DNA of 64,000 bases from the NCBI GenBank assembly GCA_963921275.4, contig OZ001293.3, positions 1,472,001 to 1,536,000 of the forward strand, in the 5' to 3' direction. This document shows, one piece after another, positions 1 to 64,000 of the stretch. The position numbers were made by a program, and so were the translations under genes. Below the pieces are notes generated by a model. The model saw nothing but the letters and a program-made list of their open reading frames with translations. It was not told the DNA's origin and searched no databases. Origin of the DNA: an uncultured Hormoscilla sp. (GTDB lineage Bacteria > Cyanobacteriota > Cyanobacteriia > Cyanobacteriales > Desertifilaceae). Position 1 is the first letter of the stretch. Every line of letters begins with the position of its first letter.

Positions 1-580
1 CTATTCGTACTACCCAGGGGACATCGAAGCGGGGTTAAAAATGGTTGATTGAGAATCGTATATTGTTAATAGTCAGAAATGTTGAGAATGCATCTCAATA
101 ATGGCTAATGGCTAATGGATAATTGTCAATTGTCCAAGTTCACCCGCTATAACCGGCAAGCGCTAAAGCGCTTACTACAAACATTAGGATAATTTACAAA
201 ACTTAACATCATTAAGCCAGAACATGGGTTAGACTAGCGGAAGCAAAGAATTCGAGAACCCAGAGAGTCGAGGATCGCCAAATGACTCAAGCAGGACTTC
301 TACCAAAAAATCAGACCAGCACGCAACCGCTATCAGGTGAAAAAAAGCTAGTAGTCATCGATGTCTGAGAGGTTGCATGCGTTGCATCCCGAAGACATCG
401 AAGACCCCAGGGTAGAAGACTACCAAATGCTAGCCGCAGGAGTTCTCAACATTGTCCAGATCGCGATCGCGCAGGACACGTAGCCCGGTGCGCGCAGCGC
501 AATCCTGGAAACAGATCGGGATGGCGTTGCACAAATAACCCAGGCCCTAACACGAGATATCGGACTTTCCCATCAATGAA

Positions 581-990
581 TTACGGCAACGGGATTGAAA
601 CTCGGGATTGAAACGATTTCGATAATAGCACGATCACGCTCTCTTTGGCTCCCGAACAGACCACGACCGTTATTACCATTCCGATCGACGACGATGACAT
701 AGCAGAAGACACCGAAAACCTGACTCTCACCTTAACCAATACTAGCGTCGGGATTGAAACGGGCAGCAAAAGTACAGCTACTCTAGAAATAATCGATAAT
801 GATAATGTAGTAAATCCGGTAAATCTGGACATTGACAGCAATGGCCAAACAGATGCTCTTACAGACGGCATTTTGGCTATCCGTTATCTGTTTGGTGCTA
901 GAGATAATGCCCTGATTAATAATGCGATCGTTCCGGATGCCACCCGTACCGATGCCCCTAGCATACTCAGCTTCCTGCAATCATTCGTTC
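581..990 (+). pseudogene. 3' fragment of a Calx-beta domain surface protein with a dockerin-like C-terminal module
   Basis: ORF 645-1085 encodes ITIPIDDDDIAEDTENLTLTL...ATLEIIDND (Calx-beta) and LDIDSNGQTDALTDGILAIRYLFG. It has no plausible N-terminus, and its 3' end runs into repeat DNA. Confidence 0.6.
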
Positions 991-1037
991 CCGTAGCGTG
1001 CTCGGCGGGGATACCGAAAGCTCCCCGGGGACACCGG

Positions 1038-1715
1038 TGGCTTTTGGCATCCGCAACAAGCAGCCGTATCGTTCTACCTTTGTAGTTGCTGATGAAGGAG
1101 TGCAACCAGTTTTTGTTCTGGAAGTGGTATCGCCTCGCGATGTGCGATTAATGTGCTCTGCGTAGTGCGAATAGCGCGCGCAGAGCGCACATTAAGCAGT
1201 GCGATCGCGCAGGACACGTAGCCCGGTGCGCGCAATGTAGCGCGAGGTATCTCCCCTTTTGTGCGATTAGCGCTCCCAGGAGACACAGCAGCAGAGCACA
1301 TCGCTACCGCAAGGAAGACAAGGAAACTAAAGTAATCGAATACGAACAGGCCGAAATTGGTCAATACGTAATTATAGATCGGCGCAGTCTGCGCGGTCAA
1401 GTAATAGATGAGGTGCTGGGTTATCGGTTAGTAGCCGGACGCTATCAATCTATTATTCCAGACGATGACGGACGCCTTCCCTGCGAGACGATTCGGTTGT
1501 GGATCGGTATGCAGGATGGTCGTTTGGTGCTGGAAGACATGGAAACTGGAGAAAGGTTGCAGAAATCCAGAGAATTGAAAGCGGAAAATCAGGAATTGAA
1601 AGCCCAAAATCAGGAATGGGAAGCTAAATTCACCGAATGGGAAGCCCAAAATCAAGAATTGCAAACTCGCTTACAGGAACTGGAAGCCGAACAGGAAAGG
1701 CGTCAATCATCATAA
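1038..1715 (+). pseudogene. Uma2 family (DUF820) endonuclease, 5'-truncated and split by a repeat insertion
   Basis: VAFGIRNKQPYRSTFVVADEGVQPVFVLEVVSPR (to 1138) joins YRKEDKETKVIEYEQAEIGQYVIIDRR...LGYRL (from 1305) once 1139-1304 is removed. Coiled-coil C-terminus. Confidence 0.75.
1139..1304. mobile_element. Nested cluster of small dispersed repeats inserted in the Uma2 gene
   Basis: TCGC duplicated at 1135-1138 and 1301-1304; inverted ends gcgatgtgc...gcacatcgc; the internal motifs recur across the window. Confidence 0.7.
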
Positions 1716-2011
1716 GGGTTAAGGGATAAAATGCTATCGGCACCGAATTGTATTGACGGCACCACTGGGCGATCGCGCGTGTCTGGCCTTTTCGAGGCGA
1801 TCGCGCCAACCTGGTTTCTTGCCACAAGGGGGCGATCGCGCCCATCCCAGGAACCAGAAAATTATAGATTAGTAAGGAAGAGGTCTGGGTGCATCTCACT
1901 TTGGCCGCGGGTAGATCAGCGGTAGCCCTCTAACCCGGTTTTTTGCTCATACCGGGTTTCTTATACATTAAAGAGATGCGCCCGTTGCTGTTTCCTTGGA
2001 TGGCATTCGGG

Positions 2012-2178
2012 GCAAGGACTAAAGTCCTTACTACGAACCACTAGGAACGAGCAAGGATTTTAGTCTTGATTACCAACGGAGCAAGGACTTTAGTCCTTAC
2101 TACGAACCACTAGGAACGAGCAAGGATTTTAGTCTTGATTACCAACGGAGCAAGGACTTTAGTCCTTACTACGAACCA
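2012..2178. repeat. 69-bp tandem repeat (about 2.4 copies) of REP-like hairpins ending ttactacgaac
   Basis: gcaaggact starts at 2012, 2081 and 2150; hairpin aaggact-aa/tt-agtcctt. Confidence 0.85.
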
Positions 2179-2185
2179 TAGGATT

Positions 2186-3028
2186 CTACTCCAGATCGCC
2201 CATGTTGAATAGGAAGGGGACAGTACTATTAGAGTCTCCACTCATAACTAGCACCTTCGGCATCTGAGCCCCACCTTGTCGCCAAGCCTCGATCGCCTCC
2301 TTTTGCAGCACCAACTCACCCCCTTGCGCTTTCAGGGTTTCAGCCAGTAATTTCTGCGCCTCCGCCTTACCCTTAGCACGATTAACTTCTGCTTGCGCTT
2401 CTTGTTCGGCTTCTTGCGCCACATAGACCGCCCTTTGGGCCCGCTGTTCGGCGATTTGTTTCTCCTCCACCGCCTTGGCAAACTCTGGGGAGAACGTCAG
2501 GTCGATCACGCTAGTATCCAGCACGATGATACCGTACTTTTCTAACCGCTGATTCAAGGTTGAATCAAAGTCTCGCTTGAGTTCCGATCGTTTGGTAACA
2601 GCTTCTTCCACAGTCCGCAGGGCCGCAGCTATTTTGAACGCTTCCTGGGTCTGGGGCGCAATCACTTTCGACACCAGATTCTGCAATGTTCCTTGTGTCC
2701 TGCGGATATCAACTACTTGCAACGGATCCAGGCGGAAGTTGATCGCGAAGCTAGCGCTGATATCCTGTAGATCCTTCGTGGAACTCTGGGCGGGGACTTC
2801 AAACTTTTGCACCGTCACATCATAAACATCCACCACAGAGATCAGGGGGGGCTTAAAGTGGAGACCCTCCAGTAACGCCCCATCTCTAGCTTTACCCAGA
2901 ATACTGATGACTCCTGCTTGACCTGGGTTGATGATTATGAAAGAATTAGAGGCGATCAGAATGATCGCCGCCGCAATAATTCCTCCGATTACTGCTTGAA
3001 TATTGCCTTGGGGTGATTGACTTCTCAA
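2186..3028 (-). CDS. Prohibitin / SPFH (band 7) family protein
   Basis: N-terminal TM segment, EGLHFKPP, AVEEKQIAEQRAQRA coiled coil. Confidence 0.92.
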   Translation of the reverse strand: MRSQSPQGNIQAVIGGIIAAAIILIASNSFIIINPGQAGVISILGKARDGALLEGLHFKPPLISVVDVYDVTVQKFEVPAQSSTKDLQDISASFAINFRLDPLQVVDIRRTQGTLQNLVSKVIAPQTQEAFKIAAALRTVEEAVTKRSELKRDFDSTLNQRLEKYGIIVLDTSVIDLTFSPEFAKAVEEKQIAEQRAQRAVYVAQEAEQEAQAEVNRAKGKAEAQKLLAETLKAQGGELVLQKEAIEAWRQGGAQMPKVLVMSGDSNSTVPFLFNMGDLE

Positions 3029-3444
3029 ATCCTATACTCCTTTATTTTCCTCGTTACTGACTGCGATTTAGTATACTCTGAAGGGTCCCTTTGTTCTTAG
3101 GGCCATATGTCATTGCGAGGGGGGGGCCCAATTGAGAGATCCTTGCGATCAATGAGATACTCCCCCCCTCAGCAATCTCCTAAAGGGCGCACCTCTTGTA
3201 TGCTTCTCGGGGGGTCGATAAGTTGTGCGAACCTAAGTTACTACTGCTAGAGCCCCCCGAGCAATGACACCAGCAATGCTCTTTAGCGCAAGTCGATCCC
3301 TTTGGGAGTATAGTTAGGCGCATCTGTGCCAGATTACAGATTACAGAATAAACCATTTTTACCATAGCGATTGATCGACTATGACATCACAGCAGCCCCA
3401 TGCCAAGCTATCCTGAAAGGGAACTGCCATGCAATAGAACACCC

Positions 3445-4650
3445 ATGACTGCACAACCTACACGCATCTGTATCCTGGGTGGAGGCTTTGGTGGCCTCTA
3501 CACCGCCGGACGCTTAAGCCAGCTACCTTGGGAAAAGTCCCATGAACCGGAAATTCTGCTGGTCGATCGCCATGACCGGTTCTTATTCTCGCCCTTGCTG
3601 TACGAACTGCTGACGGAGGAACTGCAAACCTGGGAGATCGCCCCACCCTTTGCCGAACTTCTAGCCAACACCGGTGTACGCTTCATCAAGGCAACTGTAG
3701 CCGATATTGATGTGGATAGCAAGCAGGTACAGTTGGATAATGGGCAAAAATTACAGGCCGATCGGCTAGTTTTAACCCTGGGTGGCGAGACCCCTTTACA
3801 GATGGTGCCTGGATCTGCCGAGTATGCTATCCCCTTCCGTACCATAGCAGACGCCTATCGTTTGGCTGAAAAACTGCGGATCTTAGAACAGTCTGATGCC
3901 GAAAAGATTCGCATTGCCATTGTTGGTGCCGGTTATTCTGGGGTAGAATTAGCATGCAAGCTAGCGGACAGACTCTCCATGAGGGGACGGGTGCGGTTAA
4001 TTGAACAAGGGGATATGATTTTGCGTACCTCTAGTGAGTTTAACCGAGAAGCTGCCATGGATGCTTTGTCGGCACGGGGTGTATGGACTGATTTGGAAAC
4101 TACTGTCCAATCAATTGAACCAGACTCCGTGTCACTTGTATATAAGGAACAGGTTGACAAAATTCCTGTGGATGTGGTTTTATGGACTGTGGGAACTAGA
4201 GTCCCCGATGTCGTGCGATCGCTACCCCTGAAACAAAACCAACGCCAGCAGTTGATCGCAACACCCACATTGCAAATCATCGACCATCCAGATATTTTTG
4301 CCCTCGGGGATCTAGCAGAATGCCGGGATGCGGTAGGTCAGCAAGTCCCAGCAACAGCCCAAGCAGCCTTACAACAATCAGATTATACCGCCTGGAACAT
4401 CTGGGCATCCCTCACCGGGCGTCCCCTACTGCCTTGGCGCTATCAGAACTTAGGGGAAATGATGACCCTAGGGATAGATAACGCCACTCTTACGGGTTTG
4501 GGAGTGAAACTAGATGGTCCGTTGGCTCATATTGCCCGACGTCTAATATACCTCTATCGCCTGCCCACATTCAATCACCAAGTGAAAGTTGGTTTTAACT
4601 GGATGACTAAACCTCTACAGTCGGCGCTAATGGAAGTCTTGTCTACTTGA
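3445..4650 (+). CDS. ndbB: Type II NADH dehydrogenase family FAD oxidoreductase (NdbB, demethylphylloquinone reductase-like)
   Basis: RICILGGGFGGLYTA and IVGAGYSGVELA dinucleotide-binding motifs; N-terminus resembles cyanobacterial NdbB. Start taken at ATG 3445. Confidence 0.82.
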   Translation: MTAQPTRICILGGGFGGLYTAGRLSQLPWEKSHEPEILLVDRHDRFLFSPLLYELLTEELQTWEIAPPFAELLANTGVRFIKATVADIDVDSKQVQLDNGQKLQADRLVLTLGGETPLQMVPGSAEYAIPFRTIADAYRLAEKLRILEQSDAEKIRIAIVGAGYSGVELACKLADRLSMRGRVRLIEQGDMILRTSSEFNREAAMDALSARGVWTDLETTVQSIEPDSVSLVYKEQVDKIPVDVVLWTVGTRVPDVVRSLPLKQNQRQQLIATPTLQIIDHPDIFALGDLAECRDAVGQQVPATAQAALQQSDYTAWNIWASLTGRPLLPWRYQNLGEMMTLGIDNATLTGLGVKLDGPLAHIARRLIYLYRLPTFNHQVKVGFNWMTKPLQSALMEVLST

Positions 4651-4729
4651 ATTATCGGTGGGCGGGTGTGGTCATGCATTAGTTGATATCCTTCTGGATT
4701 GGATCGACTTGCGCAAAATGTTGAAGTTG

Positions 4730-5200
4730 ATGTCATGGCTTCGATATCTCTGGGTCGAGGTATCTCCTGGGAGCTTGATGTCCCCCGGACCCACTTCGAT
4801 GCCTTCGGGATGCAACGGAGGCAACCCCTCAGGCATCGCTCAGGCATCGTCGAAACCCGGGCGACATCATCTGAGCACAAAAGAGGAGATACCTCGCGCT
4901 ACTCGCACTACCCCAGAGATATCGAGGGGGGATACCAAAGCAGTAACTGTGGTATGCTTTTCTATCAGACCCCCCGTTAGCGCAGCGGCTGCGCTAACGG
5001 GGGGCTACTTCCTCTTGCACAAGCATCTTTCAATAGAACCCCCCTCGCAATGACATAAGGGAGGTTACTGTGAAGCTTCCAAAGGGGTGTGGTCAAAAGT
5101 AGCGGTGCCCACGGGCAAGCGATCCGCCCGTCCCACCTATCCTCGATGCGCGAGGGGTAGTGCGAATAGCGCGCCCCGAGTGCATCGAAGGGCAGGCGAT
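4730..5200. repeat. Intergenic cluster of GC-rich small dispersed repeats (gatgtcccc / tcgcactaccc family)
   Basis: The same motifs recur at 1-30, 6820-6960, 8580-8680, 19330-19990, 20720-20880 and 60740-61190. Confidence 0.7.
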
Positions 5201-5229
5201 CCGCCCGCCCGACGTTCATGAACAATATA

Positions 5230-5943
5230 ATGAAACAACCAAAAGTAATTTTTTTAGATGCCGTTGGCACCCTGTTTGGCATCCGGGAAACTGTAGGTCA
5301 AGTGTATGCAATGCTAGCGCGTCAGTCAGGTGTCGAGGTAGCAGCTGAGGCCCTAGATGCAGCATTCATCCAGAGTTTTAGATCCTCTCGGCCAGCTGCA
5401 TTCCCCGGAATAAACCCAGTCGATATCCCCACCCATGAATATAACTGGTGGAAAGTAATCGCCATGCAAACATTTCAACAAGTAAGGGTTTGGCAACAGT
5501 TTTCCGACTTTGACAGTTTCTTTAGCAAACTATACGCTTACTTTGCTACAACAGATCCCTGGTTTGTTTATTCCGATGTCTTTTCTGCCTTATCATCTTG
5601 GCAGCAGTCCGGGATCGAGTTAGGAGTTTTATCTAACTTTGATTCTCGGATATACTCAGTATTACAAGCATTCGGACTGGCAGAATTTTTCACATCCGTG
5701 ACAATATCTACAGAAGTAGGTGCTGCTAAACCCGATCGCCATATTTTTGCAGCCACCTTAGCAAAACATAATTGTTCTCCGAGTGACGCCTGGCACATTG
5801 GGGATAGCTTTAAGGAAGATTATAAAGCCGCCCAAAAGGCTGGTTTACAAGCCATCTGGCTAAAAAGAAATCATCAAGCAGGTACGGAAGAGGGCGACTT
5901 CTGGACAACTCTACAGCCTCAGAACCAGGCGATCGACAATTAA
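5230..5943 (+). CDS. HAD-IA family hydrolase (REG-2-like)
   Basis: FLDAVGTL motif I, LSNFD, AKPD, HIGDS...D motif IV. Confidence 0.9.
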   Translation: MKQPKVIFLDAVGTLFGIRETVGQVYAMLARQSGVEVAAEALDAAFIQSFRSSRPAAFPGINPVDIPTHEYNWWKVIAMQTFQQVRVWQQFSDFDSFFSKLYAYFATTDPWFVYSDVFSALSSWQQSGIELGVLSNFDSRIYSVLQAFGLAEFFTSVTISTEVGAAKPDRHIFAATLAKHNCSPSDAWHIGDSFKEDYKAAQKAGLQAIWLKRNHQAGTEEGDFWTTLQPQNQAIDN

Positions 5944-6723
5944 ATAAAGATTTCTTCTGATTCAGGACTATAGATATAGTCATAATTAAAATTAAAGCTT
6001 TTAATATTTATCATGATAGAAAAGCCAAATTACGTGACAATCTTTGTAGTAAATGTGGCTATTATCAGCTCAATCAATTTCTTGTCTGACAAAATCGGTT
6101 CTTTGACAAAGTAACTCCGTTTAGCAAAGAATAACTTTTCATCTTTGGGCATAATAATTCCATTCTTTGGGCATAATAATTCCATTAATTATATGTGCAT
6201 GTTGAATGGGCTTAATATAATTTTTGAGAAAATCTTCCTGATTAATCTGCATTCTATATAATCTTTCATGTTGTAACCAACTCATTGTAAACATAATTTT
6301 CATAATTTCAAAGCCAAGAATATAATTGAAGACATTATTTTTTTCTTCAACACTAAGAACTAGACGGAGCACAGATTATAAATATTGGTTAGGCTGGATG
6401 CGCAGATCATGAGCTGAATGAATATAAAACTGTTTAATATAGCTTCTCAAGATATCTTCTCTGAGGTTGGTCGGAATCAGGAATTGTTTGAGATAGCGTT
6501 GAACTTTATTTTTAGTATAGCGGTCTTCGAGCATTTTGGAGACCAAGCCATCGGCAGTATAATCATCTAAAAATTCAGCTTGGGTTTCCAGCCGAAAGCA
6601 GAAGATGACATAAAGATAAAACATAACGGCGGTGTTGCCAGGGCAAACTTTCCGCCCATTTTCTGGCTTCAGGAGGTAGTTTCTGAATCATACTTTTCAA
6701 ATTTTAGCCCTCATTCATGACCA
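5944..6723 (-). pseudogene. Conserved cyanobacterial hypothetical protein, disrupted
   Basis: MIQKLPPEARKWAESLPWQHRRYVLSLCHLL, then a frameshift into ETQAEFLDDYTADGL. In-frame TAA at 6376-6378, and a 22-bp tandem duplication (6143-6186) gives a further frameshift. Confidence 0.65.
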
Positions 6724-7362
6724 TAAAATTGAGTAAGGAAAACAAACCGCGTAGCGCTAGCGTGCCCAGGTGCGAGAGTCGCTGCAAGCAACTGAGATAA
6801 TTATATAATTGAAGAGCGCAGTTCGAGGTCTCCTGGTCGGGAGATGTATCCTGGGGCGAGGTATCTCCCGGGAGCGCTAGTCGCACAAAAGGGGGAGATA
6901 CCTCGCGCTGCACTACCCAGGATACATCGTACTCGCACTACCCAGGAGACCTCGAAGCGTGAATAATCTAGAATGAGAGGATTACCTATGGGAGAACTGG
7001 CAGCAGGAGCAGGGCAAGAATTAAGAAATCCAGTTTTGTGTCAAAACTGGATTGAAAAACATAAGTAAATATACTTATGTGCAGGCCAGTAAGCACCCAG
7101 ATATGACAAGATGCCCCCTAATGCTGTATTTTAGATGTAGTAGTGAAGTCAGTAAAATAACTGACAGTCCGCATAAGATAAATGCTATTAATAGTTGTTA
7201 GCTTAAGCCAATAGGCGTTGCACATTTTGGGGATGATGCCATTTGTTGCATATAACTGAAAGTGGCTTGTAGTCTACGTTTAAAACTTCTGCAACGATGC
7301 TCATCATCCCGTCCGAAGTGCAACGCCAGCCAATAAACAAGCGCAAGCCACGGAAGATAACT

Positions 7363-8547
7363 ATGCCACTCAAGCAGTCCCAAGTTCTGTCTCTGCTTCA
7401 GGCAAGGCGATCGGACTTTAAAAGATTTGACCAAAGTGCTGCCATAGTAAAGCGGTATAGGGAAGCATGGGCAGCAGCAGCATCGGATTTTTCTGAACTG
7501 GCCCGATCGTCCGAGGGGCCCCTGGCAGCAGTACCATTGGAGAAAGTTGCCAGTCAGGCAATCCCCTTTGAGATCGAATTGACGAACCGGGAGGAAAGAT
7601 TAGCATGGGCGCGGCCACGGCTGACAGGAGTAACCACCTTTGCCGTGGATGGTTCCCAAATTTATCCTAGTAAAGATTTCTCAATCCCGATCGCCCTCAT
7701 CCAAGTAGGATGGTATGAAAATCAGCACTTGCCCGCCAGCGCTTATCAGAAAGATGTGGCGGTCGATATTTTGACTCCAGCCCAGCTGCGGACATCTGGT
7801 TCGAGTAGCCAGGCTCTAGAGCGGGTCGTTAACCGGCGTCGGTTTGAGTTGGAAATCAGGCGGCTGATTAAGTATATGCAGGAGCATCGTCAGGATGGCT
7901 CACGGACTCTAGTCTTCTACGACGGATCTTTGATTGCTAGTTTTGCCGAAACCCAAGATCCAGAGAGCCGGGAATTTTACGTGCAAAATCTGCGACAGCT
8001 GTTACATACTAGCGAACGATGTCGGGTGCCTTTAGTCGGTTATATCGATACCACAACTGCTCGCGACCTGACAGAGACATTGCGAGAGTTGTTTGCCTTG
8101 CCAGAAATGCCTGGACTTAACGATGCCCAACTGCTGCACCCTCAAATGCAGTGGGACTCGCGAACTGGACTCTGGAGGTGCCAACGGCCTGGTATTCTCA
8201 AGGAATACGGATCTTGGGCTGACAAAATCGCCTTCTGTTATTTGAAAACCAATGACGGTTATCCGGCTCGCCTGGAAATGCCAATATGGATATATGAAGA
8301 TTGCGCTGCGCGCACGCTACGCGATCGAAAAGACTCTTTGCTGGAGCGGGCGATAGACTGGGTAATGGGTGAAGTAATTATTGGCGGCGGTTATCCCTAC
8401 GCCATTGAAACAGCAGATCAAGTAGCCGTACTGCAAGCAAAGGATCGGCAACTCTTTTACCAACTGCTGCAAGACTGGGCCGACAAAGAAAAGTTGAATC
8501 TCCGTCTTTCCCGCAAAATGGTCAGCAAAGTGCGCCGTCGTTCGTAG
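7363..8547 (+). CDS. nurA: NurA domain nuclease
   Basis: FAVDGSQ, FYDGSL and GGGYPYAIETADQVA motifs. Likely start MPLKQ at 7363. Confidence 0.85.
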   Translation: MPLKQSQVLSLLQARRSDFKRFDQSAAIVKRYREAWAAAASDFSELARSSEGPLAAVPLEKVASQAIPFEIELTNREERLAWARPRLTGVTTFAVDGSQIYPSKDFSIPIALIQVGWYENQHLPASAYQKDVAVDILTPAQLRTSGSSSQALERVVNRRRFELEIRRLIKYMQEHRQDGSRTLVFYDGSLIASFAETQDPESREFYVQNLRQLLHTSERCRVPLVGYIDTTTARDLTETLRELFALPEMPGLNDAQLLHPQMQWDSRTGLWRCQRPGILKEYGSWADKIAFCYLKTNDGYPARLEMPIWIYEDCAARTLRDRKDSLLERAIDWVMGEVIIGGGYPYAIETADQVAVLQAKDRQLFYQLLQDWADKEKLNLRLSRKMVSKVRRRS

Positions 8548-8742
8548 GGCGGGCGTCTCCCCTGCTCGGGGGGAAAGGAACGTCTCCGATGTCTCCGCGA
8601 TGTGCGATGCGCAGTGCGAATAGCGCGCATCGCAGATCGAGAGCGCTATTCGCACTACTCCGGAGACATCGGGCGGGCATCTCGCCTGCCCGTCAATTGT
8701 AATTCGCAATTGGCAAAAATTACCAACCATCATTCCGAAAAA

Positions 8743-10414
8743 ATGCAACGCCGATATGAGTTTTTAATTTCTGGTTTGGTTGTTGTTGCCTGTATTGCCC
8801 CAAATTGGGCCAGTTCTGCTTCTATATCCTCTCAGGACGATGGCGCTGCGCGCACGCTACGCGATCGGGTCATAAACTACGCCCAGTCTTTACCAAACCG
8901 ATCGGCAGAACCAGAAAAGCCGATCGCGATCGAGAAAATAGAAGTGAAGGGCAGTACCATTTTCGGACCAGATATCCTTGACTCGATCGTCCAACCTTTG
9001 TTAGGCCGTTCCGTTACCCTGAAAGAACTAACCCAGACAGCCGATCGGATTACCCAATTGTACCTCAGCGGCGGCTTCATCAACTCTCGGGCAATTATAC
9101 CAGACCAAGAGATTATCGCAGGCATCGTCCAGATTCAGGTGATCGAAGGGTCTCTGGAGTCCATCGAAGTCGAAGGAACGCGCCAAGTAAATCCAGAATA
9201 CATCCGATCGCGGGTGCGTTTGAGAGTCAAGACCCCTCTGAATAGCGCCGATCTAGAAGAACAGTTAAGATTGCTCAATACTAATCCTTTATTTGAGAAT
9301 GTGGAAGCTAGTCTGCGTGCAGGTGGTGATATCGACCGGAGTATTCTCGTGGTGCGGGTGACTGAGGCCAAGCAAGTAGATACTAGCTTATTTGTGGATA
9401 ACTATTCTCCCCCCAGTATTGGCAGCGAAAGATTTGGCGGTACGGTTCGCTATCGTAATTTAATTGGTATTGGCGATGAGTTGGCCGGATCCTATAGCCG
9501 CACTACGACAGGGGGCGCTGATGTTTATTCCTTTGATTATCGGGTGCCCGTTAATGCTAGAGATGGCAATCTCTCACTCAGAATAGCAGGAAATCGCAAT
9601 CATATTACTGCGACTGAATTCCAGGAGTTCGGCATTCGGGGCAAGTCGAGGGCTTTTGATATTACTTACCAGCAACCTATTCTGCGCAACCTGCGTTCTG
9701 AGTTAGCTATATCTGTCGGGTTCTCTCACCAAAATGGTCAAACTTTTTTGTTTGATAACCAACCTGTTGGCTTTGGTTCTGGTCCCAATGCAGATGGTAA
9801 CAGTCGTACCAGTGTAGTGAAGCTAGGAACTTCTTTCTTACACCGTGAAGTTAATGGTGCTTGGGCCCTGCGATCGCAATTTAGTTTCGGCACGGGCTTA
9901 TTAGATGCTACCATAAATCCCGAACCAATTCCCGATGGACGTTTTTTCAGCTGGTTTTTTTCTGGCAGACGGGTGCAACTTTTGGGTGCGGATCATCTAC
10001 TCATTTTTGCAGGCCGACCTCCAGCTTACCCCTGATAGTCTCCTACCTTCCCAACAATTTCTGATTGGCGGCGGTCAATCTTTGCGGGGCTATCGCCAAA
10101 ATGCACGGGCTGGAGATAATGGTTTTCGGCTTTCTATTGAAGACCGAATTACTGTCGGACGGGATAATACAAATAATTTGACTGCACAGCTGATTCCTTT
10201 TGCAGATCTGGGCCTGGTCTGGAATAGGTTTGATAATCCCAATTCTTTACCGGAACAGACCTTTCTTGCTAGTTTCGGTTTAGGATTATCTTGGCAGCCT
10301 TTTCCTGGTGTAGATATGCGATTTGACTATGCTTTGCCTTTGGTTGACTTGGACGATCGGGGTAACAATGCTCAAGATAGCGGTTTTTCCTTCAGCATTA
10401 ATTTTCAACTTTGA
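8743..10414 (+). pseudogene. ShlB/FhaC/HecB (TpsB/Omp85) outer-membrane secretion protein, frameshifted
   Basis: POTRA repeats, DNYSPPSIGSER, IGGGQSLRGY and a C-terminal F-x-L beta-signal. Single +1 frameshift at the T run near 10004-10008 (DHLLI|LQADLQL). Could be a sequencing error. Confidence 0.8.
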
Positions 10415-10423
10415 TAGTTCAAT

Positions 10424-13400
10424 TTACCAAGGGTTACCAATCATCGTGAAAGCCGACCAGAAGTAAGGATGGGATAGAGATGTCTGTTGAATGCCTCTGA
10501 GAGTTGGGGGTAAAGAGATGCCTTCTGCTACTGCTGGCAGATGCAGGCGATCGCCCTCGAAATGGATGCGCCCAGAAATCATCGCCATCTGGGCCTGGCG
10601 CAGGGCCTCTGCCTTAATAGGTGCATTTTTCAGCTGTCCGTAAAACTCCGTCATCAGCCCCAATGTCCCCTCATCACTTACATACCATAAAGAAGCCAAA
10701 ACCGACTTAACTCCCGCGTTCACCGCAAACCCAGCAAAACCAAACTCCGCCTCCTCATTACCGAAGGCTGTCTGGCAAGCACTCAGCACCACCAAATCCA
10801 CTTGCAGTTTATCCCAACCCACCTGTTCCATTTGGTCTAAATGTAGCTTCCGATCGGACCACAACTGAATATAAGAATTACTGAGGGCACCCGGGCGGAA
10901 CTCCGCGTGGGTAGCGAGGTGAATTATCCCATAAGACCCTTTATGTAGTTGGCTTTTCAGATTAGCGAAAGTAAAAGCCTGGTTCAAGAAAGATTCGCCT
11001 CCCCACTCCTGCGCGATCTTCTTTATCTCTATTGGCACCGCTGGCAAGGGACCATGTTCCAGAAATTCCGAGGCCCCCATTGCCAGCAGATTCTTTTTCT
11101 TGACATCCACATAGCTAGCATCAGATAGGGTCAAGCTGGGCATCAGACCAAAGCTATATTGCTGCACCAGAAACTCCTCACCATCATGCAGGGCAGCTAT
11201 TGGCAGAGAACGCAACCCCCCATCCATGATGAAAACTAAATTCTGGACCCCGAGTCCTTGCAAATCAGCCCGGAGTGGTTGGATCATCCACTGGTAAAGT
11301 TGTTGGGCTGAGGGTAGATAGCTAGTAGTATCAATTTTTCTCCGATTTGTGACTTCTCGATAGAACTCCTGAGTTGTGGACATCACGCGCGATCGGGTAG
11401 CCTCTTTAATTCTATAGCGGATTGGCAGACCCTCCGCCGTCACCAGCATCAACTCCAAATGGTCTGACTCCATCTTGGGCCCTGATTTTCCCAGCCGATT
11501 TTTCCGGAACGGTGTATTTTCCCAGATTAACTCAGATTCCCCTTCCCTTTTTTCCATCCCATCCTTTTGCTGGCTGGGCACAAAACTGATATAGATAATC
11601 CCTGGCCTTACCTTAATGGATTGCTCAATTTTACCCAGAAAATGGCGCGCATCATCCAGAGTCCGCACTTTGTACTTGTCAGAAGGTATCTGTAAATACT
11701 CGGCAAACTGATTTGTGAACTCCTCTTCCCGTTCAGAAGCCATCCTGTATAATTCCCGATCGCTCCCAGTGGCATTCTGGAAGAATATGCTGTCCACAGA
11801 CCCTATTGATGATGTTTCCTCTTCTGAGGCCGATCGCCCCATCACCTCTTCCTCGGAGCTTGGATCTGCCTGGGTATCTGGTTCTGTCTGGAGGTCAGCA
11901 GTTTCAGTCTCCTCCTTACCTGGCTCCCGCCTGGTAACCTCTTCTGAGACTGGAACATCATCCGACACTACTTCCTCTTGTGGCGGTAAGTTTTCATCTG
12001 GTTCTGTCTGGAGGTCAGCAGTTTCAGTCTCCTCCTTACCTGGCTCCCGCCTGGTAACCTCTTCTGAGACTGGAACATCATCCGACACTACTTCCTCTTG
12101 TGGCGGTAAGTTTTCATCTGGTTCAATTAAATCGTCAGTATCTAAAACCACTTCTGGTTCGGTACTTGGTTCAGAATCTTCTGATACTGGCGGTTCAGAG
12201 ATAGTGGGTGAAGGTTCTTCTTCTGGGGACAAATCTACTTCTCCTGGCGGCTCTTCTGATAGATCCTCAGGAGGATCGGTTATTTCTTCCCCTAGCATTA
12301 AATCTTCCTCTGGTGGCGCGAGTAGGGTCGGGTCTTCTTCTTCTGGCGGCGGTAGATTTTCTTCCCCTAGCGGTATCCCTGGACTGTTTGTTTCGATCGT
12401 AATATTTCCCAAGTTGCTCGTACCAGTAAAAGATTGGGATGGTTCCATCGTAAACTCTCCACTGGTAATCGCAGCAGCTGTGCCTAATATCTGAGCATCT
12501 CCGATATGAAAAGGTTCAAACTGACTCGCGCCTGTGTGACGAATGGCGATCGTCCCACCTCCCGTTCCACCTGCTGTAGAAATACTTGCCTCATTGGTGC
12601 TAGCAGCGGATGTTTCAAACCGACCTGTTGCCCGGAATAAGCTACCTGTGATGGCAACATCCCCTCCGAGGCCCTCTGACCCCCCTTCTGCATTAATAAA
12701 TTCAACAGAGACATCACCACCCGTCAGACTCACATTGCCACCATTTCCCAGCTCAGCATTCGTATTTATTTGTCCAGTTGTAATTTCCCCATCGGCCCCT
12801 ATAGATATCTGTCCGCCTTGACCTTGTCCTCTAGCATTGAGATTACCTGTTTGTACCGTTCCCATCTGTGCTTGACTCGTAACATCCCCTCCATTCCCAA
12901 CAACTCCAGAGCTGTCTATATCACCAGTATTTATACTTCCCCCAGTACTCTGTAGAACGATCGCCCCACCATTATATCCCGAACTCGAAATAATACTTGT
13001 TCCTGTAATAATGTCCCCTGCTGCTACCATGTCAATGGTTCCTCCATCACCGGAAGCAGAGCTGGAGATTATTTCCCCTGTAATGGTATCAATTTTCCCA
13101 TTTGTCGTGTTTATGGGGATGTTTCCTCCCCGTCCGCTACCCCCAGAACTGGAGTTAATTGCACCTGTAATCACGTCACCCCTGGCCGTTGCTGTTATTG
13201 CTCCTCCCTCACCTATATTCCCCCTCGATATCAGGCTTCCAGAGCTTGTATCAATATTCCCGCCGCTATTGAGAGTAATATCGCCTCCCCTGTTCTGTCC
13301 GCTGCTATCCAGGTGAAGAGTGTTAATATTACCCCCACTATCAAGTGTAATATTTCCTCCCTCACCAGAAACCGAGACCGCATTGAGCCTTGTTCCTGGT

Positions 13401-15487
13401 TGTTCACTTAAGCCCATGGACCCGCCCACAGTATCCTGAAACTGGACCGTGCCCGCACCTGAATTTACAGTCAGTTGTTGATTGCCGTCAACAGTACCCT
13501 CAAAGGTAATGCTACCCCTATTCCCCGAGTCTATCGATATATCCCTTTCCAGAATCAAAGGACCACTCAGCTTAATTTCGACCCTAGATATATGTCCGGC
13601 AGCATTTATATTCCCCGTCGTTATTTTATCCGATGCCAGCAACTCAATATTCCCAGATTGTATAAATGAGCTAGAATCTATGTTACCAGTTGCGATCGTC
13701 CCTGCTGCTTGCAGAGTAATATTGCCCCCATTTCCTCCTTCCGATTTTTCCGGAACGGTAGACTTGGATATTATATCCGCCGCGAATATGTTAGAAAAGT
13801 TGCTAATCAAGCGAATATCCCCGCCATTAGAGAATATGCTGGCGGATGGTGACTCGGGGTTGAAAACAATCTCACCCCCAGTAGACACAAATACATTCAG
13901 CTTTCCGGCATCAGAACTAATTTGGCCATTAACCAAAATTTCATTAGCAGCATTCAGGGCGAGGGTATTCTGAACGCCATCTGTTTTCTTAATTGCTGAT
14001 TCTACAGTTATTTGTCCCGGATGCTGTGTACTACCAACATTGCGCGACGCGAGCGTGACGTTGGTTCCATTATCTAAAGCCGAGGATATATCGGAGGCAT
14101 TAACCACAGCTTCCTTATCTGTCCGATCGAAAATATCTGCAATCTCTCCCTCTAACAGATTATTATTGTCGATGATGATATTACCAGATTCTAACAGCCA
14201 TGTTCCTTGATTCCCCCGTGGAGCACTAGCGTCCACTGACGCATTTGTCACATCTAGACCCTCTCGGCCTATGACCTCCACTCGTCCCCCATTAGTTGGT
14301 TCTGAACTACCACCACGGGCCGAGATCGTGCCGTAGAAACCCGTCATTTCCTCTGCCGCCACTCTCACCGAACCCCCCTTGCCCGATCGCATCCCATCTG
14401 CTGCGATCACCGCATCATTGCTAATATAGGTCTGACTTGTACCATCGCCGCCAATCAGCACTTTGCCACCGTCGTTGCCCGAAACGTTAATATTGGCATC
14501 AACCACACCCACCCGATCGCCCATCACTCGCACCGTTCCTCCTGGGGCCAGTTCAGTCTCGAAACCCGATGATGCGTCCAAAGTTCCAGAAGTGATCGCC
14601 ACCCCCTGAGATGCGGAAACTGTAATGCCAGAACCAGTCAATAGCAATTGTCCTCGTTCGTTCACGCTTACGGAACTGGCATGTTCTCTATCTGTACCGG
14701 TCAGCAATTCTGGCAAAGACAGAGGGGTAATTGGGACTTCAGTGTCTGGAGTAATATCTAGGGAAAGCAGTTGTCCTGCTTGAGAAATGCGCAGTATAGA
14801 CTGGCCGGTAACTGCTTGCACGGTGATATTCCCCGATGGTGCTTTTATTGTCCCCGTATTAATCGCCGTGCCACCCAGCAAGGTTATACTCTCTCCTGTC
14901 GCCACGGTTAAGTTACCTTCGTTGAGAATACTTCCAGGCGCGATCGGGTCAAATCTCAAGGCATTTGGCGTCCCTACTAAGCTTGCCCAATCATTTTCCC
15001 CAAATGCCTGAAACCAGCTGTCATCATCAAAACCGATGCCCGTAGCGGTAGTGGCACTAAAAGCAGCAGGAACATCTAGACTAGCATTGGGGCCAAATAT
15101 GATGCCAGCAGGATTCAGCAAGAACAGGTTAGAATTGCCCCCTGTAACTTGTATTAGACCGTTAATCACCGAGGGGTCGCCTCCATTAATCCGACCCAGA
15201 ATATTTTGGATCTTTCGGTTAGAGAGAAAATTAGCGATTTGACCTTCCGAGAGATTAAACTGGGTAAAGCTGTGGAAAAGATTCGTCCCATCACCAGAAA
15301 GCTGACCGCCGGTAATATTATATGTATCGCCGGTGTTTTTTATTTTGGTATCAGTGCCATCTGATGCTGGGACGAGCGGTTGTGCCTTTGCTGGACTGGC
15401 ACCGACTGAGGCAGTGAAACTCAGGGTGACGAGAAGCAGAAGCTTGACACGGGGCGTTTTAACTATGCTATTCACGGCTAATTTCAT
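10424..15487 (-). CDS. Filamentous haemagglutinin N-terminal (TPS) domain protein with C-terminal CHAT (caspase-like) domain
   Basis: Signal peptide, NLFHSF, NPAGIIFG, G-rich beta-helix repeats, acidic linker, CHAT dyad HLATHA / VLSACQT, ending HPYFWSAFTMIGNPW. Confidence 0.92.
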   Translation of the reverse strand: MKLAVNSIVKTPRVKLLLLVTLSFTASVGASPAKAQPLVPASDGTDTKIKNTGDTYNITGGQLSGDGTNLFHSFTQFNLSEGQIANFLSNRKIQNILGRINGGDPSVINGLIQVTGGNSNLFLLNPAGIIFGPNASLDVPAAFSATTATGIGFDDDSWFQAFGENDWASLVGTPNALRFDPIAPGSILNEGNLTVATGESITLLGGTAINTGTIKAPSGNITVQAVTGQSILRISQAGQLLSLDITPDTEVPITPLSLPELLTGTDREHASSVSVNERGQLLLTGSGITVSASQGVAITSGTLDASSGFETELAPGGTVRVMGDRVGVVDANINVSGNDGGKVLIGGDGTSQTYISNDAVIAADGMRSGKGGSVRVAAEEMTGFYGTISARGGSSEPTNGGRVEVIGREGLDVTNASVDASAPRGNQGTWLLESGNIIIDNNNLLEGEIADIFDRTDKEAVVNASDISSALDNGTNVTLASRNVGSTQHPGQITVESAIKKTDGVQNTLALNAANEILVNGQISSDAGKLNVFVSTGGEIVFNPESPSASIFSNGGDIRLISNFSNIFAADIISKSTVPEKSEGGNGGNITLQAAGTIATGNIDSSSFIQSGNIELLASDKITTGNINAAGHISRVEIKLSGPLILERDISIDSGNRGSITFEGTVDGNQQLTVNSGAGTVQFQDTVGGSMGLSEQPGTRLNAVSVSGEGGNITLDSGGNINTLHLDSSGQNRGGDITLNSGGNIDTSSGSLISRGNIGEGGAITATARGDVITGAINSSSGGSGRGGNIPINTTNGKIDTITGEIISSSASGDGGTIDMVAAGDIITGTSIISSSGYNGGAIVLQSTGGSINTGDIDSSGVVGNGGDVTSQAQMGTVQTGNLNARGQGQGGQISIGADGEITTGQINTNAELGNGGNVSLTGGDVSVEFINAEGGSEGLGGDVAITGSLFRATGRFETSAASTNEASISTAGGTGGGTIAIRHTGASQFEPFHIGDAQILGTAAAITSGEFTMEPSQSFTGTSNLGNITIETNSPGIPLGEENLPPPEEEDPTLLAPPEEDLMLGEEITDPPEDLSEEPPGEVDLSPEEEPSPTISEPPVSEDSEPSTEPEVVLDTDDLIEPDENLPPQEEVVSDDVPVSEEVTRREPGKEETETADLQTEPDENLPPQEEVVSDDVPVSEEVTRREPGKEETETADLQTEPDTQADPSSEEEVMGRSASEEETSSIGSVDSIFFQNATGSDRELYRMASEREEEFTNQFAEYLQIPSDKYKVRTLDDARHFLGKIEQSIKVRPGIIYISFVPSQQKDGMEKREGESELIWENTPFRKNRLGKSGPKMESDHLELMLVTAEGLPIRYRIKEATRSRVMSTTQEFYREVTNRRKIDTTSYLPSAQQLYQWMIQPLRADLQGLGVQNLVFIMDGGLRSLPIAALHDGEEFLVQQYSFGLMPSLTLSDASYVDVKKKNLLAMGASEFLEHGPLPAVPIEIKKIAQEWGGESFLNQAFTFANLKSQLHKGSYGIIHLATHAEFRPGALSNSYIQLWSDRKLHLDQMEQVGWDKLQVDLVVLSACQTAFGNEEAEFGFAGFAVNAGVKSVLASLWYVSDEGTLGLMTEFYGQLKNAPIKAEALRQAQMAMISGRIHFEGDRLHLPAVAEGISLPPTLRGIQQTSLSHPYFWSAFTMIGNPW
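11877..12125. repeat. Perfect 120-bp tandem duplication inside the acidic linker of the CHAT protein
   Basis: EPDENLPPQEEVVSDDVPVSEEVTRREPGKEETETADLQT occurs twice. Confidence 0.9.
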
Positions 15488-15698
15488 CCAAGCGTCTTTT
15501 TTTCTGGGAAAAAAATATTTTTTAAGCTCTACTCATGCTAATATAACTTATTTATCCAGGGTAAGCGCACGCTTCGCTAAATTCTAATCGTTGGCTACAG
15601 ACACAAGTCGGACAATAGAATCTTGAAAATTATTATTGCCTTTTCAACTGTGGCGAGCGCTTGATGATTCCGTTAGTCTAGCAGCCATCTAGAGTCCT

Positions 15699-15735
15699 GG
15701 ATATGCGTATATTCTGGCAAAATATACGCATATCC
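15699..15735. promoter_or_regulatory. 15-bp perfect inverted repeat between the divergent TPS-CHAT gene and clpP
   Basis: ggatatgcgtatatt-ctggcaa-aatatacgcatatcc; function unknown. Confidence 0.4.
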
Positions 15736-15888
15736 AAATTTTCTTCTACTGATTTCGGATTATACTCCCGATTTTCGCCACACTAAATTTAGTTGCTCCC
15801 TGGCTTTTTGTCAAGAGGGGGGGGGGGAGCGCCAAACCATAATTATCTGTTGCAAGTACAATTAAGACAAATCAAACAAACTGACCTC

Positions 15889-16509
15889 ATGATTCCTACC
15901 GTTATCGAACAATCCGGTCGTGGCGAACGCGCTTTTGATATCTACTCCCGACTGTTGCGGGAACGCATCATCTTCCTGGGACAAGCGATTGACGCTGATG
16001 TGGCCAATCTAGTCGTGGCCCAGCTGCTGTTTCTAGATGCCGAAGACCCGGAGAAGGAAATTTATCTCTATGTCAACTCACCAGGCGGCTCGGTCACAGC
16101 TGGCATGGGAATTTTCGACACCATAAATCAGATCCGTCCTCATGTTTGTACTATCTGCGTAGGATTAGCCGCCAGTATGGGTGCCTTCCTCCTTAGCGCC
16201 GGTGCCAAGGGGAAGCGAATGAGTCTGCCTCATTCCCGGATCATGATCCATCAGCCCCTAGGTGGTGCTCAGGGACAAGCTACTGACATCGAGATTCAGG
16301 CTAAGGAAATACTATATCATAAGCAACGACTGAACGAGTTGTTGGCTCAACATACTGGTCAACCTCTGGAACGGATTGAGCAGGATACCGAGCGGGATTT
16401 CTTTATGTCGGCAGCAGAAGCAAAGGACTATGGCCTCGTGGACCAAGTGATTAACCGCCGACCCACCGTTCCGGAAAAATCGGCGACTAAACCGGTGGCC
16501 GCAAGTTAG
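15889..16509 (+). CDS. clpP: ATP-dependent Clp protease proteolytic subunit
   Basis: [45 protein letters not shown]. Confidence 0.97.
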
Positions 16510-16575
16510 CGCGATGCTGCTGCGCAGCCGCTACGCGATCGGGTGTAGGAGACGGGTTACACCCGACCAACTACC

Positions 16576-17502
16576 TCAAAATAGGCCCTGGTTCGGTTGG
16601 GGTTGAGATTGCAGGTAATCTCGGAATTCCTGTAATTGCTGACAACTAAGGAGTACCCGCGATCGCTGGTTGTAGGTAAGTTCAAGATGTTTGCGTCCCT
16701 GTTTTTCAGTCCAGCCCAAACGCTTAAGTTCCTGGGTAGTTTGAGAGTAGGCTTGCAAATAGTGCAAAAATTCCAGCAACTCATCGTTGCCCAGCAGCGA
16801 TCGCTCCGGTTGGCCATAGAACTGTTGGAGATAATCCCTTTCTTTGTCAGTATCCCAGCCCACTCGCTCCAGTTCAACTGTAATACTGTTGCTTACCTCC
16901 GAGTAATCAAACGGTGCAGGCGATGCATTCAAAGTCTCATCCGGCATCCCACCCAGATCGGTCTGACTCGACTGATGAGTATAACTGGCAGACCAAATCG
17001 GATCGTCTGAAGTATCGCTGGTTGCATCTGTGTCCTCCACGACAGTCCCTAATATATCGCCAGTTGTATCGGCGATCGAGTTGCCAGTAACAGAGGCATC
17101 GGCAGCTACGGTTTCAGGGCTTGACTGGTAGTCAAAGAAACTGCTCTGGGTACTGGTGCTAACAGTAGTTGTGGGTGGGTGACTAGGGTTCGCTGTTTGC
17201 TTCATCTGGGAGACAGCGGTTGGCGGTTCTAGGGGCTGTGTCCCCCCTTTTGTGCGAGTAGCGCTCTCGGGGGACACAGAAGGTGCTGGTGGGGACGTCA
17301 TCTGCATTCCCAAAACTGCGATCGCCCTTTGACGTGCTTGATCTTCTGCCTGTTCTATACTAGGAGCAGCAGCCATGCCAGAAGCCAGGGTAACTCCCCC
17401 GACTTGAACCAGGGCGCGAACTAGATAAGTCCCCCGTTCGACCAGCAGTAACTCAGAAATTAAACTACCAGTTGGATAATGGGCGCGGAATTGAGTGAAC
17501 AT
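16576..17502 (-). CDS. Conserved cyanobacterial hypothetical protein
   Basis: QFRAHYPTGSLISELL N-terminus, low-complexity middle, two ELxRxGW repeats. Confidence 0.8.
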   Translation of the reverse strand: MFTQFRAHYPTGSLISELLLVERGTYLVRALVQVGGVTLASGMAAAPSIEQAEDQARQRAIAVLGMQMTSPPAPSVSPESATRTKGGTQPLEPPTAVSQMKQTANPSHPPTTTVSTSTQSSFFDYQSSPETVAADASVTGNSIADTTGDILGTVVEDTDATSDTSDDPIWSASYTHQSSQTDLGGMPDETLNASPAPFDYSEVSNSITVELERVGWDTDKERDYLQQFYGQPERSLLGNDELLEFLHYLQAYSQTTQELKRLGWTEKQGRKHLELTYNQRSRVLLSCQQLQEFRDYLQSQPQPNQGLF

Positions 17503-17728
17503 AGGTTCTTCGATTGCTTGTGAATACTTCTTTCGAGCGCAGCAACTCCTCGTTACCTGGCTTTTGCCTGGTAACCTAGGATCCTGCCTGATAACGTAGG
17601 CTATTGAGTTCCACCATATGGTATGATCTGCCCTTATATGTTACGATAACCCAAAAATTGTCAAAAACATATGATATCATACCCCCAACCTTCAAGACGA
17701 TCGATCCTGAAAAGACCCATAGCGGACA

Positions 17729-18220
17729 ATGCTAAAAGATAATTCGGCCTTGATGAGTGACGCTAACCGCCTACAATTTCTCCGGAAAGTGCCAATTTTT
17801 ACCATAATTACTAGCGAGGCTTTCCTAGAGCAACTGGCGACTAACTTAGATGAGGTTATATTTACATCTGGTCAAACTATTTTTACGCAAGGGGAGGAAG
17901 GGCATTTACTTTACATTCTGGTAGAGGGCAAAATCAAGATTCATATTGAATATTTTCCCCTAGCTCAGTTAGAACCAGTAGCATATTTTGGCGAGATAGC
18001 TTTGCTTGATTCTCAGCCCCGATCGGCTTTCGCGATCGCAGTTTCGGAGTCTAAGTGTTTAGTGTTAACGTCCGAACAAGTATATCAAGCGATCGAGTCA
18101 AGTCCATCAGTTTCCCTGAACATAATTCGCGTACTATGTCAGCGAGTGAGAAAGCTCAACCGGATGTTTGGGGCCTCGGAAGACATATTTTACGACCTAG
18201 TTAAAAGGCAAGTATTATGA
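17729..18220 (+). CDS. Cyclic nucleotide-binding domain protein
   Basis: IFTQGEEG, YFGEIALLDSQPRSA phosphate-binding cassette. Confidence 0.88.
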   Translation: MLKDNSALMSDANRLQFLRKVPIFTIITSEAFLEQLATNLDEVIFTSGQTIFTQGEEGHLLYILVEGKIKIHIEYFPLAQLEPVAYFGEIALLDSQPRSAFAIAVSESKCLVLTSEQVYQAIESSPSVSLNIIRVLCQRVRKLNRMFGASEDIFYDLVKRQVL

Positions 18221-19287
18221 TGCTATCTCAATCCAACTTACAACTCCTGCAAGAAGTCCCAATTTTTCGAGAAATCGAGCAGCATAAATTCCTATCACAA
18301 ATCGCAGCCAACCTAGAAGAGGTTGAGTTTGCAGCTGGGCAGACCATTTTCAAACAAGGAGAACCAGGGTCATTACTTTACATTGTAGTTTCTGGTACGA
18401 TTCAGGTTCACATTGGTGGTTTGCAGCTAGCCAAATTGGGACCAGGAGACTATTTTGGTGAGATGTCTTTATTTGACTCAGAGCCCCATTCCGCTTCTGT
18501 AACGACTCTGGAGGTATCTAAATGTTTAGTATTAACCCAGCAGTTGATTTATCAAGCCATAGAGTCAAGCCCGGAGATGGGACTGAACATTATTCGCCTC
18601 CTCTGTCAGCGTGTACGCAAACTCAACCTGCATATTAGTGCTTGGTTGCGAGGTCTGCTAACAGTTGCTTGGGCAGATAACGAATATAGTCAGGAGGAAA
18701 AAGATTTAATTAAGGGGCTGATTAAAGATGACCTTGGTCCTAATACGAATATCGGTGTTCTCAAACCAATTTCGGCACCGGAGTTAGCGGCTGCTTTGGC
18801 GGGTGATACCCCAGTAGCGGATAATTTCTTGAGAACTGCTGTGATTGTTGCCCTAGCCAATGGGACTTATTCTGAGGCCGAAGACCGAGTATTGCGCGAG
18901 TTCTGTACAGCATTAGGTCAAACAGAGGAAATTCTCAATGCCCTGAGGCTCATCCTGATTCCTAATGACATAGAAAATCAAAAGCAGCACAAAAACTTAG
19001 TACAGACCTTGCAGTCTAAGTTTCCCCATGGAGATGTATTGCATCCAGTCCGCCAATGGTTGGATGAAATGGATATTAATACCCCTTATACGGCCAAATT
19101 TTTGTGCAAAATGATTCCCGCCCAATGTCCCTTTGAGCGGGATATTATCCTATTTGGTCACAAGGTCGTGCATATTACTCCCATGTGTAAGATCAATCCT
19201 TTGTACGAGCAGTTAGTGGGTCTACGGTTTCGGGCACTGTCCTATCTAGCAGATCGATGTGGAGAGGACATCTCTAGTTACATATAG
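18217..19287 (+). CDS. cNMP-binding domain fused to a TerB-like domain and a 'Mo-dependent nitrogenase C-terminal' family domain
   Basis: YFGEMSLFDSEPHSA; AWLRGLLTVAWAD; IPAQCPFERD...MCKINPLYEQLVGLRFRALSYLAD. Confidence 0.85.
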   Translation: MMLSQSNLQLLQEVPIFREIEQHKFLSQIAANLEEVEFAAGQTIFKQGEPGSLLYIVVSGTIQVHIGGLQLAKLGPGDYFGEMSLFDSEPHSASVTTLEVSKCLVLTQQLIYQAIESSPEMGLNIIRLLCQRVRKLNLHISAWLRGLLTVAWADNEYSQEEKDLIKGLIKDDLGPNTNIGVLKPISAPELAAALAGDTPVADNFLRTAVIVALANGTYSEAEDRVLREFCTALGQTEEILNALRLILIPNDIENQKQHKNLVQTLQSKFPHGDVLHPVRQWLDEMDINTPYTAKFLCKMIPAQCPFERDIILFGHKVVHITPMCKINPLYEQLVGLRFRALSYLADRCGEDISSYI

Positions 19288-19376
19288 CAACAGTCTGGCT
19301 AATGGCTAATTGTAGCCATTAGCCACTCATGAACGATGTCCCCTGGGAACGAGGTGCTCCCAGGGGACATCGAAGA

Positions 19377-19826
19377 TTACTCATGAATCCAAGACATCAA
19401 GCTGGGTTTCCAGTTGACGAGTTCTTCTTGTTCAAACCAGAGGTTAATTTCCCGTTGTGCGGTCTCTATGGCGTCTGATCCGTGGATGAGATTGCGACCA
19501 ACATCAACGCCGAAGTCTCCACGAATGGTTCCTGGTTCAGCGTTGAGGGGGTTAGTGGCACCAATTATTTTTCTAGCTGATGCTACGACTCCATCACCTT
19601 CCCAAACCATAGCAACAACGGGTCCAAAGGTGATGAACTCAATTAGACTAGAAAAAAACGGTCTTTCTTTGTGGACCTCGTAATGCTTTTCCGCCAGTTC
19701 GCGACTGACGTTCGTTAGCTTCAAGCCCACTAGGGTAAAGCCTTTGACCTCAAACCGGCGGATGATATCGCCTACGAGCGATCGCTGGACTCCATCAGGC
19801 TTAATGGCTAAAAAAGTTCGTTCCAT
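19377..19826 (-). CDS. ndk: Nucleoside diphosphate kinase
   Basis: [22 protein letters not shown]. Confidence 0.97.
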
Positions 19827-20193
19827 GGCAGTCTCCTCTTTGCATTATATGGCATTCCGGTGTCTCCTGGGTAGTGCTCCTACGATGTCCCCGGGGTAGT
19901 GCGGCTACGATGTTTCCCGGGTAGTGCGATTAGCGCTCTCGGGAAACATCGAGCTCCCTGGGGACATCGAGGTCCCAGGAGACACCGCCCTGGTCGGCGA
20001 TCTGATCTCACTTGCGCTCGCTCATGATTCGATCGCGACAAATACCAGATTATCAGAGTTCGGAGTTCTCTGTTCAGAGATTGCTTCGTTCCTCGCAACG
20101 CTGCGCGGTTATTTTTTTCCGATTTTTCTGTAGATCGCACTACATTTGGTGTTTGGCCGCTCATTGGTGACCAGTGGGAGCGGGTGGAAAGTA

Positions 20194-21022
20194 ATACCAT
20201 TTTGGAAAAACAATGCTACAGTTGCCGCTGCCCCTGAAACCAACTGACCCATGACCACACCCGTCTGGCAGTCATAAAGAGCAAAAGTTCTCTACTCTAT
20301 CAACGGTCTGCATGACCGCACTTATGGGACAAATCACGCTTACTGTGTGACAAATTACGCTTATTCTGTGACAAATTACGCTTATTCTGTGATAAATTAC
20401 GCTTACTCTGTGATAAATTACGCTTACTAGGTAAAATGTCAATCTTACTATGTGAAATGTCAATCTTACTAGGTGGCATGTCAATCTTACCTTTGACATG
20501 TCACGCTTACTATTTGACCAAGTCGGCTTTCATGTCGGCAGGCTAGACCGGAACTGTGGCTGCTTTCAACCTTTGCATGGAGAGTACTTCACCCGCCACC
20601 AGGTGTAAGTAGTAGGGCATAATTATTTTTAGATTTTATTTTTAACTCAACAAGACTATAACCCTTGCTCTGTGGTAATTTGAAGCTTTCTGGTGTCCAA
20701 GGTCGAACTACGAACTACTTATCGTGGTCCCGAGATGTCCGGTGGGGTCGAGGTATATCCCGGGAGCGCCGATTTTTCTGGTGCGCACGCTCCGGGCCCC
20801 CTCCGCTACGGGCGGATAAGAGCGAGCGTTAACCGCACTACCTCGGGGACATCTCCTGAACACTACCCACTCGACACCTTCCGGTTCAAATCCAAAGGCC
20901 GATAGCGCACGGCTGGCACGCTCCGGGAACCCTCCGCTGCGCAGTGCGCGATCAGTCGGTGTTATACCGACTAAAAAGATGATGCTGAAACTAATTGTAG
21001 CATTGTTTTTCCAAAATGGTAT
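20194..21022. mobile_element. 829-bp MITE-like element bounded by perfect 27-bp inverted repeats
   Basis: ataccattttggaaaaacaatgctaca (20194-20220) and its reverse complement (20996-21022). Related ends at 57991/58210 and 45840-45867. Confidence 0.65.
20328..20519. repeat. Degenerate 21-bp tandem repeat (about 9 units)
   Basis: gacaaattacgcttattctgt drifting to aaatgtcaatcttactatgtg. Confidence 0.85.
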
Positions 21023-21074
21023 AAGTTACGATCTCATAGCAATTCCAGATTTAAGCAGTGAGGTGAAGGTCAAA

Positions 21075-23057
21075 ATGGAGCTAGAGGTAGAAATGAATCA
21101 AACTTTCTCGGACAGAACGGTTAAAGTGATTCCCAAGGAGGCGGCACTGGTAAAGCAAGAAAAGACATGGGCTTGGACGATCGAGGCTTCTGAGGAATTA
21201 TATCGGATTAATGGCTGGGGAGAGCCATATTTTTCGATTAACGCAGCGGGTCACGTGACGGTTTCCCCCAAGGGCGATCGGGGGGTGACCCTGGACTTGT
21301 TTGAACTGGTTGAGGCCCTGAAGCAGCGCAACATGGGACTACCACTACTGATTCGCTTTTCTGATATTTTAGCAGATCGGCTGGAACGGTTGCATGCTTG
21401 TTTTGCTAAGGCGATCGAGCGTTACAAGTATCCGGGTATCTATCAGGGGGTGTTTCCGGTAAAGTGCAATCAGCATCGCCAGCTAATTGAGGATTTAGTG
21501 GAATTTGGCCAACCGCATCAATTTGGTCTAGAAGCCGGTTCCAAGCCGGAATTAATGATTGCCTTAGCAACCTTAAATAGTCCGGAAGCCCTGCTAATAT
21601 GTAATGGCTACAAAGACCGGGAGTACATAGAAACGGCAATTATAGCTCAAGGTTTGGGAAAAAAAATTATTATTGTCCTAGAACAGCTATCAGAAGTCCA
21701 GATGGTAATTGCCGCATCGCGAGAACTAGGCATTGAGCCAATTGTCGGGATTCGTGCTAAGCTGAGTACACAAGGAATTGGACGCTGGGGAAAATCAACA
21801 GGCGATCGGGCTAAGTTTGGTTTGACGATTCCTGAGATAATTGAAGCTGTTAACCAGCTGCGGAATGCTGGTATGCTAGATTCATTACAGCTGTTACACT
21901 TTCACGTAGGCTCTCAAATTTCCGCCATTAGCGCGATCAAAGACGCCATTCGAGAAGCTAGCCAGATTTATGTAGAATTGGCGCAGCTGGGAGCTAATAT
22001 GAAATATCTGGATGTCGGGGGTGGGTTGGCAGTAGACTACGACGGCTCGAAAACAAATTTCTACGCCTCGAAAAACTACAATATGCAAAATTATGCCAAT
22101 GACATTCTAGCCGAGGTGAAGGAAGCATGTGCCGAAGTCCAACTGGATGTACCCGTATTAGTGACAGAAAGTGGCAGGGCGATCGCCGCTCATCAATCGG
22201 TGCTAATTTTTGACGTTTTGGGCACCAGTGATGTCTCTAGCGAAACACCAGAACCAGCTGCAGACAAAGAGCATCTGATTATCCGCAATCTGTGGGAAAC
22301 TTACCAATCAATCACTGTGGATAATTATCAGGAGACCTACCATGACGCTATCCAATTCAAAGAAGAAGCCATCAGTCTGTTTAACTTTGGCTATCTCAGC
22401 CTGCCTCAGCGAGCCAGAGCCGAGGGACTTTATTGGGCTTGTTGTGCTAAGATAGGGGCGATCGCCCGTCAGCAGGAATACGTGCCAGATGACTTGGAAG
22501 ACTTAGAAAAAATCATGGCATCGATTTACTACATCAACCTGTCTGTCTTCCAGTCAGCACCCGACAGCTGGGCAATTAATCAGCTGTTTCCCATTATGCC
22601 CATCCATCGACTGGATGAAGAACCCACGCGACGGGGTACATTGGCAGATCTCACCTGCGATAGCGACGGTAAGATTGACCAATTTATCGATCTTCGGGAT
22701 GTCAAACCCGTATTAGAACTTCATCCCCTCAACCCAGGGGAACCCTATTATCTGGGCATGTTCCTCGGAGGTGCCTATCAGGAAATAATGGGCAATTTGC
22801 ATAACCTGTTTGGTGACACAAATACAGTCCAAATTGCCTTGACTCCCAAAGGCTACCAGATCGAACAAGTCGTCAAAGGCGACACCATCGCAGAAGTATT
22901 GGGTTATGTCCAGTATGAAGCCGAGAATTTGGTCGAGAGTATCCGCCAGCAGGCAGAAGCAGCCCTCCAAGAAGAACAAATTACAATTGCAGAATCTCAG
23001 ATGTTGCTGCAAAATTACGAACGGAGTTTGAGCCGCTATACCTATTTATCAAGTTAG
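21075..23057 (+). CDS. speA: Biosynthetic arginine decarboxylase
   Basis: YRINGWGEPYF, VFPVKCNQ (PLP Lys), HFHVGSQI, DVGGGL, DLTCDSDG. The ORF-track start at 20979 lies in MITE sequence. Confidence 0.95.
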   Translation: MELEVEMNQTFSDRTVKVIPKEAALVKQEKTWAWTIEASEELYRINGWGEPYFSINAAGHVTVSPKGDRGVTLDLFELVEALKQRNMGLPLLIRFSDILADRLERLHACFAKAIERYKYPGIYQGVFPVKCNQHRQLIEDLVEFGQPHQFGLEAGSKPELMIALATLNSPEALLICNGYKDREYIETAIIAQGLGKKIIIVLEQLSEVQMVIAASRELGIEPIVGIRAKLSTQGIGRWGKSTGDRAKFGLTIPEIIEAVNQLRNAGMLDSLQLLHFHVGSQISAISAIKDAIREASQIYVELAQLGANMKYLDVGGGLAVDYDGSKTNFYASKNYNMQNYANDILAEVKEACAEVQLDVPVLVTESGRAIAAHQSVLIFDVLGTSDVSSETPEPAADKEHLIIRNLWETYQSITVDNYQETYHDAIQFKEEAISLFNFGYLSLPQRARAEGLYWACCAKIGAIARQQEYVPDDLEDLEKIMASIYYINLSVFQSAPDSWAINQLFPIMPIHRLDEEPTRRGTLADLTCDSDGKIDQFIDLRDVKPVLELHPLNPGEPYYLGMFLGGAYQEIMGNLHNLFGDTNTVQIALTPKGYQIEQVVKGDTIAEVLGYVQYEAENLVESIRQQAEAALQEEQITIAESQMLLQNYERSLSRYTYLSS

Positions 23058-23137
23058 TGCCATGGCTAATGGCTAATGATAAGTCAAAGACAATTATTGC
23101 AGGTTTGGGCCATAACCATTAGCCATAACCATTAGCC

Positions 23138-24298
23138 CTACCTTGCCAGCAGATCGGCGATCGCCTGCCCTTCTACCGGAGTATAAGGAGGTGGAACTTT
23201 ACGGGCGTCAGTAATCAGCCAATCCAGGCCAGCTGAGTGCATGTCAATAGAGGAACCGGTCTTATCCACACAGTAACGCCCAAATACCAGCTTATCCACC
23301 AAGCGGATACCCTGATTCAAACGGGAATATTCAAAAATTATGCTATTTTCCACCACTGCACCGCTACAGAGATGACAATTGGGACCGATCATTGTTGGTC
23401 CGATAATCTTAGCGCCATCTTCAATCCGAGTCATGCCGCCAATGTATACCGGTCCTTTGATATCAACCTTGTCCCAGTTCACCACCACATTCAGACCCGT
23501 GTAGATCCCTGGTGCCACTTCAATACCGGGAATTTGCACAGCTTTGATCTTCCCTAGCAGAACATCTCGCACTGCCCGCCAATAGTCTGGTACTTTACCA
23601 ATGTCCACCCATTGAAAGTCCATGGCAATCCCATAAAATGGCACACCCATCTCTACCAGTTTGGGGAACAGTTCGCTACCAATGTCGTACTCTTGCCCTG
23701 AAGGGATGTATTCTAACACTTCTGGTTCAAAAATATAAATCCCAGTGTTAATGTTGGTGCTTCTGGCTGCTTCTATGGAAGGCTTTTCCTGGTAGGCTTT
23801 AATCCGCCCGGTAACATCGGTCACCACAACCCCGTAGCTGGACAGTTCCTGGAGGGGTACAGATTTCATCACCACGGTGGCGATCGCTCCTTTTGATTTA
23901 TGCCAATTGACAGCTGCGGTTAAATCCAGGTCAATCAGGGCGTCTCCACATAAGACCACAAACGTATCGTCAAAGAAGGGGTTGTGATCCTGAATGCGCC
24001 GCATTCCACCGGCAGAACCCAGAGCCTTACCTACCAATGTACCATCTTCTTCGATCCTACCTTCAAAGGAATAGGCAATCTGAACGCCAAACCGTTGACC
24101 GTCACGGAAGTAACTCTCGATTTCTTCAGACAGGTGGCTGACATTGACCATGATTTGGTCAAAACCGTGCTGGCGTAATAGTTCCAGTAAAAATTCCATC
24201 ACTGGCTTTTGCAGGATAGGAATCATCGGTTTGGGAATGATGTGAGTGATTGGCTGGACACGGGTTCCCTTTCCAGCCGCCAGAATCATGGCTTTCAT
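23138..24298 (-). CDS. cugP: NDP-sugar pyrophosphorylase (cyanobacterial CugP-type)
   Basis: MKAMILAAGKGTRVQPIT, PKPMIP, EKP, C-terminal left-handed beta-helix. Confidence 0.8.
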   Translation of the reverse strand: MKAMILAAGKGTRVQPITHIIPKPMIPILQKPVMEFLLELLRQHGFDQIMVNVSHLSEEIESYFRDGQRFGVQIAYSFEGRIEEDGTLVGKALGSAGGMRRIQDHNPFFDDTFVVLCGDALIDLDLTAAVNWHKSKGAIATVVMKSVPLQELSSYGVVVTDVTGRIKAYQEKPSIEAARSTNINTGIYIFEPEVLEYIPSGQEYDIGSELFPKLVEMGVPFYGIAMDFQWVDIGKVPDYWRAVRDVLLGKIKAVQIPGIEVAPGIYTGLNVVVNWDKVDIKGPVYIGGMTRIEDGAKIIGPTMIGPNCHLCSGAVVENSIIFEYSRLNQGIRLVDKLVFGRYCVDKTGSSIDMHSAGLDWLITDARKVPPPYTPVEGQAIADLLAR

Positions 24299-25173
24299 GA
24301 ATTTTTATTCCTTAACCCTAGCTACGTATACTGCGGTGAATTGACATCAGTGTCAACCAAACTCTATGGCTATGCCCCCAGCGCAGCGCTATCGGTACTG
24401 CTGCGACATTACAAGCGCGTAACGCTTGTTTTAGCCGTAGCTGCGATCGCCCTTGCACCCTGGCTACCAACTTAAGCCGGGACAGCCCCTGATGCAAGGC
24501 TTCCAGCCCACAGGGATTTCAGCCGCTCCCTAGGGCCAATTTGTCCCGCTTTACGTTGGTAGCCTGCACCCTTTTTGGAGATGATATCCTGACTTTAGCT
24601 TAAAGAGCGATCTCACTAACATACTGCCAAAGCGCTTACAGTTGCCATAACCCACTGCTGTTGCTTTGAAAATGTTCGCCCGCGAGTCTATGGGATAATG
24701 CTTGCCGCCCGCAGCTACCACATTTTTTGCCATAGCTGCTACAAGTGACCCAGACGATCATCCTATGGCAGCCACTTCTGGGGTGCTTTACCTCTGTCTT
24801 ACTCATTACAGTACACTGTTTAATCATGTAAGCGGTGCCATTTAATAATTTTTCCTGCTTAACTTTCATTGATTCATGCTTTTACATTATTTTTACCCAG
24901 CATTGTTTTATTCTAAATTCTGTTACATTATTTCTGTCATTTTTTCGCTTAAAATATCCTTTTACATTACTTTTACCCAGCTTTGATTATTTATGCCATG
25001 CTTTTAGATTACTTTCCCCACGCATTCCCTGCTTGCGCCGGAAGCACTAAATTGCTTACTACGAACGGCGATTATCATAAATAAAAACTAATATCCATTT
25101 CGGGGCATCTGTATTATCTAGAGGTTAATGGCTAATGTCCAATTAACAATTAACAATTAACAATTATACTATC

Positions 25174-26037
25174 TCAAAGAGTGCTGCGGATCTTCAAATC
25201 CTGATAGAATTCCTCTTGGGCTAATTCTACCTTAGACTGAGCCGAGAGCAACAGCAGTGCCCAAAAGACACCAACCTTGTCCTGTTGTGGCTGCCATGCC
25301 AACAGCTGCTCCAGATCCAACCAATCAGATCCTTGAGCCATTTTCGACCAGTTATTGGCGAGAAAATATTCCAATTGCTCGGCAACTTCAGACAAATTTT
25401 CTTGGTGCGCCAGCTGGCTAATAGTATCAGCAGCTTCTGCCCGCGATAGAGAACTTTTGCGTCGAGTGGGAATTCTTTTTTGCTGCTGTGCTATAGTTTT
25501 AGTCATCAGCTGCAACTGATCGATCAATTCCTGTAATGTCACTCGACGTTGCTGAGGTGGTCTGGCAACAGCGCGACGCCGCAACTGGCGCTCTAGATGC
25601 AAGGGCAACTTTTGTTTGAGTGAACCATCAGAGGAATCTTCGGACTCCAAAGCCTCTGGGAACATTTCAGAAGTTTCTGGTGCCGGGGCAAGACTATCGG
25701 CTTTCAGCAGAACTAACATCGACGCATACAAAAAAATCTGCCCTGATTGGGACAGCTCAGCTTCAACAGTTGTAGTATCATCATTGCTATTGGACGCCCT
25801 TAACTGACTCAACACCCGGTCAATCACATCAATCACCTGTACATCCCAAGGGTCGATTTCTCCTCGCTGGGCCATATCAATCAGCAAAGCGATTCCGATC
25901 TCCTCTGGACGATAAGTAATCTGGGAATCTCGCATATGTTCGATGCCATTGAAATTCCCAGAAGAGACCACTTCATTAGTAACGCCGGAGTCCTGGTCAA
26001 ACTTCGCGCTTATACCAGGCGACAGCTCAGTGTTCAT
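25174..26037 (-). CDS. scpA: Segregation and condensation protein A
   Basis: GEIDPWDVQVIDVID, VFWALLLL...VELAQEEFY. Start uncertain. Confidence 0.88.
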   Translation of the reverse strand: MNTELSPGISAKFDQDSGVTNEVVSSGNFNGIEHMRDSQITYRPEEIGIALLIDMAQRGEIDPWDVQVIDVIDRVLSQLRASNSNDDTTTVEAELSQSGQIFLYASMLVLLKADSLAPAPETSEMFPEALESEDSSDGSLKQKLPLHLERQLRRRAVARPPQQRRVTLQELIDQLQLMTKTIAQQQKRIPTRRKSSLSRAEAADTISQLAHQENLSEVAEQLEYFLANNWSKMAQGSDWLDLEQLLAWQPQQDKVGVFWALLLLSAQSKVELAQEEFYQDLKIRSTL

Positions 26038-26273
26038 TTGACTTTGATCTGGAAAAATAGACAGCTGCTAACACAATCCAGCTCATTATATCACCGGCAT
26101 AAAAAGATCCAAATACTCTTAGACTTTGTCAAAGCATAAGCCGTCATCTTGACAAAATTTCGGAATTTGTTACTGTGGCGATGTGCTCTGCGCTATTCGC
26201 ACTACGCATCGCACATCGGTTCTACCTTGTCGCTCTCCTGGATAGCAGCAGGAGGCAGCTTCCCTTGGGAATC

Positions 26274-26576
26274 TTACAATTGTATTTTGTAACTATCAAG
26301 ATCTTGCTCTAACTGATCGATCCGCATATCTCTTTGCCGAACTGCCTTGACACCTTTGCGAGATATAATCATATCCTGCAACCGGCTCCATACACTAAAA
26401 ATCCAAGCTAAAACTGCTCCCACTCCCATTGCCAGAATCAGTTCAACTGAAAGGGGAGCTTGTACTTGAACCCCTTCGACAAGTTTAACAGTAATAGGCT
26501 CCGTATTTTGCAGACTGAATAAAATCATGGCCAAGCCAAATACAAAGATGAGCAAAAAATTAATTTGTTGTTCCAT
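26274..26576 (-). CDS. LapA family (DUF1049) membrane protein
   Basis: Two TM segments with FSLQN and a C-terminal coiled coil. Confidence 0.8.
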   Translation of the reverse strand: MEQQINFLLIFVFGLAMILFSLQNTEPITVKLVEGVQVQAPLSVELILAMGVGAVLAWIFSVWSRLQDMIISRKGVKAVRQRDMRIDQLEQDLDSYKIQL

Positions 26577-26888
26577 GGCGCTATTCTGAAAAATTCTCTG
26601 ACAATTCTTGCAATTATAGCTAATCACAGCTATTGTAAAATTAATTTATTTTTGCTCAAGCTGAAATTACTGCTTTAGCCTTGCCCTGATAGTCAATTAT
26701 AGTTTTACTAGCCAACGAATACGATCATAATCTGATATTATCTGAGGTAATTTTTTTGCCATTATCGGACTGGCGATAGTCCAAGCCAACGACGATATTC
26801 TCAAAACTAAAACCTACCTAGCGCTGCGCGCCGCTGCGCGATCGGAAAGTCAATGGTTCATGACCCTAAAGCCATGAACCACTAACTA

Positions 26889-27900
26889 ACTCAAGTTGCG
26901 ACCTATAAAAATTGGATACAAAAAGCTATGATAAAGAGAATTATTTTCAACTCTAATCCCTTAGATGTAACAGCATGAATTGACTTGGGAAACAAATTGG
27001 TGATTCGACTAAAACAGGTTTCAACTTGTTTTCTTGTTACTTTTTGTATATATTCAAAACAAGAATATTCTTTTCTTTTTGAGTTCTTTTTTCGCAAAGG
27101 TTTTAACATTATACTTGACGACTCTTTTAGTAAATCCTCTAATTGATAATCATTATAAGCTTTATCTCCATAAACTATTGAATTTGATGGTAAGTCAAAG
27201 CCAAAAGATTGCAAAACTTTAACATCATTATAACTACCAGGATCTAGATAAAATTCTATTGGCTTTCCATTTTTGTTTACCAACATATGAACTCTTAATC
27301 CATAAAAATAACGTTTTTTACTGGCAATATACCCTCGATATTCTTCCTTGTTATAAATTTGGCATCTATCAATCCTAATATTATCACATACTGGCACCGG
27401 GAAACTATCAAGAATATATTCTTGACCCGGATTGAGCTCTTTAAATGTTTGAGCTATAACTTGGAAGAAAAACATCTAAATTGGTTCGTCAATATTGTGT
27501 AATCGACGATTGAACCTACTTTTACTTAACAGATTTTTTATATACTTGTGTTGGACCATAAATTGACAAGAGCGATCGTGGTGTCCTCCGAAAAAATATG
27601 CAGCAACTAATCCGACTGTCATCACTTCGGCATTGTTCATTTTTACTTGTGGATCTTCTTTTATATTTAACGCTTTTAGTAGCTCGTCACAAAGAACAAA
27701 AATTGTTGTAATCATATCTTCCATCATCTACATCCCCCAGCAATTAACTATTATTTTAGTACATTATAACCTATAAACAGCCAACCCGCCGTCTAGCACA
27801 AAAAAAATATAATTTTGTATCAAAAGCTACGAAATATCCCAAATATCTGTAAAGTCTAAGTGGGTAATTCATATTTTTTTTAATAGGTCGCAACTTAGGT
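26889..27900 (-). mobile_element. IS982 family element (1012 bp); transposase inactivated by TGG->TAG at 27476-27478
   Basis: TIRs actcaagttgcgacct / aggtcgcaacttaggt; TAACTA target duplication; otherwise near-identical to the copies at 52685 and 61788. Confidence 0.93.
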
Positions 27901-27938
27901 TAACTATATTCTTGCATTGAGATGCAGAGCGTAAATGC

Positions 27939-29180
27939 TTACCGTTGATTGCGGGCTAGGGAGGCCAGTTGCAAAATTTTTTGCCAGTGCTTTTGTACCT
28001 GTTTGGGTTTACATTGGAGGGATGAGGCAATCTCGGCCTCACTGACACCAGATTGCTTGAGCTGCAATATCTGTTGCTGTTCTGGGGAAAGTTTTTCCAC
28101 AAAATTAGACCAGTTAGCGGTGGTCATGCCTAGATTTTGCTCAATATCCGCACCCAACCATTGATGCACTAGCTGCCATTGGTGAGAACAGGAGAACTTT
28201 TCTACATGATACTTGAAGCGCTGTTGCAGGTAATCTCGCTGACGCGGTGAAAGACCAAGGGTACGATCGATCTCTGAGGCGGGGAAGTCTTGGAGTTTGA
28301 GATTGAGATAATCAATACAGTCAAACTGTTTTTGGGATTCTAGGTATTGCACCAGTTCAGAGATGACCCGATCGCGCAATACGCCTTCAGATGGGTCCAC
28401 TGCAGCAGCAACCATTTTCTCCTGTACCTGGGCGATAGCGGGGTTACGGCTATGAATTTCGGCTTCTTCTTTCTTGCTAGATTCTACGGCCATTTCAATA
28501 TCTAGGGACATTTCTGGGGGTTGGCGGCGAGCAAAATTCTGAGCCCGCAGTATGATTAACCTCTGGGTTATTCCCCTTGGTAAGTTGATGCGACGCTTGG
28601 CATAATGATCAGTAAAGGTCATATATTCTGCCAATTCTAGTCTGGTACGGGGGGTGTAATCTTCTGGCAGTTGGTTTTCTCTCCGGAAGGCTTTGAGGGT
28701 TTCGACGTAGAAACTTTGCAGGAAGTCCTCAATCAGATTGTACCGGGCATTGAAGCCTAACTGGGAGTCATTATTAGTGATATGGCGGTAAATCATTACG
28801 CTCAGGTTGCTGTGTAGTTCGCTGCGCCCCTGCCCTGAACCTAATTTATAATATTCCAGACATTTTTGCAACCGATTTCGTGCTAAGGTCAGCTGCCAGG
28901 AACTGACAAGGCCAGAACTAGCGATGCGATCGCTCTTTCCACAAATCCGCTGCACTTCGGTAGCTATCCGAGTTATCACTGCACGAGCTGACAGAGGAGT
29001 GGTTTTCGTCCCGATCGCGGCCTGCAATTCTGTCCATAGTACCTCAACTAAGGCGGTTGTGTCCATAACTGTCTCAGTCGGGGTGAGGACAGACTGGGAT
29101 TTATAGGTGGCAGAGTCTTTGACTGACGGCAAATCTACAAGGGACTGGCTGCAAAGATTTACTTGTGTGGCGTTCATCAT
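27939..29180 (-). CDS. HetZ-related protein (sigma-like C-terminal HTH)
   Basis: EVQRIC, LIEDFLQSFY, AFRREN..P..Y.PR..LELAEYM, RQRDYLQQRFKYH motifs. Confidence 0.78.
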   Translation of the reverse strand: MMNATQVNLCSQSLVDLPSVKDSATYKSQSVLTPTETVMDTTALVEVLWTELQAAIGTKTTPLSARAVITRIATEVQRICGKSDRIASSGLVSSWQLTLARNRLQKCLEYYKLGSGQGRSELHSNLSVMIYRHITNNDSQLGFNARYNLIEDFLQSFYVETLKAFRRENQLPEDYTPRTRLELAEYMTFTDHYAKRRINLPRGITQRLIILRAQNFARRQPPEMSLDIEMAVESSKKEEAEIHSRNPAIAQVQEKMVAAAVDPSEGVLRDRVISELVQYLESQKQFDCIDYLNLKLQDFPASEIDRTLGLSPRQRDYLQQRFKYHVEKFSCSHQWQLVHQWLGADIEQNLGMTTANWSNFVEKLSPEQQQILQLKQSGVSEAEIASSLQCKPKQVQKHWQKILQLASLARNQR

Positions 29181-29508
29181 CGCTTCTCCTCTAGATTTCG
29201 ATGTGCTCTGCGCGCGCAGAGCACATCGAGTAGTTGTTGTTGCTCTCTACAATTCGACTGTAGGCAACCACAACTCTCACTAAAAAGGAGCGTGTACAGT
29301 TCCTGATAGGAACACAGGTTCTGGGAATATAGGAGTATGGGGAGTATTGGGGCTCTGGTAGCTCTAACCCTTGCGGTCTAAGGACTAAAGGCTGTTTTCG
29401 CCCCCCTGGGGGGCGTCAGCCCCCCCAGTGTGACAATCCCGAAACTGTCCTGCCGTTCTTTTCTTCCTGACGCCAAAACAGGGTTTGAGTATCAGCTAGA
29501 TGAGGGGA

Positions 29509-30162
29509 CTAAATCCATGCTGCTGCTGCTTCCCAGCCTAGTCCTTGTCGGACAATCGCCGGTTCATTATCTGTGAAGTCCAGAATGGTGGAAACCTGAT
29601 ATGTCAGTTCACAGGAGTCATCGACTATCACGTCTACCAATTTTTCCAGACTGTCAAATAGTTCAGCTGTAGAGGTGTAATCTGATGTCTTGGGTGCTGG
29701 TGCCATCTCCTCGGAACCCACTAAATGAGCTGAAGTAGAAATAATTGGATTGCCTAAGGAATTCAATAATTCCTGGCATACCGGATGAGCGGGAACGCGA
29801 ATGCCGGTGGTTTTCCTTGTCGGTGCCATCACCAGTCGCGGCACTAATTTGGTGGCTGGCAAGAGGAAGGTATAGGGCCCTGGAATCAGATGTCTCATAA
29901 TCCGATAAGCCGAATCCCTGACGGTGGCATAACTGGCCACATTAGACAAGCTGGAACATAAAAAGGTCAAGGGCTTATCATTAGACAGCTGCTTGATGCG
30001 TCGGACTCGTTCTACTGCCGATTTAACGTTAAGATCGCAACCGATCGCATAAACTGTGTCCGTGGGATATAACATCACGGCACCATCCCGGAGAGCATCC
30101 CTAATCTCTTCTATCAGGCGTTTTTGGGGTGTCTCGGGATGGACTATGTATATGGTGGCCAT
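29509..30162 (-). CDS. L-threonylcarbamoyladenylate synthase family (Sua5/YciO/YrdC)
   Basis: YPTDTVYAIGC, PGPYTF, GIRVP, STSA. Confidence 0.92.
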   Translation of the reverse strand: MATIYIVHPETPQKRLIEEIRDALRDGAVMLYPTDTVYAIGCDLNVKSAVERVRRIKQLSNDKPLTFLCSSLSNVASYATVRDSAYRIMRHLIPGPYTFLLPATKLVPRLVMAPTRKTTGIRVPAHPVCQELLNSLGNPIISTSAHLVGSEEMAPAPKTSDYTSTAELFDSLEKLVDVIVDDSCELTYQVSTILDFTDNEPAIVRQGLGWEAAAAWI

Positions 30163-30188
30163 ATTGAGATTGCTGATGAGTATTAAGG

Positions 30189-31457
30189 ATGAACAAGTTA
30201 GCGTATCTGGAATGTCCTACTGGCATTGCTGGTGATATGTGCTTAGGGGCACTGGTGCATGGGGGTGTACCCCTAGATTACCTGATTGAGAAACTCTCTC
30301 ACCTGGGAATTTCTGATGAATACCAGCTGAGGGCAGAACTTGTTCATCGCCATGGCCAGCAGGCAACTAAAGTCTATGTGGATCTATATCAATCTGACCA
30401 TTCCCATGATGAACATCATCACTCTCACGCCACAAACTCTGAAGAACTCCATTCCCATTCTCCTACACGCCATTTGCCAGAAATTGAACAGATGATCGAA
30501 TCTGCTGGCCTGCCAACCCAGGCAGAAACTTGGAGTTTGGCAGTGTTCCGGAAGTTGGCCCAGGCCGAAGGAGCGGTGCATGGAATCGATCCAGAACGGG
30601 TGCATTTTCATGAGGTAGGTGCTACGGATGCGATCGTGGATATTGTCGGTACTTGTTTGGGGTTGGACTGGTTGGGTATTGACCAGCTTTATTGTTCTGC
30701 GCTACCGACTGGTGGTGGCACGGTGCGGGCGGCCCACGGTCAGTTGCCGGTGCCCGTGCCAGCCGTGCTGAAGCTATGGGAAATGGGCCAGGTTCCGGTT
30801 TATAGTAATGGCATAGAGCGGGAACTGGTAACTCCTACTGGAGCGGCGATCGCCACTACCCTCGCCACCAGGTTTGGTACTCCACCGGCCATGACTATCC
30901 ATAACCTGGGGCTAGGTGCTGGTTCCCACTCACTGCCTCTTCCTAATATCCTCCGCCTGTGGATTGGATCCTTAGGGCCTGGGAAAGAGGATCTGCCTAG
31001 CCCTAATTTAGAAACGATCTCTGTTTTAGAAACGCAAATCGATGATTTGAGTCCTCAGGCGATCGCTTATGTCTTTGATGCCCTATTTGCCGCTGGTGCC
31101 GTGGATGTGTTTACCCAGCCTATTGTCATGAAAAAGTCCCGACTGGGGGTGCTGCTAACGGTGATTTCTCCTCCGGAAAAGTTGTCGGCTTGTGAAGCTA
31201 TCCTCTTTCGCGAGACTAGCACTTTAGGGATCCGCCGATCGCTCCAGCAGCGCTCTATTTTACGACGGGAAATACAACCGGTGCAGACACCCTATGGTGC
31301 CGTGCGGGTGAAGGTTGCCGGGACTGGTAATGATATCAGCAATGTCCAGCCGGAATACGAAGATTGCGCCCAGTTAGCTAGGGCAAATAACCTGCCTTGG
31401 CGGCAAGTTCGCCAACTGGCGCTGCAATGCTGGTATCAAATGAACAGTGATGGTTGA
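30189..31457 (+). CDS. larC: Nickel pincer cofactor biosynthesis protein LarC
   Basis: GIAGDM, His-rich loop, [30 protein letters not shown]. Confidence 0.93.
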
Positions 31458-31624
31458 TTTTAAGCTGTGATGCATTTAAATTGCATAGTCCAAAATTGCC
31501 GTTATAGCTGAAACGCTCACCTGTCGTGGGTTGCCTCGATTTTACCCTCAGCCCCAACATGCAGTTTAGATGCGCGACAGCTTACTAGGCCATAAACCAT
31601 TTATTCTCAACCATCAACCGCTGC

Positions 31625-32071
31625 TTAGGTTTCTGATGCTGCTTCTTCCTCCGAGGAGGCTACATCTGACTCTTCACTGACTGATGCTGCTTCTTCCTCC
31701 GAGGACGTGACATCTGAAACTTCTAAAGAGGTGTCTGATTTTGCCTCATCCGGCGTAGTTTCAATCACCTCCGAGACGCTTTCTTCCTCCGAGGAGGCTA
31801 CATCTGACTCTTCACTGACTGATGCTGCTTCTTCCTCCGAGGACGTGACATCTGAAACTTCTGGAGAGGTGTCTGATTTTGCCTCATCCGGCGTAGTTTC
31901 AATCACCTCCGGGACGCTAATCACTTCTTCTGGGCCTGAACTTTTTTCGACTTCCACATTGTTGCAGACCGCGATCGCCCAGAGCATGATTCCCGCTAGC
32001 AAGACTGTTACATTTTTTTCCAGTCGGATTTTTTTCAGCACCGCCATTATTCTGTTCATATACTCTTTCAC
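31625..32071 (-). CDS. Small membrane-anchored acidic Ser/Glu-rich protein with a 46-aa internal duplication
   Basis: Hydrophobic segment then a 138-bp direct repeat (31643/31781). Start uncertain. Confidence 0.6.
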   Translation of the reverse strand: MKEYMNRIMAVLKKIRLEKNVTVLLAGIMLWAIAVCNNVEVEKSSGPEEVISVPEVIETTPDEAKSDTSPEVSDVTSSEEEAASVSEESDVASSEEESVSEVIETTPDEAKSDTSLEVSDVTSSEEEAASVSEESDVASSEEEAASET

Positions 32072-32345
32072 AATTACACCATTTCCACTATATCATTAAT
32101 CTACTTGCATAGCTGTCTACCTAAGCAATCAACCCACGTTACGCACTACAATCTGTAACATATTAATTAATATGTAATAGTACGGCACGATTGCCATTGC
32201 ACTACATTTCGTAATCCGTAATCTATCTAGCAATTTTGCAAATACAACGTATAAATATTTATACGTGTATCAGCTTTTAGGTTCTCAAAATCACCAAGCA
32301 CTTGTGATTATTACGTGATACATTTTGTAGTGCAAAATATAGGAA

Positions 32346-33822
32346 TCAAGTGGTTTGCTCTTCAATTCTTTCGGGAAAATCTTCTGGCTTTATCACCTCA
32401 TTTATTTGGGAAAATACTCGATAGTTACCTAAATCTGCTAGAGATAGATCGGCTCGATTAGCATTTTTCATTTTGATTAAATTGTATTGCACATTGTCGG
32501 CATAAATTGCCAAGGCGATATTCAATACTTCCATAAAATTTATTACTCATTTGCATTCTGATTCCGGATAATCTTGATAACAATTGAGCAACTCAGCTAT
32601 CTTAGCTTCTAAATGTACTCTGGCTGGCTTACATATTAAAATTATTTTCAGAATTACAATTATAGCAGTTCTCATATTACTGTAATATGTCGGAGATTGC
32701 GTCGGGGGGGGTAACTCTATGAAGGCATAAGTGACTCGCCTTACTCCCCCCCCTCGCTCCGGACAAGTCGGCGATTATTCTATACCACATCAATTTGAGA
32801 AACGCTATACCAGATATAGGGGATTTCCTGGAGAGAGCAGGATAATAAATAAGGGAGAAGGTGCGCGACGATTTTCTGTTGTTAAATATTCGATCGTGCG
32901 ATTACATGTTCGTAGCAGTAAAGCTTTTGTTAATATTTGCTCGTGATGATCGTGATAAAGATTTGCCAATTTTGGAGATATATTTGCTTGTCTCGACAAA
33001 TACGGTATTATCTAACCCAAAAGCTAGATATTCTTGGAAGCTTTGCTTAAATTATTTGTAGCTAATTCCTTGAGTTTGTTGAAGAAAAATATTAGCTAGG
33101 TTTACATAGCTATACTGGCCAGGTCTGGCTAAAATTATTTTAATTAAGCGCAGCACCCCATCCCCCAGTGTCGTCGGGTTTTTGGGGGTATCCTTTCTCG
33201 ACTCAGAACGAGCAGTATACATCGCTAGATCGAATTTGAACTGTTCTTTCAGTTCTAGCGATCGCGTCCTGGCCGCGTTCCTTTGTTCTACTGAGTTGTT
33301 GAAATCGACATAGTTCGGCGCTAATAGATAAGCTGTATAACGCTGACTCTAATCTTTCGACTGATCGCCCGACTGTTCGGATTTAGCACAAAATAGTTTT
33401 AACTCTTGGTATTCTTTGCCGTTGATGAATGTTTTTAGCCAGCTTCTCAGTCGCTTGAGCGTTGGAGAGATGCTATATTTACTAATGATTGGATCTGTAA
33501 AACTTTTCACTAAACCCTGAATTGCTTCGTGCTGTCTGGACTCCTCCCAGTTATTCACTAAGATATAACAGCAACGCTTAATTGTATTAATAAATTCTGA
33601 CTCTAGGTTGACAAGGATAATGTTGTATAGAGCTTGTTGCGCTTCGGTTTGTTTGGAGATCGCGCCCTCATGAATAAATAGCTGCTTAAATTCTGCTAAC
33701 ACTTTTTCGGGAGGCTGCTTTTTGACAATCTCTATAAAAAAGCCATAGATGATTTCCTGAGACTCGGCGATCGGGAGCCTCAACTGACTTGAATTACCAG
33801 ACTTCATCTGCACATCCATCAT
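32346..33822 (-). pseudogene. Conserved cyanobacterial hypothetical protein with several stops, a frameshift and a MITE insertion
   Basis: Reading continues past TAG 33349 (SKD*SQRYTAYLL...FKFDLAMYTARS). NPLYLV|IVILKII is rejoined across 32661-32809. ECK*VINFMEVLN leads into ORF 32346-32534. Confidence 0.78.
32661..32809. mobile_element. IS630/Tc1-type MITE inserted at TA
   Basis: Ends tatagcagttctca / tgagaaacgctata; removal restores the host reading frame. Confidence 0.75.
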
Positions 33823-33990
33823 CGTCAGTTAATCGTTAATTGTTAATTGTTAATTGTCCGGGTTCACCCGCAAGCAAAGCCCAAGTTGCCTTTGTTTATT
33901 TACAAATATGAGATGCACCGGGCCAAACTACTATTGGAGAGAATTATATACCATAACTCTCTCCCTAATTAAAAATCCGATATATGAGAA

Positions 33991-34315
33991 TGGGGGCAGA
34001 GGGACTTGAACCCTCACGACTTTTAAGGCCAACGGATTTTCATCCTCCCGCAGCTTTCGCTACTGCCATCACCGGCTTTGAGAATTGGACCCTCCCTTTA
34101 CCCTCGACTTGACGTTAGGGTAGCTCCCGTCGGGCCTCTGCACCTTCCGATTTTGTCATCATTTGTCACAGGACAACTGTTTCGGCTTGGCTCAGGATTG
34201 CCTTGTCTGTTACCAGATTTAGGTTTCCCTGAATTTGAGAGCTTCCACTTGGCCGATTTCTCCACCAAGGCTCAGTTTTCTAAGTCCGTAGCGTCTACCA
34301 TTCCGCCATGCCCCC
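33991..34315 (-). tRNA. trnL: tRNA-Leu(UAA), intron-containing (exons 34282-34315 and 33991-34040)
   Basis: GGGGGCATGGCGGAATGGTAGACGCTACGGACTT|intron|AAAATCCGTTGGCC...GAGGGTTCAAGTCCCTCTGCCCCCA. Confidence 0.96.
34041..34281 (-). ncRNA. Group I self-splicing intron in the trnL(UAA) anticodon
   Basis: AATTCAGGGAAACCTAAA, GGCAATCCTGAGCCAA and GGTGCAGAGGCCCGACGG core motifs; terminal G; 241 nt, no ORF. Confidence 0.95.
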
Positions 34316-34812
34316 TTAGCATCTCTGCGCTCGTGGTTTATCTACACAACTTTCTCATCCTATCATCGATCCTGGCAAAGTGCAAGGGGATCTGAAAAAA
34401 ATTTTTTTCCTCTATGTGCCGGTACCGTTCTATCTTACCCTGGTGCGGAAATTTTGGGGAGGCAAGGGGTAAAATGGTTGGGATAACTGGCATCTATACT
34501 TTCGCGGGCTATCCCAAGCGATGAAAGGGAAATTGTCATTGCCAGGGGGGAATTCCTGACCGCCATTGTCCGGAACATCACCGGTAGTCCCCCCGGAACG
34601 CGCAGCAGCACGACGCAGGAGTGCTAGCAATCGAGAGCCCAGCGCGTGGAGATTGCTTCGGGGGGGAGTTACTCCTAATACACAAATATCTCTTAATTAT
34701 CCCCCCCTCGCAATGACATTCTTTAACTGCCCCAAAAGCGCAGTTTCTGACCGTTCGGAGTATAACGATCTCTGGTATGATTTTACTTGACATCTGAGGA
34801 TGTTTATGGTAT

Positions 34813-35037
34813 ATGGACGATACTTTGCTGACTTTACTGTTGTATGGGGGAGTGGCTGGAGCTTACCTGCTGGTGGTTCCGTTGCTACTGTTTTTCTACA
34901 TGAAGAGCCGGTGGTACGCATGGAGTTCCATTGAGCGGGGGTTTATGTACTTCCTGGTGTTCTTGTTCTTCCCAGGACTTTTGCTGTTGGCCCCGTTGGT
35001 GAATTTTAGACCCAGACGGCGTCCTATAGAAGGATAA
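34813..35037 (+). CDS. ndhL: NAD(P)H-quinone oxidoreductase subunit L
   Basis: [33 protein letters not shown]. Confidence 0.95.
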
Positions 35038-35057
35038 AGCATTTGGAGCCCAAGATA

Positions 35058-35357
35058 ATGCGACGAATTGATGTGATTGGCATTGGTTTGGCAGTTTTAG
35101 CGGCTGGGGGGATAGTATATTTGCTCTTCCAACTGGCGGGACTGGACAGTGTATCGGCGGGTATCTGGAGTCAGGCGTTGCTGGTGGGTGGGTTGGTACT
35201 CTGGGTGCTGACTTACCTGTTCCGCGTTCTGACTCAGAAGATGACTTACAATCAACAGCTCAAAAATTATGAAACGGCTGTTTTGGAAAAATGCTGGGAA
35301 TCTCTCACGCCCGAAGAACAAGCAAAATTTCAGGCGGAATTTGAACGAGAAAAGTAA
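35058..35357 (+). CDS. DUF3007 family membrane protein
   Basis: [11 protein letters not shown]...TYLFRV...MTY..Q; conserved ndhL-DUF3007-trpA order. Confidence 0.88.
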
Positions 35358-36148
35358 TGACTTCGATATCGGACTGCTTTGATAATCTGCGATCGCGCCA
35401 TATTCCGGCTCTAATTCCTTTTATAACTGCTGGAGACCCGGATTTAGAAACGACGGCGCAAGCGTTGCAGGTTTTAGACAAGAATGGTGCGGATATAATT
35501 GAGCTGGGAGTTCCTTATTCTGACCCCTTGGCAGATGGACCGACGATCCAGGCGGCGGCTACCAGGGCTTTGGCGAAGGGAACAAAGTTGGAACAGGTGC
35601 TGGAAATGGTGGCACGGGTGAGTCCATCCTTGACTTCCCCCCTGATCCTGTTCACTTATTATAACCCCATTTTGCATCGGGGTATAGAAGATTTCCTCGA
35701 TCGCATTGCTACTGCTGGGGTGCGGGGGTTGGTGGTCCCGGATCTGCCTTTGGAAGAGGCCCGGGTGGTGCTCGAACCTGCTTCTCAAAGGGGTATTGAA
35801 GTGGTTTTGTTGGTAGCACCGACTAGCCCTCAAGATAGAATAGAAACGATCGCCCTTCAGTCTCAAGGCTTTATCTATCTGGTAAGCGTGACGGGGGTGA
35901 CGGGGATGCGATCGCAGTTGGGAACGCGAGTGGAAGATTTACTCGGGCAATTGCGTTCTGTTACTGATAAACCTATTGGCGTGGGTTTTGGCATCTCTAA
36001 ACCCGAACATGCTCGTCAGGTGATAGAATGGGGGGCAGATGCCGCGATCGTTGGTAGCGCGATCGTCAGAATGTTGCACGAACAGGGACTAGAGGCGATC
36101 GGGCATTTTTGCCAGAGTCTCAAAGATGGAATGCTGAACAAGACCTGA
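35357..36148 (+). CDS. trpA: Tryptophan synthase alpha chain
   Basis: [30 protein letters not shown]. Confidence 0.97.
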
Positions 36149-36322
36149 TATCGGGAACATATTTGGCATTGTCAATCTACTGGTAGGGGTAATGTGAGGG
36201 TAAGTGAGGGTAATCTCTGGCTAAGAAAACCCTCTCTTTTCGGCCCTAACGCGCGTTGCCCCGCCCAAATAAATCAATTCTGGCAAAATTGTAATCCGCG
36301 ATAATATTATCAACTGCGAACC

Positions 36323-37144
36323 ATGAAAATTTTGACACCGACATTAAAAAATCCTATAATTTACCCAGATTCGGATGGTAATCCAAGGGCTGAAAGTGAC
36401 CCAGCACGCGACTATCTAATCTATTGTATATCGGCTTTAAATCTTTACTTTGCCAACAGAGAAGATGTATACGTTTCGGGCAATTTATACATCTACTACA
36501 AGCAGAACGTTGCTGACGCAGTGATAGCCCCGGATGTGTTTGTAGTCTTTGGAATTAGCAATAAAAAGCGTCTCAGTTACAAGATATGGGAAGAAAATGG
36601 CAAAGCACCTGATTGGGTGCTGGAGGTGACATCTGCGACAACCCGCAATAAAGATGAGGAGGAAAAGTCTCAGAAATACGCTCAGATGCAGGTAGGCGAG
36701 TATTTTCAGTATGACCCGACAGGAGATTACTTACAACCTCAGCTCAAAGGTTCTCGTTTGGTTAATGGTAGGTATCAGCCGATCGCACCAGAAAGTAAGC
36801 CAGGTTATGAGCGATCGATCGCCTCAGAGGTGTTGGGGTTAGACCTGCGATTGGTGGCAGGAGAATTGCGGTTTTACGATCCTACCGCTGAGAGAAAGCT
36901 GTTGAGTCACCAGGAGATAGAATTAGCTCGTCAGCGAGCTGAGTTATCTCGACAGGAAGCTGAGCTAGCTCGACAGGAAGCTGAGTTAGCCCGTCAGCAG
37001 GCGGAAGAAGAACGCCTTGCTGAAGCACGAGCACGACGGGAAGCGATTCCTCGGTTATTGGGAATGGGGCTCAATGTCGAGCAAGTTGCTGCTGCTTTGA
37101 ATCTGCCAATATCCGAAGTCCAGCAGTTGGCTGAGTATATCTAA
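36323..37144 (+). CDS. Uma2 family (DUF820) endonuclease
   Basis: IYPDSDG, IAPDVFVV, PDWVLEVTS, EYFQYDP, coiled-coil tail. Confidence 0.9.
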   Translation: MKILTPTLKNPIIYPDSDGNPRAESDPARDYLIYCISALNLYFANREDVYVSGNLYIYYKQNVADAVIAPDVFVVFGISNKKRLSYKIWEENGKAPDWVLEVTSATTRNKDEEEKSQKYAQMQVGEYFQYDPTGDYLQPQLKGSRLVNGRYQPIAPESKPGYERSIASEVLGLDLRLVAGELRFYDPTAERKLLSHQEIELARQRAELSRQEAELARQEAELARQQAEEERLAEARARREAIPRLLGMGLNVEQVAAALNLPISEVQQLAEYI

Positions 37145-37160
37145 TCTCAATGTAAGATTA

Positions 37161-37193
37161 AGAAACCAGGTTTTTGGGAAAAACCTGGTTTCT
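37161..37193. terminator. Hairpin repeat downstream of Uma2 (related copy near 51533-51564)
   Basis: agaaaccaggttttt-ggg-aaaaacctggtttct. Confidence 0.5.
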
Positions 37194-37346
37194 GGGCTAC
37201 TGGAGAATAGGTCCACAACAAAAGTGAGATCCTCCCGGCTGAGTAATGATACAATTTAACAATGTAACACAGACTATTACTGGACAGACGCTCTAGATAT
37301 GATATCATAGTTATGGTCTTAATTGATTCGGTGAGGGAGCGAGGAA

Positions 37347-37919
37347 ATGAAATGCAAGTTATTCACGCAAATGCTGACTGGGTTGATGGCCTTAACCTTA
37401 GGGACCACCGCCGCCACAGAACCGGGTGCGGCCCAAAGCAACAATAAGTTCTACTGCGATCGCAGTGAGGGGGCACCAGCAACGATCGTGCGCACGAGCA
37501 AGGGAAATGTGCCAATAATTATCTGGGTAGACCGTAGTTTCGAGGCTTCGGGATGGAGTCCTCAGCGCCGCTGTCGGAAAGTTTCTGGCAGATTTCAACG
37601 CTATCACTCTCAAGGCATTCTGGAATACATTAGAACTGGAACAGTAAATCGCCATCCTGTATTGTGCGTTACCAATTACCAAGGGGGTGTTTGCCCTAGC
37701 ACTCAGGTGCTAATTACTCTCAAACCTGGGAGTAACGCACAGTTTTATTTGGAATCTCTGATCGCTATTCGGAATGGGAGTGGGGCACGTCTTCGCCTGA
37801 ACGAAGGCCATGTATTCTCTTACGATCGGAATCGCGAACTCTACGTGGATGTGGAAGAATGGCTAAAGGAACTTTCGGTTGAGGAGGAAAACTCTCAAAA
37901 CTCTGAGAGTCTGTGGTAA
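37347..37919 (+). CDS. COP23 domain protein (secreted)
   Basis: Signal peptide, FYC, SGWSPQRRC..VSGRFQ, VLCV, LITL. Confidence 0.85.
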   Translation: MKCKLFTQMLTGLMALTLGTTAATEPGAAQSNNKFYCDRSEGAPATIVRTSKGNVPIIIWVDRSFEASGWSPQRRCRKVSGRFQRYHSQGILEYIRTGTVNRHPVLCVTNYQGGVCPSTQVLITLKPGSNAQFYLESLIAIRNGSGARLRLNEGHVFSYDRNRELYVDVEEWLKELSVEEENSQNSESLW

Positions 37920-37984
37920 GCGGGTGCTTCCCGACGGGAGCGGCCAATATGTGATTGCGAGGGGAGAGCAGAGAGGTTTTGGAC

Positions 37985-38521
37985 ATGAATTTTCGGGTAA
38001 GGAACCTCACTGGTCATTCCTACGATGTTAATAGCGTCGCCATTAGTCCCGATGGGCAGTTGTTAGCCAGTGGCAGTGATGACAAAACCATCAAGATTTG
38101 GAATCTGGGAAGCGGCAGGTTGCTGCGTACCCTCACTGGTCATTCCGACTTGGTTTGGAGCGTGGCCATTAGTCCCGATGGGCAGTTGTTAGCCAGTGGC
38201 AATTCCGACAAGACGATCAAGATTTGGAATCTGGGAAGCGGCAGGTTACTGCGTACCCTCACTGGTCATTCCGACCCGGTTAATAGCGTCGCCTTTAGTC
38301 CCGATGGGCAGTTGTTAGCCAGTGGCAGTGGTGGCATATTCACCTTCTCCGACAACGACAATACGATCAAAATTTGGCATCTGGATAGCGGCAGGTTAGT
38401 ACGTACCCTCACTGGTCATTCCCAGGATGTTGAGAGCGTCGCCTTTAGTCCCGATGGGCAGACAATTGCCAGTGGCAGTTATGACAAGACGATCAAGATT
38501 TGGAGGGGGCAGGGGCGGTGA
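37985..38521 (+). CDS. Short WD40-repeat protein (4 repeats), probably an internally deleted remnant
   Basis: Four LTGHS..V.SVA[I/F]SPDG..LASG..D.TIKIW repeats directly after MNFRVRN. Confidence 0.7.
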
Positions 38522-39022
38522 GAGGGAAGGGGGCGGAGTCCGATGGATTTTCTAACCTCGCAAGGTTGCGAGGCACGAAGCAATCTGCCGCTGCGCTAAC
38601 GGGGGGGATCCTTAGCTGTGATTCCTAAAATCTCGGTTTTGGTTTCCCCCTCGCTCCGGACAGGTTATTAACCGAGAGGTATTGCCTCTACTCCTACTTC
38701 ACTCATACTTTCTTCTCCTGTTCGGACTATCATCTCTTGGTATTCCTACAACTTGACTCATTATATTCCATCCTCTCTCAGATGGCAACCTTTAGGAGCG
38801 ATCGCCCCCTAATCTCAACTCCCAATTATTCATCATCCTGTCCGTTTTGTTACCTATCAAGTTACATGAAGGTTGGGTTTCGTTCCTCTACCCAACCTAC
38901 GCGATCGCATTTTTAATTATCATCATTTAACCGTAATTATTATAATTCATCAACCGTTATATGGTAATGTTTTTGTCGTTTTTTAACCTACTTTAGCCTC
39001 GTTACCTGGATCCCGGTAACGC

Positions 39023-39110
39023 GGGGGTTTAAACGGGGGTTTAAACGGGGGTTTAAACGGGGGTTTAAACGGGGGTTTAAACGGGGGTTTAAACGGGGGT
39101 TTAAACCCCC
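39023..39110. repeat. 12-bp tandem repeat GGGGGTTTAAAC x7 ending in the palindrome GGGGGTTTAAACCCCC
   Basis: Read directly, just downstream of asnS. Confidence 0.92.
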
Positions 39111-39126
39111 GGCGGGTTGACGGTAC

Positions 39127-40515
39127 TTAAAATTCCACACTCAAAGGGGCACGGGGGAAAGGAATCACATCTCGAATATTACTCATTCCCGTCATCAACT
39201 GCACCAAGCGTTCAAACCCCAAACCAAACCCTGCATGAGGAACTGTTCCAAAGCGACGTAAGTCCAGATACCACCATAACTCTTCCGTACTCATTCCCTG
39301 AGCTTCGATCCGTCCCTCCAGCACCTCCAAACGTTCTTCCCGCTGCGCGCCCCCAATGATTTCCCCAATATTCGGAGCCAAAACATCCATCGCTGCCACT
39401 GTCTTTTCATCATCGTTCAAGCGCATGTAAAATGCTTTGATCTCTACTGGGTAGTCAGTGACGATCGCCGGCTTTTTGAACAGGTCTTCTGCCAAATAGC
39501 GCTCGTGTTCTGACTGGAGATCCACACCCCAGCGGACCGGATACTCAAACTTCTTGTCCGCTTTCTCCAAGAGGACGATCGCATCAGTATAGGTCAGCCG
39601 TGCAAATTCATTATTGATAATATTATCAGCCCTGGCCAGCACAGCATCATCAATCCGCTGATTGAAGAACTCCATATCCTCCGGACAACGATCCAGCACG
39701 TACTCAAACACATACTTGAGGAAATCTTCAGCCAACTGCATATTCCCTTCTAGGTCGCAAAAGGCCATTTCTGGCTCAATCATCCAAAACTCGGCCAAAT
39801 GGCGGGAAGTGTTGGAATTCTCGGCCCGAAAAGTCGGACCAAAGGTATAGACATCCCGGAAGGCCATCGCCATAATTTCCGCTTCCAACTGTCCGCTAAC
39901 AGTCAAATAGGCGGGTTTGCCAAAAAAGTCCTGACTGTAATCAACCTCTCGATCGTCTGTCAGGGGCACGTCCTGCAAATTAAAATTAGTGATCGTAAAT
40001 AACTCCCCCGCCCCTTCACAATCACTAGCAGTGATAATGGGGGTGTGAACCCAGAGGAAACCCCGTTCTTGAAAGAATTGGTGGATAGCAGCAGCAGTAG
40101 CATTCCGCACCCGGAAAACTGCCCCCAAGGTATTCGTGCGCGATCGCAAATGCCCGATCGTGCGCAAAAACTCAAAAGAATGGCGCTTCTTCTGCAAAGG
40201 ATAGGACTCGGAAGCAACGCCTAAAACCGTCACCGCAGTGGCCTTCAACTCAATGCGCTGTCCCTTACCCGGAGACTCCACCAGAGTGCCACTCACCTCC
40301 ACAGAGGCCCCCGTATTCACCTGTTTGAGCAGATCCTCATAATTAGGCAAATCTGCATTCAGCACCACTTGCAGGTTAGCTAAGAACGAGCCATCATTCA
40401 CCTCAATAAAAGCAAAACCCTTAGATGAGCGCTTCGTGCGTACCCAGCCCTTAATCGTCACCGGTTCTGAGGGCTGACCCTGCCGTAAAATTTCCGCAAT
40501 CCGTCGAGTTACCAT
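39127..40515 (-). CDS. asnS: Asparagine--tRNA ligase
   Basis: [36 protein letters not shown]. Confidence 0.97.
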
Positions 40516-40533
40516 ATTTCCATTCCCAACAAT

Positions 40534-40872
40534 TCATCGTCCGATCCACCAGTGTAATATCCAGCCGAGGACAAGACCCAAGCCCCCAAACCGCACCGCC
40601 TGCCAAAAAGGTTCCTGGAGGCGGATCCAGGAAAACAAACGACTTTCCAACTCCACTTCCAGAACCTCCAACTGCTGTTTGACCTCCCGTAATTCCTGCT
40701 GCAACTCCTCCAAGCGCCGCTTCAGGGCCCCCTGTCGCCCTTGGCCCTGGCGCACTTGGCGGTACCGTTCCCTCAGATCTCCCAGCTCTCGCTCGGCATC
40801 AGCGAGAGCTTCTTCAAATTCCTGGTTAGGATCTAGTGGAGAGGATCCAGACGGTTCTTCTGATGACTGCAT
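40534..40872 (-). CDS. Conserved coiled-coil protein with C-terminal TM segment
   Basis: LESRLFSW...EPFWQAVRFGGLG. The upstream part of the ORF-track call lies in IS sequence. Confidence 0.75.
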   Translation of the reverse strand: MQSSEEPSGSSPLDPNQEFEEALADAERELGDLRERYRQVRQGQGRQGALKRRLEELQQELREVKQQLEVLEVELESRLFSWIRLQEPFWQAVRFGGLGLVLGWILHWWIGR

Positions 40873-40892
40873 GAGCAAGATAGAGTAATATA

Positions 40893-42358
40893 ACTTAAGT
40901 TGCGACCTATAAAAATTGAACACAAAAAGCTATGATAAAGAGAATTAATTTTAACTCGAACCCTTTGGATGTAACAGCAGGACTTAGGAAACAAATTAGT
41001 TATTCGACTAAAGCATGTTTCTACTTGTTTTCTAGTTACGTTCTGTACATATTCAACCCGCGTTCTTTTTACGCCAAGGTTTGAACATTATATTCATTGA
41101 CTCGTAAATCTTCTAATTGATAATTGTTATAAATTTTGTCTCCATAAACTTTTGATGGCAAATCAAAGCAATTGGAGAATTTTCGCATCATTACAACTAC
41201 CAGGAGCAAAATAAAATTCTATTGGGTACATCTCAGTTAGGCGATGAGTAATTATACTTAGTGCTTGTCTCCCTCAAAACGGTACATAATTTAGGCACTG
41301 TTGACCACCCTTGACCCATGAACTCCCAAAAGCAGGCTGAACTCCAGCAACATCTTGACGCGATTGCCGCGATTCTCTACCAGGAAGCCGACCCCACTGA
41401 ACTCACCACCCTTGAAGGCATTGAGAAAAACGTTCGTGCGCTTGCCCAAGAACACGTCTGGCCTCAACTAGGAATTTTTTTATCAACACGGCGACTTCCC
41501 GCCGCACCGGAAAACAGCGCTCTGGTCGGGTTGAGTCCCTGGTGAAACAAATTGGGTTAAGGGTGAAATTACCGGGGGCACAATGGCGAGCCGAGAATGT
41601 GCCGATTTTTCGGGCCGTCCGCGGACCGTAGGTGTTGAAGCATCGCTGTGCCTACCTGAATGGCGCATTAGTTGCCTAATCAGACTCAGTAAATCCACTT
41701 GTGCTGAGTAAATATACTCATCGCCTAACTGAGATGCACCCATTCTATTGGTTTACCAGTTTTGTTGACTAACATATGAACTCTCAATAAAAATAACGTT
41801 TTTTGCTGGCGATATATCCTCTATATTCTTTTTCTGTATAAATTTTACATCGATCGTGTTGTCACATCCTGGCACAGGGAAACTATCGATAATATATTCT
41901 TGACCCGGATTTAGCGAATGATTGAGCCATTGCTTGAAATAAACTCCCATACAATTGTTTCATCAATCTTATGTTTTCGACGATTAAACCTACTTTTACT
42001 TAACAGATTTTTGATCTAGTTATGTTCTGCCATAAATTGACGAGCTCTATCGCCCTCCCAAAAAATAAGCAGCAACTAATCCTACTGTCATCACCTCCGC
42101 ATTATTCATTTTTACTTGTGGATCTTCTTTGATATTGAGTGCTTTTAGCAGTTCATCGCCAAGAACAAAAATTGTTATAATCATATTTTCCATAATCTAC
42201 CGCAATCAACTGTTATTTTAGTACATTATAACCTATAAACATGGATGGCTACTGATAGCATAAAAATAATATATTTCTGTATCCTACCATCCTACCAAAA
42301 ATATCGGAAATCTCTAAGTGGGTAATCCATTTTTTTTTTAATAGGTAGCAACTTGAGT
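40893..42358 (-). mobile_element. Degenerate IS982-family copy carrying a nested ISKra4 derivative
   Basis: TIRs acttaagttgcgacct / aggtagcaacttgagt; TAATATA duplication (40886-40892, 42359-42365); transposase broken by frameshifts. Confidence 0.88.
41224..41741 (+). mobile_element. Internally deleted ISKra4-family element (518 bp)
   Basis: 27-bp TIR ggg(t)[a/g]catctcagttaggcgatgagta; 8-bp TSD attctatt; ORF 41318 (AIAAILYQE...LEGIEKNVR...GIFLS) resembles the cyanobacterial ISKra4 transposase N-terminus. Confidence 0.82.
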
Positions 42359-42729
42359 TAATATATAGAAGCAAACAAATCTATCGGCTATTAAACCAAC
42401 AATTTTACCTGGCACTAGGAGTTGCGACTAAATGCCCAAAAACTTACACATCTCTCATATTTGGGGGAATTATCTCCTGCGAGCGAGCCATAAGGCGGTA
42501 TCAAAATCATCTCGCTCGTTCCGTATTATTAAGCCTAGCAGACGCTCGTCTTACTTGAGAGCGGCAAATGAGCGCAAGTCCACTTGCTTTTTGTGAGGCA
42601 AGTCCACTAAGCTAGAAAAAAGCAGTGGATGGCTAGCCCTGGCTGCTAACTATACGCGCTCGCTGGCGTTACGCCACGAGCGGGAGCTAGCTGCGGCCTT
42701 CCGTGTCGAAAGATGCGGATGTTATACTA

Positions 42730-43563
<834 letters not shown>

Positions 43564-43607
43564 TGCACCTATCTAGTTGTTAGATTAGTGAGGGTTAAAC
43601 GCAGCAC

Positions 43608-43913
43608 ATGCTCAACCAGACCGCAACAACTCCCGAGAGTCCCCAAATCAATTCCGGCACCAAAGCCAGTCAGCAACTGAGTACCATTGAACTCGCCCAA
43701 GCTCTGGCCCAGCGGCTGACCATCACACCGGACAAATGGCACCGGCTCAAGTCTAACCGTCCAGCTCGGGCCAGGGAGCAAGCAGCCGCAGCCCTGGTAT
43801 TTCTCCTTAAGGATCGACCCGAGGAAGCTCTTGCTAGACTCCAACAAGCAACCGGTTGGCTAGACCACTCAGTCTCAGCACCACCTTGTCCTGGCCACGG
43901 ATCGAGTAAATAG
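43608..43913 (+). CDS. DUF6439-like conserved cyanobacterial protein
   Basis: ELAQALAQRL.I...WHRLK.NR..RA.EQ, GWLD.S.SAPPCP.HG; usual neighbour of pmgA. Confidence 0.78.
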   Translation: MLNQTATTPESPQINSGTKASQQLSTIELAQALAQRLTITPDKWHRLKSNRPARAREQAAAALVFLLKDRPEEALARLQQATGWLDHSVSAPPCPGHGSSK

Positions 43914-44006
43914 TTAGTTGCTCCGGACGGGCGGATAGCCTGTCCGGAGCTTGTCAATTGACTATAGTCAATTGACAATTGTCAGCTGATTTAAGTAATA
44001 ATAAAA

Positions 44007-44438
44007 TCAGCAATCTATCAATTGCTTGCAGAGTTTCAACTCCCTGCCTTCATTATCCCACTGCACCCGATCGAATATTTGGTGTATAATAAAAATTCCC
44101 CGACCGCATTCAGAATCGTGCTCGGGGAGTAAGTTGACAGTCTCCGGTTCAAAAAAACAATCAGTCTGATGTCCACAACCCTGGTCTGAGATTACCCACC
44201 AATAGTGATTTCCCACCACTCTGAAGCGAACCGAGACCTTTTTACTGGAGTCAAGTTTGTTCCCATGCTTAGCTGCATTGACCAAAGCTTCTTGTAGTCC
44301 CAGTCGGAGTTCCGAGTGCCATTGGTCTGGAACTTTTGCTAATAACAAATCCAGGACAGGACAAAGATAGAGAGTTGAGGGAAAACTAATCGTGCTCCAT
44401 TTGCTGCGCCCTACGGAACGCTCTGAGATAGCAATCAC
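44007..44438 (-). CDS. pmgA: Anti-sigma-factor-like HATPase_c protein PmgA
   Basis: SFPSTLYLCPVLDLLL, LGLQEALVNAAKHGN, DQG, GRG. Confidence 0.82.
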   Translation of the reverse strand: MIAISERSVGRSKWSTISFPSTLYLCPVLDLLLAKVPDQWHSELRLGLQEALVNAAKHGNKLDSSKKVSVRFRVVGNHYWWVISDQGCGHQTDCFFEPETVNLLPEHDSECGRGIFIIHQIFDRVQWDNEGRELKLCKQLIDC

Positions 44439-44896
44439 GGCTGAAAAAACCCTTAGCTTTTAATAGGATAGACAGAAGTAGGCATAACCTGGAAATAGAT
44501 TTATTCATGGTCATGCTGTACTGAAACTTGGGTCAGTTAACCAAATTATTGATAACCTGATGGATAAGTTGCTAGAACAGATTTTTAGCTTCACAGGATT
44601 TTCACAAAATCCTTACTTCATCGAGCTATAAATCTGTAACCTACTGCCCACTAATTTACATTATATCCAAAAAATTGCTTCATTACACACCTGAGTGAGA
44701 ATACCATGCCCCCAACTGGCATGGTATTCCCACTAGACCCATCGGACTGCTATACTAGAGATCCCGCTGCTGTATCACTTGACAAGCATGAGATCCTATA
44801 CGCTAAACTAGCCTACAAAACAAAAAATACATAATTCAAGAAAAATAGTTACAATTAAATAGCCTTATATTACCCAGTCGGTTTTAACCGACTTTA

Positions 44897-45769
44897 GGGT
44901 GTGTCATCAATCAAATTGCTTGACAGAAGTAGATGGATACGGTATGGAGTCCTTATCCAGCAATAACAATCAAGAGGGCATGATATGAGACGCTATGGCT
45001 TGCGAGACGACCAGTGGGAACGGATCGAACACCTTTTACCTGGTAAAGAGGGTGACCCAGGCGCTACAGCCAAGAACAATAGATTATTCGTGTTCTGCCG
45101 TATTATATCGATATCGTGCTGGCATTCCCTGGCGGGATTTACCGGAGTGTTTTGGGGATTTTCGGGTTGTTCATACCCGCCATACCCGTTGGTCTGAAAA
45201 GGGAGTTTGGAAGCAGGTATTCGATGTCTTGGCCTCAGACGCCGATAACGAATACGCCGCGATTGATGCCACCATCCTGCGTGCCCATCAACGAGCGTGC
45301 GGGTGCAAAAAAAAACACCCTCAGATACGTGCGAAACCCAAGCCATAGGCCGTAGTAAAGGGGGACTATCGACAAAGATTCATGCCACTTGCGATTGCCC
45401 AAGGCAATCCCACAGGATTTCATCTTACCCCTGGCCAAGCCCACGACGGGAAAGGCGCTGACGTGCTATTGGATAAAATCGGTGAGATTGGCGCGCTGCT
45501 TGCAGATAAAGCCTATGATGCGGAACAACGTGTGCTCGAGCGCCTGAAAGAGGCGGATTGAATGGCTGTCATTCCTCCAAAAAGTAACCGCACAGAACAC
45601 AGAGAAGACGATGAAGAAATGTACAAGTGGCGGCATCTAATTGAAAATCTATTCCAAAAACTCAAGCAATACAGGGCTCTGGCGACACGCTACGATAAAA
45701 CGGCTCGCAATTTCTTGGGTGCCATCTACCTCGCGGCAGCTGTAATATGGCTTAATTGATGACACGCCC
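44897..45769 (+). mobile_element. IS5 family (IS427 group) element, transposase pseudogene
   Basis: TIR gggtgtgtcatcaa / ttgatgacacgccc with TA flanks; [39 protein letters not shown]...ATRYDK; extra frameshifts and TGA at 45558-45560. Confidence 0.9.
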
Positions 45770-46055
45770 TAGCTATTAGCAGGGGGTTTGAACCCCCTGC
45801 GGGCTGACAACGAAGCCAGAAAATTACAGGAAGTCAAAGTGTAGCACTCTTTTTTCAAAATGGTATAACTTATGAAGAGCGCGAGGGCGAACCACTGCAC
45901 GAGCCCTAGTATATACTGCGCGCGGTCAGGACTTGCGTTTTTCGCACGCCCCCAACTGAATTGGTCCAAACCCTTTCCCTGTCAAGGGTTGAGGCGAAAA
46001 TTTTCCTCCTGGAAAAAAGCTCAATTCGTTCCCGTGCCGAGTATATCGGAAGTCG

Positions 46056-46492
46056 AAACTGTGAGTAGGTGCCGGTGACAAAAGTGTGCTCGCGCCTCAT
46101 TGTACCGGCAGTCTATACGCAAGCGGATGTATCAGCTAAGGGGCGTGAGCCCCGTTTCAGAACTGGCCAAAAAAGCGAGTGTCTTATGGCCACTTTGATT
46201 ATCGGTTTAGAGGCAATAGTTCACAAATTTTGCAGGTATCAGAACACCTAAAGAGTCACTAAACTGCGAGTAGGTGTTGGTGATATCGGAGCGCTCGGGA
46301 CTATTACACTAGCAGTTGATACGCAAGTGGACGTATCAGCTAAGGGGCGATCGCCCTTGCTTCAGAACCGGTCAAACAAGTATTATGGCCACTTTGAGCA
46401 CCGGTTTATAGGCGACAGTTCACAAATTTTGTAGGTATCAGAACACCTAAAAAGTTACCGAACTGCGAGTAGGTGCCGGTGAGACTAGAGCG
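46056..46492 (+). repeat. Array of about 200-bp structured non-coding direct repeats (units start 46056, 46261, 46460 partial)
   Basis: Shared blocks aactg[t/c]gagtaggtg, gtatcagctaaggggcg, ttatggccactttga, agttcacaaattttg and aggtatcagaacacctaaa; compensatory changes in hairpins. Confidence 0.85.
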
Positions 46493-46530
46493 CGGGTGCG
46501 GTCAAAAGTAGTTGCAATAGGAGAATCATC

Positions 46531-46552
46531 ATGTTAAGTTCAACATTATTTA
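46531..46552 (+). pseudogene. 5' stub of an unknown gene (MLSSTLF...) cut by IS982
   Basis: AGGAG at 46519-46523, ATG at 46531, IS end at 46553. Confidence 0.5.
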
Positions 46553-47502
46553 ACTCAAGTTGCTACCTATTAAAAAAAAAATGGATTACCCACTTAGAGA
46601 TTTCCGATATTTGTGTTTTTTGGTAGTCACAGAAATATATTATTTTTATGCTATCAGTAGCCATCCCTGTTTATAGGTTATAATGTACTAAAATAACAGT
46701 TGATTGCGGTAGATTATGGAAAATATGATTATAACAATTTTTGTTCTTGGCGATGAACTGCTAAAAGCACTCAATATCAAAGAAGATCCACAAGTAAAAA
46801 TGAATAATGCGGAGGTGATGACAGTAGGATTAGTTGCTGCTTATTTTTTGGGAGGGCGATAGAGATCGTCAATTTATAGCAGAACATAACTAGATCAAAA
46901 ATCTGTTAAGTAAGAGTAGGTTTAATCGTCGAAAACATAAGATTGATGAAACAATTGTATGGGAGTTTATTTCAAGCAATGGCTCAATCATTCGCTAACT
47001 CCGGGTCAAGAATATATTATCGATAGTTTCCCTGTGCCAGGATGTGACAACATTAGGATCGATAGATGTAAAATTTATACAGAAGAAGAATATAGAGGAT
47101 ATATCGCCAGCAAAAAACGTTATTTTTATTGAGAGTTCATATGTTAGTCAACAAAACTGGTAAACCAATAGAATTTTATTTTGCTCCTGGTAGTTGTAAT
47201 GATGCGAAAATTCTCCAATTGCTTTGATTTGCCATCAAAAGTTTATGGAGACAAAATTTATAACAATTATCAATTAGAAGATTTACTAAAAGAGTCAATG
47301 AATATAATGTTCAAACATTTGCGTAAAAAGAACGCGGGTTCAATATGTACAGAACGTAACTAGAAAACAAGTAGAAACATGCTTTAGTCGAATAACTAAT
47401 TTGTTTCCTAAGTCCTGCTGTTACATCCAAAGGGTTCGAGTTAAAATTAATTCTCTTTATCATAGCTTTTTGTGTTCAATTTTTATAGGTCGCAACTTAA
47501 GT
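46553..47502 (+). mobile_element. Degenerate IS982-family copy without target duplication
   Basis: TIRs actcaagttgctacct / aggtcgcaacttaagt; same lesions as the 40893 copy; flanks ttattta vs taaaata. Confidence 0.88.
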
Positions 47503-47513
47503 TAAAATAAATT

Positions 47514-48728
47514 ATGATTTCTACTTCTGTTATCCCCCCTGCGATCGATCTCTCCGGGGTGAGATTAGAGATTAGAGCCTTACAGCCACAGCTGGTAGAA
47601 TGGCGCAAAAGGTTGCATCAGCGACCGGAACGGGGCTTTAAGGAGCAGTTGACAGCCCAGTTGATTTGCCAAAAGTTAACTTCATGGGGCATCGAGCATC
47701 TTCCAGGCGTAGCTGAGACTGGAGTGGTAGCCACGATCCCCGGATCGAAACCAGGACCCGTGCTCGCCATTAGAGCAGATATGGATGCACTGCCTATCCA
47801 AGAATTGAACGATGTGCCCTATCGATCGCAGCATGATGGAGTCATGCATGCTTGCGGTCATGACGGACATACGGCGATCGCCCTAGGGGTAGCCAAGTAT
47901 CTGGCCTCCCATCAGCAGGACTTCGCGGGCACAGTAAAGATCCTCTTCCAACCGGCTGAGGAAGGACCGGGAGGTGCTAAACCGATGATTGCAGCGGGAG
48001 TGTTGGAAAATCCTGACGTAGATGCCATTATCGGCTTGCACCTGTGGAATAATCTGCCCTTGGGCAGATTAGGCGTGCGCAGTGGCCCATTGATGGCCGC
48101 AGTGGAGATGTTTGAGGCTCACATTTTGGGCAAAGGGGGACATGGTGCTATGCCCCATCAAACCATTGATGCGATCGTGGTCAGCGCCCAAATTGTCAAT
48201 GCCCTACAGACGATTGTGGCCCGGAACGTCGATCCAATCAAGTCGGCGGTCGTCACCATCGGAGAACTCTATGCTGGCACGGCCAAAAACATCATTGCCG
48301 ATACCGCCCGGATGAAGGGCACGGTGCGGTATTTCGATCCGGCCTTCAAGGGATATTTCGGGCAGCGAGTCGAGCAAATTATTGCCGGTGTCTGCCAGAG
48401 TCACGGAGCCAGTTATAAATTAAACTACTGGAGTTTTTATCCACCCCTGATCAATGATGCTGGCATGGCTGAATTAGTCCGTTCGGTAGCTTTAGATGTA
48501 GTGGAGACACCAGCAGGAGTAGTCCCAGAATGCCAGACAATGGGGGGAGAGGACATGGCCTTTTTCCTACAACAGGTGCCAGGGTGCTATTTCTTCCTGG
48601 GTTCTGCCAACCCCGACAAAGGTTTAGCCTATCCCCATCACCATCCCCGCTTTGACTTTGATGAGATCGTCTTGCAGGTGGGAGTAGAAATGTTCGTCCG
48701 CTGCGTAGAAAAGTTTTGTCAGACGTAG
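47514..48728 (+). CDS. M20 family amidohydrolase (N-acyl-L-amino acid amidohydrolase-like)
   Basis: RADMDALP, MHACGHDGH, FQPAEE, GGHGA, GEDMAF, HHHPRF. Confidence 0.93.
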   Translation: MISTSVIPPAIDLSGVRLEIRALQPQLVEWRKRLHQRPERGFKEQLTAQLICQKLTSWGIEHLPGVAETGVVATIPGSKPGPVLAIRADMDALPIQELNDVPYRSQHDGVMHACGHDGHTAIALGVAKYLASHQQDFAGTVKILFQPAEEGPGGAKPMIAAGVLENPDVDAIIGLHLWNNLPLGRLGVRSGPLMAAVEMFEAHILGKGGHGAMPHQTIDAIVVSAQIVNALQTIVARNVDPIKSAVVTIGELYAGTAKNIIADTARMKGTVRYFDPAFKGYFGQRVEQIIAGVCQSHGASYKLNYWSFYPPLINDAGMAELVRSVALDVVETPAGVVPECQTMGGEDMAFFLQQVPGCYFFLGSANPDKGLAYPHHHPRFDFDEIVLQVGVEMFVRCVEKFCQT

Positions 48729-48751
48729 GACGGGCGGATCGCCTGTCCGGA

Positions 48752-48845
48752 GGTAGTCTGTCAGCCCACTCAATGGCCACAATGCCCAAGGGAAACTCTA
48801 AACCCTCCCAGTAGGTTTCTGGGTGCAAGGCAGCTACTTCTGCCG
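48752..48845 (-). pseudogene. tsaE: Short internal fragment of tRNA threonylcarbamoyl ATPase TsaE
   Basis: EVAALHPETYWEGLEFPLGIVAIEWADRLP resembles the C-terminal part of cyanobacterial TsaE. Confidence 0.55.
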
Positions 48846-48849
48846 GTTA

Positions 48850-49060
48850 TAACCGGTACAAAATTCTTTTGGTTTTGAGTAAATTGATACATAAGCGCCG
48901 TCATTGTCCCATATTCTCAGTCCCATGTCCGGTTCTAAGGAGGCTATAGTCTTCTTTAAACCTTATATCTAAGACCCAATGGAGACTGTTTTCAACCCCC
49001 CAATGAGAGCGAATCGCTTTCGCCAAAACCGTAGCATCTGCTAGTGGTAAACTTTCCTGC
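48850..49060 (-). mobile_element. ISAs1 family transposase C-terminal fragment
   Basis: AIRSHWGVENSLHWVLDIRFKED motif followed by an in-frame stop. Confidence 0.8.
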
Positions 49061-49133
49061 AGGAGTTCTGACTCTGGGGAAAAAGAGCGATCGGGCAATA
49101 TGCAATTAACAATATGCAATTAACAATATGCTA

Positions 49134-51450
49134 TTAGCTATTCAAAACAATGTCGATCGACCGATCGATCAAATCAACAGCTTCTGACTCATAGTGATAG
49201 GTTTTCGTCTTAAACTTCATCTCCTCCATTTGTTCCAGTTGTTTAGAAGGGAGATGTTTGTATTTATCTTGATACAGCTGCAAGGTCAGGCTACCGATTT
49301 TCGTCCTCTGCCCTGTGGTTGCTTGAATGCCCCGTTCTTTGAGTCGCTTGGCGACGGAAACGGTGGCTGTCGTTCCACTCTTTACTGTACGCTTTTTCTT
49401 CAAGCTGTCCAATGTTTGAGTCAGTTGCTCGACTGTTGAGATCAATTGCGTTTGTAACTGAGTATATCGTCTTGCGGGTTTGTCTGTAGCCACCGCAATC
49501 TCTAAAGCTTTGGTCTGTCCCACTGCCATAAATGTACTACTAGCGCGAGTCATGGTAGTATAGAGTAACTGGCGAGTCAGCATGTAGCGATCGCAGAGCA
49601 GCAGGGGCATAATCACATGGGTAAATTCAGAACCCTGGGACTTGTGGCAGGTCAGACAGAATGAATGCATAATCTGTTCCAGTTCGGACTGCTTGTAGTG
49701 AACGATCGCGCCCTCCTCAAATTCCACTGTTACCAGTTGATTTTTCGAGTCAACTGACACAACGATGCCAGTTTCTCCATTCATCACGGCGGGTGCGGTG
49801 TCGTAGCGATTTTTGAGTTGAATCACGCGGTCATTCACGCGGTAGACGACCTCATTCCACTCCACCTCGGCACTGTCGGGCAGTTTAGGATTAAAGATGG
49901 GCTGAAGCAGAATATTCAGATTGCGAACGCCACAGACACCCTTCTTTTGAGGTGCTAATACCATCAGAGATTTAGTTAAATCGACATCCTCTGCTTTCAT
50001 GGCCACTGCCAATTCAAAAATTGCCTGGGCTGTGGCTTCCGGTGTCGGGGTTTCCCACATGGCGCAATCTCCCACATCCATCCATTGTTTTGCCTGCTTA
50101 AACTCGTGCAGTTTTGGTATTTTACCTCTGTTAACATCTTCTGCTGCATAGATAATCGGGCTTTCATGTCGCTGTCGATGGATCTTCTGCAATCGGGTTG
50201 TGGGCACCATTTCCGAGATCTGCAAATCTCGCAGCACCATCCCGGGCCCGACACTGGGTAATTGGTCCGAGTCTCCCACTAGCAAGACTTTTGCTCTTGC
50301 GGGTAAGGCTTTCAGCAGGGAGTTAAACAGGAATATATCCACCATTGAGAATTCATCAACAATTAGCCAGTCGATATCCAGCGGATTCTTATCATTATAA
50401 AGAAAAGCTTGCCCTGCTCCCTGCCACTGTAGTAAGCGATGAATGGTGTATGCTTCTGTATCCGTGGCGTTTTTCATGCGGCTGGCGGCCTTGCCTGTGG
50501 GGGCGGCGAGAGCTACTTTCAAGTCCTTGAATTCTAACCACTGCACTAAAATCTTCAGTATATAGGTTTTGCCTCGTCCCGGTCCCCCAGTCAGGATGCT
50601 GAAGGCATGTCTTTCTGCCATAAATAAGGCTTGACGTTGTTCCTCGCTCAGATTGTACCGCTCGTCCTACTGCACTCTCATAACGAAGCAAACACTCTTC
50701 TAGGTCTTCTGTTGGTTGAGTAGGTTGCCCGAGAAACCAGATCGCCTGCAACGCTACTCTCAGTTCGATGCGGTAGACCCCTCTCAGGTAGATACTCCCC
50801 GATAATAATCCTGCTGCTAAAGTCTGGTTCTGTTTTCCCTTGCCGATCGCCTCTTGCACTGCCGATATGCTTGGGGTATGCTGGGGAAGCTCTAGCAGCT
50901 TTATTGCACGATTAATCAGTTCCGTTTCTGGCAGGAAGCAATGACCTTGACTTTGGGCATCTTTGAATACTTGAACAAGCCCTTGGAGATACCTGCTCTC
51001 GCTATCGGGCTCTATGCCTAAGGAGCGGGCGATCGCGTCAGCAGTCTTAAACCCAACACCATCGACTTCATCGATTAACCTGTAGGGATCGCTTTCAAGT
51101 ACATTCATGGTATCCTGCTGGTAATGCTCGCAAATCTTCATGGTTAACCCCAATGAAGTTCCATGTCCTAAGAGCAGGGCCACAGCAGGGTAGGCCGGGT
51201 TTTCTTTACTCTTGGACCAAGCTTCGGTAATGTCGCCGATGCGGTGCCGATCTAGTCCGGGGATTTGATAGAGTTGTTCTGGAGAGTTCTCTAGTACAGA
51301 GAGGGTAGCAGTGCCGAACTGGGCGACTAGCTTAGATGCCGTCTTTTCGCCAATCCCTCGAAACAGTCCACTGGAAAGATATTGCTCGATTTCGGCATTG
51401 GTGAGTGGGGGAAGTTGATTAGCCTGATTTGATTCACTCTCTTTTAGCAT
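49134..51450 (-). pseudogene. recD2: RecD2-like ATP-dependent DNA helicase, frameshifted at about 50656-50670
   Basis: HhH motifs GIGEKTA and GVGFKTAD, GGPGRGKT, APTGKAA, DEFSM, GDSDQLPSVG, HKSQGSE; two overlapping ORFs. Confidence 0.85.
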
Positions 51451-51798
51451 AGAAGTCCTTGGTTTGGCTTTTGTTCGAGTTTAAGAAAGAATTTATACTC
51501 GCTGCTGATCGTTAGCCCCTTACCAGCAGCCCAGAAACCAGGTTAAAGGGAAAAACCTGGTTTCTTAATTCTTGCGTTGAGATGATCCTAGGGCGATCGC
51601 TTATGATATGTCTTAAGCTAGAACCTCGGTACTGATACCGGGTAACTCTGGTCAGATCTTTGATATCTCGTTAATAGCTGCACTCCGAGACCCGGTTTCT
51701 AGCTTCTACTTGACCGATGCCCTAGCAACCCCACGATCTGACCGCTGACCACTGACCACTGACCACATCATATCTCAGAGGAGACCATCTGTAAGTTT

Positions 51799-54230
51799 AT
51801 GCTTCATATCAGACCTGTGACTGTGATCCTATCGGCAAGCATTCTAGCATTGATGGCTGGATGTGCCCAAGAGCAACCTCCAGCGACGGCACCGGATCGC
51901 CCGCCAGTCAGCAACGAAGATCCGATGTCTGAGGGGTTTTTGCGCCAGCGCAGCGGCTGCGCAGCCGCTAGCATCCCGAAGACATCGAAGGGGACTGTGA
52001 CAGAACTCACTGAACCGCAGATCCAGTTGAGTCTGGTGCCTCCAGATAATCCCGACCCTGCTACTAATGCCCAAATTCAACAATACCTGAACGGGTTGGC
52101 AGCCAAAGGACATCTCTCCCAACGCCAAGGAGTCTGGATCCAATCTGGCAATACCCTGCTGGCAAATCACCAAGGCACAGTGCCTCTGCCTGCTGCTTCC
52201 GTGACTAAGGTGGCAACAACTCTGGCGGCCCTAGAAACTTTTGGCCCCGATCATCGGTTTGTGACTTTAATTAGCGCTACCGGACCAATATATGAAGGGG
52301 TGCTACAAGGTGACTTGGTGGTCAAGGGGGGAGAAGACCCGTTTTTTGTCTGGGAAGAGGCGATCGCCCTAGGCAACCTATTAAATCAGCTGGGCATCAG
52401 GCGGGTAGCGGGTAATCTGATAATTGTGGGCAAATTTTATATGAACTTTGAGGCTAACCCACTCACAGCTGGCAAACTATTACAGCAAGGGTTAAATTAT
52501 CAGACTTGGTCAGCTCAAGTAGAAACCCAATATCGCACCTTGCCCCCAGGCATCCCTCGACCCCAGGTAATTATTAACGGTTTCGTGTGGTTTGCTCTGG
52601 GAAATCCTCCCAATGCCCAGACTATGGTGCGCCATTATTCTTTTCCCCTGGCGGAACTGCTCAAGAAGATGAATCGCTATAGTAACTCAAGTTGCGACCT
52701 ATAAAAATTGGATACAAAAAGCTATGATAAAGAGAATTATTTTCAACTCTAATCCCTTAGATGTAACAGCATGAATTGACTTGGGAAACAAATTGGTGAT
52801 TCGACTAAAACAGGTTTCAACTTGTTTTCTTGTTACTTTTTGTATATATTCAAAACAAGAATATTCTTTTCTTTTTGAGTTCTTTTTTCGCAAAGGTTTT
52901 AACATTATACTTGACGACTCTTTTAGTAAATCCTCTAATTGATAATCATTATAAGCTTTATCTCCATAAACTATTGAATTTGATGGTAAGTCAAAGCCAA
53001 AAGATTGCAAAACTTTAACATCATTATAACTACCAGGATCTAGATAAAATTCTATTGGCTTTCCATTTTTGTTTACCAACATATGAACTCTTAATCCATA
53101 AAAATAACGTTTTTTACTGGCAATATACCCTCGATATTCTTCCTTGTTATAAATTTGGCATCTATCAATCCTAATATTATCACATACTGGCACCGGGAAA
53201 CTATCAAGAATATATTCTTGACCCGGATTGAGCTCTTTAAATGTTTGAGCTATAACTTGGAAGAAAAACATCCAAATTGGTTCCTCAATATTGTGTAATC
53301 GACGATTGAACCTACTTTTACTTAACAGATTTTTTATATACTTGTGTTGGACCATAAATTGACAAGAGCGATCGTGGTGTCCTCCGAAAAAATATGCAGC
53401 AACTAATCCGACTGTCATCACTTCGGCATTGTTCATTTTTACTTGTGGATCTTCTTTTATATTTAACGCTTTTAGTAGCTCGTCACAAAGAACAAAAATT
53501 GTTGTAATCATATCTTCCATCATCTACATCCCCCAGCAATTAACTATTATTTTAGTACATTATAACCTATAAACAGCCAACCCGCCGTCTAGCACAAAAA
53601 AAATATAATTTTGTATCAAAAGCTACGAAATATTCCAAATATCTGTAAAGTATAAGTGGGTAATTCATATTTTTTTTAATAGGTCGCAACTTAGGTTATA
53701 GTAATAACTTGATGGCTGATATGCTAGCTAATACTGTGGGCGGTGCTCGGGTAGTGGCCCTCAAGGCTGCCGATCGCGCTGGGGTGCCCAGGGGCGAAAT
53801 TCAACTCGTTAATGGTTCTGGTTTGGGTGTCACTAATCAGATCTCTCCCCGGGCTGCTGTGGCCTTGTTTCTGGCGATCGAGCGCTATCTCCAGCCCTAT
53901 AATATGACTGTAGCCGATCTGTTCGCGATCGTCGGACAAGATGAAGGCATATTAGAGACTCGCCCCAGGATCCCTCAATTAGCAGTGGTCAAATCAGGCA
54001 GTTTGAATAATGTCAGTACCTTAGCAGGTGCCTTACCAACTCGGGAGCAAGAAACTGTCTGGTTTGTAATCATGAATTTTGGCAATGATTTAGTCGGATT
54101 TCGTGCCGAACAAGAAGCTTTATTACAGACTTTTGTCAAGCATTGGGGAGCAGTTTCATCTCTTCCTCCAGAGTTAAAACCATTACCCCAAAGGAAGAGC
54201 AAAACTTCTCGCAGTGAAATTGCTAACTAG
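51799..54230 (+). pseudogene. dacB: D-alanyl-D-alanine carboxypeptidase (peptidase S13, PBP4) lipoprotein split by IS982
   Basis: Lipobox MAGC, ASVTK (SxxK), MNRYS|NNLMAD (SxN interrupted), KSG motif in the 53709-54230 half. Confidence 0.88.
52685..53696 (-). mobile_element. IS982 family element with intact transposase (CDS 52699-53523)
   Basis: 1012 bp, TIRs, 7-bp TSD TATAGTA, DDE motifs (LDSFP, GDKAY, VET). Confidence 0.95.
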
Positions 54231-54484
54231 CTAATTGTGAATTGTGAATTGCTAATTGCGAATCGCTCAAGAGCATAGGGAAAGATGGTGACGGAACCAG
54301 CTTATAGGTTGGGTTTCGTGCCTCAACCCAACCGGAGGCTCAATTTTCCATTCTCAATTTTCTATTCTCAATTCTACATTTTCCATTTCTCAAAGATATC
54401 CTTGCGTTTTTGAAGCCAGAGTGTGACTGGCAGATAGACTATCTCGTGCAGAATCAGCATAGCCCAATATAGCTGCGATTACCT

Positions 54485-54960
54485 TGCCACTTTTCCTTCA
54501 TAAACATCAAAATAGTCCTCACTTCGCGCAGTTTGCATTGATTAAATTCAATAACTGACCAGCCCATCAATGGTCACCCGATCGCCGTCAGCAGCAATCA
54601 AATCTATTTCCAAGAATAGTTCGCCGATGTCACCAAATCTGCCATCAATCATATTTTACCACATGATCCTGTTTCATTGATACGGAAAATTACAAGCCAG
54701 CCACTAGAATATTTCTGACGATATTTTTGCATAGCAACATCTTCTTCCGCATGAAATAGTCTCCGGCCTTTGGCTCAATGACGATCGACCAGTTATAGTA
54801 GTCGGCTATTAGTTCAGGCCGTACCAGCTCAAAGACTTCGCGACAATGCTCTATACGTGCTTCTCTTTGAGCTTTCCGTCTTGCTAATTCTTCTGGCGAT
54901 CGTGTATTCTGGGAATATTCTTCCCCGACGCGCAATGGTTTTTGGGACTGACTGGGTCAT
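54485..54960 (-). pseudogene. Degraded two-gene module: hypothetical protein (54649-54960) plus aspartyl-protease-like gene (from 54652)
   Basis: GGAGG RBS, MTQSVPKTIARRGRIFPE ... FRINETGSCGKI* overlapping MIDGRFGDIGELFLEIDL; both frameshifted. Confidence 0.55.
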
Positions 54961-55144
54961 GTTATCTCCTCCCTGTTTACGTTCGTAGTAAGAACTTTAG
55001 TTCTTGCCCGTTCGCGCCCGGAAGCACGCTTCGTGCTTACTACGAACCTGCCTGGAAGCACGCTTCGTGCTTACTACGAACCAGATCACACTTCTTGATT
55101 TGTTGCCTTTCTCGCTGCAACTCAGATGGCACTATTTTTTGCCT

Positions 55145-56126
55145 TTATAGTTCCGGATGCTGTTCGTGAAACAGTTTTTCTGTCAGCTGCTCGACTTCCT
55201 GTTCTATATTATTTCTCAGAAGCATCCATTCCTTCGCCAAGTCAGTTTCGTCCTCCTGAATTTTTCTGCCTTGTAACTCAGGATGTCGGGCATAATATAA
55301 TCTGTCTGCGAGCGCATCCAATTGCTCTTTACTATTCTCTCCCTCCAAGGACAGATGTATCAAACTTCGCTTTAACTTAGGACCGGGAGTATGCTCTGAG
55401 GATCCAGACCCAAAGGGTGAGGATCCCAAATAATCTCACAGGTGTTCGGGTCTATATCTAACTCTTGAGGCATCTTTCCCGTCAGCAGATAAATTGCCGT
55501 TAGTGCCAAACTATACAGACCGCTAGAGTAAACAGGTTTGCTAGCAGCTTGTTCCGAGGCCATGAACCCGTACCAATAATCATCGAGTTTCTGGACTCTC
55601 CCTGGAGATTGACTGCCGTTGCCATAGTTTCCTTAACTGCACCGAAATCAATCAAGACAGGTTGGCGATCGCTGCTGCGGAGGATAATGTTATCAGGTTT
55701 AATGTCTCTGTGAACAATACCTTTACTGTGGACAGTAGTCAAGACAGGCAGGAGAGAGACTAAGATTTCCCGTACAGCAGTTTCGCCGAGGGGCCCTTCG
55801 GACGACACTAAGTCAGTGAGGGTGAGGCCATCAATCCATTCCTGAACGAGATAGAATTGGTCAGCAGACTGAAAATAGGCATATAATTCGGGAATTTGAC
55901 GGCTTTGCTGGCCCAGTTCTTCTAAGATAGTAGCTTCTCGTTGAAACCGTTGTTGGACCATCTGCTGAATATGGGGGTCACCAGTAACCGGTTTGAGGCG
56001 CTTAATGACGCAGCGGCGTTTTGAAGGCATATGGGTATCTTCAGCGAGGAAAGTTTCGCCAAACCCGCCAGTACCCAAGTCACCGAGGATCCGATAGCGA
56101 TCGAGCAATAGAGTTTGAGGCATCAT
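55145..56126 (-). pseudogene. Ser/Thr protein kinase, frameshifted
   Basis: LGTGGFG, VIK, HRDIKPDN, DFG; frameshift at the IGT(PG)FM activation segment near 55567, and again further downstream. Confidence 0.85.
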
Positions 56127-56302
56127 CAGGTATCAGAGAATATATCAGCAACTTGATTCCGATTTTAAGTAATTAATAGCTTGCGTTCCCGTTCGCCGCC
56201 GCCGTCACCCTTTAGGGTGCGGCTACAAGAACAAAGCCCGCGCGGGCTATAGTGTTGACTGGATAAGGGATGAGGGCGTTTTGGGAAAATGAAATCGCTC
56301 CC

Positions 56303-56428
56303 GTTCGTAGTAAACACTTTAGTGTTTGCCATTCGGTTCGTAGTAAACACTTTAGTGTTTGCCATTCGGTTCGTAGTAAACACTTTAGTGTTTGCCATTC
56401 GGTTCGTAGTAAACCCTAAAGCGTTTGC
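56303..56428. repeat. 33-bp tandem repeat x3 plus a variant (REP-like gttcgtagt + hairpin)
   Basis: gttcgtagtaaacactttagtgtttgccattcg repeated without spacers. Confidence 0.9.
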
Positions 56429-56803
56429 CCGATCGCCAACAGATTTTTTCCGTAAAAAGTATACACAAAATATAGGCTATCGAGTATAATGAGAGAGTTA
56501 GCCGATAGGGAGGATAAAGTGAGTGCATCCGGTGTTTGCTTCTTGAAAATTGAGCAATTGTTAAGGAACTTCGATTAAACAAGATGTTCATCCCTAGAGC
56601 CCTAAACTCCTGACAGCGAGGGTGTAAAGGGCGAATTTAACAAGTTATTAATACCTTATTCCTAATTGAGATAGAGGCTATTTTACATCCGCAATTAGTA
56701 GTATTTAATGCCAAAACGCAAAAGTGAGATGCTCCCGATAAAGTTAACCTCTCCAAAGAGGCGATCGAGTAAAATAAAGAAGAGAGAGTGAATCGAAGAA
56801 AAA

Positions 56804-57868
56804 ATGGATAACGTAGCAGCGGATTATGACGGGACGTGGAAACAGGCGCTTATAGACTACTTCGAGCCCTGCATGGAATTTTTATACCCGGTAGCCCATG
56901 GGGACATAAACTGGCGTCAGGGCTATGAAATTCTGAATACAGAATGGCAAAAAATTGTCCCCGAAGCCGAAGTGGGCAAGCGGTTCACGGACCTATTGGT
57001 GAAAGTGTGGCGAAAGAATGGCTCCGAGAGCTATGTGCTAGTACATATAGAAGTTCAAGGGGAGTATGAAAAAGACTTTCCAGAACGGATCTACGTTTAC
57101 AACAGCCTGATCTTCCTGCGCCACCGGCTTCCGGTGGTCAGCTTGGTAATTTTAGGCGATGACAGACCCTCATGGAAACCAAATGAGTTTGTTTCGACGC
57201 TTTGGGAGAGTCGAACATATCTCTCTTATCGGGTAGTAAAACTGCTGGACTACCAAAACCAGTGGGAAGAGTTGGGGAAAAGCACAAATCCATTTGCAGT
57301 GATGGTTCGAGCCCATCTGAAGACAATGGCGACGCGCCAGGACGCCCGGGAACGGTTGGAATGGAAAAGCAGGGTAGTCAGAGAGCTGTTGGATGTAGGA
57401 TATACTCAAAAGGAGATTCGCAACCTGTTACGGCTGGTGTACGGAATGATGCGACTACCAGAGAATTTAGAACGGGAATTTCAACTGCGACTAGATAGTT
57501 TTTTGGAGGAAAAAAAGATGCCCTATGCAATGATGCCTTGCGAGCAAGATGCCATGGAACGAGGACGGATCCAAGGACTGGAAGAGGGACTGGTACGGGG
57601 ACTGGTACGGGGACTGGAACGAGGACTGGCACAGGGACTGGAAAGGGGAATCCTGCAAAAAAGCCGAGAGGATATAATCGACATCCTAGTTCTGAGGTTT
57701 TCCGAAGTACCGGAGCAGATTGTCGATCGCATAAACGAACTGGATGATGCCTCGGTACTGCGGGAGCTTTTGAGGCGAGCAGTGACGATCGCCTCTCTAT
57801 CAGAGTTCTCCGAAGAGATCGAGCGACTGACTGCTGCCGAAGATAGTAGTGCTGAGCAGCTAAACTAG
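56804..57868 (+). CDS. Rpn / PD-(D/E)XK putative transposase-nuclease family protein
   Basis: DYDGTWKQAL, TDLLVKV, HIEVQ, NPFA, GLxxGLxx repeats in the tail. Confidence 0.85.
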   Translation: MDNVAADYDGTWKQALIDYFEPCMEFLYPVAHGDINWRQGYEILNTEWQKIVPEAEVGKRFTDLLVKVWRKNGSESYVLVHIEVQGEYEKDFPERIYVYNSLIFLRHRLPVVSLVILGDDRPSWKPNEFVSTLWESRTYLSYRVVKLLDYQNQWEELGKSTNPFAVMVRAHLKTMATRQDARERLEWKSRVVRELLDVGYTQKEIRNLLRLVYGMMRLPENLEREFQLRLDSFLEEKKMPYAMMPCEQDAMERGRIQGLEEGLVRGLVRGLERGLAQGLERGILQKSREDIIDILVLRFSEVPEQIVDRINELDDASVLRELLRRAVTIASLSEFSEEIERLTAAEDSSAEQLN

Positions 57869-57990
57869 CCGTTCGTAGTAAACGCAAAGCGCGTTTGCTG
57901 ACTTTCACAGAACCGAGAGCAGTCTGGTTTAATCAGAGTCATAAGAGGGGCTCACGCCCCTCCTGAAATTAGAGCGCGATCGCCCCTCTG

Positions 57991-58210
57991 ATACCATTTG
58001 GAAAAAATGTTGCTACAATTATTGTGCGAAAGTTCTCTCACTTCGCTGCTATCCCGCCTTCCCTGTCTGGTGGGTAGTGTGGGGACATCGTACTCGCACT
58101 ACCCACCAGACAGGGAGGGTTCAAACCCCCGTCTAATAGCTAAAGTCCGTTAAAACCGACTAATAAGATAATGAGCAACTAATTGTAGCATTGTTTTTCC
58201 AAAATGGGAT
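57991..58210. mobile_element. MITE of the same family as 20194-21022
   Basis: Imperfect TIR ataccatttggaaaaaatgttgctaca / tgtagcattgtttttccaaaatgggat. Confidence 0.6.
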
Positions 58211-58257
58211 GACACTATAAAAAGGGGCGATCGCAGCTTTAACCCAGCAAGATTACA

Positions 58258-59493
58258 TCAAACTGCGGAACGCTTTACCAACTGCATTATAGCAGCGAAA
58301 AGAAATTGTATTAGTCGCCAGCACATTAATAATAGGATGCCTACCGTCAAAGTCGAAATGAGAAAAGATGTTATTTGCTCAAAACCTAGCGGTTTATGCG
58401 AATTTAGTAATTGCTGGACTAAGGTGGCAATTAAAGAAGGATAGCCCAAAAGTTCCTGCCATAGAATAGGGAAAATTATCCATAAAAAATAGCCAATAAT
58501 GCTAAAGCTAGCAACTGTGTAGACCGCTAAAATAGACATCATCAGTGGAGACCAAGGTAAACCCTTGGCTGAATAGTCGTTTGACTGACTAAATATATGG
58601 CGGAAAATGCGTGCTCGTTCGCGACTAAGATTGGTAACGCCTAAAGCGTCTGATAATGCCCAGTAGCCATCGAATTTTAATACCGGGTTGAGATCTAAAA
58701 TACAGCTAGAGGCGATCGCTAAAATGGCAATTTTTAAGGCTGTCCATTCGGTAAAATTGTAAAAATTTACATAAATTGCTGCTGTAACAAGCTGAAAATA
58801 AATTCCTCCCAAGTCAACTATTACCCGCTGCCAACGTTTCAACCTCCACGCATCGGTGACATCGCTGTAAAATACCGGAAAGATTAGGTAAATAGTTAAA
58901 CCGATATTACTGGGTTCTGCCCCATAATGAAAGCAAGCACTGGCGTGACCTAACTCATGGAGTAGCAGAGAAACGAACAAGAAAAAATATCCCCATATTA
59001 AGTCTTTTTCAGTAAAGCTAAGTTCTAAGTAATGTCGCGGAGCAATTACTGTGGCAGTAACAATAACAGCTAAAAGGAAAAAAGCTACTGGTCGGTAATA
59101 GGCAATGGAAAGATAAGTGGCAATCTTATTAACAACAAATTTGGGGAGAAGTGGCAGGCGCAGTAAAAAACCTGAAATCTTGTTTTTTTGATTACATTCG
59201 ATTTCGCTAATGCCAGAAAATACTTTTTTGTAGGCTGCCTCTACCTCAGATGGCGACAGATTTTTTCCGGTTTTTTGCCTAACTATTTCAGCGATTTCTT
59301 CAAATGATTTACCTACGCTCTGCTGGTAGAGGAGTTCGTAGGCAAAAGGTGATAGTCTGATATATCTCGGCGGAGCGCCAACTAATAATAAATAGACTGG
59401 TCTATTTTCCGATGTCTCCACAACCAGTCTTTCTTGAAGTCCTTGCCAATTATAGGTTTTCTCTATTGCCATATAGGTTTTCTCTATTGCCAC
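58258..59493 (-). CDS. M50 (site-2) membrane zinc metallopeptidase with an N-terminal RRE/PqqD-like domain
   Basis: HELGH and NPVLKFDGY motifs, several TM segments, N-terminal beta-strands plus helices. Start GTG 59493 or ATG 59472 (21-bp duplication). Confidence 0.85.
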   Translation of the reverse strand: MAIEKTYMAIEKTYNWQGLQERLVVETSENRPVYLLLVGAPPRYIRLSPFAYELLYQQSVGKSFEEIAEIVRQKTGKNLSPSEVEAAYKKVFSGISEIECNQKNKISGFLLRLPLLPKFVVNKIATYLSIAYYRPVAFFLLAVIVTATVIAPRHYLELSFTEKDLIWGYFFLFVSLLLHELGHASACFHYGAEPSNIGLTIYLIFPVFYSDVTDAWRLKRWQRVIVDLGGIYFQLVTAAIYVNFYNFTEWTALKIAILAIASSCILDLNPVLKFDGYWALSDALGVTNLSRERARIFRHIFSQSNDYSAKGLPWSPLMMSILAVYTVASFSIIGYFLWIIFPILWQELLGYPSLIATLVQQLLNSHKPLGFEQITSFLISTLTVGILLLMCWRLIQFLFAAIMQLVKRSAV

Positions 59494-59506
59494 TCTTCTA
59501 TCTCGA

Positions 59507-60460
59507 CTACTTTTGCAATGATTCAATATTTTTATGACAGATTTTGGCGATATCTATAGATAAAGATTTTAACTCTGTTTCCAACTTTTCAACCGCTACA
59601 GTTCGCCAAGCTAGTTGGGGAATATCTTTAGTTAGTTCTTTGGCGCGATCTAGACATTGGCAAGCTGCTTCGATAACATAATTAATATGTCCTCCGTAGA
59701 ATATTTTACGAGTCAAGTTTTTCAGTACGCGCTCGTCACATTTTACAGGCCATTCTTCAACTACACGCGACAGTAGTAGAGAGGGAGTCCCTGACTGTAA
59801 ATCTTCTTTCCAGTCTTGAATGTCGTCCCAGATTTGACATGCAATCAGATCCTGTTTGACAGCTTCACTCAATGATGCTAAAAGACTATCATCTCCTGCT
59901 AACTCTATCAATGCGGCAACACTGGTTTTAGCAAGTGCAGATTTATTAGCACCAATTTCAAGAGCTAATGTTTCAGTATATTCAGAAAATGGCAGTTCGC
60001 CAGAAGCAAATTTTTGCTCTGTAATGCAGGCATCTACATACTCGCGGTAGTAGCTGCGGAATAGTTCCCAGAACTGAGAATTCGCTGGGAAAAGAGAATA
60101 CAATATACTGTAGGCTTCTAACTGCATGGCTTGAAAGCTTAAAGCGTACTTTGTGGTCATCCAAGCTTCATTTGTGCGATCTATGATTCCATCGCACAGG
60201 ACCATGGATGTTCCAAAAAGTTTTACCACCACCATAAGGGGATGAATTTCTGTAAGTGATAGTGATGGAAATGCAGCTAAAAATAAGTCAGGTCCGTAGC
60301 CGGTCAGAGAGAAATCGAAATCTCTGGGAAATACTATATATTCGTGCCAGTTATCACTTAAACCGCGCAGTTCTTCTTCAATTTTTGCAAACTCCTCTTG
60401 CGTTTCTCTTAAAATCATTTGTTCCGTTAAATATTTTTGATTTTTACTATTAGCCGTCAT
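59507..60460 (-). CDS. Class I isoprenoid-synthase-fold enzyme (ComQ-like peptide prenyltransferase candidate)
   Basis: Helical-looking sequence with DGIID, a helix Lys (NKSAL) and QIWDDIQDWKED aspartate-rich motifs. Start 60460 preferred over 60490. Confidence 0.75.
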   Translation of the reverse strand: MTANSKNQKYLTEQMILRETQEEFAKIEEELRGLSDNWHEYIVFPRDFDFSLTGYGPDLFLAAFPSLSLTEIHPLMVVVKLFGTSMVLCDGIIDRTNEAWMTTKYALSFQAMQLEAYSILYSLFPANSQFWELFRSYYREYVDACITEQKFASGELPFSEYTETLALEIGANKSALAKTSVAALIELAGDDSLLASLSEAVKQDLIACQIWDDIQDWKEDLQSGTPSLLLSRVVEEWPVKCDERVLKNLTRKIFYGGHINYVIEAACQCLDRAKELTKDIPQLAWRTVAVEKLETELKSLSIDIAKICHKNIESLQK

Positions 60461-60485
60461 CACAACTGAATTAATAATTTTAAAT

Positions 60486-60514
60486 TGCATAGACTACATT
60501 ATCTAGTCTATGCA
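60486..60514 (-). terminator. Hairpin between precursor genes and the maturase gene
   Basis: tgcatagacta-cattatc-tagtctatgca, 11-bp perfect stem followed by an AT-rich tract on the minus strand. Confidence 0.6.
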
Positions 60515-60556
60515 TTGTTTGATCAAATGATCAAAACTACACCTCCGCACTTGTCA

Positions 60557-61255
60557 TCACTTCGGCCACCCTATCCCATAATCTGGTAGACCGACCGCGG
60601 CTAATTCCAGACGTTGTTCGAGTTCTTCAACATCCAAATTTTCCAAATCTTCAGCCTTAAGATTGCTGAATTTTTCTGACAATTTTTATGACAGCGTTTC
60701 CACTGTCAATACTCCGGACAGTTTTTAGACCCTATTTCGACCACAACCGTGTCTCCTGGGAGCTCGATGTCCCCGGGTCGCTCGATGTCTCGGGAGAGCT
60801 TGATGTCCCCCGGACGTATGGCGAAAACCCTACGATGTCCCCCGGACGCATGGCGAAGAAAACCCTACGATGTCCCCCGGACGCATGGCGAAAACCCGAG
60901 GGACATCGGGGGGACATCGGGGGGAGATCATAATCGCACTACTCCCGAGACATCGTAATCGCACTACCCCGGGGACATCATAATCGCACAAAAGGGGAGA
61001 CACGGCACAAGGGTTGCAGCCAAAAGGGCCTTATTTTTTTCAATGTCTGCTCGATGTCTCCCCTTTTGTGCGAGTAGTGCTCCCAGGAGACATCGAACCC
61101 AGGACTAACTTGCCTAAAATTGCTCTATCGAGCAAAGGCTGACGCTGCGATGCGCGAGGGGTAGTGCGAGTAGCGCGCCCCGAGTGCATCGCAAGGCTTG
61201 CAGCTACGTACAGCCAAAACGGTCCGGACTATTGCACTGTTTTATCTGCGTTCAT
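60557..61255 (-). pseudogene. RiPP precursor 2 (leader ...DVEELEQRLEL, core AAVGLPDYGIGWPK), interrupted by a MITE
   Basis: AGGAG + MNADKTV (61255-61235) continues after the insert as ETLS*KLSEKFSNLKAEDLENLDVEELEQRLELAAVGLPDYGIGWPK*. Confidence 0.8.
60707..61234. mobile_element. 528-bp MITE (CAATA termini) filled with small repeats
   Basis: TIR caatactccggacagttttt vs reverse complement caatagtccggaccgttttg; 6-bp TSD cactgt (60701-60706, 61235-61240). Confidence 0.85.
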
Positions 61256-61369
61256 TGCTTCTACTCCTACAATTAGATTGGACAAACTGGTACAGGAATA
61301 TACCACAGCAAGTAAAGTCACTGGGTGGGGTTATGTATATGGCGTTGCCATGATTTTACAATCATTCAA

Positions 61370-61525
61370 TTACATTAGCAAACCCCATATCCAAAAAAAT
61401 ACAGCGAAAGGATTTACTAATTCTAAACGTTCTTCGAGTTCTTCAACATCCAAATTTTCCAAATCTTCAGCCTTAAGATTGCTGAATTTTTCTGACAGCG
61501 TTTCCACTGTTTTATCTGCGTTCAT
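61370..61525 (-). CDS. RiPP precursor 1, 51 aa (acidic leader plus hydrophobic Trp-containing core VNPFAVFFWIWGLLM)
   Basis: AGGAG RBS; MNADKTVETLSEKFSNLKAEDLENLDVEELEERLELVNPFAVFFWIWGLLM*; leader almost identical to precursor 2. Confidence 0.8.
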   Translation of the reverse strand: MNADKTVETLSEKFSNLKAEDLENLDVEELEERLELVNPFAVFFWIWGLLM

Positions 61526-61787
61526 TGCTTCTACTCCTACAATTAGATTGGACAAACTGGTACAGGAAGAGACTACAGCAAGTAAAGTCACTCCATCTTA
61601 GACTAATGTGGCTCCCTTGGCTGCAAGCTACTTCAATTTTTAGTCTTCTCCTCTAGTATAGACACGATCTGGGATTCGCACAGTAAAAAAAGGGATAATA
61701 TAGGATAAGCTTGAAAATTTAAATTAGTGTAAAAGAATATAATTTAGTTGCCCAAGGTTGCCAAAGAGAGAAAAAGATACTATAATA

Positions 61788-62799
61788 ACCTAAGTTGCGA
61801 CCTATTAAAAAAAATATGAATTACCCACTTAGACTTTACAGATATTTGGGATATTTCGTAGCTTTTGATACAAAATTATATTTTTTTTGTGCTAGACGGC
61901 GGGTTGGCTGTTTATAGGTTATAATGTACTAAAATAATAGTTAATTGCTGGGGGATGTAGATGATGGAAGATATGATTACAACAATTTTTGTTCTTTGTG
62001 ACGAGCTACTAAAAGCGTTAAATATAAAAGAAGATCCACAAGTAAAAATGAACAATGCCGAAGTGATGACAGTCGGATTAGTTGCTGCATATTTTTTCGG
62101 AGGACACCACGATCGCTCTTGTCAATTTATGGTCCAACACAAGTATATAAAAAATCTGTTAAGTAAAAGTAGGTTCAATCGTCGATTACACAATATTGAG
62201 GAACCAATTTGGATGTTTTTCTTCCAAGTTATAGCTCAAACATTTAAAGAGCTCAATCCGGGTCAAGAATATATTCTTGATAGTTTCCCGGTGCCAGTAT
62301 GTGATAATATTAGGATTGATAGATGCCAAATTTATAACAAGGAAGAATATCGAGGGTATATTGCCAGTAAAAAACGTTATTTTTATGGATTAAGAGTTCA
62401 TATGTTGGTAAACAAAAATGGAAAGCCAATAGAATTTTATCTAGATCCTGGTAGTTATAATGATGTTAAAGTTTTGCAATCTTTTGGCTTTGACTTACCA
62501 TCAAATTCAATAGTTTATGGAGATAAAGCTTATAATGATTATCAATTAGAGGATTTACTAAAAGAGTCGTCAAGTATAATGTTAAAACCTTTGCGAAAAA
62601 AGAACTCAAAAAGAAAAGAATATTCTTGTTTTGAATATATACAAAAAGTAACAAGAAAACAAGTTGAAACCTGTTTTAGTCGAATCACCAATTTGTTTCC
62701 CAAGTCAATTCATGCTGTTACATCTAAGGGATTAGAGTTGAAAATAATTCTCTTTATAATAGCTTTTTGTATCCAATTTTTATAGGTCGCAACTTGAGT
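61788..62799 (+). mobile_element. IS982 family element with intact transposase (CDS 61961-62785), no target duplication
   Basis: 1012 bp; protein identical to the 52699-53523 copy; flanks tataata vs tatggta. Confidence 0.95.
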
Positions 62800-63966
62800 T
62801 ATGGTAATTTCGTACAGAGTCATTATGTCGGAAGTAACATCCAGGTATGTGGGGAAAGTTTGCCTTCTGCTGAAACTGCCGAAAACCGATCGCCCTCTAC
62901 CGCCACTAACCCAGACAGCATTAAACGGGAAAAAATCCACGATCTCACCGAGGCCCCGGAATGCGATCGCCTGTACGATCGGACCACAGAACTAACCACC
63001 CTGAAACAATGGATATTAGCAGAAAATATCCGCATCGTCACCATCATCGGATTATCAGGTATTGGCAAAACCGCCCTCGCCCGGCAACTCGTCGAACAAA
63101 TTAAAGATAAATTCGATCGCGTCATCTGGCGCAACTGTACCAACAGTCTCACGTTAGACTCGCTAGAAGCAAATTTAATGCAGTTTTTCTCCCGAGATCG
63201 AGAAACTCCATTACCATCCATCATTGATTATATGCGATCGCGCCCTTCTCTGATCGTACTCGACGACTTCCAAGAAACACTTCTCAGTGGAGAGTTAGCG
63301 GGCACCAACCATGAAAATTACAGTAAATTCTACAAGCAAATAGCAACCTTACCCCACAACAGTTGCTTGCTACTCCTGAGTTGGGAAAAACCGACCAGAA
63401 TAGTCACCTTAGAAAGCAGAAACCTTCCCTGTCGCACTTTACAACTTAATGGTTTAGGAGAGTCGGCGCGGGAAATATTTTCAGCAAGAGGATTAACTGA
63501 TGAAGATCAATGGTTAGAATTAATTCAACTGTACGGCGGTAATCCTTTATGGTTAAGTATAATTGCCAATACTATCCTCGAATTATTTAACGGTAGCCTC
63601 GCCCAGTTCCTATCCTATCCAAGTCTATTCTTAGGAGATTTAGAACCGATATTAGAGGCCCATTATCGACGCTTGTCCGAGTCGGAGAAATTAGTAATGC
63701 AGTGGTTAGCAACCCAAGATACAGCGGCAGATATTGCTCGCAAACCGACAAATTTCTCCTTTTCAGACTCTGATTTCCTGAAGGCAGTACAGTCTTTGCG
63801 CAAACGTTGTTTAATTACCAAAGTGACAGATAATAAAACATTGCGCTTCACCCTTCAACCCGCGATTAAAGAGTATATGAAAACAAAATATCATCCCAAA
63901 AGTGCTGACTACGGGCGGGGCGGCGGCTACGAATGGGACTTGGGTTCGATCTTACCAGATAGTTGA
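62800..63966 (+). pseudogene. NB-ARC/STAND ATPase, 5' end removed at the IS982 junction
   Basis: GLSGIGKT Walker A, LIVLDD Walker B, GGNPLWL, winged-helix tail. The ORF-track start lies inside the IS. Confidence 0.82.
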
Positions 63967-64000
63967 TAAATCCAGAACGAATCCTGATAAAACGCTTTCC

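Follow-up and report, generated by a model that had tools for sequence, protein, structure and literature searches.

BOX, REP and MITE families usually comprise tens to hundreds of copies. The boxB module is about 45 nt long, REPs are high-copy sequences of 20-40 nt, and MITEs are characterized by terminal inverted repeats (TIR), target-site duplications (TSD) and the existence of an insertion sequence (IS) with matching ends. BOX elements, as presented in PMC3049150, are A-B(n)-C composites of 67-637 bp, featuring variable boxB tandems and predicted RNA stem-loops, which cluster with other repeats and for which both TIR and TSD are reported. REP/BIME sequences and MITEs, according to PMC3049150 and PMC3184786, are non-coding, strand-biased, intergenic hairpin repeats and hot spots for IS insertion.

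The array described here lies in the window, i.e. the whole stretch of 64,000 nucleotides of Hormoscilla DNA that was analyzed. Like BOX from Streptococcus pneumoniae, it is an intergenic modular composite, with one module in variable-number tandem and predicted RNA stem-loops; it clusters with repeats and IS elements, and its module content varies between loci and strains. Unlike BOX, to which it bears no sequence relation, it has a unit of 200 nt and three module types, without fixed, TIR-bearing terminal modules; no TIR or TSD was found, and the copy number is low (3 loci per genome, against more than 100 for BOX). With REP/BIME clusters and MITEs, such as the cyanobacterial Nezha, it shares the non-coding nature, the hairpins, the strand bias, the intergenic location and the vicinity of IS elements. 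Unlike in MITEs, there is just one inverted repeat close to the ends of the unit, CACCT(A)/(T)AGGTG, 5-6 nt long and internal, at the unit junction; no TSD is recognizable at the copy boundaries examined, the core copies are six, at three loci, and no resident IS shares the unit ends: BLAST of a unit against the genome returned the three loci and chance matches of 15-27 nt.

ToxI repeats, about 36 nt long (about 34-45 nt for antitoxin pseudoknot units in general), are not known to occur without a ToxN-family endoRNase gene following them in the operon. The array is similar to them, being composed of tandem, structured, non-coding direct repeats, but its period of 199-205 nt is far longer, as already pointed out in the preliminary description of the locus, and no toxin gene was found by Pfam and PADLOC. 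In tandem arrays of sibling sRNAs (NsiR1 in Nostocales, LhrC in Listeria) every single repeat carries a separate promoter and terminator; diverged structured copies, arranged head-to-tail in a narrow taxon, are a common trait, but neither signal was detected in single units here. The reverse-transcriptase (RT) gene found next to RT-associated ncRNAs was not detected by Pfam among the neighbouring ORFs, and contiguous 200-nt units, 80% alike and free of spacers, do not make a CRISPR array.

Units and hairpins of the array

The array consists of three units, the last one partial:

46056..46260, + strand: repeat unit 1, type A, 205 nt, defined by Tandem Repeats Finder, nhmmer and pairing counts
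46261..46459, + strand: repeat unit 2, 199 nt, 79.8% identity to unit 1
46460..46494, + strand: repeat unit 3, first ~35 nt only, with the conserved box AACTGCGAGTAGGTGCCGGTGA; broken by a short dispersed repeat

The array is real, with a period of 199-205 nt, 2.1 copies at 46056-46494 and units 78-80% alike. Tandem Repeats Finder reported 46056-46482 (period 199, 2.1 copies, 78% matches, 3% indels), and nhmmer placed the units at 46056-46259 and 46261-46458, with a partial third at 46461-46494: together they bear out the unit starts at 46056, 46261 and 46460 originally given, and the truncation of the third unit. The head-to-tail junctions are exact.

A shared coding frame, judged unlikely from the beginning, is argued against by the indels between units 1 and 2 (-1, +1 and -6 nt), by the distribution of their 40 substitutions among codon phases (13/17/10, with no periodicity) and by the presence of stops in every frame, on both strands, of each unit. 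Heterogeneity of substitutions between the two units was not significant (permutation p = 0.19). A decayed protein-coding repeat, the pseudogene of a repeat-domain protein, might have left the 60-codon ORF found in unit 1 (46069-46251), but this frame is closed in unit 2 and in other copies, has no PADLOC match, and coexists with single-nucleotide indels, while the greatest variability is in the hairpin loops: such an origin is extremely improbable. The units are non-coding, hairpin-forming, strand-biased repeats.

In unit 1, a stem, P1, is formed by the pairing of 46070-46077 with 46103-46110; the other hairpins are atac/gtat, GGGGC-GTGA-GCCCC, a CCGG-armed one around ATGGCCACTTTGA, and AGGTAT..ACCT. 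Units 1 and 2 are ~20% diverged, yet every hairpin is kept, and the pairings initially quoted proved real: in P1 (tgccggtg/taccggca versus tgttggtg/cactagca) pairing amounts to 96.3% across 10 copies, and 3 pairs have changed on both sides; the acaccta..taggtg stem, said to span the unit junction, is found as cacct/aggtg, where pairing reaches 84.4% and one pair is doubly changed. P1 contains a G·U pair that 7 of the 10 copies retain, otherwise diverged ones included. When a local hairpin model is applied, 90.8% of the cells are paired, against 32-47% when the partners are slid. Double-changed pairs are 2-3 in number, a count which shuffles reached in 22/500, 57/500 and 20/500 cases, the related sequences being only 7-10. 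Two incompatible pairing schemes, one local (a:b, c:d) and one long-range (b:c), fit the pairing data about equally, because all arms are CCGG-centred.

Compensatory and wobble changes in the hairpins fit only the + strand. The minimum free energy (MFE) of the whole array is -185 kcal/mol on the + strand versus -152 on the - strand (z of -4.6 and -2.6, respectively), and in 7/7 type-A copies the + strand MFE is below that of the - strand. Single units reach modest z-scores, from -1.4 to -3.2, with no consistent advantage over the - strand. No promoter-like or terminator-like site per unit was detected on the + strand.

The absence of a recognizable riboswitch, stated in the preliminary description, agrees with the Rfam search, where 45000-48000 gave no match at E<=10; the rest of the window gave group I and group II intron matches only, and five related loci nothing relevant. 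The closest vestige of a retroelement, domain V of a group II intron, is located at 42730-42807 on the other strand. A resemblance to cobalamin riboswitches, which we presumed from GGTGCCGGTGAAAAT and GCCACT, was rejected, since the Rfam model gives no match.

A strain-specific insert of insertion-sequence debris

The features surrounding the array are the following:

44777..47501, no strand assigned: 2.7-kb insert, between a HATPase_c_2 gene (44010-44438, - strand) and an M20 gene
44894..45772, + strand: IS5-family element with a broken transposase frame; 63 other genome BLAST matches over its span
45773..45875, + strand: composite dispersed repeat, with a ~33-nt promoter-like motif (TGTAGCA...TGGTATAAC) after a palindrome (cagggggtttgaaccccctg)
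45911..45943, + strand: short dispersed repeat inside the supposed leader; four further genome copies
46493..46520, + strand: copy of a ~24-nt dispersed repeat (GGGTGCGGTCAAAAGTAGTTGCA); ~100 genome BLAST matches, thirteen copies aligned in register
46531..46626, + strand: spurious 31-codon ORF (MLSSTLF...), consisting of the IS982 end past its first 5-7 codons
46550..47504, + strand: old, degenerate IS982-family copy, ~78% identical to ~1025-bp copies elsewhere; 89 other BLAST matches over its span
47514..48728, + strand: intact M20-family amidohydrolase gene (Pfam Peptidase_M20; TIGR01891), outside the repeat system

Around the array, the DNA is insertion-sequence debris peculiar to this strain. 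In all four sister genomes the orthologous region upstream of the M20 gene does not contain the array: 44777-47501 is therefore a strain-specific insert. It is composed of the IS5 element, small dispersed repeats, the array and the IS982 element, and stands in place of 92 bp of the intergenic region in its ancestral state; of this region, a short inverted piece survives at 44774-44799. BLAST of the upstream region from one sister genome (G004) aligns its positions 78-849 to 44000-44776 (90%), 942-1100 to 47502-47660 (94%) and, in inverted orientation, 873-898 to 44799-44774.

The IS5-family element is recognized by NCBIfam transpos_IS5_3, on two ORF pieces, and by Pfam DUF4096/DDE_Tnp_1; it sits within a copy of a dispersed palindromic repeat, found uninterrupted at C1:1963175. 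The segment from 45870 to 46055, formerly regarded as a leader, is a patchwork with at least two dispersed repeats (45837-45875 and 45911-45943), and not a dedicated leader: 45770-45815 has dozens of BLAST matches, and twelve further copies exist of the motif at 45837-45873.

Downstream of the array, a gene decapitated by an IS982 had been proposed. An IS982-family element without target duplication is indeed there: its flanks do not match each other, and NCBIfam transpos_IS982 recognizes ORF 46959-47129 as well as an intact relative (L023:4483-5199). The decapitated gene is not. The left end of the element, as defined by coverage, falls at 46545-46551, and the MLSSTLF ORF enters it after ~14-20 nt; what precedes is 5-7 codons, with no Pfam-type or PADLOC match for the ORF, and the AGGAG in front of it is the edge of the ~24-nt dispersed repeat. 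No gene remainder follows the IS982 element, where the intact M20 gene begins: its native ATG lies ten nt past the right end of the element (47504), and four sister genomes share this start, with orthologues that align from residue 1 onwards at 91-97% identity.

Relatives and their gene context

Relatives of the array were found only in Hormoscilla, at 3 loci in this genome (G000) and, in four other genomes, at 1-2 loci each. A BLAST search of 61 genomes with one unit matched three of the four sister-genus genomes and none of the 56 from other genera. With a covariance model of the core, three loci totalling 6 core copies were detected in this genome (7.03 Mb), and copies also in G003; among 151 order-level genomes, just two weak extra-genus matches were obtained, both rejected as lying inside coding genes, which we take, from their translations, to be CobT-like and SQD1-like. 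A pattern scan of genome contigs gave 28 loci, 3 of which, from Hormoscilla, are real, the other 25 being chance matches in unrelated bacteria; of 34 loci from metagenome contigs, none was confirmed by the model. Plasmid and phage collections produced no match to the repeat, and none of the titles and abstracts of the Hormoscilla repeat literature deals with such repeats. To judge from these searches, the family is previously undescribed, Hormoscilla-restricted, low-copy and modular.

The family core, ~95 nt long, is composed of an AGGTAT..ATACCT hairpin, a ~20-nt spacer and P1, an 8-bp CCGG-centred stem with a variable loop, often a HIP1-like palindrome. The spacer ends in a box, AAAYTGCGAGTAGGTG (RNA: AAAYUGCGAGUAGGUG), nearly invariant in 14 copies, even in those otherwise diverged; in a target search, neither its reverse complement nor other conserved motifs were enriched elsewhere in the genome. 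Type A indicates the core plus optional further hairpins, in a ~200-nt unit; two further modules are B, a ttccaccagaac...gttctggtggaa hairpin, and C. Modules differ in combination, order and number at seven loci, with no common head or tail module, and truncation points differ between copies. Type-A tandems are present in the window and in G004, a type-B tandem at G004:C53 (period 96, 2.7 copies).

A stretch of 118 nt (46365-46482), covering the second half of unit 2 and the beginning of unit 3, shares 97% identity with a copy in another species (G004:C21), where the flanks are unrelated. In a contig from another sample, identity is complete over 46159-46256 and is then lost, ~4 nt off the unit boundary; among the contigs partly covering the stretch, the four that were aligned feature fragments only, and none of the listed sequencing runs in which it occurs is recorded as RNA. 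At locus b, the arrays of G000 and G002, two different species, are 97.7% identical over 747 nt, ungapped, compared to 84.5% for the flank and 97.8% for the M20 gene; the copy that stands alone at locus c is conserved to no greater degree than its flanks. Six iteron-like repeats, AGGTTGAT, come after the related locus at C1:4295549-4295713.

No neighbour gene is shared across the seven related loci in five genomes. IS elements are found within ~300 bp in the window (IS5, IS982), at G004:C53 (IS982), at G004:C21 (ISL3) and at locus b of G000, where a TnpB element is inserted right at the array end; IS982 also occupies the locus-b site in G004:C13. Neither a clean empty site nor a TSD is readable at this site or at the G001 SBP_bac_5 locus, where breakpoints are rearranged or IS982-occupied. 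At least one adjacent gene is co-oriented at 6 of the 6 independent loci, and read-through transcription is therefore possible; since co-orientation at all six has a probability of ~0.18 by chance, and is not significant, it was not used as evidence. Integron attC sites, group II intron fragments and centromeres were considered and rejected: neither an integrase nor a partition gene is linked, and the sequence is unrelated to the multicopy introns.

In the preliminary description, the succession of leader, RNA array and protein gene was likened to type III toxin-antitoxin (TA) or RT-associated (retron/DRT-like) loci, with the gene cut by IS982. The resemblance is one of superficial layout, tandem structured repeats followed by AGGAG and ATG, and it is countered by the nature of the ORF and of its AGGAG, by the size of the unit compared to ToxI, and by the absence of the array in the four sister genomes. 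ToxN/AbiQ-like toxins, RTs and defence genes were not detected by Pfam and PADLOC among the ORFs of 40000-52000 and of six related loci, nor was any RVT-type Pfam match obtained for 46 ORFs around the seven loci and for 12 more. The intact downstream gene whose identification had been suggested does not emerge from the related arrays either, as their downstream genes differ or are absent. Lack of a consistent downstream gene had been named beforehand as contrary to the proposal, and the gene-linked reading is therefore refuted, its residual probability being negligible. The array has no partner gene.

Origin and possible role of the repeats

The best explanation, to which we give a probability of roughly 45%, is that the array is a new, modular, low-copy hairpin repeat of the same general type as pneumococcal BOX elements or enterobacterial BIMEs; recombination would shuffle it, and it would fold in any transcript that carries it. 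Units would multiply in tandem, and loci would exchange them via unequal or homologous recombination; rearrangements mediated by IS982, IS5 or ISL3 may also move units, which do not appear to have a dedicated transposase, between loci. The effect would be passive: stable stem-loops in read-through transcripts could stabilise, process or attenuate RNA. The genus-limited spread, the module mosaics, the IS neighbours, the absence at the orthologous site and the array piece at G004:C21 are consistent with a modular repeat. A very low copy number, the lack of TIR, TSD and of a resident IS with the unit's ends are not, nor is the conservation of the locus-b array beside its diverged flank, above expectation for junk. 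The conserved box and the P1 G·U pair, moreover, look like sequence-specific function, and all hairpins are kept in spite of the divergence between units 1 and 2.

The latter features would be accommodated by a genus-specific family of structured ncRNAs, either sibling sRNAs or a cis-acting UTR element, an explanation clearly less probable, although a serious one. The core would then be the functional part, transcribed from the + strand and perhaps processed from arrays, and the single-stranded box a putative protein or RNA-target site. Compensatory and wobble changes limited to the + strand, the pairing of P1 with its double changes and its G·U, the lower + strand MFE of the array and of type-A copies, and the near invariance of the box argue for it, as would, were it significant, the co-orientation of adjacent genes; the identity of 97.7% over 747 nt between two species at locus b, with no indels and a flank at 84.5%, suggests selection on the core. 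A genuine RNA family is, on the other hand, hard to reconcile with units having no promoter-like or terminator-like site and modest z-scores, with marginal shuffle controls and two equivalent pairing schemes, with a solitary locus-c copy conserved no better than its surroundings, and with an inconsistent gene context, the absence from the orthologous site in sister genomes and the restriction to one genus. Somewhat less probable still, and thus doubtful, is the more specific proposal, based on sequence comparison, that the core might be a new Hormoscilla-specific functional RNA module, transcribed from the + strand, under selection and acting via the box: this would serve, e.g., as a protein sponge or a processing signal, arrays would raise its dosage, and the self-complementary CCGG arms would pair units into higher-order assemblies.

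Two explanations at the DNA level are to be weighed along with these. A single-stranded DNA element for an HUH-type enzyme (an IS200/IS605-like PATE, a RAYT substrate, a rolling-circle origin or an oriT mimic) would place subterminal hairpins around a conserved cleavage box and generate tandems by rolling-circle read-through. The strand-specific succession of hairpin, conserved ~16-nt single strand and hairpin is what it calls for, and exact head-to-tail junctions, the break at 46256 in another sample, so close to a unit boundary, and the TnpB element at the very end of the locus-b array point in the same direction; but the two hairpins are unlike each other, whereas IS608 ends resemble each other, no Y1/HUH gene is linked at any locus, in DNA the conserved G·U of P1 would become a G·T mismatch, the copies are few, and plasmids and phages give no match, so that the element is improbable. 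Even less credit is due to a double-stranded, protein-binding array (centromere-, iteron- or operator-like), resting on palindromic ACCGGT/CCGG sites. These are enriched: arrays totalling 2,752 nt contain CCGGT at 24 places, or 8.7 per kb compared with 0.97 genome-wide, ACCGGT reaches 5.1 per kb (against 0.34), and iteron-like repeats do follow one related locus. Yet in P1 of unit 2 both CCGG cores are lost (TTGG / CTAG) while the arms are still complementary, which fits a hairpin and not independent palindromes, and no partition or replication gene is linked, nor is there a plasmid match.

The chief value of these results is a correction: the picture of an RNA array coupled to a decapitated toxin or RT gene is a chance product of IS insertions, and the locus is therefore not worth pursuing as a new TA or retron-like system. 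What is left standing is a new family of modular hairpin repeats, limited to Hormoscilla, a genus with sponge symbionts among its members and with genomes laden with IS elements; the family is useful as a marker of rearrangement and recombination in these genomes. If the minority reading, that of a functional RNA, were true, the repeats would represent a structured RNA peculiar to this lineage, whose single-stranded box is conserved to an unusual degree.

Layout of the array and origin of the insert

Tandem Repeats Finder detects a single array (46056-46482) with a period of 199, 2.1 copies, 78% matches, 3% indels and a score of 517. Units were delimited by a profile built from the two full ones, which share 79.8% identity across 198 aligned columns: 29 of the 40 substitutions are transitions, the substitutions are not significantly clustered (p = 0.19), and the indels measure 1, 1 and 6 nt. 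The preliminary description of ~200-bp repeats without a shared coding frame is borne out. Since the substitutions are distributed by codon phase as 13/17/10, with no periodicity, stops occur in all six frames of both units, and the 60-codon ORF of unit 1 does not stay open in unit 2, the units are non-coding. No Rfam family matches 45000-48000 at E<=10, in line with the remark that no riboswitch was recognised.

Features of the array region, and the sole Rfam gathering-level hits in the whole window
34073-34291, - strand: group I intron (Rfam)
42730-42807, - strand: group II intron domain V (Rfam)
44870-44893 and 45773-45815: halves of a dispersed palindromic repeat
44894-45772: IS5-family element (NCBIfam), inserted into that repeat; 63 hits by other genomic copies
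45837-45873: promoter-like 33-nt dispersed motif; 12 further genome copies
46056-46259: repeat unit 1
46261-46458: repeat unit 2
46461-46494: repeat unit 3, partial
~46550-47504: IS982-family element (NCBIfam); 89 hits by other genomic copies

A gene decapitated by IS982 had been placed after the array; no such gene exists. The "MLSSTLF" ORF starts at 46531 and the IS end lies at ~46550, therefore just 5-7 codons precede it, and an intact 404-aa M20 amidohydrolase has its ATG 10 nt past the right end of IS982. Its orthologues in the four sister Hormoscilla genomes are 91-97% identical from residue 1, with a common start context. The AGGAG before the ORF lies at the margin of a dispersed repeat of ~24 nt, GGGTGCGGTCAAAAGTAGTTGCA, which has roughly 100 BLAST hits genome-wide and truncates unit 3. 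This repeat (46493-46520) reads GGGTG(C/T)GGTCAAAAGTAGTTGCA and recurs at ~100 other sites of the host genome, G000; some copies form inverted pairs ~60 nt apart, resembling the ends of tiny MITEs, as near C1:2421143.

In the four sister genomes the gap between the HATPase_c_2 and M20 genes consists of ~450 bp of ordinary intergenic DNA. Against one of them, G004, positions 44000-44776 align at 90% and 47502-47660 at 94%; because these sister alignments flank it, the 2.7 kb at 44777-47501 represent a genome-specific insertion or rearrangement. The array is not ancestral at the site upstream of M20. In the window, 92 bp of the G004 intergenic DNA are missing, save one 26-nt inverted piece (44774-44799), found at the left breakpoint of the insert. 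The insert is composed of the IS5 within the palindromic repeat, the 33-nt motif, another short dispersed repeat (4 other genome copies), and then the array, the 24-nt repeat and IS982. The palindromic composite repeat, gtcggttaaaaccgac ... cagggggtttgaaccccctg, has an uninterrupted copy at C1:1963175. The 33-nt motif, AATTGTAGCATTGTTTTTCCAAAATGGTATAAC-like, is followed by a different sequence in each copy, and looks like an extended -10 promoter on a dispersed repeat. The IS982 copy is ~78% identical to ~1025-bp copies elsewhere; its lack of a target duplication, as first described, is what involvement in recombination would produce.

Relatives and modular structure

Relatives were sought by unit BLAST and by a covariance model of the ~95-nt core. 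Six core copies are found in G000 (7.03 Mb), at three loci: the window, C1:3755808-3756358 (locus b) and C1:1551363-1551427 (locus c). The other four Hormoscilla genomes feature one or two loci each, and about 15 copies from the five related genomes were compared. Nothing real was found by unit BLAST in 56 genomes of other genera, by the covariance model in 146 further order-level genomes, by pattern scans of genome and metagenome contigs beyond Hormoscilla, or in plasmid and phage records; two weak covariance-model hits outside the genus, both inside coding sequences, were rejected.

Copies are cut at differing points. The commonest block, the core, runs from a small hairpin through a spacer to the box AAAYTGCGAGTAGGTG, which hardly varies among 14 copies, and on to P1, an 8-bp CCGG-centred stem. 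In relatives, these type-A units are interleaved with type B, a ~90-nt ttccaccagaac...gttctggtggaa hairpin, which G004:C53 carries as a tandem of period 96. The remaining module, type C (~230 nt), folds no more stably than expected (z +0.7). Both B and C are also low-copy, and CCGGT is ~9 times denser in arrays than in the genome. A 118-nt segment (46365-46482) is 97% identical to an array in G004:C21, while flanks and neighbouring unit halves differ, the kind of mosaic that recombining repeats typically show. In another sample, a contig (coded run X8) matches 46159-46256 exactly and continues into unrelated sequence; there, a different module follows this unit. Among the sequencing runs listed as containing the stretch, none is recorded as RNA.

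Some loci carry further sequences next to the modules. Six direct AGGT(T/C)GAT iteron-like repeats lie just downstream of a C + B block (G000 C1:4295549-4295713), within an iron-uptake cluster (Peripla_BP_2, TonB-dependent receptor, ExbB). In G003:C287 (L034 1620-1790), comparable AGGTTGAT/AGGTGGAT repeats come after a degenerate copy of the type-A core. At G004:C53 (L017, ~1893 onward) a group II intron (GTGCG start) directly follows a type-B hairpin, as if this were its target; its domain V hit (2740-2817) is weak, at 32.5 bits against a gathering score of 40.

Pairing potential

The stems originally quoted are real: P1 (tgccggtg...taccggca) is 96.3% paired over 10 copies from five genomes. 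Both sides change in three of its eight pairs, a count matched by 22/500 column shuffles, and a G·U pair persists at one position in 7 of the 10 copies. Its five substitutions in unit 2 are all pairing-neutral (C-G to U-A, two C to U opposite G, U to C opposite G), with wobble pairs compatible only with the + strand. The stem across the unit junction (CACCT/AGGTG; 84.4% paired, one double change) also exists, in competition with a local AGGTAT..ATACCT hairpin (85.7%).

A local five-hairpin model is 90.8% paired, versus 32-47% after sliding partners, with only 2 double changes, a number reached by 57/500 shuffles. RNAalifold favours another scheme (94.7% paired; reached by 20/500 shuffles), where the 5' arm of P1 has the CCGG arm of one hairpin as its partner; the two are not separable by the data, because every arm is built on self-complementary CCGG. 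The whole array folds at -185 kcal/mol on the + strand (z -4.64; 0/100 shuffles equally good) and at -152 kcal/mol (z -2.64) on the - strand; single type-A units have modest z-scores (-1.4 to -3.2), with lower energy on the + strand in 7/7 copies. The pairing potential is real and strand-biased. The pairings first described hold; covariation is not established as statistically firm.

Genomic context and nature of the family

A likeness to type III toxin-antitoxin or RT-associated loci had been proposed. Pfam analysis of 46 ORFs at seven loci and 12 at two others found no shared neighbour gene, and no toxin, RT, integrase or partition genes; the sole PADLOC find is a RecD2-type helicase 2.6 kb away. 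The latter (49137-51450, -), in two overlapping ORFs (49137-50621 and 50398-51450), is probably frameshifted; its neighbour at 48901-49119 may, from its translation, be an ISAs1-like fragment. Four array loci have an IS element within ~300 bp, the G004 locus-b site is taken up by an IS982, and no clean empty site is readable at the G001 SBP_bac_5 locus or the G004:C13 locus-b site. In a 570-aa frame at locus b (L027 8391-10100; C1:~3756391-3758100, -), a HemN/HemW-like radical-SAM N-terminus is joined to a TnpB RNA-guided nuclease: a TnpB element, absent from G002, probably inserted into a radical-SAM gene right at the array end. In G003:C287 (L137 2850-4220), two adjacent ORFs match halves of TcA_TcB_BD, the C-terminal domain of Tc-toxin TcA, a broken gene fragment adjoining a degenerate type-A core.

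Because they are restricted to the genus, mosaic, variably truncated, set in variable IS-rich contexts, absent from the orthologous site and devoid of a partner gene, the weight of evidence points to new modular hairpin repeats of the BOX/BIME kind; the analogy rests on PMC3049150. The main rival, a genuine structured ncRNA, stays alive because several observations are at odds with a typical selfish repeat: very low copy number, absent TIR and TSD, a single-stranded box that does not vary, a G·U pair kept across copies, and the conservation of locus b. There, G000 and G002 share 97.7% identity across 747 gapless nt of the array (A-core, C, B, A, B-tail), against 84.5%, with gaps, for the adjacent thioredoxin-TPR region and 97.8% for the M20 gene; either purifying selection or a recent exchange could account for this. 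At locus c, the conservation of the solitary half-copy does not exceed that of its surroundings. An ssDNA/HUH element, a dsDNA-binding array, a type III TA/RT system and a decayed protein are minor or contradicted alternatives. As BOX/BIME-like repeats, the units would grow in tandem and be exchanged by recombination, and may act passively as stem-loops in read-through transcripts.
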